Shown here: positions 1-64,000 of the stretch, piece by piece
Numbering within the stretch: the stretch's first letter is position 1
How the letters are laid out: each line of letters starts with the position of its first letter
Source of the DNA: Mobula hypostoma
Taxonomy: Eukaryota
NCBI RefSeq assembly: GCF_963921235.1
Contig: NC_086108.1
Location: 92,382,001-92,446,000 of the forward strand
Length of the DNA: 64,000 nucleotides
Direction of reading: 5' to 3'
Notes under the pieces: model-generated
The model's database searches: none
Told to the model about the DNA's origin: nothing
Seen by the model: the letters and a program-made list of their open reading frames with translations, nothing else
Translations under genes and position numbers: made by a program

Positions 1-954
1 TAGACCAAGAAAGTATACAACAATGGATAGTCCAATTGTATCTGAGCCAATTGCCATGATGCTGAACTTCCATGGAGTACTCTGAAATACTCTCAGGTGG
101 GACATAAAACATACAACATGATTATTTTGAGGACCAATGAAATCATTGAGCTGAAATAATAATTCCCTTCCTCTGTCAGACCCGCTGGGCAGCTTCAGTG
201 CTTTATTTCAGATTTCCAACATCTCCAGTATTTCGGTTCCATCTTGGCTTGGTTATGTTTTTGACTAAGTTGATTTTTTTTCACCATCAGCACAGTTGCA
301 CTCAAGACTACGTGTTCAGCCCTGCTCTACTTGTCTTATACTTATGTTGACTGTCAGACTAAGTCATGTGGGGCTTAGTTTACTTATTAGTTGAAAGCCG
401 CTTCCATCATGCCGGTCATCGAATAGCCCGTTTGAAGGATGCACAGCTCTTTCCCATTGGTTGCCTTATGTGCCACGGCACCGGTGTCTGGTTTCAAGCA
501 CCTCAGGGGTGTAAGAATAGCGCATGCAGGAGGCTCAGACTTTCTCCTTTTGTCTCCAGGGCCTCTTCACACAGCGAGATGATCGCGACCAGTGCTGAAG
601 AACTGTGGGAAAGTATGCTCCAGACTCGCACTCTCAGCTAAGTACCTCCCTGCTGAATGTGTAGTTGTGTAACTTGTGGAGACTTGGATGTTTGGTCGAA
701 TGTTTTACTGTTTATAAATAAGTGATTAATTCATATTCAGTGTCTCTGTCTCACACTCCAACCCCAGCTCCCAAATGAATAGACTCGTATCTGCCTCTCC
801 CGGGCTACACTTTATCATGACCCAAGCCAACTTTTCAATATGTTCTACGAGCTGGAGGAGTGGCTTAACAAAAACCAATTAGAAGTGTGAAGAGAGAAAC
901 ACCTGCCACATGAAACAACAACAGCCAAACCAGAGAACCTGCTTCCACGTTACA

Positions 955-1925
955 CTCCAGCAACATATTTACTTTTGCTGATGACACTACTGTTGGTAGC
1001 CGAAATAAAGATCGTGACAAATTGGTATATAGGAGAGAGATTGAAAATCTGGTTGAATGGTGCCACAACAATACCCTCTCAGTCAACATCACCAACACCA
1101 GAGCTCATTACTTACTACATGAGGAAGAAATCGAGGGGTCTTTTGCCAGTCCTCATTAGGGAATAGGAGATGGAGAGGGTCTGTATCTTGGTATTATCAC
1201 ATCAGAGAGCTGCTCTCGGACCAGCATGTAAGTGCCATTTCGAAGAAGCCAAACTAGCACCTCTACTTCCTTAGAAGTTGGCGCAGATTCAGCGTGTCAT
1301 CTAACATTCTGACAAACTTCGATAGATGCCCAGTGCAGATTCTCTGACTGGCTGCATCACAGCCCAATATGGAAAACACCAATGCCCAAGAATTGAAAAG
1401 CCTACAAAAAGCGGTGGACACAGCCCAGTTCTCCCCACTGTTGAGCACATTTACAAGGAACACTATTACAAGAAAGCAACGTCCGCCATCAAGGAATCAC
1501 ACCAGCCAGGCTTTGCTCTCTTCTTGCTGCTGGCATTGGGAAGAAGGTGTAGGAGCTGTAGGTCCCACGACCACCAGGTCCAGGAACAGTTATTACCATT
1601 ACTTCACCTCCAGGCTCCTGAACCAGCATGGAGAACTTCACTCACCTCAACACTGAACTGATCACTGAACACAACCTGTGGAGTCACTTTCAAGGACTCT
1701 CCAACTCATGTTCTCTATTATTTATTTATTTATTTATTTGCTTTACTATTATTATTATTATTTTGTATTAGCACAACTTGTTTTTTTTGCACATTGGTTG
1801 TTTGTCAGTCTTCGTTTACGGGAAGCTTTTGATTGATTCCATTGTATTTCTTTGTTCTATTGTGAATGCCTGCAAGAAAATGAATTTTAGGGTATTATAT
1901 GGTGACATACTTTGACAATATATTT
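955..1925 (+). mobile_element. Degraded Rex1/Babar-type LINE
   Basis: FADDTT RT motif (about 973-990), LTGCITA, and the family 3' tail GCCTGCAAGAAAATGAAT. Confidence 0.7.
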
Positions 1926-2172
1926 ATTCTGGCCAACATTTACTCCTCAACCAACATCTGTGGAAAGCAGAATAATCTGGCCAGTCTGTAGTATTTGTAG
2001 TGCTCTGCCATGCTTCCTTTGACACAACAATGACGAAACATATTTCTGGTTGTGAAGTGATTCTGGTCCTAAGTGAGTCCCTAATAACTTGCTTCAGCAA
2101 GTCATTGAGTAACACACACACAAAAAGCTGGAGGAATTCAGCAGGCTGGGCAGCACCTATGGGAAAAAAGTA

Positions 2173-2210
2173 CAGTCGACGTTTCGGGCCGAGACCCTTC
2201 GGCAGGACTG
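2173..2210 (-). ncRNA. Hammerhead motif, core variant (CUGCCGA), within a short Penelope-derived element at about 2110-2222
   Basis: CAGUC-CUGCCGA-AGGGUCUCGGCCC-GAAA-CG-UC-GACUG; one substitution in a conserved core position. Confidence 0.65.
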
Positions 2211-2399
2211 GAGAAAAAAAGCTGTCATTGAATTCAGCAGTGACAGTGACCATAGATGTGATACAGTTTTCAAATGAGTTTGGTATTTGTAGGATGTAGG
2301 TATGACTGCCAAGGGAAGGATCCCTTGCATCAGATGAGTTTACTCCCACAGTGTTGTTGGGATGGAATTCCAGAATTTAGACACAGTGAGAATAAAAGG

Positions 2400-2604
2400 T
2401 AAAAGTAGAGTTCCTCCCTGCATCTTGTTTAGCGCATTAGGTGGCAACTTCGCTGTTTGTTTAGCATTTGTCTGTCTTACAAGGCCGGGCTGCTAGCTCG
2501 ACACTCAACCCAGCATGGGTGGAAAGCATTCAAGGAGCCGGTTGGATCTGAAACCAGGATCTCTTGTTCCGAAGTCCGGGTGCAGATACCACTATATCAC
2601 CGGC
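2400..2604 (-). mobile_element. tRNA-derived SINE
   Basis: Minus strand begins GCCGGTGATATAGTGG (A-box-like), followed by GGTTTCAGATCC (B-box-like). Confidence 0.55.
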
Positions 2605-3142
2605 ACAATAAAGGAACAGTCAATCATCCCACAAGAAGTCCATATTGAGAATTATGCTCCACTCAAGCCACTTACCATAAGACATAGGAGCAGAATTAGG
2701 CTATTTGGCCCATTGAGACTGCTCGCCATTCCAGCATGGCTGTTTTTTCCCTCTACATTGAGTGTTTGATGATCTTTTTATTAATGCAGTCTATTGGGTT
2801 TCTTTGTAAGGAGACGAATCTCAAGGTTGTATATAGTATACATACTTTGATAAAAAATGTTCTTCCACTTTAAATGTATTTACCCAATGGGTTGGCCTCC
2901 ACAGCTGTCTGTGGCAAGGAATTCCAGATTTACAATTTTTCTTCATTTAACTCTATAAGCTATTCTTCAATCTTGCAAAAAAAAACTTAATTTAAGAAAC
3001 AGCACCATAAGTGGCTGCAAAAACTGGAATTGGGAACAAAATGTAAAGTGGTGGAAGAACTCAGCAGGTAAAGCAGTATCTGTGGTTGTAAAACATGTTT
3101 AACAGAGTTATTCTAAGTGGAAAGCAAACTCTAAATACATAC

Positions 3143-3740
3143 CATCATCATCATCATTAAGTGCCATGTCATATGACGTAGGCAACCGTGATTGTTCTTG
3201 GCATATTATTCTACAGAAGTGGTTTGCTATTGCCTTCTGGGCAGTGTCTTTACAAGGCAGGATACCCCAGCCATTATCAATACTCTTCAGAGATTGTCTG
3301 TGATTGCTTAATCAGGGCTTGTAATGTGCACCAGCTGCTCATACAACCATTCACCACCCACTCTCATGGCTCTATGTGATCCTGGTCAGGAGGCTAAGCA
3401 GGTGTTACAACTTGCCCAAGGGTGACCAGCAGGCTAGCGGAGGGAAGATGTGCCTTAAACCTCCTTAAACCTCATATGGCAGGTGTTTCTCTCTTCACAC
3501 TTCTAATGCTTCAAGTGTGGTCCGGGAGGGGCAGACATGAGTCTGTCCGTTTGGGACTCAGGATTGGATCAATCATCGTCTGGCATCTCATCCACAGCCG
3601 TTCTGTCATGGGTGGCCCTGAGCTGGCATCGCTTGATGGAGCCCTCGAAGCACGCAAGCATCCGCACGATGTCAACATGTTGATCCAGGTGGTGGAGGAC
3701 CTCCTTTGGTAGAGAAGTATCTCCACACCACCACCCCACT
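3143..3740 (-). mobile_element. RTE-related SINE with (TGA)n tail, split by a 232-bp insert
   Basis: GAAGTGGTTTGCTATTGCCTTCT RTE-type 3' motif on the plus strand and (CAT)n at 3143-3157. Confidence 0.55.
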
Positions 3741-6544
3741 GAATACACAATCACTTGATTGCGTTCTGACTATGCTGGAAAACAGCATCACAGGAAAATC
3801 CACATCACATAAGTCTTGAGTGAACTAGTGAAAAAAAGGTTTGTGAATTCCGGTTTTCTTTACAAAACTTGCCAGATCTGTCCTGAGTTCAACATAAAGC
3901 TATAAAATATGCATAAAAGTTGTCGAGCAGCGTTTGTCGGTGCAAGAAGGAGCCATTTCAAAATACTAAAGCCAGTGAGAGAACGAAAACATCTTTCCAA
4001 AAGGTAAATGCAAAGATATTAAACTCTTCATTTTATTCTCAAAGGTGCAGTTGGAATTTACATTGCTTATATGAAAGTCATTCAGACTTGTAGAATTACA
4101 GAGATCACATATAAAGACTTTACCAAACACATTGTCATTCCTACAAATAAACCACAGATTCTGCAAGGAGGACTCGTTTTTAATAATAGAATGATGCATG
4201 GAAAATATAGACAAAAAGACATCTAACTACTTATCTGTGAGTGGGAATTTTCCAAGGTGATAAATTGACTAAACTTCCTGTAGAAGGTTTTAACACACAT
4301 TAGATCTGTTGCCAAAAAATTTAATGAAACCTGCTGTAAAGACAGAGTAAAGTCTGGAAAAATGTACCTCCCTCCATAAATTGTATGTGCGACCTCCTAA
4401 CATTATCTAAAAGTTATCAAATCTGCACCCAGAAGTCGACGTGCAGAATATAACTGTATGTAGTTTGAAGACTGCATGAATCACAAGCAGAAAACAACAA
4501 TCAGGATTTTGTTCATATTCAATGCCTTGGACATTAGACTCTATGACGGGTCAACCTATAGCTGGGGAAGTGATGTCACCCTCCTGTTAGACTGTTTAAG
4601 CTTACTTAGTTTTTATTCTTTCTTTCTTCTCTAATATTTGTATATCTGTGCACTTGTAATGCTACCGTGACACTGTAATTTCCTTTGGGATCAATAATCT
4701 ATCTGAGTACAATAACATCCTCAGATTAAAGGTACGTCTGTTTAGAACGGAGATGAGGAGGAATTTCTTTAGCCAGAGGGTGATGAATCTGTAGAATTCA
4801 ATGCTATGGATGGCTGTGAAGGTCAAGTCATTGTGTATATTTAAAGCAGAGGTTGATAGATTCTTGGTTAGTCAGGGCATCAAAGGTTACAGGGAGAAGG
4901 CAGGAGGATGGCTTTGAGAGGGATAATAAGTCAGCCATGATGGAACAGCGGAGCAAACTCAATGGACCAAATAGCCTAATTCTGCTCCCGTGGAGACACT
5001 TGGAAAAAAAACAGCTTAGCAAACCATGCAAGTTGACAAAGTCAGTGCATTGAGCCAACTCTTGGAATTGTTTCAGTCCCAGAGCCACATCAGGAAAGTT
5101 CCTATTGTGGACCTGGGAATTTTTCTGAGAGGTGTTCCATTTATCATCACTCATTGAGTAGACTGACACCATGATTTTGGTGGGTGGACACAAGAAGAAC
5201 ACTTGTGCCTTGAATTTTCATTTAGGAATTGCAGCATTAATTAGGGAATGATAAATGCACATAAAAAATGTTGCATAACTTGGCGACAACAGTTTTTCCA
5301 CGGTGTTTACTTAAACTTCTTGTCAGTGCAAGTTGTAGGGCTGGGATGTGCTCTGAATATAATCTCAACAAATTAATAATACCGTAGTTCATCCTGTAAC
5401 GAGTCCTTGCTGCAGGAAGTCTGTTAGCAATGGAAGGGCTGAATGTTGATATCAGACTCGGCATCAAGTTTACTATCAGTGACTTACAGTACATTGTGAA
5501 ACGTGTTGCTTTGCGGCAGAGGAGCAATGCAATACATAAAAAACTGTTCCTGCAAAGATGAGTGCGTGTCTTCCGGCTGCTGATGGTAGCAATGAGAAGA
5601 GGGCATGTCCAGGGTGGGGAGGACCCTTAATGATGGATGTCGCCTTGCCGAGGCATTGCCTATTGATGGTAGAGAGGCTGATGTCTACGATAGAGCTGGC
5701 TGCGTTTAAACCCTCTGCACCTTTTTTCTGATCCTATGCATTTGCATCTCCATATCAGACAGTGATGCAAACAGTCTGTGGTACATCCGCATAAATTTGC
5801 TAAAGTCTCTGATGACACACCAAATCTCTTCAAACTCTTAATGAAATATAGCGACTGGTGTATCTTCCTTGCACCAGTAGCAGTCACTACAATCAAATAG
5901 CCTGATGTGTACTGAATGGGGGCCACATAAATAAATGACCCAAAAATAATTTTAAAAGACAACTTCAGTAAGGCTACTGTACCCAGCACAATTCAGCCAG
6001 AGAAAAAGAACTGTGGGTAGAGATTCAAGACAGCTGCCGCTTCACCACTTTCCATTGCAGTTGAGAAATGGACATAAAATGAAGGGGAAAAAGCAGTAGG
6101 ATCAGGAAGGAGAGTAGAATAGACATCAGCACGTAGACTCTCAAGAGTGCTGGGGCAGCAGCCAGGGGTAATTGTGATCAGGTTGCACTTTGCTCATAAA
6201 GAGAAATATAGATAATTTGAAAATAAAATATAGTTGCCCACAGGTGCCAACGCCTTTGATGAGAAGAATGGAGACGAATGAAGGACACAGCAGATAATTG
6301 GTCCTGCTGATTCCCAGAGAACAATCTGTGGATAATGTTACAATTGACATTGGTGATACTAGGCAAACACACAAAACTGCAGATACTGGAATCGAGAGCA
6401 AAAACAAAGTGCAGGCAGAACTTAGAACGTTACAGCACAGTACAGGCCTTTCAGCCCATGACTTTTAACGTACTCAAAGTTCAATCTAACCCTCCCCTCC
6501 CACATAATCCTCAATTTTTCTTTCATCCATGTGCCTATCTTTTA

Positions 6545-7460
6545 AGACAAGTCAAGTTTATTGTCCTTTAACTATATACATGTACACTGTCAAATAAGGC
6601 AATGTTTCTCCCGACCAGGGTGTGTTATATATAACACACATATAACACAAAATAACTTAGGAAAGTAAGAATTTAAAAAACTACAAATGAATTACTCACA
6701 AATAAACAAAGTAAAGTGCATATAACACACATATAACACAAAATAACTTAGGAAAGTAAGAATTTAAAAAACTACAAATGAATTACTCACAAATAAACAA
6801 AGTAAAGTGCATAAATTACAGTAAATATTGTAAGGTACAGTGACACCTCAAATGCGATGCAGCAGGGAGTTCAGAAGCCTAATGGCCTGAGGGAAGAAGC
6901 TGTTTTTCATCCCGGCTTTTCTTGTTCTTATGCATCAAAATCTCCTGCCTGATGGTAGAAAGTTGAAGAGGATGTTGGATGGATGGGTGTCCAGCGCTCC
7001 TGATAAATGTCTCCAATGGATGGTAGGGAGGCTCCTCTCAGCCATTCTCACAGTCCATTGTGGGGACTTCCAGTTTCAATGCTCGCCTGCTCCCATACCA
7101 GATGGAGATGTAGCTTGTCAGGACACTCTCAATGGTGCTCCTGTAAAATTCAGTTAAGATGGGGATGGGGGAGCCTCATGCCTCAAACTCCATAGGGAGT
7201 TGAAGCATTGCTATGCCTTCTTATTTAGGGAGGTGATATTGAGGGACTAGGTGAGGTCATCTCAGGTGATAGGAACTCGCAAGAACTTTGTGCACTTAAC
7301 TCTTTCCACAGAGGAACCATGTATGTGCAGAGGGGGATAGTTCATCTGTACCTTCCGAAGGTCCACAGTGATTTTCTTGGTCTTCTCCACATTCAGACTT
7401 AGGTTGTTGTTCTCATACCAGTCCATTGGCCACTCGACCTCATTATTGTCGATGAGGTGA
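6545..7460 (-). mobile_element. Degraded Rex1/Babar-type LINE
   Basis: WYENNNLSLNVEKTKKITVDLRK...VERVKCTKFL; (CTTGA/T)-type tail at about 6545. Confidence 0.7.
6630..6811. repeat. Perfect 91-bp tandem duplication
   Basis: 6630-6720 is identical to 6721-6811. Confidence 0.95.
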
Positions 7461-7795
7461 ACCACTGTTGTGTTCCTAAAGTATCTGCCTCTACTAAGAA
7501 CGGGAGAAAATCTGCAGATACTGGATATCTGAGCAACACACACAAAATGCTGGACGAACTCAGAAGGCCAGGGAGCATTGATGGAAAAAATTACGGTCGA
7601 TGTTTCAGGTTGAGACACTTCCGGCATTTTGTGTTTGTTGCCTCTACTACGACTCCCAGCAATGTGTAATCCAGGCAGCATCCCTGTAAGTCTCCTCTGC
7701 ACCCCCTCAGAACTCAGCCGCTTGAGCAACATCTGTAGAATAAAGGAATGGTCAACATTTCTGGTTGGGATGCTGCATCAGGATTGAGAGTGTAG

Positions 7796-8396
7796 CCTGA
7801 AACCCTCACAAATTTTTATAGATGCACCATAGAAAGCATTCTTCTAGGGTGCATCACAACCTGGTATGGAAGTTGTCCCGTCCAAGACTGAAAGAAGCTG
7901 CAGAAGATCGTGAACACGGCGCAGCACATCACAGAAACCAATCTTCCGTCCGTGGACTCACTTTACACCGCACGCTGTCGGAGAAGTGCTGCCAGGATAA
8001 TCAAGGACACGACCCACCCAGCCAACAGACTTTTTGTCCCTCTTCTCTCCGGGAGAAGGCTCAGGAGCTTGAAGACTCGTACGGCCAGATTTGGGAACAG
8101 CTTCTTTCCAACTGTGATAAGACTGCCGAACGGATCCTGACCCGGATCTGGGCCGTACCCTCCAAATATCCGGACCTGCCTCCCGGTTTTTTTGCACTAC
8201 CTTACTTCCCATTTTTCTATTTTCTATTTATGATTTATAATTTAAATTTTTAATATTTACTAATTTTAACTATCTTTAATATTTAATATTTGTAATCCAG
8301 GGAGTGTGAAGCGCAGATTCAAATATCGCTGTGATGATTGTACGTTCTAGTACTAATTGTTTGGCGACAATAATGTATAAAGTATAAAGTATAAAG
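7796..8396 (+). mobile_element. Young Rex1/Babar-type LINE 3' fragment with (AAGTATA)n tail
   Basis: FYRCTIESILLGCITTWYG...RFGNSFFPTVIRL; nearly identical to 12987-13339 and 14394-14965. Confidence 0.85.
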
Positions 8397-10409
8397 ATGA
8401 TATACAGGGGAGGGGCTGGGGCTGTGGTTAGGGTCGGGGTCAGGGTCGGAGTTGGACACCACTGCTGCATCCAACTGTTGTAACGTATAGTTATGTAAGT
8501 TACTGTCAGCTTGAAATGACAGGTCTGGCCATGCTCTTCAGATTAGCAGTTTCTCAGATACTCTAACCACACTGTTAGAATCAACAAACATTCTTAAATT
8601 CAATCATGGTTAAATTCATCTAGATCACATTTATTCCCCATTCTGATGTTTGTTCTGATCATCAACTGAACCTCTTGACCATGTCTGTATGCTCTTATCC
8701 ATTGAGATTTTGCACATGATTGGCTAATTAGATATTTGTATTAAGAAGCAGGTGTGGAGGTGTACCTAATAAAGTGACTACTGGATGTATATTATTTTTC
8801 CTCAGAAAAACAAATTTCTTCCCTATAGGTTTGCTTTTCTTTAATGTTCCTCCAACATTTTGTGTGTGTTACTCTGGAGTTCCAGCACTTGCAGAATCTC
8901 TCGGGTGTAAGTTTAAACCTCTGTCTTCAAGGCACCATACCATCCACTACACACAGTAGGTGCTTTTGCCAATAAGTGGTGTGCAGTTTGGGGGGATGGA
9001 AAAGGATTTGTGATGCTGTGACTATTATTGCATTACCTTCAGGGTTAAGACAAGTTCACAGGATCTGTAATAAAAATCGAGCCGCTGGATGTAGTCAGTG
9101 GATCAGGGAGCGTCTTTGAAGGGAAATGGACAAGTCAGATTTACAGGTTAAGACCCTTCATCTGGAGCGATAGAGTAGACTGGGGAGACAGCCAGTATAA
9201 CGAGGTGAAGGAGAAACGTGGCAAATGATAGGTAAATTCACATGAGGATGGTTTGAATGGCAGATGAAGTCAGGCGGGGGAGGGAAGGGTGATATCAATC
9301 AATGTTATAGACTTGGGAAGGAATAGGGTCTCTAGCTATGTCCAGGCATAAAGGTTGGTATAACTATTTCCTATGCAATCAAATTTTACTCAATCTGTTA
9401 AAGATCTTTAAGCATGAGAAATAAAGCTGGTCTGGTATTGACACTGTTGTAATCTGTGAAGGAAGAGAAATATAAAATAGTGTAAGGAACAGAGAAAAGT
9501 GAAACAAACTATAAAATTATTACTAGCTCACTTTATGTTTCAGCAATCAGAAGACCTGAATTTACACAAAACACTGCTATATTGCTGGGATAACACACAT
9601 GCTAAACTTAAAAGATAATTCAAAGATTCTCATTTGATGTAGCTGACCACGGTGTTGACCAGTCATTCAGATTGCCTACACTAAAAATGAAATTACATCC
9701 TCTTAAAGCTGTCAGAATTTTATTCAATACATTTTGTTTCATATTTATTGTTGGAATAGTATACCTGTTTGCAAAATGGTATCATTTGTATTATAATTAA
9801 TGTTTGTTTATACCATAACAAATCACACGTGTGAAGCAAGGCAAAGTAAACACTTCACTTGAGTGTGATGCTAAATCATGTTGGGCTTTACATGGTTGTT
9901 TGCATTTGTCTGGGACCACAACATCTCCAGTGTTATCACCTGGACTGCATATCCAAGAGGCCACTGAAAAGTCTCCACTTTGCCCCTCATGAAGAACTCA
10001 GAACCAGAGAAGGAATCACCTCTCTCAAATTAAGGTTGTGTGAACCTCCATAGAGATAAACAACATCAAAACCGGCCATTCACCCATGTCCATGCTGACC
10101 CATTGGCATCCATTGTTGTTCTTCCCACCTTTCAGTGCTTGGTCCATAGCCTTCTATGCCCGGGGAAGTCAAGTGCAAGTCTAGAGAAATGCTGTCAGAG
10201 ACCCTGCTTCCACTACTCTCTACAGGCATTAAGTCCTCGCCACTCTCTGGGTGGAAAAGGTCCTCACAGATTTCCCCCTAAATCTCATATCTCTTACCTA
10301 AATTTCTGTCCTCTTGTTTTATTCACCTTAGATACAGGGATTTTTTTTTTCCAGCAGTCTATACTTTCTAACTAAGCCCTGGTAATTTTCTATCCCTCAA
10401 TCATGTCTC

Positions 10410-11240
10410 CTGAAAGGCAGGCAGAGATGGGCCAGCTTACTGGAATGAGGTAGGAGAACTGGTTAAGAGGGGCCACAGCAACAACCTCATATGCAACACC
10501 AGCAAAGCTAAAGACTTTAGAAAGGAGTGTACACTGGGGGGATTGGCAGTGAAGGGAGTCAGCAGCTTTAAATTCCTGGTCGTTAACGTATCGGATGACC
10601 TGTCTTGGGCCTAGCAGACAGATGTGATCGTGAGGAAAGTACGCTAGCATCTTTAGTTTCTTAAGAGGCTAAAGAGGTTTGGCTTTCACTGAACAGTCTA
10701 ACAAACTTCTATAGATGCACTATTGAAAGTATCCTGACTCGTTGCATCGTGGTCTGGTACAGTAATTCAAATGCGCACAACGTAAGAAGCTGCAGACAGT
10801 AGTGGGCTCTGCCCGGTACATCACAGCCACAACCTCACCACCATTGGTAGTCTCTACAGGAGGTACTACCTCAATAAGGCAACATCTATCATTGAAGTTC
10901 CCCACCATCTGCATTTCGTCATCTTTTCACAGCTGGAGATGGAGGAAGTACAGAAGCCTGGAGGTCCCATGCCACCACCTGCTGAGTTCCTCCAGCATTT
11001 TGTGTGTGTGTTGTTGAAGAGCAACTGCTTCCCCACAACCGTTCAGTTCTTGAACAAACCCAAACCACTGCAGTTTAGCAACACTATGATCACTTTGCAC
11101 TAAAGTTTACCTTCTTGTGTTCTCTTTTGCAAACATTGTGTAAAATTTATGTTTATGTTTTATTATGATTACTGCTACATGCCTGCAATTCACTGCATCT
11201 AGAATACATCCAATTGTGCACATGACAATAAACCCGACTA
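10410..11240 (+). mobile_element. Degraded Rex1/Babar-type LINE
   Basis: FKFL, FYRCTIESILT.CI..WY and RKKLQTVV remnants; AATAAA tail. Confidence 0.65.
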
Positions 11241-11639
11241 TACCATGTCTTTATCTCCTCCGCCCCACGGAGAAAAGACCTCGTCTCTCCAGTCTCTTTA
11301 TTGACTCTGTTTCTCCTTCCACAGATTCTGCCTGACTATGGAATATTTGCAGCATTTTTTGTTATTTTTAAGGTTTCCCCTGCCCTGAATATTGAGCGAA
11401 AAATGGATACAGTGAACTGTTTCATCTCTTAAGTTGTTACAATGTACTTGTGATACATGTAATGCATTCTTAAAGGTGTCACTTGAGGGGTCTATGGCAT
11501 GGTACAATTCTCCTCCCTTAAAACCTTTGAATGCAATAACATTTTTAATGTGTGGTTGAGCTTATTTAACATAGAGTGTAAATTCTTCATTCCATTGGCT
11601 CCATTCTATTGCCTGGAAGTCCAACGACACAGATAACCA

Positions 11640-12210
11640 TCTTTGTGTAGTTAGGGACTGAGTTCAAGAGCCATGAGGTTATGTTGTAGCTCCATAAAAC
11701 TCTGGTTAGACCACTCATGGTCACCTCGATATAGGAAGGATGTGGAAGTTTATGAGAGGGTGCAGACAAGATTTACCAGGATGCTGCCTGGATTAGGGAG
11801 CATGACTTATGAGGAAAGTTTGAGTGAGCTAGGGCTTTTCTCTTTGAAGTGAAGGAGGATGAGAGACAGCTTGATAGGGGTGTACAAAATAATAAGAGGC
11901 ATAGATAGAGAGGCAAGCCAGCAGCTTTTATCCAGGGCTGCATTGGTCAATTCCTGAGAATTAAGGTGAGTGGAGGAACATTTAGGGGAGATATCAGAGG
12001 TAGATTTTTTACACAGAGAGGGGAATGTGCCTGGAAAGCAACGCTGGGTGTAGCGGTAGGAGCTGATACAGTAGGGACATTGAAGGAACTCTTAGATAGG
12101 GACACATAATAAAAATGGAGGGTAGGAAGGTAGGGTTAGATTGATGGTGGACTAGGTTTATATGGTTGTCACAACATTGATGGCCCATATTGTGCTGTAC
12201 TGTTCTATGT
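11640..12210 (+). mobile_element. CR1 LINE 3' fragment
   Basis: LVRP, RFTRMLPGL and LSELGLFSL remnants; CTGTTCTATG tail. Confidence 0.75.
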
Positions 12211-12986
12211 TCCAATACAATTTCAATCAAATCATGCAGCTTAACATCTGTCACTACACGTCCATGAGTTACCTCAATTGGGAGAGACTAGGCCCAACAT
12301 CTGACAACTAAATTCAGATTTATCATCTAAATTTTATAGTTACATCAATCAGCATTTCTGACACCATGTTTCAGGATCCTTTCTTATTCACTCGTGTTAA
12401 CTCTGTAGAATTTGCTGGTCTAGAGGATTGTCATGGCTAAATTGTTGGAGTTATTTGAAAAGAAGCTAAGTCCAGGAGCAGATCAGCCAAGATCATAGCG
12501 AATGTTAGAACCAGGTGGCCTGCTTTCAGATGGTTAGTGACTTAAACTTACAAACAAAAGCACTTAATTTATTTAAGTAACTAAACAAAGTAAATAATTT
12601 GTGACCAACTTAAGTAGTGTGATGCAGCATTTCTTGCAATGGTGTTCTCTACAGACGAGGACTACCAAGACTGGCAAGTTCTACACCAAAACAATACAGC
12701 AACTAGCAATCTCAGCCACCATTTCTTAAAACAATACTTTTCTGACAGCATCTCCCAAACCCACAAACTCCACCATTAAAAAAGAGTTGGTAGGTTAATT
12801 GGTCATTGTAAATTGTCCCATGATTAAACTAAGATTAAATCAGGGGTTGCTGGGCAGTGTGGTCGAAGGGCAGGAAGAGCCTATTCCATGCTGTATCTTA
12901 ATAAATAAACGAACAAACAAACAACCCTGGTTAGACCACACTGGGAACAATGTGTTCAGTTCTGGTCACCTCATTACAGGAAGGAT

Positions 12987-13339
12987 TTTTTTTTCGTCCC
13001 TCTTCCCTCCGGGAGAAGGTTCAGGAGCTTGAAGACTCGTACAGCCAGATTTGGGAACAGCTTCTTTCCAACTGTGATAAGACTGCTGAATGGATCCTGA
13101 CCCTGATCTGGGCCGTACCCTCCAAATATCCGGACCTGCCTCCCGGTTCTTTTGCACTACCTTACTTCCCATTTTTCTATTTTCTATTTATGATATATAA
13201 TTTAAATTTTTAATATTTACTAATTTTAACTATTTTTAATATTTAATATTTGTAATCCAGGGAGTGTGAAGCACAGAATCAAATATCACTGTGATGATTG
13301 TATGTTCTAGTACCAATTGTTTGGCAACAATAAAGTATA
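12987..13339 (+). mobile_element. Same LINE family, 3' fragment inserted into a CR1; TSD AAGGAT
   Basis: AAGGAT at 12981-12986 and 13340-13345; the CR1 sequence reads continuously across the insert. Confidence 0.8.
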
Positions 13340-14393
13340 AAGGATATGGAAGCTTTAGAGAGGAGATTTACCGGGATGCTGCCTGGACAAGAGAGCATGC
13401 CTTACGAGGATAGGATGAGTGAGCTAAGGCTTTTCTCTTTGAAGTGAAGGTGAAAGAGAGGTGACTTGACAGAGGCATACAACATGACGAGGAAAATATA
13501 TAACGGATAGCATGAAGCTTTTTTCCCCAGAGTGGATATGGCTAATACAAGGGGGCATAATTTTAAAGTGATTGGAGGAACATTTAGGGGCCAAGTCAGA
13601 GGTAAGTTCTTCTCTATGGAAAAGAGTCGACAAAATGCTGTGTGTTCCTTGGATTTCCAGCATCTGCAGATCTTCTCTCGTTTGTGAGGAGAAACGGGGT
13701 GGCTTGGGAATGGCGGAAGGCAGGATAGAATCAGAATCACTAGCCATCACTTGCTGGCCCTTGTTCCGCCCATTCACCCCACATCTCCACACTGACCATC
13801 TCCTCTCTACCTTACATTCAAGATAAAGGGCCTCAACCTGAAATGTTGACCATCCTTTTCCCTCCACAGATGCTGCCTTACCTTCTGACCTCCAGCTAAT
13901 CGCTCCATATTCCAGCATTTGCAGCGTCGCGTGTCTCTACAAGACAGTGTATCCCTGGTTTTATTTGCAACTACTACTTTTCCTCTGTCCATCTACCGAA
14001 GTTATAGGCCTCCACAATGATGGCTACAATGCAAAGCTGCTTCAACACATTCTATGCACATTAGCACCACAACATTATCTTGCAAGCTCTAAGCATAACC
14101 TTGTTTCAGCATATTCATTGCAATTAATATTATTTTTGGTTTGACTGATCACCATGCTTAGCTTCGCTGCCTTATACCATGTTAATAGTTACTGTTGTAG
14201 TTGGTATAACAATCATTACAACACTGATCTATGATCTACACTGATGTAGATGACACTGACTTTGTCAAGGCTGTGGCTCAGATTTAGTTGTTTTTTTAGG
14301 TTTGTGGGTATAGTTTTGGGTTCAGGGAGGGAGGTTAGGGGACAGCGTAGAGTTTAGGTACGGGGATATGGGGGAGTTAGAGCTCAGTGGAGG

Positions 14394-14965
14394 CCTGTCC
14401 CCTAAAACCCTCATGAATTTTTATAGATGCACCATAGAAAGCATTCTTCTAGGGTGCATCACAACCTGGTATGGAAGTTGTCCTGTCCAAGACCGGAAGA
14501 AGCTGCAGAAGATTGTGAACACAGCGAAGCACCTCACACAAACCAATCTTCCATCCTTGGACTCACTTTACACCGCACGCTGTCAGAGCAGTGCTGCCAG
14601 GATAATCAAGGATACGACCCACCCAGCCAACACACTTTTTGTCCCTCTTCCCTCTGGGAGAAGGCTCAGGAGCTTAAAGACTCGTACAGCCAGATTTGGG
14701 AACAGCTTCTTTCCAACTGTGATAAGACTGCTGAACGGATGCTGACCCGGATCTGGGCCGTACCCTCCAAATATCCGACCTGCCTCCTGGTTTCTTTGCA
14801 CTACATTACTTCCCATTTTTCTATTTTCTATTTATGATTTATAATTTAAATTTTTAATATTTACTATCAATTTGTAATCCAGGGAGTGTGAAGCACAGAA
14901 TCAAATATCGCTGTGATGATTGTACGTTCTAGTATCAATTGTTTGATGACAATAAAGTATACAGT
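14394..14965 (+). mobile_element. Same LINE family, 3' fragment
   Basis: ORF 14368-14745 (KTLMNFYRCTIESILLGCITTWYGSC...). Confidence 0.85.
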
Positions 14966-16715
14966 ATAACTTGGAGTCTAGGCCTTTGCTCTACATTTGA
15001 AGGCCAGCAATGTGGACGTGTAACGAAGGGCATCCGTGGACAGATGACGGGCCAGCAAACACCACAGAGGAAGACCACCAAGGACAACAGCTGGTGGTCC
15101 CCCAAGTTGGGGGGTACCTCCAGGTCGGCAGGTGCGGGAACTGGGGGTCCATGCGGGTAGGTGTCACAAGGGCCAGTGACCCCCACTGCCCACCACCCCC
15201 CCAGCAAATTGGCAAGTCTGGAGTTCAGGGTCCTGTCGTCAGCAAGTACAAGTTCAAGGACTGGAGTTCAGGGTCCTGGGGTTGGTACTGAAGATCAAAG
15301 CACGAAAATTGAAGACCAAAGGCAACGAGTCCAAAGATCGAGATCCAGTGGCCAAAGTCCTGGGTCTGTGAGTCCACCAGGGAAATCGGAGGCCCAGTGT
15401 CTGTGAATACCCAAGTCCACTGGAGACTGGATGCCCAGAGGTGGCTGCCCTGCTAAGGTTGGAGGGATGTGTGTGGTGGGGTGGGGGGGGGGGAGGGTGA
15501 GAGGGAGGAAAGGGGCTTGTTTTAATGTTTTTTTGTTCTGCTGAACATTGTGAGCAGGTTATATTGGTGCTGGAATGTGTGGTGACCTTTGTGGGTTGCC
15601 CCTAGCACATCTTTACATTCTGTTGGTTGTTAGTGCAAATGACACATTTCACTGTACGTGTAATAAATAAATTAACCTGAATCTGAATTGGAATATTAAA
15701 GAAGTGATATGAAACCTTTAAGACACACCTATAGTCCTGATGAAGGGTCTCAGCCAAAAATGTCAACTCTTTATTCCTTTCCATGCATGCTGCCTGACCT
15801 GCTGAGTTTCTCCAGCATTTTAAGTGTGTTACTCTGGATTTCCAGCAACTGCAGAATCTCTTTTGTTTAAGACACATCAGCAATTCTTTAAAATAGGCTT
15901 ATACATATAAAATATTTTACTGTTCATTTACATTACTATTTATACAGAGCTATTGAATACATATTTACTAGAAAAAGGTAGTCATTTACAGAAAGTGTTT
16001 AAATGGCTCTACTAAAGAACATTCAAATGTTTATTTCCCTGCATTGTTTCCAAGCATATGACTTTGGCTCCCCCTGCTGGCTCTATGAAGAATGATATGA
16101 TGCCATTCAGCTCAGTAAGATTCCACATTGAATCCCTGGCCTTGGCTGATAAGCTTTTCTATCGCTTCTAGAGCTTCACAATGTCTGGGAGCTGAAACAA
16201 GAATAAGATCAAATGTAGCTCCTGATCTCATACATTTATCACCAACACCAGCTGGAAGACTAAGTGAACAAAAGACTGGACATTTGTGATGACCCCAGGA
16301 AGAACACAATAGCGATACTCACCGTTCAGTGGCAAATACACACACACAGGACAGATGTTTAGGCAGCAGGTTAAATAGTAAAGTCTATGTATGAATCTAC
16401 ATGAGTCAATGAATTGTGAACAGCATGACTAAGGAAAAAAAAGTCAGAGGATTAGGTTTTTTAAATCTCTGAAGAGGTTGTATACGTTTGTATTAGTCAG
16501 AAGGCAAATCCTGTATTTTATCAATTCATCTCAGTTGCAGCACATCCCATATTACTGCAGTTCCTTTTCACTGCATTCTGCATACAGCAGGTGGAAAATG
16601 TATCTGTTCTGAAGCCTTCAAAGTATTCACACCTGTCGAGGAAAAGATCCTTTCCTCCACTAAGTTTCCTGTGTGCCCCATCATTAGAACACAATGGTTT
16701 CATAAGAAAAAAATA

Positions 16716-17276
16716 CACTCAATTAGGAACTTTATTAGGAACCTCCTTTACTTAATAAAGTTGCCACTGAGTGTGTGTTTGTGGTCTTTTGCTGCTGTCG
16801 CCCATCCGCTTCAAGGTTTGATGTGTTGTACTTTCGGAAATGATCTTCTGCCCACCACTGCTGTACTGCATGTCTATTTGAGTTACTGTCATCTTCCTGT
16901 CAGTTTGAACCAGTGCAACCATTCTCCTCTGGCCTCTCTCATTAACAAGGTGTTTTCACCCACAATCTGCCGCTCACTGGATGGCTTTTGATTTTCACAC
17001 CATTCTCTGTAAACTCTAGAGACTGTTGTACGTGAAAATCCTGGAAGATCAGCGGTTTCTGAGATACTCAAACCACCCCTTCTGGCACCAATAATTATTC
17101 CACAGTTAAAGTCATTTAGGTCACATTTCTTCCCCATTTTGATGTTTGGTCCTATTCATAATTGAACCTCTTGATCATATCTGCATGCTTTTGTGCATTT
17201 GGTTGCTGTACATAATTGTCTGGTCAGATATTAAATATTAATGAGCTGGTTTACCTAATAAAGTGGCCACTGTGTG
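16716..17276 (-). mobile_element. Tc1-derived non-autonomous element; TA TSD
   Basis: TIR of type CACTCAGTGGCCACTTTATTAGG; transposase N-terminus MGKKCDLNDF...GARRGGLSISETADLPGFSRTTVSRVYREW. Confidence 0.9.
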
Positions 17277-18439
17277 TACCTGTGAGAGAGGAAATGTAAT
17301 AGTTCATTCTTCCTTAAGATCTTAGAGTAATGCAGCAGAAAACATACACAAACTCATCTGCACTGTCCACATTGCCTAAGTTCGTCTCATCAGAGAGGAA
17401 AGAGAACCAAGATCTAGCCCCTGCTTAGTTGAATTTCAAATAGTTCCCACCTTCTGGCTCCCTGCTTTTAGAAGTGGCACTGTGAACTTTTTTCCTTTCA
17501 ATTAACGTAATTCGACTTTGAAAAATGTTCTGTATACTAGCCCTGCAAAGCCATGACTGGGGATACCATGAAATAGGTTTTGCCTTTTCAACGCATTTGT
17601 CTTGTTTGTAGGATAACACAACATCTTAAATGACTGTACAATGGGTTGAGGCCAAATGGTGATTATCACCTGAAATTACAGCTCATCCATCTTCACTGCA
17701 GCTAGCGTTACTGCTGCTGAGAAACGAAAGCAATACGTGGCAAAACTGAATTAATGAAAAGAATAAACTGCTTTCTATAAGAAAACTGATAAATGTTAAC
17801 ATTCATTTTAGATTCAGTGAAATGATTAAGTGATAATCACCCTTCAGTGCCAATAAAACAACTTATCAGATAGGGTGTCTGGTATCACCGAGGTTATGTA
17901 ACTCAACTATAGTCCAGTGACTGGACTAATGATCCAGAGGTAAGTGTTCAAAACTCTGGAGACCTGGGCAATTTAAATGCACTTAATAAGTCTGGAATTA
18001 AAAACCTGGCATTAGTAATGGTGACCATGAAACTATTATTTTGTCATAAAAATGCATATGGATTTCAAATGCCCTTTAGGGAAGGAAATCTGCCAGCCAT
18101 TCAGACTTCAGACCCAAAGCTGGCCTTGAACAAGCTGCACAATCATTCCAAAACATAATGGCAAAGCATTACAAAAGGGTGGACCACTTTATAGGCATTG
18201 GGATCAACATTTGTGAACTGGCTTTAATAGGGCAAAACATTACGAGGACCCAAACCAGAAAGGACACCTTATTGGAGATAATTAAAAGATTGGCCAGAAG
18301 GGCAGGGTTGAAGCTATGACAGACAAAACATTCAGGGAATAAACTCCATGAACTCTATGGATAGAGTCTGACAGCTGAAACCATGGTGCAGCAGAAGTTT
18401 GTGTCCTCTGCCCCGGTCTACTTCCTGTACACTGATAAC

Positions 18440-19310
18440 CACATGGCCAGACTGTGTGCTGTATCTCAAGTAATGATGAGGCAGAGTAAGGAAGAAGATA
18501 AAGCTTAGTAACAAAGTGTTGTGACAACAACCTTTCCGTCAATGTCAGTAGAACAAAAGATTCGGTCATTGACTTCAGCAAAGGAGGACAGTGCACATGT
18601 CTATACCAATGGTGTTGAGGTTGAGAGCTTCTAGTTTTCCAGGGGTCAATAGCCTGTCCTGGTTCAACCACATAGATGTCAATATCAAGAAAGCCTGCCA
18701 ATGCCTCTACTTCCTCAAGAAGCCAAAGAAATTTGCCAAATCCCCATCGACACTTACCAGTGTTTTTAAAGCACCGCAGGAAGTATCCTATCTGGATGCA
18801 TTAGGGCTTGGTGTGGCAACTGCTCTGCACACGAGCACAAGAAACTGCAGGGAGTTGTGGACGCAGCTCAGCATATCACGGAAACCAGCCCTTCCTCCAT
18901 GGACAGTCTATACTTATCTCTACCTCATAGAGCAGCCAAGAGACCAAAGATCCCACTCACCCAAACAATTTCTCTTCTCCTCTTTCCCATCAGGCAGAAG
19001 ATACACAACCCTGAGAGAATATACCACTAGGTGGAAGGAGAGTTTCTAACCCAGTTAAAAGGTTATTGAGCAGTTCCTTACTGTTACAGTATGATAAATT
19101 AGACTCTTGGCCTCATAAGCATTATGATCTTGCACCTTATTGTTTAACAGCAGTTTCTCTGCAGCCATTGCACTTTATTTTGCAGTGTTATTGTTTTACT
19201 TTGTTCTGCCTCAAAGCACTGCGTAATGGTGTGTTCCATATGAAATTGCAAGACAAGTTTTTCCACTGTATTTCAGTACATGTGACAAGAATATACTAAT
19301 CCCAATTCAA
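18440..19310 (+). mobile_element. Degraded Rex1/Babar-type LINE
   Basis: NNLSVNVSRTK, IKKACQCLYFLKK and FPSGRRY remnants. Confidence 0.65.
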
Positions 19311-19480
19311 TCCGGATATGACAAAGAAGCCACAATCAGAAAGCAAACATCAGAGTGCATTAGCACACTGGATGTTTATGGACAAACGGCATAAGATCAT
19401 GAAGTGATCTGAAGTCGATCGTAGGCATTTGACAAATTAGTCAATGTTTAGCCAGGAGTCAGCTAGTAAAAGGGTGAACA

Positions 19481-19998
19481 TGTTGTGTATTTAATATTTC
19501 AGTAATGTTTGTGTAATATTGTAAATATATTGTTTAAGTAAGCATTCTTTGTTTACATAATTCAAAGTGATTTATATGTAAGAATGTGAATGGTATACAT
19601 CATTTTGTCACCATGTCATATGTGAGTGCTTCACTAAAGAAAAAGTAGGTAGACATGCATCCTGTATCTTCTTGCAATTAGTTTCTGGAGTTACAAAACA
19701 TAACAGTAGCGTCGAGGAAGTTTTGAAATAAATGTGAGATGACGACCTACCTGATGAAGCGCAGCACATTTCAGCTTCGGAAGAGGAGAGAGACATTTGA
19801 GTTTTTAAAAAAGGCATTAAATGGACGAAATTAACAAGCAATGAGTACAGCCGCAGGTTCATAAACACTGAGTACCAGGCGATGATAATATTTTGAAAAA
19901 AAAACAGAAATGACTGGCTACATCAGAAAGATAAATGTGTCAGTTGCAAAACAGTTAACTCGAGGATGCATACTAAATGAATTGAGCAGTATTTTGAG
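19481..19998 (+). mobile_element. Gypsy-like LTR retrotransposon remnant (LTR 19481-19705, PBS-like site, start of gag)
   Basis: TGTTGTG...CATAACA inverted ends, followed by GTAGCGTCGAGG (TGGCGACGAGG-like PBS) and a decayed gag start MTGYIRKI...IEQYFE at 19910. Confidence 0.6.
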
Positions 19999-19999
19999 A

Positions 20000-20625
20000 G
20001 GTCATGGGTTGGTTAAGTGTGAAAGGTGAAAAGCTTAAGGGGAACAGAGGGTGGTGAGAGTGTGAAATGAGCTGCCAGCACAAGTGGTGCATGTGAGCTT
20101 GATTTCAACTTTTCAGCCAAGTTTGGATAAGTACAGGACATTGATGGGAGAGGTATGGAGGGCCATGGTCTCGATGCAGGTTGATGGGAGGAGGCAGTTT
20201 AAATGGTTTCGGCATGGACTAGGAGGGCCAAAGGCTTGTTTCTGTGCTGTACTTTTCTATGACTCATATTGAAAGACTTAGACAGAATGCAGGTAGAAAG
20301 GATGTTTCCTATAATGGGTGAGCCTAGGACCAGAGGCTATAGCCTCAGAATAGACAGACATCCATTTAGAACAGGGAATGAGAAGGAATTTCTTTAGCCA
20401 GTAGGTGGTGAATCTGTGGTCTATTGGCATGGACAGCTGTGGAGGCCAAGTCACTAAGTAAATTTAAAGCAGAGGTTGATAGGTTCTTCTTTGGTCAGGG
20501 TGCCAAAAGTTATGGAAGAAGGCAGGAGAATGGGGTTGAGAGAGATACAGTCAGCCATGATGGAATGGCAGGGCAGACTCGATGGGCCAAGTGGCCTAAT
20601 TCTTCCCCTATGTCTTATGTCTTGC
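20000..20625 (+). mobile_element. Two adjacent CR1 3' fragments
   Basis: Shared 3' sequence with the 4730-4990, 42348-42805 and 56922-57437 copies. Confidence 0.7.
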
Positions 20626-21501
20626 TGATGGATATAACTACTGACCAAGCCATGGGGGGGCGGTGGGGAGAACACCAGATTAGCCCAGTTTCTAAATAGA
20701 TGATATATACAGACTTCCCCCTCCTTGGCTTTAGGTCAAATCATTTCATTCCCATGACATCAAGAAATAGATGAACTCATTGGATTATGACAAAGACTTT
20801 GGTGCCCAATAGCATCTCTGCTTTTGATGTTCAAACCTTTAGGTAAATTGTTGCAGTACAGCCTCACCAGGTGGAAATGACTACCCTGGACATCATTTGG
20901 CCATTGATTGCATCAAAGTAGTTTGGTAAATCAAAAGATACCAGTGGAAAAACTTTCCACACGCTTTCAGAGAACAAAGGAATACATCTGTTGGTATTTG
21001 AGGTAAATCAACTCAGCCTCAGGGATCACAGCAGTAGCTCAGGCACAACCATTTTCAGGTCTTTCAAGAAATTTGCATTTGCTATATTTCTCGAGTTCCA
21101 TTTGTAATTATTTGAAAAAAAATGAAGCAAGTTGTGTATAAACATTTCCAGTTCTAGCAAGTCTTGAAATGATACACACATTCATGACACAGCCGTACCA
21201 AGCAATGACGCCTTTTCCTTCAGTTTGACCACCTCCAACAGACATTACCTTTATCAGTTTTTCTCAAACATTACTACTTAAAAGAACTGCGTCAATATAA
21301 AAAAATACCGTCCCAATGACTCATGCCCTGACTCCCAAAGGAGTCAATTAGAAGGTTCAAGTCAAGAATATGATGTGATACTTTCCATTAACTTGGATGA
21401 CTGCAGTTATAATATCCCGAACACAACAGCGTGTTTGATTAATATCTCATTTAACATTCTGCAAATCCACTCTTTCCACCACCAATTTGCCTTGGCTAAT
21501 A

Positions 21502-22001
21502 AATTCAGTGCCATTTTATTAGATACACCTGCTCATTAATGCAAATATCTAATCAGCCAATCATGTGGTAGCAGCTCAGTGCAGACATGGTCACGAAATT
21601 CAGTTGTTGTTCAGAGCAAACACCAGAATGGAGAAGAAATGTGATCCAAGTGACTTTGTGGAATGATTGTTGATGCCAGATTTGAGAATCTCAGAAACTG
21701 CTGATGTGGGATTTTCACACACCAAGTCTCCAGAGTTTACAGAGAATGGTGTGATAAACAAATAAACACCGAGTCAGCAGCAGCTCTATGGACAAAAATG
21801 CTTTGTTAATGAGAGGTCAGAGAAGAAAGGCCACTCAAGCTAGCATGAAGCTGAGAGTAACTCAAATAATCATGCATTACAACAGCGGTGTACAGAAAAC
21901 CATCTCTGAATGCACATCACATCAAGCCTTGAAGTGGGTGGGCTACAGCCCCAGAAGATCACGAACATACACTCAGTGGTCACTTTATTCGGTACAGGAA
22001 G
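21502..22001 (+). mobile_element. Tc1-derived element, same family
   Basis: Aligns by eye with 53708-54211. A partial fourth copy lies at about 8590-8786. Confidence 0.8.
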
Positions 22002-22694
22002 CACACTGAGCACACCTTACGGAATGTTCTGCAACAGCTTATCAATGCTCTTTAACGGAATTGTCTAACCTATAACCTCTGTCAGCTAGAACCAGGGCAG
22101 TTTGCATGCGTAAATATTCCTCAGCTCATAGCTCTCTGGCGTGGGTACATCAGTGCTGGTAAATTTTCTTTGCATCCAAATCCGAGAACCTCCTCTCCCA
22201 TGGGCTCAAAATGGTGCCCTTTGCATCTCCTCAAGTGCATTTAGAGATGGGTATTAAATATTGAACTCACATGTATAAAAATCACCAAAGCAGAAAGAAA
22301 CATTTCTGTCAGCTCATCACTTTTGATGTATGGAAACCAACACAAAATACTATAGCCAAAGTATTGTCAGCGAAGTGTGCACTATCATTCTACAAAATGG
22401 AGATATTTCAACTGGATTCCTTTCAAATGAAGCAATTTTAAAAAGTAGGCAACGTAATTTAAGACAAGCAAAAATCAGTAGTTCAGACAGATGCTCAGTA
22501 TTGGTCTCTTTATGTGAGAATATATCAGCATTGGAAGTTGTCTTAGAGGTTCACTAAGCCATTTCCTGCAATGGGAGGGCTGCTCTACCATAAGCAGCTA
22601 AGATAGTGCTCAAGAGTTTAGAAGAATCTTTTTGAAATGTATAAGATCCGTAAGGAGAAATGACAGAGTAGAATTCAAAATGTTTCTTCTATTG

Positions 22695-22775
22695 CAGGGA
22701 TTCCCAACCTTTTTTTTAAGTCATGGACTCTTACCATTACTGAAGGATCTGTGGACGCCAGGTTGGGAATTCCTG
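22695..22775. mobile_element. Small hAT/Charlie-type MITE
   Basis: TIRs CAGGGATTCCCAACCT and AGGTTGGGAATTCCTG; the TSD is degenerate. Confidence 0.7.
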
Positions 22776-22919
22776 CTCTAGCGTGAGGACCTCACACAAG
22801 GGAAGAGTTACAAGAATAGCAAGTGGTAATTTAAAACTATGTAGAAAGTTCTCACAGGGGCTAACAAATGCTCTAATTTTCTACTCTAGAGGATTGTAGA
22901 CTAGACATTGGGAATAACA

Positions 22920-23590
22920 TAGAAGCATAGAAAACCTACAGCACAATACAGGCCTATTGGCCCACAAAGTTGTGCTGACCATGTCCCTACCTTAGAAATT
23001 ACTAGGCTTACCCATAGCCCTCTATTTTTCTAAGCTCCATGTACCTATCTAAAAGTCTCTTCAAAGACCCTATCTTATCTGCCTCCACCACCGTTGCCAG
23101 CAGCCCATTCCACACACTCAACACTCTCTGAGTAAAAAAACTTACCCCTGACATCTCAGCTGTACCTACCCCCCAGCACCTTAAATCTGTGTCCTCTTGT
23201 GGCAACCATTTCAGCCCTGGGAAAAAGCTTCTGACTATCCACACGATCAATGCCTCTCATCATCTTATACACCTCTATCAGGTCACCTCTCATCCTCCAT
23301 CGCTCCAAGGAGAAAAGGCCAAGTTCACTCGACCTGTTTTCATAAGGAATGCTCCCCAATCCAGGCAACATCCTTGTAAATCTCCTCTGCACCCTTTCTA
23401 TGGCTTCCATATCCTTCTTGTAGTGAGGCGACCAGAACTGAGCACAGTACTCCAAGTGGGATCTGACCAGGGTCCTATATAGCTGCAACATTACCTCCTA
23501 GCTCTTAAATTCAATTCCACAATTAATGAAGGCCAATGCACCATACACCCTCTTAACCACAGAGTCAACCTGTGCAACTGCTTTGAGCGT
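22920..23590 (-). mobile_element. CR1-clade LINE 3' fragment
   Basis: LYRTLVRSHLEYCAQFWSPHYKKD...RMRGDLIEVYKMMRG; (TTCTATG)-type tail. Confidence 0.9.
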
Positions 23591-23787
23591 CAAAGTATTT
23601 AAAGAAGAATTAGATAATTTTTCTTTGAAAGGTCAGGGAATGGGCACAGAAGAGATAAAGCCACTTTTTGCAAACCAGATCATTTTTCAAGAGTAAACAC
23701 AAACTACTCTGCAGATGCTGGGGTCAAAGCAACACTCACAACACGCTGGAGGAACTCAGCAGGTCGGGCAGCATCCGTGGAAACGAT

Positions 23788-23825
23788 CAGTCAACGTTTC
23801 GGGCCGGAACCCTTCATCAGGACTG
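23788..23825 (-). ncRNA. Minimal hammerhead ribozyme motif with intact core
   Basis: CAGUC-CUGAUGA-AGGGUUCCGGCCC-GAAA-CG-UU-GACUG on the minus strand; GUU triplet. Confidence 0.8.
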
Positions 23826-24311
23826 AAGAGGGAAGGGGCAGAGGCACTATAAAGAAGGTGGGGGGAGGGTGGGAAGGAGAAGGCTGGTAGGTTCCAGGTG
23901 AAAACCCACTTCAACTCTGCTTCACATTCCCATTCGGACATGGCCTCCTCTACTGCCATGATGAGGCTACACTCGGGTTGGAGGAGCAACACCTCATATA
24001 CCGTCTAGGTAATCTCCAGCCCCTTGGTATGAACATTGAATTCCCCAACTTCCAGTAATTCCTTCCCCCTCCCAACTTCACTCTGCCCCCTCCCCCAGCT
24101 GCCTACTACCTCCCTCATGGTTCCATCTCCTTCTAATACCCATTGTGCTTTCCCCTATTCCTTCTTCACCTTTCCTGCCCATCACCTCCCTGCTTCCCCT
24201 CCCCCACCCCTTTATCTTTCCCCTTACTGGTTTTTCACCTGGAACCTACCAGCCTTCTCCTTCCCACCCTACCCCCCACCTTCTTTATAGGGCCTCTGCC
24301 CCTTCCCTCTA

Positions 24312-24349
24312 CAGTCCTGACAAAGGGTTCCGGCCCAAAACATTGACTG
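24312..24349 (+). ncRNA. Decayed hammerhead motif (CpG-type G>A changes in the core)
   Basis: CAGTC-CTGACAA-AGGGTTCCGGCCC-AAAA-CA-TT-GACTG; mirror copy of 23788-23825. Confidence 0.6.
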
Positions 24350-26345
24350 ATCGTTTCCACGGATGCTGCCCGACCTGCTGAGTTCCTCCAGTGTGTTGTG
24401 AGTGTTCATTTTTCAAGAGGATGTGTTTGCTGCCACATTATAATATTGTTCTAATTTCTGTACAATGCTATTTGATTGCCAAACGTGCCATTCCTCCTAA
24501 ACATCACCTCTTATCAATGGACTTCCAAGTCAAATCATATGAAATACCACACCAGGAGCTGCAAGATAGCCTGATGAGATATGCATTGTTTTTCTTGGTT
24601 AACTGGAAGCACACAGTATATAGGGCCAGTGTGAAAATGAAATGGAAAACTAGATAGATAAACTAGAAGCTTAGATTATCCCTTGTACACTGAACAGAAC
24701 TCTTTGATGGTCACAAAATCTGCATTTGGTTTCTTCAATGCTGAGAGCACCACATTAACCAAGCCCAATACACTACACTAGAAAATAGGCAGAAGAGAAC
24801 AGTTGAGTCCATGAATGCTGGGGACTGGCACAAGGGCAGGTATTGCATCTCCCACAGTTACCTGAGAAAGCACCAACAAAAAGCCTAGTTGGCAGAAATG
24901 GAGGAATTATCAGCCCTCCAGAAAGTTGAAAATGGAGAGATGGGGAAGATGTATGTGATGAAGGAATCTGGTTTAAACTGGTAGAAATTATGAAGGATGA
25001 CGTATCAAATGTGGAAACTAGAAGAGTGGAAGGTGAGGAACTCCATCCTTATTCTGACAGGGAAGGCGGGGTGAGAGAAGTGTGATAAAGAGGCAGCTTT
25101 GTCAAATGTGGTGGAGAGAAAGGACAACAATGAAGTCACTGGTGTGGAACATCTTGCTAGAGCATACATTACATATGGAGAAACAAATATAAACACAGGA
25201 CATTCTGCAGATGTTGGAAATCTAGAGTAACACACAGAAAATCCAGGAGGAACTCAGGTCAGGCAGCATCAACAGAAGTGAATACTTTGCAGTGGAGCAG
25301 CACATCAAACACAAGAGATTCTGCAGATGCTGAAAATCCAGAACAACACACACACAAATTGCTGGGAACTCAGAAAGCCAGGCATTATCTATGGAAATAA
25401 AAAAAAACAAAGTGGAAGTTTGCAAAGGACTAATTACAGGTAGCTACATGAAAGTTGGTATAGTTGCGGTGGATATGAATGGTTTTGTGCTTATGATGAA
25501 TACTGACAGCTGACCCATCTCCTAAAATATCAAAAATTAGAGTCAAATATGAACCAGGTGAACATGAGTCAGGTGGAAAATAGCTTTACAGGTAATCAAG
25601 TCAATTTAACTACCATTAAAGGAATAATCTGGATTAAAGATATTAATAAGTTTGTCTGCATAAAGATGATAAGGATACTCCAAAAAAGTAACAAGACAGA
25701 CCAGTGGCTTTCTGAAGCTTTCACTGAAAACCTAAAAGTGGTAGCTGTAATCTGTTTCTCACAATGCATCAGCCCTCGGTACATATGGACAATTACGCAA
25801 ATTCAACCATTACCATCAGGAAGTTTCATGCTTTAGCTTAGTACCAAAGGCAAGAGAGTACTGGGTTCAGCCCTGGCAACACAACAATTTTCAAGTAAAT
25901 CACATGAACAATCAAATAGCTACAATATTCCTGGTATTCCATCTAGCCTCAAATTCAAAGTAAAAATTGAAATGCCATCAGGTCTAACTTTTGAAACTAA
26001 AATTGAAATACTCATAAATAGCAATTCCCAGGAGCATTTTTTTCAATAACTTCATAGTAAATGAGATGAGTTTTTAAACCTGTCTTGAACAATTACAAAC
26101 ATCACATGTAGAATTCAATACAGCAAAATTGTAAACCATACGCAAAGTATATGGATAATGACCAGCTGTATGCACAGAAATAGTAGCGTGTAAAGTAGAT
26201 GATCTTCCAAATGAGAAATATCTAGTCAAAGCTAGTGCAGAGTGTGTACAACTGTGTCTAGACATTTTTCATAGTTAATTACATTTTAATTTCCAAAATG
26301 CTTGCATAGGTGCATGTGCAGTAAATAATACAACTCATTTAAAGT

Positions 26346-26547
26346 TTATGAAGTCCAGCGCCACCATGCTACTTTCATTCTGTCCCACACTGCACCAAGG
26401 GAATCCAGAGCTGGACGCACATCCAAAGCAGTGAACTGGTAAGTTGACTTGTCAACCTCGCCTCCATCATAATAATCAATTATATATCGTACTTCTTTTC
26501 CACAACGGTTCACAATCCAATCGTGCCGGTCAAAGGGTAGCTCATAC
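26346..26547 (-). CDS. HCCS: HCCS last coding exon ([29 protein letters not shown]...[26 protein letters not shown])
   Basis: PFDRHDW, RY.IDYY and LDVRPALD signatures. TAG acceptor; TAA stop at 26346-26348. The six exons sum to 828 nt (275 aa plus stop), in frame. Confidence 0.97.
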
Positions 26548-27074
26548 CTAGTAGAAATTTAAAATAAATCAACTATATAAAGAATGTTTGTCATCTTGTA
26601 AAACAATATTAATGTTTTACCCATTTAAAACTGTCAGAAGCTTTGAGCTATAGTAGCCTATATACCTGCAATGACATGGAAGTGAGGTCATGAATGACAT
26701 TAAACATCAAATTGATAACATTTTTCAAAACATTAACTTTACACATTTTTTTGTTAGTGCCGCTTATCTTATTTTGTGCTTTCAAATTCATGTAGCTCAG
26801 CTTATACAGCCATATGTATATGACTTATAAACATTTTCATATTAAAACTAAAATATTTGCTCCTTCTCCAAAGTACTGACTTCTGCCAACTCACCCACGA
26901 TATGCCAATCCACTCAGTATTCTTTGACATACTGATCTTTGAACCAGCTAACCTCTGGGTGTCTAGCTCCTAACCTGTTCTGATCTGCTCCCCATTCATT
27001 TTGCATTCACCCAAGCAAATTTCTTTATTCTTGTGTATGCCACATATTTTACACTTGGAACCTGGATATTAAGT

Positions 27075-27410
27075 TAGCAGCATGGTAGTATTGTGGTTAG
27101 TACAATTACTTTATAGCATCATCGATCATCAAGCAGGGGTCAATTCATGTCGCTGTCCCATGAAGAGATTGTATGCTCCTCCCCATTACCACATGGGTTT
27201 ACTCCAGGTGCTCTGGTTTCCTCCCACCTTCTACAGACATACAGTTAGAATTAATGAGTTGTGGGCACGCTATGTTGGCGCCAGAAAGGTGACAACACTG
27301 TGGATTGCTCCCAGTACAATCCCCAGACAACATTGGTCTTTGACGCAAAACAATGTTTCACTGTATTTCAATGTTTTGATGCATATTTGATAAAATAAAG
27401 TTAATCCCTC
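27075..27410 (+). mobile_element. tRNA-derived V-SINE-type element (relatives at about 27745-27995, 34012-34228, 51505-51735, 32375-32520, and 61320-61450 minus)
   Basis: A/B-box-like head and central GGTGCTC(C/T)GGTTTCCTCCCAC core. Confidence 0.7.
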
Positions 27411-29276
27411 TCGGCTTAATCCCTCTTACAACTTCAAAGATTCCTCATCTGTTTTTCTAATTACCATCTAAAAATATTTCTTGCTTTGCTACATCTGTCC
27501 AGCTAGAATTACCCACATTTGGTTCTTTGGAAATGTTTCTTTAGCCATCAAGCCTTAAATCCACCAATGAAAAAATTCATTAACATTTTGATTAACTACT
27601 GAGCGTGCAAAATTAGAGGGTGAGAAAATTGCATTTGTGATTAAAAGACCACAAACAAAAAAGGAAGTCAATTTAAATAACCACCCTCCATGCCATGACA
27701 TCTTTGGATGACCATCTCAAAGAATTTGGGATGCCACAGAAGAATGGCAGATAGTGCAACACTGTACAGCTCAGGACTTTCCAGAGGTCAGAGTTCAATT
27801 CCAGCGCCAGCTGTAAAGAGTTGTATGTTCTCCCCGTGAGCGCGTGGGTCCACTGTCCAAAGACATACCAGTTAGGCTCATTGGTTATCGTAAACTGCCC
27901 TGTAATTAGTCTAATGTTAAATAAGTGATTTGCTGGGCAGTGTGACTCATTGGGCCAGAAATGCCTGTTCCATGCTGTATCTCCAAATAAACAAAATAAC
28001 AAAGTGCAATCGATTTCAACACCTCATATAAACATCAAATAATTGCAAAAAAGGTAACATTAGTATACTATAAATACGGGACTTTTCAATTATTTGCCCA
28101 GAAAACTGTTTTACAGATCACAAGTGCAGGGACCTTGACACCAGATTGCATCTTCTTCTAAATCCTGTTTTTTCACATTGCTCCTTTCAAAAGCCATCTT
28201 CCACCCCTCACCCACACCCCCCCCTCCACTTCAGACGAAGTCTATCCACGGAGATTTAGGAAGCAAGGGAGAAGACTGCTGGGGCTCCAAAGGTGATCTT
28301 TGCATCATCTTTAGCAATGGACAAGGTTCCGGAAGACTGCAAGTTAGTAAATGTTATTCCCAAATCCAAGAGGGGCAGTAGGGGCATGCCAAAAAACTGA
28401 TGAGCCTTATGTTAGTAGTCAGGAAACTATTCAGAAAATATTCTTAGGGATAGGATGTATAATCACTTGGAAAGGCATAGATAGAGAGCCAGAAGAGTTT
28501 TGTAATGGGAACTTGTAAATGATAAATATATATTTTTTAAGGAAATTGATTAAGCTAAGGCAATGGACGCGATATGTACGGAATTCAGCAAAGCTTTTGA
28601 GAAGATCTTGCACAGTAGGCTGGCCCAGAGAATTGGGCCACATGCAGTCCAATCTGTTTGATGGAGTGGATCCAAACTTGGCATGGCTATAAGGCAGAGA
28701 GGTTTTTGTTCCTGATTTCAAATCTGTAATCACTGCCCACAAGGTCAGTGCTGGGACTATTGCTGTTTGTCAAAGATCAGCTGGAAATTTGGGAGGAGCA
28801 GTGGCAAATGGAATTTAATCCAGACAATGCATTTTGGGTCGTCTAATACTGGCCAGATGTAAATAGTAAACAGAAGGGATATTAGAAATGTTGATATAGA
28901 GGGGAACCTTTGGATGCAAGCTCATTGTTCCCTGAAGATAGCAATACAGGTGGATAAGGTAGTGGTGGTGGTACAGGGCAAGTACTCCCCATCTGAAATG
29001 CTTAGGGTCAGAAGTGTGTCAGATTCTTTTGAATTTTGGAATATATAATGAGATAGATTGGGATTGTCATCATTTCTGACTCTGAATTTGAAGTCTTGTA
29101 CTTAACATTAAAAACTACAACATATAATGAAAACATAATGTGTGCAGGGTAACAAAAGCAGCACAGCAGCATCAGAATACCCGAATCAGCTGTTCAACAA
29201 CGAACAACGGCAGGCTTTCAGTCTTCACCTACGATGCCATGTCTTGATTAAAAGGTTACAGTACACTATATTTGTA

Positions 29277-29905
29277 CAGTCCGCCCTCCGCATCCGCAGG
29301 TTCAACTAACCGCGGATCGAAAATACTGTACAAGTATCCCCCACTATCTGAAAGTAGAGCGTTCCTATGAAACCTTTCGTAAGCCGAACCCAAAAAATAA
29401 CCTACCAAATAACACATAAAACCTTAAATAACACTAACATGTAGTAAAAGCCGGAATGATATGCTACCAGCAGAACCAACAGTAATATCAGCAGTTTTCA
29501 AGATTCTTTCTCTCTGTGTATAAATAGTACGAATGGTGGTCGCAGGCAAGTTCAACGCACGCACAATGTCTTTATTTCATTCACCACAATCAAAACGCTT
29601 AATTACATCCAGTTTTATGCCAAGCGTAACACCCTTACGAGCTCTCTTAGGCTTTTCTGATACCTTACGACACATCTTGCTAACGAATGCACAAAATAAA
29701 TCGAGAGAAAGCACTCTCGCTGCTCGGGATGCGTGCCGCCTCTCTAACAGCTTGCTGCAAAACAAATGCTGAACACTATTTTCGCTTTTCGTAACACCCT
29801 TACGAGCTCTCTTAGGCTTTTATATAAGGGACTTGAGCATCCGCAAATGTTGGTATCCGCGGGGGGTCCCGGAACCAATCCCCCGCGGATACGGAGGGCC
29901 GACTG
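29277..29905. mobile_element. Tigger/MER2-like MITE nested in the outer element; TA TSD
   Basis: TIRs CAGTCCGCCCTCCGCATCCGCAGG and CCCGCGGATACGGAGGGCCGACTG, flanked by TA at both ends. Confidence 0.85.
29331..29821 (-). mobile_element. Third Tigger-like fragment (innermost) with HTH start KRARKGVTLGIKLDVIKRFDCGE
   Basis: Begins TA|CAAGTATCCCCCACTATCTGAAAGTAGAGCG; the other end is missing and replaced by a 32-bp duplicate. Confidence 0.7.
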
Positions 29906-30661
29906 TATTTCACTTTTTTTAAGGATTATGTAAGGTAATAAAAACAATCAGAATTGTAGACTTGTTCTAGTGTTAAGGGTTTCATCAGCAACCATTTCCA
30001 CAAAATCATTGGATTTCTCTGCTTTACTTGTTCCATGATCAGCATACTGTTAAGCAGCATATATTCACCCCAATCCTGACGAATCCACGCTTTCAATACA
30101 TGATCGAGAACTTTATTTTTCACTTTATGCAGTGTTTTTCTATCTGTCATTAACGTCTGTTCATTACATATGTGAGGTCACTTCTCAAAACTGTCAGTGG
30201 AGCACGAAGACTTGCCTATTGCCTGGAAACCTTCCGAGCACCCTGTGAAATTTCCCATTTGTGACGCCATATCAGCACTCAAAAATGTTCGGATTTTGGA
30301 TAAGTGGTACTCAACCTGCATTTAGTTTTGAAGGGTATAGAGTTCTAGAGTTAAAACGTCGTGTTGCAGCTGTACAAAACATTAGACTACACTTGAAACA
30401 CTGTGTGCAGTCCTCGTTGCCAGACTGCAACAGCACTAGGAAGCCTGCACATGGCATTCACTGTGATGTTGCCTAGAATGGAGAGCTTGAGCTACAAAGG
30501 GTGGATAGGTAGGGACTATTTTCTCTGGACTAAAGGAAACCCAAAAGTGACATTGCACAGTCTTATAAAACAATGAGGGGCATAGGCAAGGTAGGCTAAT
30601 CACAATTTGTCCCCTCAGCCCTGACCCCATTACAAGAAAATTACATTAGAATAGAAAGGCA

Positions 30662-31303
30662 GGGAGGAGGGAGGAGAAGATGGTGACATGATGCAGCGCG
30701 CGCGGCCATTCCGAATGATATCGTATACGTGTTAACTAGGGGGCCGTGCACAATCCTGATTTGATGGAGAGAGCCGTGAGAAGCACGGAGGAACACCTGG
30801 ACAAACTTCTGAAATGCCCGCTTTGCTGCTGCTGCTGCTACTGTGCGATCGAGAATCTCCAGAGGGGAAGGCCCAAATCCTCGGCTTTGCCTATTGCTGT
30901 TGCCGGGGTCAAAGTGCTCGGCAAAGATGGCGCTCAGTGCTCGGTATCGGAGAACTGGTCAGAGGCTCAGAGTTTTCGGACAGACTCGAAGTTGGACTGT
31001 GGTCAGATGCTTTCAGGATGCTGCATCGGCAAGTTTGCGGCACTGGAGGTTCACCGTCTGCGTGAGATGATGGGACTTTCGAGAGACTTTGAGACTTTTT
31101 ACCGTGCCATGGTCTGTTCTTTATCAAATTACAGTATTGCTTTGCACTGTCGTAACTATATATTATAATTATGTGGTTTTTGTCAGTTTTTCAGTCAGGA
31201 TGTCATGTATTTCTGTGATATCATTCTGGAGAAACATTGTATCATTTCTTAATGCATGCGTTACTAAATGACAATAAAAGAGGACTGTGTGTCCTCATAA
31301 TCT
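30662..31303 (+). mobile_element. About 640-bp non-coding non-autonomous retroposon; TSD AAAGGCA
   Basis: Related copy at 34230-34855; AATAAA plus AATCT tail; AAAGGCA at 30655-30661 and 31304-31310. Confidence 0.75.
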
Positions 31304-31706
31304 AAAGGCACCTCAATTGTCATGGAGTAACGAAACTCTGTAATTCTTTCCCTACCAGTTTAACGACACTCCTTAAAAGCAGTCCCTTTGACCAATCATA
31401 TGGTTGCTTTTCTCATTTCACGAGACTGGAGACAACCTTTGGTTTATCGACACTCCTGTGAAGTGTTTTGTGATATTTCTGCTATGATGGTCTGCCAGAG
31501 TTCTGCTATCTTACAAAAGCACAAATGGAAGCACTTGTCATGATACACTTTCCACATCAACTACATGTATCTTATCTACAAGGTAACTTCCTCCAATCAC
31601 CAACCCCTCCCTCAAAAATCAGTTTCTCAAAAACCAAATATTCCATCAAACAAGACATAATGTCTAATCATTGAAAAATAATTTCAATAAACAGTGTGAA
31701 ACATAC

Positions 31707-31793
31707 CCCATTAAAGAACGAATTCGAGCTCTCGGTGAATATTCTTTAGCTTTCCCTCCAAAGCGAACTAGTGAAGGCCCACAGGGACATTCT
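31707..31793 (-). CDS. HCCS: HCCS coding exon 5 ([29 protein letters not shown])
   Basis: [14 protein letters not shown] signature. TAG acceptor and GTATGT donor; 87 nt. Confidence 0.97.
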
Positions 31794-32765
31794 CTAGAAT
31801 AACAAACACAAAAATATATTAGCAGTTTTTAAAATTTGTCATCATAGACAGAATCTATTTGAAAAACTAGCCAAGCCTTTCAGATTCATAGTTAGGAAGC
31901 ATTTCTACATGCAAAGTGGTCAATGCTTGGTACTCTAACAGAACGCTTCAATTCCTTATTTTAATTTTGGAGTCGGACATATTTACATTAACCAGAAGGT
32001 ATAAAAGAAAAGAGGGAGTGCAAAATTAGGTCGCTGATTAAACATAGCAAAACTTCGAGGAGCTAAATAGTCTCTTCCAGTCTCAAATCCATCTCATGAA
32101 TGAATTTTGTCTAAATACATTAATGACTAAAATTTCACTAATACAAAAACAAATTTGTCGAAACTTTTGTGGAATCCATTCAACTGGACAGCTACTGAGT
32201 TATAACAATTATATTCCCCAACCCCACCCTAGTTCACATCTATCCTAGAAAAGAGACAGAAAGTCCTTGTGTGACAAGGCTTTCAACATAGAAAAGAAGA
32301 TATCCTAGTTGGTAATTTGTTTTTGCACACCCTGCCTAAATAATATTAGCAAATTGGTGGCCACAAAGAAATCTACGCTTTGTGCATTTTCTTCGGGTGC
32401 TCTGGTTTCCTCCCACAGTCCAAAGATGTACTGGTTAGTGGGTTAATCATCATTATAAATTGTCCCGTGATTAGGCTAGGGTGTTGCTGGGTAGTGAGGC
32501 ATGAAAGGCCAGAAGCTCAACAAATTGATAAAAATCTTTCTCACATCCTTACATTGTCGCATCAATGAAAAACAGAAGTCTTACTACGCACAACTGTGTT
32601 CAGAAACAAGATGTCTTCTGAGAAGATTAGTGGGCATTTAACCTTCAATAAACCGAAGTTTGATCACTTGAAGGTCAACTCCACTCGAGAAATAAAATAA
32701 TCCAAATTAAGACAGCATTCACTGTGCCATTCCATTCCACGTGTACTTTTAATAGTTGAACTAAC

Positions 32766-32885
32766 TTGGCATGGAGTGCTTCCCACTTGAGTATTTCATT
32801 CCAGGCCTGTTCATTATTCTGATTATGGATCTTGATGATATTTGTCATATCACTGGCTGTAATGTCTTCATTACGCCAACGCCAC
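32766..32885 (-). CDS. HCCS: HCCS coding exon 4 ([39 protein letters not shown])
   Basis: [10 protein letters not shown] motif containing the heme-ligand His. CAG acceptor and GTTAGT donor; 120 nt. Confidence 0.97.
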
Positions 32886-33593
32886 CTGTAAAACAATTGG
32901 GAAATGAAGTACAACCCTGAAATGCAGCACTGTCAGTTTTGTCAATTTTTAACATAATTTTCTTAAAATCAGTCATGCAGCAAGTAACGGACCTCTTGGC
33001 TAACCCTGCCCATGCTACCCATTAACTACCTATCTATACCAATTCTATTTACCAGTACTCAGACCAGTCTTCTATACCCTAGCAATTCATGGGAATATCT
33101 AGATCATTTTTCTGAGTCTCAACCTCTATAACTCAGACACCAAACTTCTATAACACAGATGCTAAACTTTGTCTTTTTAATTTATTGCGGAGACTTCTGT
33201 AATCCTCCTGTACTCTTTCCCTTTATCCTCACATTTCCAAACTGTTGAACTGACTATTCAGTTTAAAGATGCACTTTAACCCATCCCATTGACAGTTGCA
33301 CAGGACTGCACAGCCTACTCCTGTTCCTTTTGGGTTGGGGTTTCTTGTGTGAAGGCAATTAAATAAAGTAAAACCAGGAAGCTTTGTCTTTTTGTGTATA
33401 TTAAACTTGAACAAAAGTAGATCTGAATTCTAACCAGACTACTGAAATTAAAATCTTCAACCAAAGTGCACCATGGTGGGTCAGTGTCAATCCTACTCTT
33501 TGAACACTTTTCTTATGGGGCTCCACAGAGAAATAAAGGCAGTTTTAAAAGTACACGATATTTGTGAATAGAAATCAGAGAGCATCTACATAC

Positions 33594-33742
33594 CCCTTCC
33601 TAAGCATTGCATTCCAAAACATCTGTTCAGAAGGATATACCCAACGCTTATCTGAATTAGATCGAGGAATGGAAGACTCCTCTCTGACGACTGAGAGGGG
33701 GAATGGCTGATCTGATGCAGGCTGCTGGTTAGGCGGTGGCAT
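33594..33742 (-). CDS. HCCS: HCCS coding exon 3 ([50 protein letters not shown])
   Basis: Conserved [17 protein letters not shown] signature. TAG acceptor and GTATGT donor; 149 nt. Confidence 0.97.
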
Positions 33743-34229
33743 CTACAAAGCAAAAGTGTTAAGTTTCTCATAGCATTTAAAACATTCTTGATACTAATCA
33801 ATATTTGAACAAAAGTAAATACAGCTACTTCACAAAAAAAAATCAGATTCCACTTACAATCTTAACAAGAAAAAAATCTAAATTCACTATTGATACTCAT
33901 TACATTAATGCTATCTTCATTTGTAATTTAGTTTTCCTCAGACATATACAGGCTCATCTTCTCTAAAGATTAATCAAGAGTAAATCAAATGATCAGTCTT
34001 GTGGGGTAAGCATTAGCATGGCAGTTAGCATAACATCATTGCAGCAACCCAGATTCAATTCTGCCACTGCCTGTAAGAAGTAGGACTGTCTGGGTTTCCT
34101 CCAAATGCTCTGTCTTCCTCCCACATTCCAAAGAGCTATAGGTTGGTTACACGTGAAATGGTCACATGGTAGCAATTGGGCAGCACAGGCTCACTGCCTG
34201 GAAGAGCCTGTAACCACGCTATCTCTAAT

Positions 34230-34855
34230 GAAGGAGGAGAGAAGAAACAGCACGCTGTGCGTGCGCAGCCCTCCAGTGAAAATGATATTGTATCTGTTAA
34301 ATAGGGGCCGTGGACAATTTCTGATTTGATGGAGATGGGCGTGAAAGCACAGAGGAACACCTGGAAAAATTTCTGAAGCGCTCGTTCAATGCTGTCGTTA
34401 CTGTGTGGTCACGAATCTTTCGGAGGGTAGGCCTCAAATTCCCCGGCTTTGCCTGCTGTTGGCGACCGAGATGGAGGTCAAATCGCTCGTATAGAGATGG
34501 CGCTCAGTACTCGGTGTCAGAGAGCTGATCAGAGCTCGAAGTTTTCGGATGACTCAAGAGTCGGACCCGTGGTCAGGTATTGCAGGGAGAGTTTTTCTTC
34601 CTTCTCCCGTCTGCGTGAGATGTGGGACATTTGAGAGACTTTGAACCTTTAATGTGCTCATGGACTTCTTCATCAAGTTATGGTATTGTTGAACTGTTGT
34701 AACTATATGTTATAATTATGTGGTTTTGTTAGGTTTTTTTTCAGTCTTGGTCTGTCCTGTGTTTTGTGATATCACACCGGAGGAAATATTGTATCATTTC
34801 TTAATGCATGCATTACTAAATGACAATAAAAGAGGACTGCATGTCTTCATAATCT
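34230..34855 (+). mobile_element. Second copy of the about 640-bp retroposon, inserted in a V-SINE tail
   Basis: Shares CTGATTTGATGGAGA...GAGGAACACCTGGA and the 3' ATCATTTCTTAATGCATGC...AATAAAAGAGGACTG with 30662-31303. Confidence 0.75.
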
Positions 34856-35414
34856 AATAAATAAAATAAATATATAATTTGACAGACTGATTGGTGATCA
34901 AGAGGCAGGAAAAGAGGTGCTGCATGGTCAGATGGACAATGGCAAAATGTAGCCTGATTGGTATGTGGAGGTTAGGCTAGATAAGTGTTTTAGTTCTTCT
35001 TTCTGGTTAAGATGGTTTTAAACTAAAATCTTAATTGTTGAAATTGTCATCTATCAAATAATATAATGAAAGCAATCATTCGGAAAATGCTTGCCATCTC
35101 TGGCACGTACTCAATGGAGTTCAAAAAGATTGGGGACGGCCAGAGATTCTGAAGACCAGGTTTTGATTGTGCAGCCAAACAGATTCCATTAACAAATAGG
35201 GCAGAACCAAGGTAAATTTTGATGGAAACATTACAATCTAACAAGGTATTCATTGAATCCTTTTTACAAAAGAATTTAAAGCCAACCTGAGAGCTTTTGT
35301 CTAAATGCTAAACTACAGTGGAAAACTTAGTAAGGATAACTGCACAACAAATTGACCGAATTACGATTTCAGGGAATAATATTTGATAGATTAAAATGAA
35401 CCCATTGTTCTTAC

Positions 35415-35575
35415 CATATTACTGGGATCAATTTGGTCTGTTTCTGTTCTCTCATCCCTTCTCATGGGGCACTCAACGTACTCATATGCTCTGTTTTGAT
35501 GTGATGGCACTGGGTCTGGGGAAGATATCTTTTCTTCTGAAGTGGCTGCTGCAGTTGCCTGATGCATTGGACAAC
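35415..35575 (-). CDS. HCCS: HCCS coding exon 2 (GCPMHQ...VPSHQNRAYEYVECPMRRDERTETDQIDPSNM)
   Basis: Contains the HCCS motifs HQ.RAYEYVECP and DPSN. CAG acceptor and ATG|GTAAG donor; 161 nt, phases consistent with neighbours. Confidence 0.95.
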
Positions 35576-35932
35576 CTGATTTGATGCATAATGGCAAAAA
35601 AATTATATAAATGAAACAATGCAATTAAAGATATCAATGCAATTTTATTATAATGACCTCAAAATTCTTCTGTTGCTTTTTTAGAGTACAACGCTAACAT
35701 CTTTTGTTCAGTTAAAAGTCATGACAGCTGTGGCAACAAGAACATTAAGTATTAAGCATTCACACCGTAACCTGAGGCTAAGGTGTGCAAAGTACTTGTT
35801 CATGTTGAAGACAAATGGTCACATGTAGAATATTCACTCTTTCAAACCTGCCAAGTTATATCACTCAAACTGGATGATCTCTTTCTTAAGACTATACACA
35901 AAAGCAAAGATACATCTTACATACAGTGGAGT

Positions 35933-36870
35933 GCACAGAAGATGCTGGGGGAGCTCTGCAGGCCAGGCAGCATGTATGGAAAAAGAGTACAGTTGACGTT
36001 TTGGGCTAAGACCTTTCAGCAGGACTGGAGAAAAAAAGACGAATAGTAGATTTAAAAGGTGGGGGAGGGGAGGGAGAAACACAAGGTGATAGGTGAAACC
36101 GGGAGGGGGAGGGCTGAAGTAAAGAGCTGGGAAGTTGATTGGTAAAAGAGATACAGGGTTGGAGGAGGAGAGGGTGGAATTATTGGAATGTTCGAGAAAT
36201 CAATGTTCATGGTGGCTGCTCGGGCAGAATATAAGGTGTTGTTCCTCCAACCTGAGTGTGGTCTCATCGCAACTGTAGAGGAGGCCATGGATTGACATAT
36301 CAGAATGGGAATGGGAAGTGGAATTAAAACAGGTGGCCACTGGGAGATCCTGCTTCTTCTGGCGGATGGAGCATAGATGTGACATACAATGGGAATACCT
36401 TATATTCCTCTGGGTAGCCTCCAACCTGATGGCATGAACATTGACTTCTCTAACTTCCAGTAATTCCCCCCACTCTCCTTCACCATTCCCCAACCCTCCT
36501 CTCCCTCTCACCTTATCTCCTTGCCTACCCATCGCCTCCCTGTCAGGCTCCTCCTCCCCTTTCTTTCTTCCATGGCCTTCTGTCCTCTCCTGTCAGATTC
36601 CTCCTTCTCCAGCCCTATTATCTCTCACCAATCAACTGCCCAGTTCCTTAGTTCACCCCTTCCTCCTCCAATCTATCACCTTGTGTTTCTCCCTCCCCTA
36701 CCCCCACCTTTTAAATCTACTCACCTTTTTTCCTCTAGTCCTGCTGTAGGGTCTCAGACCAAAACTCAGCTGTACTCTTTTCCATAGATGCTACCTGGCC
36801 TGCTGAGTTCCTTCAGTATTTTGTGTGTGTTGCTTGGATTTCCAGCATCTGTAGTTTGTCTCGTTTGTGA
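35933..36870. mobile_element. Penelope-like element, two oppositely oriented 3' fragments (fold-back)
   Basis: Minus half (to about 36382) encodes ...HGLLYSCDETTLRLEEQHLIF. Plus half starts about 36393 (LIFLWVASNL../QPDGMNIDF-type) and runs to the common 3' tail. Decayed hammerheads at both ends. Confidence 0.8.
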
Positions 36871-37558
36871 TTAAATATGGTGGATTCTGGATAATTGGGC
36901 CATCATTTATTCAGGGCAGCCGAATATTTGGGACAACTCTTTAAGAACAAAAATTAATTGAAAAAATAACAGGATTTCCTTCATTTATTTGGGACACCAA
37001 GCTGCTTAATTGTCGTAGGAGACTGTTGCCGAACAGTTTCTAACTAGCATCAGTCGTGCGCACTTTTGTGGCTGTTAAGACTGCGGTTTCAAACACTCAA
37101 GCTTCGAGATGCCAGAAATGGGCAGGAGTGAAAATGAAACCACTACTTCAGCAAGTTAGGAAATATGAAGAATTTGAAGGTATCAACAATTCATCTTGAA
37201 TGTTACAATGAAATTGAAGATTTGGAGGTTGCGACAGTTTCTGACTACTGAAAGTCATGCATACTTGTGTGGTCGTTACACCCTACAGCATGCTAAGAAC
37301 AAACAGTTTTCAAATGGCATCAGTTGTGTTTGCTTGTGTTATGTCATTCATTGGGGCCGACCAATGCCAAATTAAAAAAGGAGTAACTTTTGACACTACT
37401 TCATGCAAGAAGGGAATGAAGACAGTCCATTATCTGCACTAGGTGTCTGCGCTGATTTTGTTCACTTACAGTCAATAAAAAGAACACAGTAGTGTACACT
37501 GTACGAATTCCTCTATCAATAACTATTGGGAACTAATAAATGGGGGAGATCTTAAATG

Positions 37559-37668
37559 TAAACAGTTAGTCCTGACGAAGGGTCTCGGCCTGAAACGTCG
37601 ACTGCGCCTCTTCCTATAGATGCTGCTTGGCCTGCTGCGTTCACCAGCAACTTTGATGTGTGTTGCTT
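37559..37668 (+). mobile_element. 110-bp hammerhead-bearing short retroposon with 13-bp TSD
   Basis: TSD GAGATCTTAAATG at 37546-37558 and 37669-37681; inserted into the 5' end of a CR1 copy. Confidence 0.85.
37567..37604 (+). ncRNA. Minimal type I hammerhead ribozyme motif with intact core (Penelope-type)
   Basis: UAGUC-CUGACGA-AGGGUCUCGGCCU-GAAA-CG-UC-GACUG: stem I UAGUC/GACUG, stem II, palindromic ACGU stem III, GUC cleavage triplet (cut after 37599). Confidence 0.8.
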
Positions 37669-39316
37669 GAGATCTTAAATGCATTTTTTGCATCTGTATT
37701 TACAGACGGAGATGGACACAGTGTCTACAGAAGTAAGGCAAAACAATGTCAATTTCACTGACTCCATGCAAATTACAGAGGAGGAGGTGTTTGCTGTCTT
37801 GAGGCATATTAGGATGGATACATCCCTAGGTTTTCCCTCGGACCTTACAGGAAGCAAGTGTAGAAATTGCTAGGGCCCTAGCGAAGATGCTTAATTCATC
37901 CTTAGCGACAGGTGAGGCGCTGGACGATTGGAGGATAGCCAATGTTCTTCCACTGTTTAAGAAAGGCTAAAAGTAAACCAGGAAATGATTGGCCAGTGAG
38001 CCTGACATCAGTAGTGGGAAAGCTGTTGGAAGGTATTCTCAGGGACCAGATATATGAGTATTTGAATAGACATGGACTGATTAGGGATAGTCAGCACAAC
38101 TTTGTGCATGGTAAATCGTATTAACTAATCTTATAGAGTTTTTTTCAGGAAGTTACCAGGAAAGTTGATGAAGGCAAGGCAGTGGGTGTTGTCTACATTG
38201 ACTTCAGTAAGGCATTTAACAAGGTCCCACGTGGGAGGCTGGTCAAGAAGGTTCAGTCACTTCTCATTCAAGATAAGGTATTAAATTGGATTAGATGTTT
38301 GCTTTGTGGGAGAAGCCAGAGAGTAGTAGTAGATGTTTGCCTCTCTGACTGGAGGTCTGTGACTAGTGCAGTGCCGCAGGGATTGGTGATGGGTTCATTG
38401 TTGTTTGAAATCTATATCAACGATCTAGATGAAAATGTGGTTAACTGGATCAGCAAATTTGCAGATGACGCCATGGTTGGAGGTGTAGTTGACACAGAGA
38501 AGACTATCATGGCTTGTAGCGGGATCTGGACCAGCCGGAAAAATGGCAGATAATGCAGTCAAGTTTGAGATGTGGAATTTTGGTAGGACCAACCAGTATA
38601 GGTCTTACACAATGAACAGTAGGGCACTGAAAAGTGCAGTAAAACAAAGGGTTTTGGGAATACAGGTCCATAATTCATTGAATGTGATGTTACAGGTTGA
38701 AAGGGTCATAAAGTATTGAGTGAGGAGATGGGTTTTTTTGTTGAAGTTCTAAAATTTGAGGCCTAATATGGAGTACTATATGCAATTTTGGTCATATACC
38801 TATTGGAAAGATGTAAATAAGGTTGAACAAGTACAGAGAAGATTTACAAGGATGGTGCCGGGTGGAGGACTTGAGTTATATGGAAAGATTGAATAGGTTA
38901 GGACTTTATTCCTTGGAGCATAGAAGATTGAGAGGAGATTTGATAGAGGTATTCAAAATTATGACGGGCACAGATAGGGTAAACAGAAGCAAGCTTTTTC
39001 CACTGAGCTTAGGTAGGACATGGGTTAAGGGTGAAAGGTGAAAAGTTTAAGGGAGACATGAGGGGAAACTTCTTCAGAGAGTCTTGACAACGTGGAATGA
39101 TCTGCCAGCACAAGTGGTGTATGCGAGATTGATTTCAATGTTGTATAGGTACATGCTTGGAGGGGTATATAGAGGGCCATGGTGCTGGAGCAGGTCAACG
39201 GGATTAGGCATCTTACATGGCTCTGCATAGACTAGAGAGACCAAAGGGTCTGTTTCTGTGCTGTTCTTTTCTATGACGCAAACTAATACACAGCTTTATT
39301 CAGTAGTACTGTAGTA

Positions 39317-39462
39317 CAGTGGTCCCCAACCACCAGGTCGCAAGGAAACGATATGATTCAGCTGCACCTTTCCTCATTCCCTGTCACGATCACGATTGAC
39401 TAACAACCCCCCCCCCCCCGCTGTCAGCCGGTCCGCGGTGCAAAAAAGGTTGGGGACCCCTG
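39317..39462. mobile_element. hAT/Charlie-type MITE with 8-bp TSD
   Basis: TIRs CAGTGGTCCCCAAC and GTTGGGGACCCCTG; perfect TSD CTGTAGTA at 39309-39316 and 39463-39470. Confidence 0.9.
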
Positions 39463-39768
39463 CTGTAGTACTATTGACAGTGTTCTCATTTGTTCTGTAT
39501 TTCATTTAAATACAAAATTTGTGACTGAGTTAAACAGTAATTTGGCTTTTTAAACTACTTCCATGAAACTTTGGCCAATTGGGGCAACCACTTAATTGAG
39601 TCAAAATCTACAGGTCCTGATGTGTCCCGATTAACCAGAATCCACTGTACTTAATAAGATCTAGTCTTTAAAATAGTTTAAAGCAAAACACTAATTTCCA
39701 TAGAAGAAAGTTACTAGTTAATTTCACGTCAAACACCTGAATTCAATCTATGATATTAAAATGTTTAC

Positions 39769-39877
39769 CTTCCTTCTTGGCGTGATGCATTGGGCATTCT
39801 GACAACGTGGACTTTGCCTGTGGTGTAGCTGAAGCTGCTTGCACGTTGTTAGATGGTGCTGAAGTGGATGCTCCCAT
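39769..39877 (-). CDS. HCCS: Holocytochrome c synthase, coding exon 1 (ATG at 39877; MGASTSAPSNNVQAASATPQAKSTLSECPMHHAKKE-G)
   Basis: Manual translation resembles the vertebrate HCCS N-terminus (MG.S.SAP...CPMH). Donor AG|GTAAAC, phase 1, matches the next exon. Probable acceptor at about 39897 after a poly-pyrimidine tract. Confidence 0.93.
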
Positions 39878-40124
39878 ACTTTTGAGTCAGCAAAGGTCTT
39901 CCATAAAAAAAGTGAAGAAAAAACAAATATTCTTATTATTTGCCTGGATGTATTGTGAATGTTTCAAGCATCTGAATGCCATCATTTGATGAATACTGCA
40001 GATGCATTTAATATAAAACCATTTACCATCTGATTGCATTCCGCTATGCTACAACTGAGAGGAAATCAACATAACTAGCAGTGCACGGACAGATTATGCT
40101 ACCGATAGTGTAATCTGGTGCAAA

Positions 40125-40960
40125 AGTAAATTGCTGAAGGAACTCAGTGAATCAAGCAGTATCTGTGCAGGCAAAAAGACAGTCAATGTTTCAGGTCATG
40201 ACCATGCATCCGGTCTTAGTGTACGAGAGAGTGAGAGGCAGGACTAGTGAAACAGGGGCTGGCAGGTGAAAGGAGAACAAGGTGAGGAATTGATGGGCAG
40301 CTGGAGCCACATGGGGGAGAGGAGAGCAGAAGCTGAAATCTGACATGTAACAATGGTAATAAATGGAACTAGATACAGGAGGGATCTGTGTAAAACCAGT
40401 TGGGGAAAGGGATAGGAGACCAGTAGGTTGTGTATATGGGTAAATACCAGATAAAAACAGGTAGGGAAGGGATGGAAATTCAATAATGGGGAGCTGGATT
40501 TTGGTAAAAGGGAGGCAAGGGAAAAAAGCAAGAACTTGGATGAATAAGAAGAAAGGCACACAGAGGCCTGAGAATAGAAAATTCATTTTCCTACCATTTG
40601 GTTGCAGCCTACCCAAACAGAATATTAAGAATAGTTTTTCCAGTATGCACTTGGCCCCGTTGTGGCAGTGGAAATGGCATGCAACCAGACACTGAAGATG
40701 GCCAGTACGGGCAGAACTCAGGTGCGCTGTAAAACGGTTGCCTCGTCTATTGGCCTTGCCAATGTAGAGGCCACATCAAGAGCACCGAATACAATAGATG
40801 AGATTAGAGGAGATGCATGTTAACCTGTACTTGACCTGGAAGAGTCCCTGGATGGCGGTGAGGGATAACGTAAACCACGGAGTCACAGAGGGTCTTCCCT
40901 GTCAAAGCAGAAAAGAGTGGGGAGGGGAAAATGTGACTGGTGGTGAGATCCCAATCCTGC
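40125..40960 (-). mobile_element. Degraded Penelope-like element
   Basis: Reverse-strand similarity to the GIY-YIG region and 3' tail of the 41670-42347 copy. Boundaries approximate. Confidence 0.6.
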
Positions 40961-41669
40961 TGGCAGAGGATAAAGGATCATTGGATGCATTTCAGATCAA
41001 TTTTCTTCATTGAGCAAGCTGTTACACAAAATATTTTAAACTTAACAAGTCAGTATCAGTTCCTTTTTTTCTTAGGAATATTCCATATCAATTGATTTGC
41101 ATTCACCTAGTCATAGAGGCCCAGCTTGGGTTTCATCAGAACCACCTCACTCCAGACCACATCATAATATTCAGAATCAGATTCAGGAACAGAACAGATT
41201 TAGATTTATTATCACTGAACTGTATGACGTGAAATTTGTTGTTCTGTAGCAACAGTACAACCCAAGACATAAAACTACAAAAAAAAATTGCAAAAGAATA
41301 ACAACATAGTGTCCAAACATGGACTAAACAGCTGAATTCTAAAGGTGACACCAAGGCAGAATTTGACCAATGTACTATCGTGATGTCTTGGGAAAGCTTG
41401 AAGTCAGTGGACATCAAAATCCTCCAGTGGCTGAAATCACAAAGGAAGACGAGACTGTACAAGCTGGTATCTGAATCAACAAATATGCTGGAGGTACACA
41501 GCAGGTTGAAGACCATCCATGGAGTGAAAGGAATTGTCAGCATTTCAAGTCAAAACCCTGCATTACTCATGTTGCAGGAATTCAACCTGAGATGCTGGCA
41601 AAATATTTCCTCAACATCCTCCCCAAGCCCCACAAGGCTGTTTGGGTCCCTTATCTAAGAAAGAATGTG

Positions 41670-42347
41670 ATGCGACATTTCACTTGCCAGTCCGTTGGGG
41701 TCATCTGTTGGACCTGGTGCTCCCTGTGTGGCTTCTTGTACATTGGTGAGAGCCGACGTAGATTGGGAGACCGCTTCGCTGAGCACCTACACTCCATCCG
41801 CCAGAAAATCAGGGTCTCCCAGCGGCCACCCATTTTAATTCCACTCCACATGCCCATTCCGACATGTCCATCCAAGGCCTCCTCTACTGTCACGATGAGG
41901 ATTCGCTCAGGTTGGAGGAACAACATCTTATATTCCATCTGGGTAGCCTTCAACCTGATGGCATGAACATCGACTGCTCGAACTTCTGGTGTTGCCCCCC
42001 ACCATTCCCCATCCCCTTTCTCACCTCATCTCCTTGCCTGCCCATCACCTCCCTCTGGTGATCCTCCCCCCTCTTCTTTCTTCCATAACCTTCTGTCCTC
42101 TACTATTAGTTCCCTCCTTCTCCAGCCCTGTATCTCTTTCACCAATCAACTTCCAGCTCTTTCCTTCACCCCTCCCAGTTTCACGTTTCACCTCATGTTT
42201 CTTCCTTCCCCCCCACCTTCTAACTCTGACTTCTCATCTGTCTTTTCTCCAGTCCTGAAGGGTCTCAGCCAGAAACATCGACTGTACTCTTTTCCATAGA
42301 TGCTGCCTGGCCTGCTGAGTTCCTCCAGCATTTTGCGTGTGTTGCTG
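41670..42347 (+). mobile_element. Penelope-like element, GIY-YIG endonuclease remnant plus 3' end
   Basis: HFTCQSVGVI...CSLCGFLYIGESRRRLGDRFAEH and RLEEQHLIFHLGSLQPDGMNID; decayed hammerhead at about 42250-42284. Confidence 0.85.
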
Positions 42348-42805
42348 GCATTAGAGAGGGTTCATTGGGGTTTCAGGAGAATGATTTCAGGAATGAAGGG
42401 TTAATGTATGAGTGTTTGACGACTCTGAGCCCGTACTTGCTGTTGTTTAGAAGAATGGGGGAGGAGATTTCACTGAAACCTATCGAACATTAAAAGGCCT
42501 AAACAGAGGGCATGTGAAGTGAATGTTTCTTATACTGGGCGACTCTAGGACGACAGGGCACAGCCTCATTATAGAGGGAACAGAGATGAGGATTTTTTTT
42601 TATCCAGAGGGTGGTGAATCTGTGGTTAACTGCCACGGACAGCTGTGGCGGCCAAGTCATTGGGTATAATTAAAGCAGTGTCTGATAGGCTCCTCGTTAG
42701 TCATGGTTACGGGAAGAAGGCAGGAGAACGAGGTTGAGAGGGATGATAGATCAGCCATAATGCGATGGCGAAGCAGATTCAATGGGCCGAGTGGCCTAAT
42801 TCTGC
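42348..42805 (+). mobile_element. CR1 3' fragment abutting the HCCS promoter/exon 1 region
   Basis: Same 3' end (GTGGTGAATCTGTGG...GGCCTAATTCTGCT) as other CR1 copies. Confidence 0.75.
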
Positions 42806-42844
42806 TTGTGATGAACCTTCTCCAGCCCTAACTCCTGTTTCAGA

Positions 42845-43200
42845 AACTCCGTCCCCCTCACATCAATTAACCGGCCCCTGACTCCGGACACCATTCCTCC
42901 CTCCGCCGGATCCCTACCCGCCTCTCACCTCCACACACTCGGCGCCGCCACTGACTGTCTTCAAGGTGAACGCAGGCGCCGCTCCCACAACACCCCGCGC
43001 CCGCTGCACCAATAGATCGCTTTCCAGGCTGCGTCACTTCCGCCTATTGTTCCTGGTCGCTCCTCGCTCCGAGTTCAAGTGTTGTTCAATCCGCAGTTTC
43101 CGAGTTGGAGTCGCTAGGTTCTCAATTGACATCTGGCAAATACGACAGTGAGTTGCACAGCTCCCGCATGCCTTTAAAAAGCTGGTGGCGAGCCGTACTC
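42845..43200 (-). promoter_or_regulatory. Small CpG-island-like HCCS promoter with an ETS/CRE-half-site composite (GCGGAAGTGACGCA, 43030-43043 minus) and a CCAAT box (43009-43013)
   Basis: CpG-dense non-repeat sequence; motifs read directly. Typical housekeeping/mitochondrial-gene promoter architecture. Confidence 0.7.
42929..43000 (-). other. HCCS: Probable non-coding exon 1 of HCCS (5' boundary approximate)
   Basis: Unique GC/CpG-rich patch about 3 kb upstream of the ATG exon, ending in a strong donor GAG|GTGAGA at 42929/42928. Confidence 0.65.
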
Positions 43201-43909
43201 TCAGCTCCTGTAGTAAAGCACATCTAATATCCTTCTTCTTATGCTATGTCCTGCAGTCCCTGATAAGCTTTCTTCACATTTCCTTGGACTGCGAGTTACT
43301 TAAATAATTTTGCTCACAACCAGCAATGAAGTTGCACTGTGCAGTAGGAAATATAATTATACAGAACCACTGAGACATATAAGGAAGATCATAGACCCAA
43401 TACAACTCAACACAGTATTCCGCAAGAGCAAACATATCTGGAAAAGGAAACACAAGGAATTCTGCAGATGCTGGAAATTCAAGCAACACAAATCAAAGTA
43501 AACGCAGCAGGCCAGGCAGCATCTCTAGGAAGAGGTACAGTCGACGTTTCGGGCCGAGGCCAGTCCTTGTGCAGGATTCCCTAAAGGATAATTTGCAGGC
43601 CGAGTCTGTGGTGAGGATAGCAAATGTAATGTCATCATTCATTTCAAGAAGACTAGAATATAAAAACAAGGACGTAATGTTGAAACTTTATAAAGCACTG
43701 CTGAGACCTCACGGAGTATTTTGAACAGGTTTAGGCCTCTTTTTTTAGAAAGAATGTGCGGAAACTGCAGCGGGTTCAAAGGAGGTTCGCAAAAATGATT
43801 CCAGGATTGAATGGTTTGTTGTATGAAGAGCTTTAAGATGCTGGAAAAGATTTGTAGCTCGTGTTAAGGATGTTGTTGTTGAGTGGCTCGCCGAGCTGGC
43901 TTGTTAGCT

Positions 43910-43951
43910 TGCAGACGTTTCCTTACCCAGCTAGGCAACATCATCTGTACA
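43910..43951 (-). ncRNA. Decayed hammerhead motif of a second Penelope-like family (element about 43835-43970)
   Basis: UGUA-CAGAUGA-UGUUGCCUAGCUGGGUAAG-GAAA-CG-UC-UGCA. The stems differ from the CAGUC family but the ACGU palindrome is the same. Confidence 0.55.
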
Positions 43952-43970
43952 TCTTCAAATGAAATGTTGA

Positions 43971-44665
43971 TCTTCTTCTTCTTCTTCTATTTCTGGCTGT
44001 TTAGACGCATCTAGGCGTATTACAGCCCTTCGCAGGATGTATAATTAATTATAGAACTTCAAGGAACTCAAATTCTCGAATACAACCTAGTCTCACGTAT
44101 AAACTGAATAACAGACTCTTCAATCAGATGTTGATTCTCTTGATGGCCAAACAAAAATTTAATAGAAAACCAAAATAAATTTAAGCCAGATAGCCTCTTG
44201 AACAACATGCTTCTTTCAATTTTGTATCGATTACAGCTCAGCAAAACATGCTGGACTGTCTCTGGACTACCACAGTCACATAATCCAGTGGGATGTTTTC
44301 CTATTATCTTTAAATAATAATTTAGTAGCCCACGATGCCCCAACCTAAGTCTTGTAAATTTCACCATATCTCTATGACTTAAAAGGTAACAGTCTGAGAC
44401 CTTTTTAACTAGTGGGTGACTAGAAAAATAATGCCTGCCCTTTAATTCAATTTTCCAATCCTCCTGCCTCTTCTTCTCTATACCTTTTTTAATCCTACTT
44501 CTCAATTCTGCTCTGCCTAGGGGAACTCTAATTTCTACTTGCCTGCTCTGTAAGGAAGACTTTGCAATGCCATCCACAATTTCATTTCCCTCCACCCCAG
44601 CATGCCCTGGTATCCATGAAAATCTATCTTCCCTACTCTAAACAACACTAAGAGAATCTCAATAA
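43971..44665 (-). mobile_element. 5'-truncated RNase H-containing non-LTR retrotransposon (I group, Nimb-like) with (GAA)n tail
   Basis: FSWIPGHAGVEGNEIVDGIAK RNase H motif, RLRLGH, CCHC finger CDCGSPETVQHVLLSC, stop at 44068, short 3' UTR and (GAA)n tail at 43971-43988. Confidence 0.85.
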
Positions 44666-44977
44666 CATGTTGGTGATCTACTTCGCTCGTCTATTATGTG
44701 TTCAGTGATGAGTCCGTTTGTGTGTGTGTGGGGAGGGGGTAGTATGTGTGCCGTTCGTTAAGAACCAATCGTGGATTGCATAATCGGTAACCAACAGAAA
44801 TGGCGCGCGCCCTTCGACAAATCTAGTCCGTGCCAAGCCAAGCTCATCGAGCTCCACCAGGACCATAGCCCTCCATATTCCTACCATCCATATGCCAAAC
44901 CTCCTTTCCAGATATTTTTAATCTCTCCCCCACCCGCTGTAGAATGTCCTCCTGATTCAAATTATCCACCATTGTCC

Positions 44978-46301
44978 CTGCATCAAAAAAGACCAAGGTA
45001 GCATGTCTGAACGACTGGCGTCCTGTCGCACTCACCTCAATAATAAGCAGATGCTTTGAGAGGCTGGTCAAGGACTACATCTGCAGCTTGCTGCCACCCA
45101 CACTGGACCCCTACAATTCACCTACCAACACAACCGATCGATAGACAACGCAATAGCCACTGCTCTACACACCGTCCTTACACATCTAAAGAAGGATGCT
45201 TCTGTGAGAATGCTGTTCTTGGACTACAGTTCAACATTCAACACCATAATTCCATCCAGGCTCGACAGGAAGCTCAGAGACCTCGGCCTTGACCCTGCCT
45301 TGTGCAGCTGGATCCTGGACTTCCTGTCAGATCGCCAGCAGGTTGTAAGAGTGGGCTCCCTCACTTCCACTCCTCTGTCTCTCAACACAGGAGCCCCTCA
45401 GGGCTGTGTACTAAATCCCCTCCTTTACTCCCTGTATACCTAAGACTGTGTCGCCACCCACAGCTCTAATTTGCTAATTAAATGTGCCGACGACACTACG
45501 TTGATTGCCTAATCTCAAACAATAACAAGGTGGCCTGCAGGGAGACATCATCTCTCTGACACAGTGCTGGCAAGAAAACAACCTCTCCCTCAATGTCGCA
45601 AAAACAAAGGAGCTCGTTGTGGATTACAGGAGGAATGAAGACGGGCTAATCCCCACTGACATTGATGGATCTGGGGTTGAGAGGGTAAACAGCCTTAAAT
45701 TCCTCGGCATCACTTCACAGAGGATCTCACCATGTGGTCTGTACACATCAGCTGGGTGGTGAGAAAAGCACAACAGCGTCTCTTTCACCTCAGACGGTTG
45801 AGGAAATTTGCTATGGCCCCCAAATCCTAAGAACTTTCTACAGGGACACAATTGAGAGCATCCTGACTGGCTGCATCACTGCCTGGTATGGGAACTGTAC
45901 TTCCCTCAATCACAGGATTCTTTAGAGAGTGGTGCGGACAGCCCAGCGCATCCGTAGTTGTGAACTTCCCATGATTCAGGACATTTACAAAGCCAGGAGT
46001 GAAAAAAGGGCCCGAAGGATCATTGGGGACCCGAGTCACCGCAACCACAATTTATTTCAGCTGCCACCATCCGGGCAGCGTAAAAGCCAGGACCAACAGT
46101 TTCCGGGACAGCTTCTTCCACCAGGCCATCAGACAGATTAACCCACGCTGATCTGAGTGTATTTCAATGTTACATTGACTATTCCATTTACTATAAGTGA
46201 TTATAAATTACTATGATTGCACATTTAGACGGAGACGTAACGTAAAGATTTTTACTCCTCATGTATGTGAAGGATGTAAGAAATAAAGTCAATTCAATTC
46301 A
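44978..46301 (+). mobile_element. Rex1/Babar-type LINE, degenerate RT plus C-terminus, (TTCAA)n tail
   Basis: [13 protein letters not shown]...[47 protein letters not shown] followed by tandem ATTCA. Confidence 0.85.
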
Positions 46302-46319
46302 AAATGTTGAAATCAAGCT

Positions 46320-47280
46320 CGCATGCACCACTTGCGCTGGCAGCTCGCTCCACACTCTCATGACCCTCTGAGTGAAGAAGTTTCATCTTATGTTCCCCTT
46401 AAACTTTTCTCCTTTCACCCTTAATACGACCTTAGTCCCACCCAACCCCAGTGGAAAATAAGCCTGCTTGCATTTACCCTATGGATACCCCTCATAATTT
46501 TACGTACCTCTATCAAATCTTCCCTAAATATTCTAGGTTCCAAGGAATAAAAACCTAACCTGTCTAATCTGTCTATATAACCCAGTTTCTCCAGACCCAG
46601 CAGCATTCTTGTAAAATTTCTCTCTGCTCTTTCAACCTTATTTACATCTTTCCCGTAGGTAGGTGACCAAAACTGCACACAATGTTCAGCAATGCTTTAT
46701 ACAACTTCAACATAACACTCCAGCTCCTGTATTAAATATTTTGATACTGTATATGAAAGCCAATGTGCCAAAAGCTTTCTTTAGGACCCTATCAACCAGT
46801 GACGCCACGTTGAATTATGTACCTGTATTCCCAGATCCCTTTGTTCTACCGCACTCTCACCACCCTACCATTCACCTTAGTTGGTCCTACCGAAGTGCAA
46901 CACCTCGCATTTGTCTGCATTAAATTCCATCTGCCATATTTCCAGCCGATCCAGATCTCGCTGCAAACCATGATAATATTCTTTGCTGTGCACTGCACCC
47001 CCACCTTGGTGTCATCCGTAAATTTGGTGATCCAGTTAACCCCATTTATATAGATGATAAACAACAGGCCTAGCGCAGATCCCTCCACAGTCCACTAGTC
47101 AAAGGCCTCCAGAGAGGCGACCATCCATTACCACTCTCTGGTTTCTCCTACGAAGCCAATGTCTAATCCAATGTACCACCAGATCTCGAATGTCGAGCGA
47201 CTGAACCCTCAGGACCAACCTCTCATACGGGACCTTGACAACTGTCCATGTTGCCCTGCCTTCATCCACTTTCCCGGTAA
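46320..47280 (-). mobile_element. Degraded CR1 LINE
   Basis: WITKFTDDTKVG, QFWSPTYGKD and REDLIEV remnants. Confidence 0.8.
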
Positions 47281-48439
47281 CTTCCTTCTATTCGTGCAGC
47301 TCCCAAATTCCAAGTCATTATTTTTGCTACGTGAAACAGTTTTTCCTCATGTCCTTGGTTATTTGAAATCTATGTTCATTACCAATTCTGAAATTATAGG
47401 AATAATTTTCCTTAATACCCTTTGCAATAGACCTTTTGTAATTTATTTTTTTAATCAAATTTCAGAACAATCTCATACTCAACAGTCTGTCCGTAACTGA
47501 AATTCCTCATTTCAAGCTCGTTTCATTGAAACTTTTCTGCATCTTATTTTGGTTTTCTACATCTATTCTTAAAATAGTGGCCAAATGTAGGTTCAACATT
47601 CCAATGCAGCTGCACCCATGTTTCATAATGATTCAATATTTTCTGTTATTTCTCAGTGCCTCTCCTTATAAAGTCTGTGATCTTCAGTGCTGTTTTGAAA
47701 CACTTTCTCCACTCGTTATACAGACATGTAATCTCTGAGAACAAATACTTCTATGCTTCATTGTCCCTAACCCTTGTTTAGAATTTAATGCTAAGTTTTT
47801 CAGGGCAACGACTGCATATCACATAAACCAGACAGAAAACTGCCCCCATCATGAAACCATTAACTGCCCCATATCTCAACATTTTGCATATATAATCTTG
47901 TTCTCTCCTGCTATTCAGTCAAACACACCCATCACGAAGTCTACAACCACTTTCTTTTAGGCACCTGTACTGGTTGCATTATGACCTAGTACAGCAATTC
48001 GTACGTGAGAAACTTTATTATGAAAGCAGCCCAATACATCTCGAGCACATTGCTCCCCACTGCTGGGAGTATCCACATGAGGTGTTGTCTTAAGAAGGCA
48101 ACACCTACCAAAGATTCCCACCTTTACAACCATGCCATCTTCATATAGCTACAGCAGCAGATTCAACTACTCAGGTCTTGAACCAAACTGCACAACCTTA
48201 ATCAGTGTCTCAGACCAGCAACACTACACTTTGCACCACAATGGAACTGAACTTTTCTTTTGGAAATAGTGTTCTTTCTGGTTTTGTGTTATTTGTGGTA
48301 AAAGTGTTTATAATTCATATTCAATTTATATTTTTCTACATATGTTGTATACCTGATGCTATGACACTATGTTATACTGACAAGTTTTTCTTTCACTGTT
48401 GTATCCACAAGTCCATACTTGTAGAGTTCTTCTGAAATG

Positions 48440-51400
48440 TCAAGTTGGAATTGATGCTTTTATTCAGAAAACCAATAACCAGAGCATATGCTTTATTTTG
48501 ATTTTGTAATAGGATCTTTCAGCGAATCATTCATATCAAACAAAGGCTGGATCAAAATGAGAAAAACATTAATCAGAAATTTAAAAATTGCTAAAACAAT
48601 AAACTACTACATAAAATGCTTTCAGTATCATCTGAGGTATGATTTTCAGAAGGTTGTTTTCAACAGCACAATACATACAAAAATATATGTAAATAATATT
48701 TACATATGATAAGGTGAACTGAATTTACTGATTCTTAAGTTAAGTCATGCTAACCTGCAATTCATAATATGAAATCTTTAATCATTCAAAAAGACATGTC
48801 ACAAAATAATGGCATGTGCCCAATTATCCCAGCTTGTCATAGTGGTTCATGGAATTCAAATCAACACTTTTCCTTTCTTCTTTCCATCAAATATTTCTCC
48901 TTGGAGGATCTATTCAATTATTCTGAAAATTATTACAGAATCTGTACTCACCACCTTGTTAGGCAGATCATGACAAATTGCCTTCATTTTTAAGGCTTTA
49001 ATCACCACTGGAATCAGTTAATCCATACTCATCAAAACCTTCCTATAAAAACTTGCTAACATTTTGCATAGATTTTAAATAGAAAACAAATCACACTGTG
49101 CTAATATTCAGCAATTTCACTATATTGAACATATATTTAATAAAACATTAGTTTATTGATATTGCCTCACTATATTAGCTTGTATTAGAAATGTAAGTGA
49201 TATTCAGGACTAATCATCATTTGAACAAATCATGCTTCAAAATAATTTACAAGAATATCACTCTCTGCTTCATTAACAAAATGTAAGGATAAAGCAGGCA
49301 AAGAGGAAATATAACTATAATAATCCTTTCAAGATTTCTCATTTAGAATAAATAGTTCTTTGAATTTTGGAATAATTATGCTATAAATATATATATTTGT
49401 TTAATATAAAAAGAACTATCTTTATCAGCTGCTGCCTCTTGCTTGGGTAACTGCACAGATATAATAGTACCCCAACTTGTAATACAGGTATCAGATTCAC
49501 ATGTGGATGTTGGACAGCAAAGTTTCAACCAGCTACTGAATCAGTGAGAACATCACAATAATATACCAGACATTCAAACTGTCATACTTTTAAAGAAAAG
49601 GCAACAATAAGAACTGGGAACCCTTGTCAGTTTTCTCCTTATGCAATCTTTGGTAGCTTAAATGTCACATTCATCTGAGATTAATAAATTCACAGAACAG
49701 AAATCAAACTGGGAACTAGTTTGTCCAAATGACTAGGCACTACAGTTTTTCTTATGTTCCAAGGTGAGTTTTGATCTGCTCAAACTTTCGATGGGACTTC
49801 AAATGAAAAAGTAAATATTTTGCAATGTTATATATAAAAGACTAAATTCTATCCTTAAATCACCATCACCAAGACTAATATAAAACAACTGAAATAACAA
49901 AGTGTGGTGGAAAATCAAAACAATTTTAAAACCTCAATTTTTATGATTCTCAACTTTTTACATAATAAAAATATTAAATATGCATATATCTATACCTCAA
50001 AAAGGTGGCTGAAATAAACACAAGCTATTTATTTTGGTGTACAAGAATTCCCTGAAAACTTGGTATATAAACAAGCTATATTAGTTTCTTCATACAGAGC
50101 CTACAAAACTAAGTATTGAACTACAGGATTAAAATTTTAAATGATCATATTTACAACAAATTAGTTAGGCCACGCTTTATCAAAAATGAAGACTGCTGAA
50201 TCACACAACTTCAACATTGGCTGGGTGGGTAATACAGATGTGGAACAACAGCTTTAAAATGCAACAGATAAACTGTACCCTCAAACTGGTGAGGCGTTCT
50301 TTAACTTTGCAATATACAATCAAATTCCAATACAAGCTTATAGCTCTTTCATATAAATTGTGACTCTTTTGTATTCCTTGATTTACCAGAAGAGAAAAGG
50401 TATTATTGCTATTGATGAAAGGAATGTAAAACAATACTCTAGTAATAATAACATGGTAGGTCACCTCTCCAACTAGCATATATGATATGGTGAAAAATGA
50501 TCTTAAAAATCAGATATACAATGACACAGGCAATAACTTGATGTGTAGGAAAAATATACAAAATAAATTAAGGTTTGATAAACAAATAAATCTTTTTAAA
50601 AGTTTAATGATGCATGTCTCTGCAGTTTGTTTAACATATTGTGACAGTGCTAAAGAAAACTTGGTGCATCTGAACAGTAGACTGATAATGGATCTAACAA
50701 GTGTGTTTTAGGATAACTTAGAGAACTATGTGATGAGCAACTACACTGTACCATTCTGATTCTAGTTAGTTTTCAGGTGCATCATGTGACCTTACTGAGT
50801 AGGGAAATATAATATAAATATATTAAAATATAAAAATAAAAAAGTGGCCATTACCTATCTGATTTCAATTAGGATAAATGCATTCTTAGCTGCCCACTGA
50901 GGTTCAGTGTACTCATTCTTTTTTATCCTGGTGAACGTGAAAATAATGTGGCAAAGAGAGATACAGGAAACAGGCCCCTTGTCCCACTGAGAACACACCA
51001 ACCATCAAGCTCCCTTCTTACCAGCATTCATTTTACTCTCCCCACATTCTGCCGCTCACCTCCACTCAAGGGACCATTTCTAGTGATCAATTAACTGACC
51101 AACCCAAACACGAGGAAATCTGCAGGTGCTGGAATTTCAAGTAACACACATAAAAGTTGCTCGTGAACGCAGCAGGCCAGGCAGCATCTCTAGGAAGAGG
51201 AAGACGACCCTTTGTCTCAGCCCGTTACATCTACTGTACCTCTTCCTAGAGATGCTGCCTGGCCTGCTGCGTTCACCAGCAACTTTGATGTGTGTTGCTT
51301 AATCGACCAACCCACATATTTTTGGAGGATGAGGAGGAAACGGGAGCAGATGGAGAAAACCCACATATGGACAGAATCAGAGACCAGGATTTCACCCGGG

Positions 51401-53145
51401 TCACTAGAGTTGAGCAGCAGCTTCACTACCTGTTACTGTGCAATCAAAACTAAGTTCACTGTCATTTATCTTACTTCCTTCACAGAATCCCTGTAAAAAT
51501 GTTTTATAGTGCAGGCGACCTGGAGTCAATTCCTGCCACTGCCTGTAAGGAGTTTGTACGTTCTCCCCGTGACCGCATGGGGTTCCTCCAGGTGCCCTGG
51601 TTTCCTCCCACAGTCAAATGACGTACTGATTGGCAGGTAAAGTGTCCCTTGAGTGGGCGCAGATTAAAATCTGGGGATTGCAGGATGGTGTGACTCAAAG
51701 GGCCAGAAGTGGTTATTCCCACCTGAATTTCAATAAGTTAAAAAAAATAATAATAGTTCATGAAACAAAGTACAAAAGGGTGTTGCTTGGCATAACTGTT
51801 TACAAATTAGGATTTTTGGCATCAGCTTCATGCTTATGTTAACTAATAATGCAACCATGACTCTACCGTGTGTAGAGTTCATAAACATACAGCTTCAAAT
51901 TAGCCTCCACAATGGAGAAGAATCGAAGTGGAGCAAATCTTTGTATCAATCCTGTATTGCAAACATAGAAATGCCAATATGTGTAGGGCATTGAGGTCAT
52001 GATTTAGGAGCTTTTGTCAGTATTAAAATGTGAGATTGACAGGCTTAATAACAGGTCCTAGCAGACTCTGGATTAGATGTTATTGCTACATTCAAGGCAC
52101 ACTTAATATAGCCTCAACTATCGCACATGTAAACAAAGGTTTTAATGTCTATGTGTTGTTCTTAAAAGAAACCAAATTTAATTTGTTAAAATCTACAATT
52201 CTTGCCTAAATGTATATTCAACCTAAATAACACTCTAAACAAGAAACAAATGGTACTGCAGTACCAGTAAATACTTTGCAAAACTAATTTTTAAAATTAT
52301 GTATTCGTGGTTATAACTTTTGTGAATATGTAGAACTAACAGCTTTGAGGTTCAACATGTAAATATTTGTGTGTGTTATAGTATATATTATAATGCACAC
52401 AGTTATTAATTACTCCTAAGATAACCAACAATCTTGTGAACAATGTTCTGATCACCAGCAGATCAACTTTGACTTCTCATGATAAAATTTCCTGAAATTA
52501 GACAGTGAAATGCAGATTTAAAAATATTAAACAGTTTCATTCCTGCATGTATATAGACAAATTTGATCCTCCCAGCCTGCAGGGAGTAAATTCCCCAAGA
52601 ATGGGGAAAGCATCTTGTGACTTTCTTTTCTAGACTGAAGGCACAATGTAAATGTAAGTCATTCTTTAGCAGGTTTCCAGAGATGAAGAGTGTTGTTGGA
52701 GGTGTTGGTTTGAGTATCCTCAAGGCTGTCATTTGTAAGTTTCAAAAAAAAATTGTAACTTGGCAAGAAAAGATTCCAATAAGGGCATACAATTGGCTGA
52801 CAACATTCTGAGCATCACAAAGTTTTCCAAAATAAACAGTGCAAACCTAAAAGCGTGCCTTTACACAGATCTCGCAGAGTAGGATGTAACTTGGATGTAG
52901 CTCAAATGCCTCCATTTACTCTTTGGTTCAAAAGAAAAATGATCAATCATTCAGTGAATATGCAGTTTGCTTACGTAACCTCTGGATGGTCATTAATGTT
53001 ATGAGCTTAAGTTCTAAGATGCAATGGACACCTGTATTGCTGTACATTACTTTGAAACAGTACATTTTTGGCTATGTGTACAGAATCCCAACTGCAAGTA
53101 CCTTATATAAAAAAACATGAAGATGACACAGTTAAGAGGGAGTCT
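48440..53145 (-). other. TLCD4: Putative long (about 4.7 kb) TLCD4 3' UTR ending near AATAAA signals at 48492-48497 and 48459-48464
   Basis: AT-rich, TE-poor unique sequence following the stop codon. It ends at two minus-strand AATAAA hexamers just before TE-dense DNA resumes. The end point is inferred. Confidence 0.5.
51107..51298. mobile_element. Fold-back insertion of the Penelope-derived short element within a SINE
   Basis: Inverted arms 51139-51200 and 51239-51300; approximate TSD TTAA(CT/TC)GACCAACCCA at 51091-51106 and 51299-51314. Confidence 0.8.
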
Positions 53146-53461
53146 CTATCGCTGTTTTCCATTTTCTTGGATATCTGCTTTATCCTTCCTGCAGGCAAGC
53201 AAAACTTTGTGGCATCCTTTTCCAATTTTATACATCCACATTACATTCATAACATCTAAGCCAATACTAGAAATGATCCAAGAAAGTTGTGCTTTTAGTC
53301 CAAGTTTGTCAAAGGCCTCTGTTCCGAATGCGGAAATCATTTTGTTATAGTAGGGGGGCATAACAGCAATTCTCACCAGGAAGAATATCGCTGCCATCAG
53401 AAGCCCATTAATAATATTTGGTTTGGAGGTTTTTGGGTAACATAATGCTTCAAAAAACCAC
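53146..53461 (-). CDS. TLCD4: TLCD4/TMEM56 last coding exon (WFFEALCYPKTSKPNIINGLLM...LDVMNVMWMYKIGKGC...QENGKQR*)
   Basis: RWFFEAL.YPK and LDVMNVMWM.KI.KGC motifs. CAG acceptor at 53462-53464; TAG stop. Upstream exons were not found and probably lie beyond the window end. Confidence 0.95.
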
Positions 53462-53707
53462 CTGAAAAGCAAACACAATAATAAGAATCACTTTGAATTT
53501 AACATACGATGAAAATACAATTTATGATTTTGCACCATCATCATCATCATCACGGGGAACTTCCACCGTAAACTTACAAATTGACAGCATATTCGATGAC
53601 CAAATGTAACTGTGGTCCAGATCACATGTTTACGTCACACTCTCTCTTCCCAATTGCAATAGTTAGAAGTTCACTAAAGGGGCAATATTCATGCAAAACT
53701 GAGTATA

Positions 53708-54211
53708 CAATCAGTGGCCACTTTATTAGGTATATTTAATGCAAATATCTAATCAGCTAATCATGAGATAGTAACTCAATGCATAAAAACATGCAGACAT
53801 GGTCAAGAGGTTCAGTTGTTGTTCAGGTCAAACACCAGAACAGGGAAGAAATGTGATCGAGGTAACTTTGACCATAGTTGGTGCCAGACAAAGCGGTTTG
53901 AGTATCTCAGAAACTGCTGGTCTCCTGGATATTTTCACACACAACAATCTGTAGAGTTTACAGAGAATGGTGCGAAAAACATCCTGTTCTGTGGGCCTAA
54001 ATGCCTTGTTAATGAAAGAGGTCAGAGATGAATGGCCAGACTGGTTCAAACTGACAGGAAGGCAGCAGTAACTCAATTAACCATGCGTTTCCAACAGTGG
54101 TGTTCGGAAGAGCATCTCTGAATGCACTACATATCAAATTTGGAGTGGATGGGCTACAGCAGAAGATCACAGTGAGTTCCAACCTGTTCCTAATAAAGTG
54201 GCCACTGAGTG
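53708..54211 (+). mobile_element. Tc1-derived non-autonomous element; TA TSD (TLCD4 last intron)
   Basis: CAATCAGTGGCCACTTTATTAGG ... CCTAATAAAGTGGCCACTGAGTG|TA; same internal sequence as 16716-17276. Confidence 0.9.
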
Positions 54212-56079
54212 TATTCAGGACTAAAGAATTAAAATAAAAAAATAAATTCTACAGCTATATCTGTAGAGAGCTGTCTAATAGCATTTCTGCATATTTTCCT
54301 GCAATAAAGATTATCTGTGTGAAAACCATAATTCCTGGCAACACATACAGCTTTATAAGCAATGCAAATCAAACTAGAACAGCTAGTATGAATGGAGGCA
54401 GAAGATTTTGCACAAACTTTGCCACAATCTTCCAGATGCCCAACAGGATGACATCAAAATTTCCTGTGAGTCTTTTGTTCCCTTTCCGCAAAGCTATAGA
54501 GTTTTATATGAAAAGACCCTGTTTCTTAACATCAAGGAACTTTAATCAAAAATCTGAGTTTTCTCCATCATCCATACCAACACAAAGAAAAACCAGGTAA
54601 TCAAATAGTGTAATTACCTGTATTTATCTCCAGTGAATTGGTTAGTGCACTTTGTGTTTAAACAGATGACAGAAAAGTCAATTTTGACATTCAGTTTTGA
54701 TGACAACCATTAGGGCATTGGGGATATAATTAAATTAATGCAATGATTGTTTATAGACAAGGAAGGTCATTGACCCTATCTTGGTTCAGTCACATTAAGT
54801 CTGTCACACTTAATCATTTGCAGGTTGAACTTGAACAGTGCAAATTTAGTTTTAAAATCGCTGTTCTAATTTTTGCTTCAAATTGGAATATTTATCTTAA
54901 CTACAAGACTGGTGGGTTTACACATTAACTAATTTGCTACCTAGCCATATTGGCACTAAGAAAGCAGGCTCGTAGTATTTAGATATACAAGCATTGTAAG
55001 GTCAAGTTCTCAGTTTTTCACAGTCCAACAGTCACACACTTTTCACTTGCTTGAATGAAACATCACACTTTCAAAGCGTATTAAAGACATGATTAAGCAG
55101 TGATGGCCCTTCTGAAATGGCTCTGGTATTCTTGATAATGGCATTTTTACAGAGACATTTGGCAGAGAACTGCAGGACGCAATGCAGTCCAACTCTTATC
55201 CTTTTTGATAGAAGAATGCTGTAAGTCTGAGAAGCTGGGAGAGTTGCTGTAGTGCAATCTGCAGTGGTAAAATGAGTCAATACAGAGAGCAGGAGAAAGG
55301 GCACTCACAACCTAAATAACCTATTTAGGTTTTAACCTATATTTGCTATAGGCAGCTACAGCAAATCAGGCAAATGGCAAACAATCCACCAAATTCCTGT
55401 CTTTAGCCTCATAAGGGGGAGTTTCATGATAAATTATTAAGACTATCCCTCCAATCTCATCCACTCCCTGATCCAATTACATTGCTAGTCAATCGCCACC
55501 TAAGGGTATCAATTGTGTGAGAACTGATGTTGAAAGTCAGGCAAAAGCTGTGGTGAAATAGTATTCATATCAAAGTTCAAAGTAATTTTGTTAACAAAGA
55601 AAGTGAATCTCATCATAGACTACCTTAAGATTCATTTTCTTGCAGGCTGTTTACAGGAAAATAATGAAATGCAATAGGATTTATAAAAAACTACACATAA
55701 CAAAGACTGACAAACAACCAATGTAAAAGGGAAGACAAATCATGCAAATTATACAAAAAAAGTAATACTGATAACATGAGTCATGGAGTCCTTGAGGGCT
55801 GTCAAGTCAGTTCAGTGTTGAGGTGAGTGAAGTTATGCATGCTGGTTCAGGAACCTGATGACTGTACACTAATAACAATAAACTATATATAAACAAAGGC
55901 TGACAACCAATCCACAAAAGACAAACTTTAAATAAAAATAATACTGAGAACAAGTTATAACGAGACCTTGAAAGTGAGTCTGTAGATTGTAGAATCAGTT
56001 CCGAGCAGGAAATGAAGATATCCATTCAGGTTCAGGAGCCAGAGGGTTGTATGGTATTACCTGTTCCTGAACCTAGTGG

Positions 56080-56790
56080 TGTAGGAATTCATCTTGCCTA
56101 TACCTCTTCCCATACATCTTCCTCTCCACTACATCTGCTCCCAGGATGAGGCTTTTCTTTCCAAGACATCAGCACTGACACAACAACCTACAGATGCACT
56201 TTCAAAGACTCTACAACTCATGTTATCAGTATTTTTTTCTATAATTTGCACAACTTGTTTTCCTTTTTGCATTAGTTGTCAAGTCTTTGTTGTGTTTTTC
56301 ATAAATCCTATCGTATTTCATTATTTTCCAGTAAGCAGCCTGCAAGAAAATGAATCGAGGTAGTATATGTTTTTGATAACAAAATGACTTTGAATTTTGA
56401 TACGAATACCATTTCGCAACAACTTTTTCACCCAGAGATATCCTCCTTCTTTAAAGAACAGGGTTTACCTTCCTCAACCATTGACGCTACCCTCAACTGC
56501 ACTTCCTCCATTTTCTACATATCCCCCTCCTGGCACTTAAATATGCAAGTGGCCAAATGCTACATCTGCCCATTCATCTCCTCCATTCAGGGCCCCAAAC
56601 ACTTCACCTGCAAATCTATTGGGATTGTCTACTCTATCTGCTGCTCCCGATGCAGCCTCCTTTGTATTGGTGAGACCCAATATAGGTTAGGAGACCACTT
56701 TGTCAATCATCTCCACTCCATCCACAAATATAGCAGAATTTCCCGGTGGCCAACCATTTTAATTCCCATCCTCACTGCTGTTCCATGGCA
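56080..56790 (+). mobile_element. Degraded Penelope-like element interrupted by a LINE 3' tail (about 56170-56400)
   Basis: ICSQDEAFLSKTS, then ISSFFKEQG...HFTCKSIGIVYSICCSRCSLLCIGETQYRLGDHF. Confidence 0.7.
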
Positions 56791-56921
56791 GCTGTGTAGT
56801 CCACGGTATTAAATAGTTAGATAGTCATAGTTTGTTTCCCAGGTAGCGAGTCTACAACCATGTGGGACCAGCTTGGGCAGGCACCTCAGTCAGTAAGGAC
56901 AAGTTGGGCTGGTAGGCCTGT

Positions 56922-57437
56922 TCCATAAGACCATAAGACAAAGGAGCAGAAGTCGGCCATTCGGCCCATCGAGTCTGCTCTGCCATTTTATCATGAGCTG
57001 ATCCATTCTCCCATTTAGTCCCACTCCCCCACCTTTTCACCATAACCTTTGATGCCCTGGCTACTCAGATATCTATCAATCTCTGCCTTAAATACACCCA
57101 ATGACTTGGCCTCCACTGCTGCCCGTGGCAACAAATTCCATAGATTCACCACCCACTGACTAAAAAAAATTTCTTCGCATTTCTGTTCTGAATGGGCGCC
57201 CTTCAATCCTTAAGTCATGCCCTCTCGTACTAGACTCCCCCATCATGGGAGACAACTTTGCCACATCCACTCTGTCCATGCCTTTCAACATTCGAAATGT
57301 TTCTATGAGGTCTCCCCTCATTCTTCTAAACTCCAAGGAATACAGTCCAAGAGCGGACAAATATTCCTCATATGTTAACCCTCTCATTCCCGGAATCATT
57401 CTAGTGAATCTTCTATGTACCCTTTCCAACGTCAGCA
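56922..57437 (-). mobile_element. CR1-clade LINE 3' fragment with (CTTATGGT)n tail
   Basis: LERVHRRFTRMIPGMRGL...RRMRGDLIETF...RTEMRRNFF. Confidence 0.9.
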
Positions 57438-58877
57438 CATACAACTCTGTACTATACAACTCTGATTATGACTCCACGTGCACTCAGTATTATTTTTATT
57501 TGCCCATTGGTGTTTGTCAGTATGTTTATACACAGCTTTTCATTAAATTCTATTGTATTTCTTTATTTCCTATAAATGCCTGCAAGAAAATGAATCTCAA
57601 AGTAGTATACAGTAACATATACATACTTTGAAAATAAATTTAATTTGAACTTTGAACATGAGGGCGGTGCTTGGCAAAGCCACCCCATATGCATTTGGAG
57701 CATCACCAAAGAGACATCTTGGTCAGTTTTCACATAAACCAGACACACAAATTGTACAACAGTTAAAAGAAAAAAATGCAGTTGCTGTAAACACTCATCA
57801 GGTCACACAGCTTCCGTGGAAGAGCCACTGAGTTCATGCTTTAAGTCAAAATCCCTTCATCGTAACTTTTTCCCATTCTTTAATCTAAAATACTAACTCT
57901 GCACCTCTTTCCACGAATGCTGCTTGACCTGTATTGAGCATTTTCTATTATTTTCGAACATACAGGTATGCACAATCTGATACTGTTGAAAGAAATAACA
58001 AGAAAGTCAAAAACAGAAAAAGAGGGCAACACATAACATTGAAGATAAAATAATTACAAACTACCACACAAATATCTTGGGGAAAAAAAGGTACCCAGAT
58101 CCTAATAAGTATAAAATATTAAATCAGTGATGACGTTTGAAATTCATTCTATTGAAAATATCCTATTTTTAAAAATAAATCCAATAACAAAATGAGCAGA
58201 TTTTAAATGATATTTGCCCAGGTTTTCCAGTGAATGCCTCTTTTGTTGACTTATTTCCTCTCAGCCTTCAGCACTATTGTCACATTGGTTGCTGAAGTTG
58301 CAAATAGATTTTCCTGTAAAACAGGATTAACACCACCACCAAACTGTCAGTACATCATGCTTCCTCGTGTTCAGAAAAGGGAAACGTGATGTACTGACGT
58401 CATATCAATTACAAAGGGGAAAAATGGATTGAAAGACAGGAAAGACAAAAAGATTTTTAAAATCAAAATCTAACAAAAATTGTCTTAAGGAATGTTAAAT
58501 TGTTCTTTTTGGGGGGATTGATTTGCACTGAAGGAACACAAAATAATTTATTCAATAGAACTTGCAACTTTCTATGGTGAAATTAGTTCAGTTTAGATGA
58601 AAATGCAATTTCTTAAAACACACAAGATTTCATTAACCTGAAGCAGAAGGATGTACTGTAAATCATTCAGCAACTTGTTTTGCTTCATGGATTACTGAAT
58701 AAGTTCTTCCTTGCATCAAGTTGTTCACACCTGATCTTAAGCAAGACTCACATATGAACTATTAAAGACCTTTCTAGGATTTTGCAACTAGAAACAAAAT
58801 ACAACTGTTTATTTTTTTGTACAATAAAGCATTACAAATATGAGTGTCATTTTATTTATAAGTACTAGTATACCTAC

Positions 58878-58951
58878 CGCTGGTTAACAAAAGGAGTTGA
58901 CAACTCTGCAATCAGACGAAAGTTAGCAAAATAAGGCAGCATTCCATCAAC
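58878..58951 (-). CDS. TLCD4: TLC domain-containing protein 4 (TMEM56), penultimate coding exon (VDGMLPYFANFRLIAELSTPFVNQR)
   Basis: NFRL.AELS.PFVNQR TLC-domain motif. TAG acceptor and CG|GTAGGT donor; 74 nt, phase 2 matches the last exon. Confidence 0.93.
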
Positions 58952-59924
58952 CTAAAACAGCAAGTTAAAAATTCAAAGTTTATCTATAATACATATGATT
59001 AAACAATTAGATTATTCAAAGTATCTCTGGCTGGAAAACTAAAATTGTTAAATGTCCTTCCATCAATTATATTCCATAAATAATTAAAAATCACAATGTT
59101 AACATATGTTGAAAGTAGAACAATAAACACGTTACATTGTTGATATCTTGAATGAACTGTAAACCAGAACAAAGGGAAAAGTAGTTAGTTAAATATAACA
59201 CAGCCCAAATGTGATCACTGAAAAACAAAGCCTTGTATGTAATTTTTGTTACAGAAGTAAATTTTACTGCTTGTGTTACTTTACTTGCATGCTCTGACCA
59301 GCCACTCTTACACAGTATATTGACTCATGCTCTTACAATGACTTGCCTATGTATAATTCTGGTGTTATTCGTGGAAAGCGGAACTCTAATTTTTTCCCTA
59401 GATATATTTTTCATCAAAAACCTTTATAAACTTCATAAAACCTTTGTAAATGCAGAAAATATTACACATAAACAGAAAGCTACTTCATTTGGTGGAAGAT
59501 GGTAATATAATTTCATCCATACCAGAGGATTAACTTTTATATAATACAATAGTGTGGAAATAGAATAAGAGAGACATGAATTTAATACTTAGTATGAACA
59601 GAGGGACAGAACAGCTGAAATGCACGAACCTCTTGATGAAAATATTAAGCATTATTCTGTAAATGCACTAAAGAAACAAAATGTTTGATCTAATTGGAGA
59701 CTTTATCAAGTGAATCAGCAGCAAACAAATTACAGCAAAACTTGACCCTTACACTTACTGGGAGCTGTAGCATGAGATATCTGTTGAAGCCAAAAGCTAG
59801 TGAACAGCCAGTGACCCACATTATAAAGTACATTTCACAATGTGATCTCAAACCTTTAACAAGAATTAACTGCGGTAAGAAAAACTCACCATATCATAGT
59901 AATGCTCTACGCAATTTCCACTGG

Positions 59925-60345
59925 CTTCAATGAGATCCCTTCATCAGACATTTTCCACTCCCCTCCCCTTTCAGCATTCCAAAGGCACCATCCTCTTTGC
60001 AACTCCCTAATCTATTTTTCCCTTTACAGCAATCACTCCCTTTGTCCAGGCACTTTTCCAGATCACCGCAGAAAATAAAGGGCCTGTGCCTTTTATGTCT
60101 TCCTTTCATATCAAGGAACCGAAATTGTGTTTCACTTGCACTTCTTCCAGTCTAGAGTACTGGATTTGCAGTCTACAATACGGTCTCTACAATGAAGCAA
60201 CTAAATGCAGATTGGTAACCAACCACTTTGCAGAGCACCTGCATTCAATCCAGAGGACCAGCCTTCTTCATCTCACACGCATCTATCTCTGCTCTAATTA
60301 ACACTGTTATACAGACCTCATGTAAGGTGGGAAAACATAATATTG
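59925..60345 (+). mobile_element. Degraded Penelope-like GIY-YIG fragment
   Basis: FTCTSSSLEYWIC...TKCRL..HFAEHLHSI. Confidence 0.6.
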
Positions 60346-63300
60346 AACTCAATAATATCAACATTTAGTTTACTTTCTCAATATTAGAATTAATTAATTC
60401 TTTTGTATGTAACATTTTCTCAATTTTTCCTCTCTCTATGAGCACATCCTGTTCTGCTGGACATTTCCTACCGCTCTGCATTTTGCAACTTTTATATTCT
60501 TTTGTCCATGTTCAATCTCTCCAATTGGCCTCCTTTGCTTAAAAAGAACTAGATTACTTCATCTACAGCGTATCCCTATAGAAACTCTGACCATACTCTA
60601 TCACATATATTCCTTATTTTCATTCAGGCAAAATAAATGTTCAAACATAGTAGGTTACTAACAAAGACAAAAATGACATATCTTCAGCAAAAGAATAGAA
60701 ACATCTATTTTAAAAGTATCTAAAACAAATTGTTCAAAATGTGCAATATAATGAGATCGATCTGATTCCTCATCTATGTTGATAAGACCTATCTCCACCT
60801 TAAGACTAATCTTCTCAACTTCTGTATGACCAGCATCTTAGGGAGCTCCTCATCTGACATCCAGTCCTGGGTGAGCAGAAATGTTTCCCAATTGAACATG
60901 CAAGGTAACAAAGCCATAATTGAGAAAAACTGCATTGTTTGGTGACAGATTCCATCGCCCTCCATTTGGTACTGTCATGCTAACAGGTTTTTTTTTGCAG
61001 CTCTGGTGTTCTATTTGACCCAAGCAAACTTTTGCTTCCAAACCGCCTATCACCAAGAGACTCTGGCTTCATCTGTCTCATTACCTATCCCTGCCCCAGT
61101 GTCAGCTACTGAAATCCTCAAACATGCTCCTGTTGCCTATTGACTCAAATACTTGTATGTCCTCTCAGCTATCCTACTTAGACACCAGTTTATCCGAAAC
61201 TCTGCTGCAATCCTGCACTAATTCGCATTTGCCCTACTGTTCTCTAGCTCCTTTTAAAATTCTCTGACATCATGATACCCCCCGATTCTCTCACCTACAT
61301 ACTCAGCAGTAGTTAAACTGGAGCAACCAGAGGAAGCCCACACAGCCACAGGGAGAATGTGTTATGCCGTAGAGATCACACTCAAGGTCAGGATTGAACC
61401 TGGGTCTCTGGTATGGTGAAGCAGTAGCTCTACTAGCTACCCTACTCTGTCTTCCTGTTAATATAGGATTATCTTAAATGGATGTTTGATGGTCAGTGGT
61501 ACCTTGATGGGTTTAAGGGCCCAGTCTCCTTATCCTTCTCTGTGACTCAAAATTTTTTGTTCCTATCCTTTCTGACCTCCTTTAGCTATATAAGCCTTTG
61601 AAAACTCCACATTTCTCAAACCTTACCACCCTGTTCTTCTAACAGCTTCATATTTTTCCTATTACCGCATATTTCTTAAAATAATTGTCAAATTATTTTT
61701 CAGTATTCTTTTTCAGTATCAGTTTTTTTAATTTGCATAATTTGTCTTCCTTTGCACAACAGTTGCTTTACAGTTTGTGTAGTTTTTCATAAATTCTAAA
61801 GCATTTAATTTTCTGTAAATGCCTGCAAAAAATGAATCTCAAGGTAGCATAGGTATCATATACGTACTTTGATAATAAATTTTACTTTGAATTTGACTGA
61901 GTGACAAACACTTAGCAGTTCAGGAATAGCTTCTTCCCCTCTGCCATCCAATTTCTGAATGAACATTGAACCCATGAACACTGTTTTTTAAAAAAATATA
62001 TTATTTCTGTTTTGTACTATTTTAATCTAACTATTTAATATACATATATACTTACTGTTAATGATTTCCTTATTTTTTCCCCTTCTATATTATCACGTAT
62101 TGCATTGTTCTACTGCTGCTAAGTTAGCAAATTTCATGACACATGTCAGTGATAATATCTGGACAATACTCCACTAGTCAAGTGGGAAACAGCAGGTTAA
62201 GGAGAACACATTTATTCCTAAATACTTAAGAATAGTCCAACTGCAGTATTTGGTTAAATGTCAAATATTTTACCATTCCATTCTTCTCACAAACCTTCAA
62301 GTCACTTCCCCCTCCATCCCTCTTAAGTTGAAAATTCCTCCTCTACACCGTGCCTCTTATCCCCAAATCATCGTATCTGGTTCTTAACAACCACCTGTAT
62401 TTAAACAGAAGGGAATTAATTTGCCGTGATCTATCCCTTTTCTCCATCACCCAAAATGCCGGGGCACAGTGCCAACCTTGTGATCACCACTATTAACAAC
62501 AGAAATTAGATTTAATTTTGTTTCAGTATAGTTTGTGCCACATTAAATAAGCATGCAGTCCATCTGCAGCTACACAGATGAACTGCATGGAGCTCTTAGC
62601 TTTACGTTAAGAAGGATTGACATACGAATAAATACCCCATTCATCTGAATTAATCACTAACCTGGGGGAAAAGGCAAGGGTTGACCTCTTACTTGTTTAA
62701 CTTTAATGCTTTGAATTATATGCTAGTATTCTATCATTTAATTTTTATTTCTAATATTTAAATTATTTAAATCATTGAGTAATTTTCAAATGCCTCTAAG
62801 ACATTTAAAATCAATTTAAATGCCTTTGATAAGTTTTCTATCTGCTTGGAGCATGACTATAGGGAACTCAGCATAACTCAACATTCCTATGTCCATCATT
62901 TCAAAAGAGTGGATAGTTTCATACTGAAGTTACAATCTACAGATAACGATGTGTCACAATAGCTGAAGGCAAACCTATTGTGCCTGATTCTGGCAGTTAT
63001 ATCTTTAAAGCTTTGAAAGTAATTCATATTTTTTAAGTAAAAATCATATTGATCCTTTGTTGAGCCTCAATCCAAGAGTCCAGTTCAAAGATATTCATTC
63101 ATACTATACCCTCATGCTTCTGAAGCTAAAGGAGGATTACCTGAAATATTAATATCTGCTACACAGCCTCAAGCCAATGAATTCCCAGATGCCTTTCATC
63201 AGGGAGCCTGGGGCAGGATTTCAGTTTTCACTGGCAAATATTGAATGTCCCAGATCATTTGAATAAAACCAGAGGACAGGTTTAAGGTAAGAGGCAGACC

Positions 63301-64000
63301 ATCTGAAATCTTGAAGACAAAACTGAGGGAGTGGTGGCGATAGAACAAGTCACAACATTTGATTAGAACCTAGGCAAACATTTGAATTTCCAACATATGG
63401 AACAAGTATTTAACTAAATGGAACAAGTATAACTAGATGCTTGACACTCAGAGCAATGATTCTAGGACCTTATACAGTGGCACAGAACAGGTTTCAATTC
63501 ACATACAGCTTTATCTTCATCATACTGTAACAGAGAGGGCGAAGGCAACAGTATAGGATTAAATTATGAGAAGCACATTTCAACACCCATGAGCTAGAAG
63601 TTGTGCAGAAGGATGACTTGAAACAAAATAATGACAAAATGAGTAAGATGCACACTTATGCAATTTGCAGTACCTGACACACTTTTTTTGATTCCTGCCA
63701 CTCCTTACACCCTAGCAAATATAAAATAAACATAATTGTTTACAACAAATGCACTTTTACACCTTTGAGGAAAGTAGTAATCTTGCGGATGCCTATTATG
63801 TATAATTAAAAGTTTACTTACTGTGTTATAGGTGCAAGTACTCATAAATAAAATCAAAGAAAAAGATTCACAACCAAGGTTGAAGCATTGTATACTAGTA
63901 CCATTATATTCTGGTAAGTCCATTTTAGTATTAGACAATATAATTGTTCTATAAACAGCAATAGTATCTAAATGCAGGCAAGGAAGTACAGAAGCTCACT

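Follow-up and report, generated by a model that had tools for sequence, protein, structure and literature searches.

The analysed window comprised 64,000 nucleotides of Mobula hypostoma (assembly GCF_963921235.1, contig NC_086108.1, positions 92,382,001 to 92,446,000 of the forward strand). A 13-mer was found in it exactly twice, at 37546-37558 and 37669-37681, bracketing 110 bp. Because, among 18 rows matched by the right flank, 10 distinct loci of this host LINE carried the site once and without the insert, the repeat was a true target-site duplication, and the 110-bp insert between perfect 13-bp duplications given in a preliminary description of this DNA was confirmed. The insert had been described there as a hammerhead plus a short tail; the motif was found, but all but 4 of the 110 bases (37559-37562) belonged to the terminal repeat of a long element. 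Relative positions are counted from the first base 3' of the predicted hammerhead cut, which is position 0 (window 37600). The features of the locus are listed below.

37546..37558 (+): left copy of the 13-bp target-site duplication; exact repeat, with empty sites
37559..37562 (+): four extra bases at the 5' junction, which the element lacks here
37563..37668 (+): 3' end of the pseudo-LTR of a Penelope-like element, Neptune-type by linker and ORF, from -37 to +68 relative to the cut; 105/106 identical to L139:2841-2946
37563..37572 (+): zone of the 5'-end pile-up, -37 to -28, in which two acceptor-like AGs lie along with the 5' strand of stem I
37567..37604 (+): putative minimal type I hammerhead, from the sequence and the PMC4209133 consensus; predicted cut 37599/37600
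37605..37668 (+): 64 nt from the ribozyme to the tail-less 3' end, the first of two end points of the family
37669..37681 (+): right copy of the 13-bp target-site duplication; exact repeat
37682..38553 (+): decayed LINE reverse-transcriptase region, presumably CR1-like, the host and insertion target of the stub

The A residues at 37564 (-36) and 37568 (-32) are initiator-like by consensus. The four bases at 37559-37562 may have been added without a template or may be left over from an inverted second strand primed at the tail, and are too short for proof; the solo copies L110 and L282 had 11-16 nt of the inverted tail end at the 5' junction. The same element was seen at the same base of other host-LINE copies (L002, L003, L006 and L007), which were picked by a query that included that flank. 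A target preference for the bases following tail-less ends was rejected, because the query contained that flank.

Other copies were present in the window. Those of the young family lay at 51139-51300 (an inverted pair) and 43481-43561. Older related families, with the hammerhead kept and the flanks changed, were found at 2108-2209, 7532-7621, 15732-15833, 23727-23824, 24313-24385, 35939-36026, 36736-36835 and 42251-42346. Decayed Penelope-like frames with GIY-YIG-like motifs were recognised by eye at 40191-40775 (-), 41475-41966 (+) and 56354-56812 (+), and a perfect 91-bp tandem duplication occupied 6629-6813. Outside the window, one short copy occurred together with its upstream flank at both C1:170438 and C1:2960809 (L036 and L101), carried within another duplicated sequence.

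The parent element and its hammerhead motif

A 26-mer from the insert had 85,845 exact matches in the genome, and its reversed control had none. The terminal repeat of a full-length Penelope-like element (PLE) aligned to 106 of the 110 insert bases, with the near-complete identity listed above, and the Penelope-derived, retrotransposed origin proposed in the preliminary description was thereby supported. Such repeats are typical of sharks and rays. The full-length element (L139) was a partial tandem with a period of 3518 nt; within its open frame, 1018 codons long, RVT_1 (E 3.7e-5) and, at the C terminus, a GIY-YIG domain (E 0.004) were detected, both below the Pfam curated cut-offs; the Atlas clusters nearest to this ORF were RT/HTH_animal proteins (0.97). 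Partial tandems forming pseudo-LTRs were represented by L139 and L140, and 396 exact tail-to-ORF junctions were found. Many copies in set A (defined below) extended upstream via the 3' UTR into the GIY-YIG and RT frames. The family showed the features of EN+ PLEs, namely, RT and GIY-YIG in a single ORF, a partial tandem, an optional tail, an adjacent inverted copy and a target-site duplication, which measured at least 9 bp in 138 of 205 uncensored strands (mode 13-14 bp). A CX4CXXC linker between RT and EN was identified by eye, and the Neptune/Nematis type is defined by a CX2-5CXXC linker at this place (PMC8557442). The insert is the retrotransposed, cut-short tail end of a very abundant Penelope-like element and not a separate element.

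Stem I of the hammerhead motif was formed by 37567-37571 with 37600-37604, and the core comprised CUGACGA (37572-37578), GAAA (37592-37595), then CG, and UC (37598-37599). Four traits of the minimal PLE hammerhead were present: the core letters, a short helix I of 5 bp, a palindromic CG at 15.2-16.2 and an extra A after A9. At the sequence level, the minimal type I motif with a palindromic ACGU that had been proposed agreed with the consensus in PMC4209133. The claim that all conserved core bases were in place was correct for the letters; however, the G10.1-C11.1 pair of the minimal PLE hammerhead was replaced by G-U in this copy (U37591), and A37579 was an extra base between 9 and 10.1 relative to the published minimal consensus (PMC4209133). 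C was found at 11.1 in 25 of 173 scored strands and in the majority line of older families. The core was intact in 136 of 169 strands. Rfam returned no hammerhead family in the insert at E values up to 1, the insert folded no better than shuffles (z 0.99), and the predicted monomer fold was a rod that would pair up the core. Published minimal motifs cleave weakly, or only with protein (PMC4209133, PMC11167929).

The excess conservation of the core over the flank that had been anticipated was absent within copies, where the divergence was 0.97% in the core and 0.94% in the flank. The core was nevertheless kept between families whose flanks differ. Because it decayed like the flank inside copies and was kept between families, selection acted on the parent elements, not on the stubs. 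As a separate observation, loop II (37582-37586) could pair with a conserved purine-rich stretch at 37617-37621, about 20 nt past the predicted cut; a matching two-sided change was seen in one family (majority lines; one change, two families).

Start and end points of the copies

The ends of the copies were evaluated in three sets. Set A held the first 100 of the 26-mer matches (first 3.45 Mb of C1), with both halves of an inverted pair counted as strands. Sets B and C held 90 of 156 tail-less and 68 of 307 tailed matches, respectively, and were picked by the 3' junction only; the three sets minus 3 duplicates gave 255 strands. The 3' ends of 100 strands lay at +57..+76 or +100..+117, with 2 outliers, and the two groups were about 35 nt apart, which corresponds to the known tail. 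The 5' ends of the 255 strands were distributed as 9 beyond +28, 21 at +28..+1, 19 at 0..-19, 68 at -20..-37, 22 at -38..-60, 13 at -61..-100, 53 at -101..-690 and 50 farther upstream or cut off; chance matches displace individual calls by a few bases, and some of those at -41 and -47 were artefacts.

A stop at -20..-37 was thus found in 68 of 206 strands, about one third of the copies reaching the front edge of the motif. This interval was picked on set A and validated on sets B and C, which alone had 46 ends there, a 7.0-fold excess over the neighbouring positions (p 2e-17). The rate was 3.5 stops per 100 nt at -28..-36, compared with 0.2-0.6 downstream. In sets B and C, the interval contained the ends of 29 of 71 tail-less and 17 of 53 tailed strands, and the shared stop position indicated that the place counted, not the distance. 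Solo copies showed the pile-up too. No pile-up occurred at the cut site, where 3 ends lay at +1..-1. Genome-wide, 33,469 strands had the exact hammerhead stretch, and 23,906 of them (71%) continued to -44; 2,799 broke off at -32 (8.4%, the commonest single start) and 884 at -36. Inspection of 30 starts at -32 identified 29 real junctions. At -46, a putative branch point, 5 of 30 inspected cases were junctions, among 5,360 matches that lack an exact denominator, and the rest were mostly a subfamily variant. Assembled contigs from four runs had loose ends at -32/-31; since the ends of RNA are not visible in contigs and the sequences of older families part there, these were not counted as evidence. 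The clustering of the 5' ends of the duplication-flanked inserts foreseen in the preliminary description was therefore observed, but these ends are neither fixed at one base nor located at the cut site.

Inverted pairs gave further information on these limits. One tailed and one tail-less strand made up 91 of 94 pairs, as expected if both nicked strands prime, one per start site. The longer strand ended at -20..-41 in 59 of the 94 pairs. When one end lay at -20..-41, the partner extended beyond -60 in only 2 of 66 cases, compared with 26 expected from all uncensored strands including solo copies. Long inverted pairs also ended close together, e.g., at -531/-521 and -1073/-1089. The simplest reading of a limit shared by both strands is a shared template end; this limit likely marks the end of the template, with the start of the RNA as its likely nature.

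Templates, rival accounts and tandem units

In the preliminary description, the repeat was a non-autonomous, retrozyme-like SINE mobilised on its own, which would be transcribed and copied from its own short masters. The clustered 5' ends, the thousands of strands starting at -32 and -36 and the solo copies lying within clean duplications are in line with such an element. However, no fixed 5' end was present, since the top base held only a small share of the starts and most strands continued upstream. A SINE lineage was also contradicted by the variants: no private variant distinguished the short copies, 72 short and 103 long strands had the same mix (p 0.25-0.75), and no site from -20 to +65 differed significantly. 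Head sequence foreign to the long element was absent. Independent mobilisation was not supported either, because the repeat was the 3' end of an autonomous-type element and 103 of 255 strands ran more than 100 nt upstream of the cut; the tailed and tail-less stubs and the inverted pairs were the long element's own products. A lone hammerhead cannot release a monomer, and the stub lacks the downstream region whose counterpart was required in the Poseidon assay (PMC11167929), if the analogy applies. The retrozyme label did not fit the stub, because the insert is a monomer with one hammerhead and non-LTR retrozymes are defined by at least two tandem units, each with a hammerhead (PMC7229834; bioRxiv 10.64898/2026.07.22.740005). 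Copying from short masters is thus regarded as very improbable; rather than a SINE, the 110-bp insert is a copy truncated at its 5' end and without a tail. Still less credible is the account in which the pile-up is an artefact of truncation rising smoothly toward the 3' end combined with palindromic microhomology in the hammerhead. Stop rates were generally higher near the 3' end (0.3-0.4 vs 0.1-0.15 per 100 nt), and several inverted junctions overlapped by 5-12 nt within the stems. The maximum at -28..-36 was nevertheless flanked by 0.41 downstream and 0.3 at -61..-100, it recurred in solo copies, and nearly all inspected -32 starts were real; as an account of the main peak, it was refuted by validation sets B and C.

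An explanation that we consider possible, though rather unlikely, accepts the same truncated copies but attributes the cap to a road-block: a coupled pair of reverse transcriptases would stall at a folded or protein-bound hammerhead, or at splicing factors on the acceptor-like site immediately upstream. The -32 peak coincided with the outermost Watson-Crick pair of stem I and also with an AG after a pyrimidine tract, the predicted rod covered -33..+4, and a coupled pair would likewise give shared limits. A pyrimidine tract preceded the AG in 22 of 36 older-family copies. A reverse transcriptase is expected to pause when entering a hairpin; however, only 0.63 stops per 100 nt were found at +8..0, where this pause should occur. 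Second-pass stops were seen in 2 of 15 strands, compared with 68 of 206 in the first pass (p 0.15), and a large subfamily had G in place of the branch-like A. The Penelope of D. virilis has an intron that terminates at helix I (PMC4209133), and its start lies upstream of this intron (PMC2377424, PMC4209133). Here, none of 121 junctions joined an upstream exon recurrently. Spliced templates were rejected on these 121 junctions and on 12 mini-tandem junctions, which had no GT donor. As an observation of its own, window 37563-37569 together with the upstream part of the element (L139:2826-2847) contained a branch-like motif, a pyrimidine tract and an AG directly before stem I.

It is highly probable that the insert is a 5'-truncated, tail-less terminal-repeat copy of the 3.5-kb Penelope-like retrotransposon, whose own enzyme likely primed internally and ran off the end of the RNA before the hammerhead. 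By analogy with anole Poseidon, the RT-GIY-YIG protein would nick both target strands and start at two internal sites (+65..69 and +102). One template class would begin at -32/-36, probably at a transcription start on uncut RNA, and give the stubs; longer, multimeric or circularised templates would give the long and tandem copies. The hammerhead of the stub would be a passenger. In the only PLE assay, done in vitro with anole Poseidon (PMC11167929), the tail is accounted for by two internal starts, the chief template is RNA that has not been processed, and this template must include ORF sequence up to +172. Because it lacks the ORF-5' part that lies downstream of the start sites, the stub is expected, by analogy with this element of another clade, to be incapable of a further move. 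That templates begin at -32/-36 with the start of the RNA is a step to which we give about an even chance. The peak was broad, which counts against it. The base preceding the starts at -32 (31 G, 34 A and 35 C in 100 listed rows, by eye) and -36 (34 G, 33 A and 33 T in 100 listed rows, by eye) showed no excess of G, so that no cap signature was present, which also counts against an RNA start. The same holds for the coincidence of the -32 peak with the last Watson-Crick pair of stem I and with the AG after the pyrimidine tract, and for the D. virilis start, which is placed upstream of the intron. Furthermore, 13 of 15 long tandem copies that reached -20 in the upstream repeat passed the pile-up zone; their template cannot begin there, and two template classes are needed. 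An RNA start would fit the circular-template proposal (PMC4209133) if the long copies stem from cut and ligated RNA.

Short tandems were found among the tail-to-ORF junctions. Of the 396 junctions, 30 were examined, and 8 were short tandems in which copying had broken off between -32 and -156 and was taken up again between +176 and +408; further mini-tandems were L206, L272, L339 and L340. The tail-to-ORF pattern does not detect a landing short of about +120; jumps of smaller size were present in L162 and L219. One-off mini-tandems with jumps from the hammerhead front into the 5' part of the ORF were seen at L151, L152, L156, L158, L172, L174, L179, L180, L206, L272 and L340. In L272 and L340, repeated jumps hit the same base, as if the RNA had a fixed 3' end. 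Tandems of a hammerhead unit of 310 nt, extending from -34 to about +276, were found at L339 (G000:C2:157815000-157819500) and L405 (G000:C50:58410981-58414007), with 4 and 2 identical junctions, respectively, and with own target duplications and unrelated flanks. Repeated identical junctions are expected from a circular or multimeric template. Two family-wide polymorphic sites differed between the loci, and two independent jumps to the same base may also explain them. The 310-nt unit, not the 110-bp stub, matched the tandem definition of a retrozyme, and judged by its sequence it looks like a candidate nascent retrozyme. [quoted passage not shown]

Comparison with known systems

The 5'-truncated insertions of EN+ PLEs of the Neptune/Nematis type (PMC8557442, PMC3846280) are alike in the ORF with RT and C-terminal GIY-YIG, the partial-tandem pseudo-LTRs, the optional 30-40-bp tail, the inverted 5' piece, the target-site duplication and the CX4CXXC linker. 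Compared with the published passages, the ray family shows a strong 5'-end cap at the front of the hammerhead; its Neptune placement is a putative one, from the linker and the ORF. Neither the literature listings nor the passages of PMC8557442, PMC2377424, PMC3846280 and PMC6155905 described such a cap at PLE hammerheads, most subscription journals and Repbase/Dfam lying outside this search.

The hammerheads in metazoan PLE pseudo-LTRs, including fish Neptune, Poseidon and Xena (PMC4209133), share the core, the 5-bp helix I without helix III, the palindromic 15.2-16.2 and the extra base after A9, and are mostly solo and taken for truncated PLEs. In contrast to those motifs, helix II has only 3-4 bp here and the young subfamily has G-U in place of G10.1-C11.1; exact copies number in the tens of thousands here, whereas 4,000-9,000 motifs occur in coelacanth and Xenopus (PMC4209133). 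Hammerhead-bearing PLE stubs have been described since 2014, and the 110-bp insert itself is ordinary.

Poseidon of Anolis (PAc; PMC11167929) likewise has two 3' end points past the hammerhead, extension of both strands and no ends at the cut site. It belongs to another clade, and its starts lie at about +85..92 from the cut, compared with +65..69 and +102 here; activity was demonstrated for the Anolis element and is a prediction for the ray element. Metazoan non-LTR retrozymes (PMC7229834; bioRxiv 10.64898/2026.07.22.740005) are alike in the type I hammerhead, the origin from pseudo-LTRs and the long target-site duplications, but are tandems with at least two hammerheads, unlike the monomeric stub. 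As a natural experiment on what the hammerhead does and how tandem pseudo-LTRs arise, more than 85,000 young copies map the starts, stops and jumps of copying per base. The -32 cap and the 310-nt tandem unit make the circular-template and retrozyme-origin proposals specifically testable.
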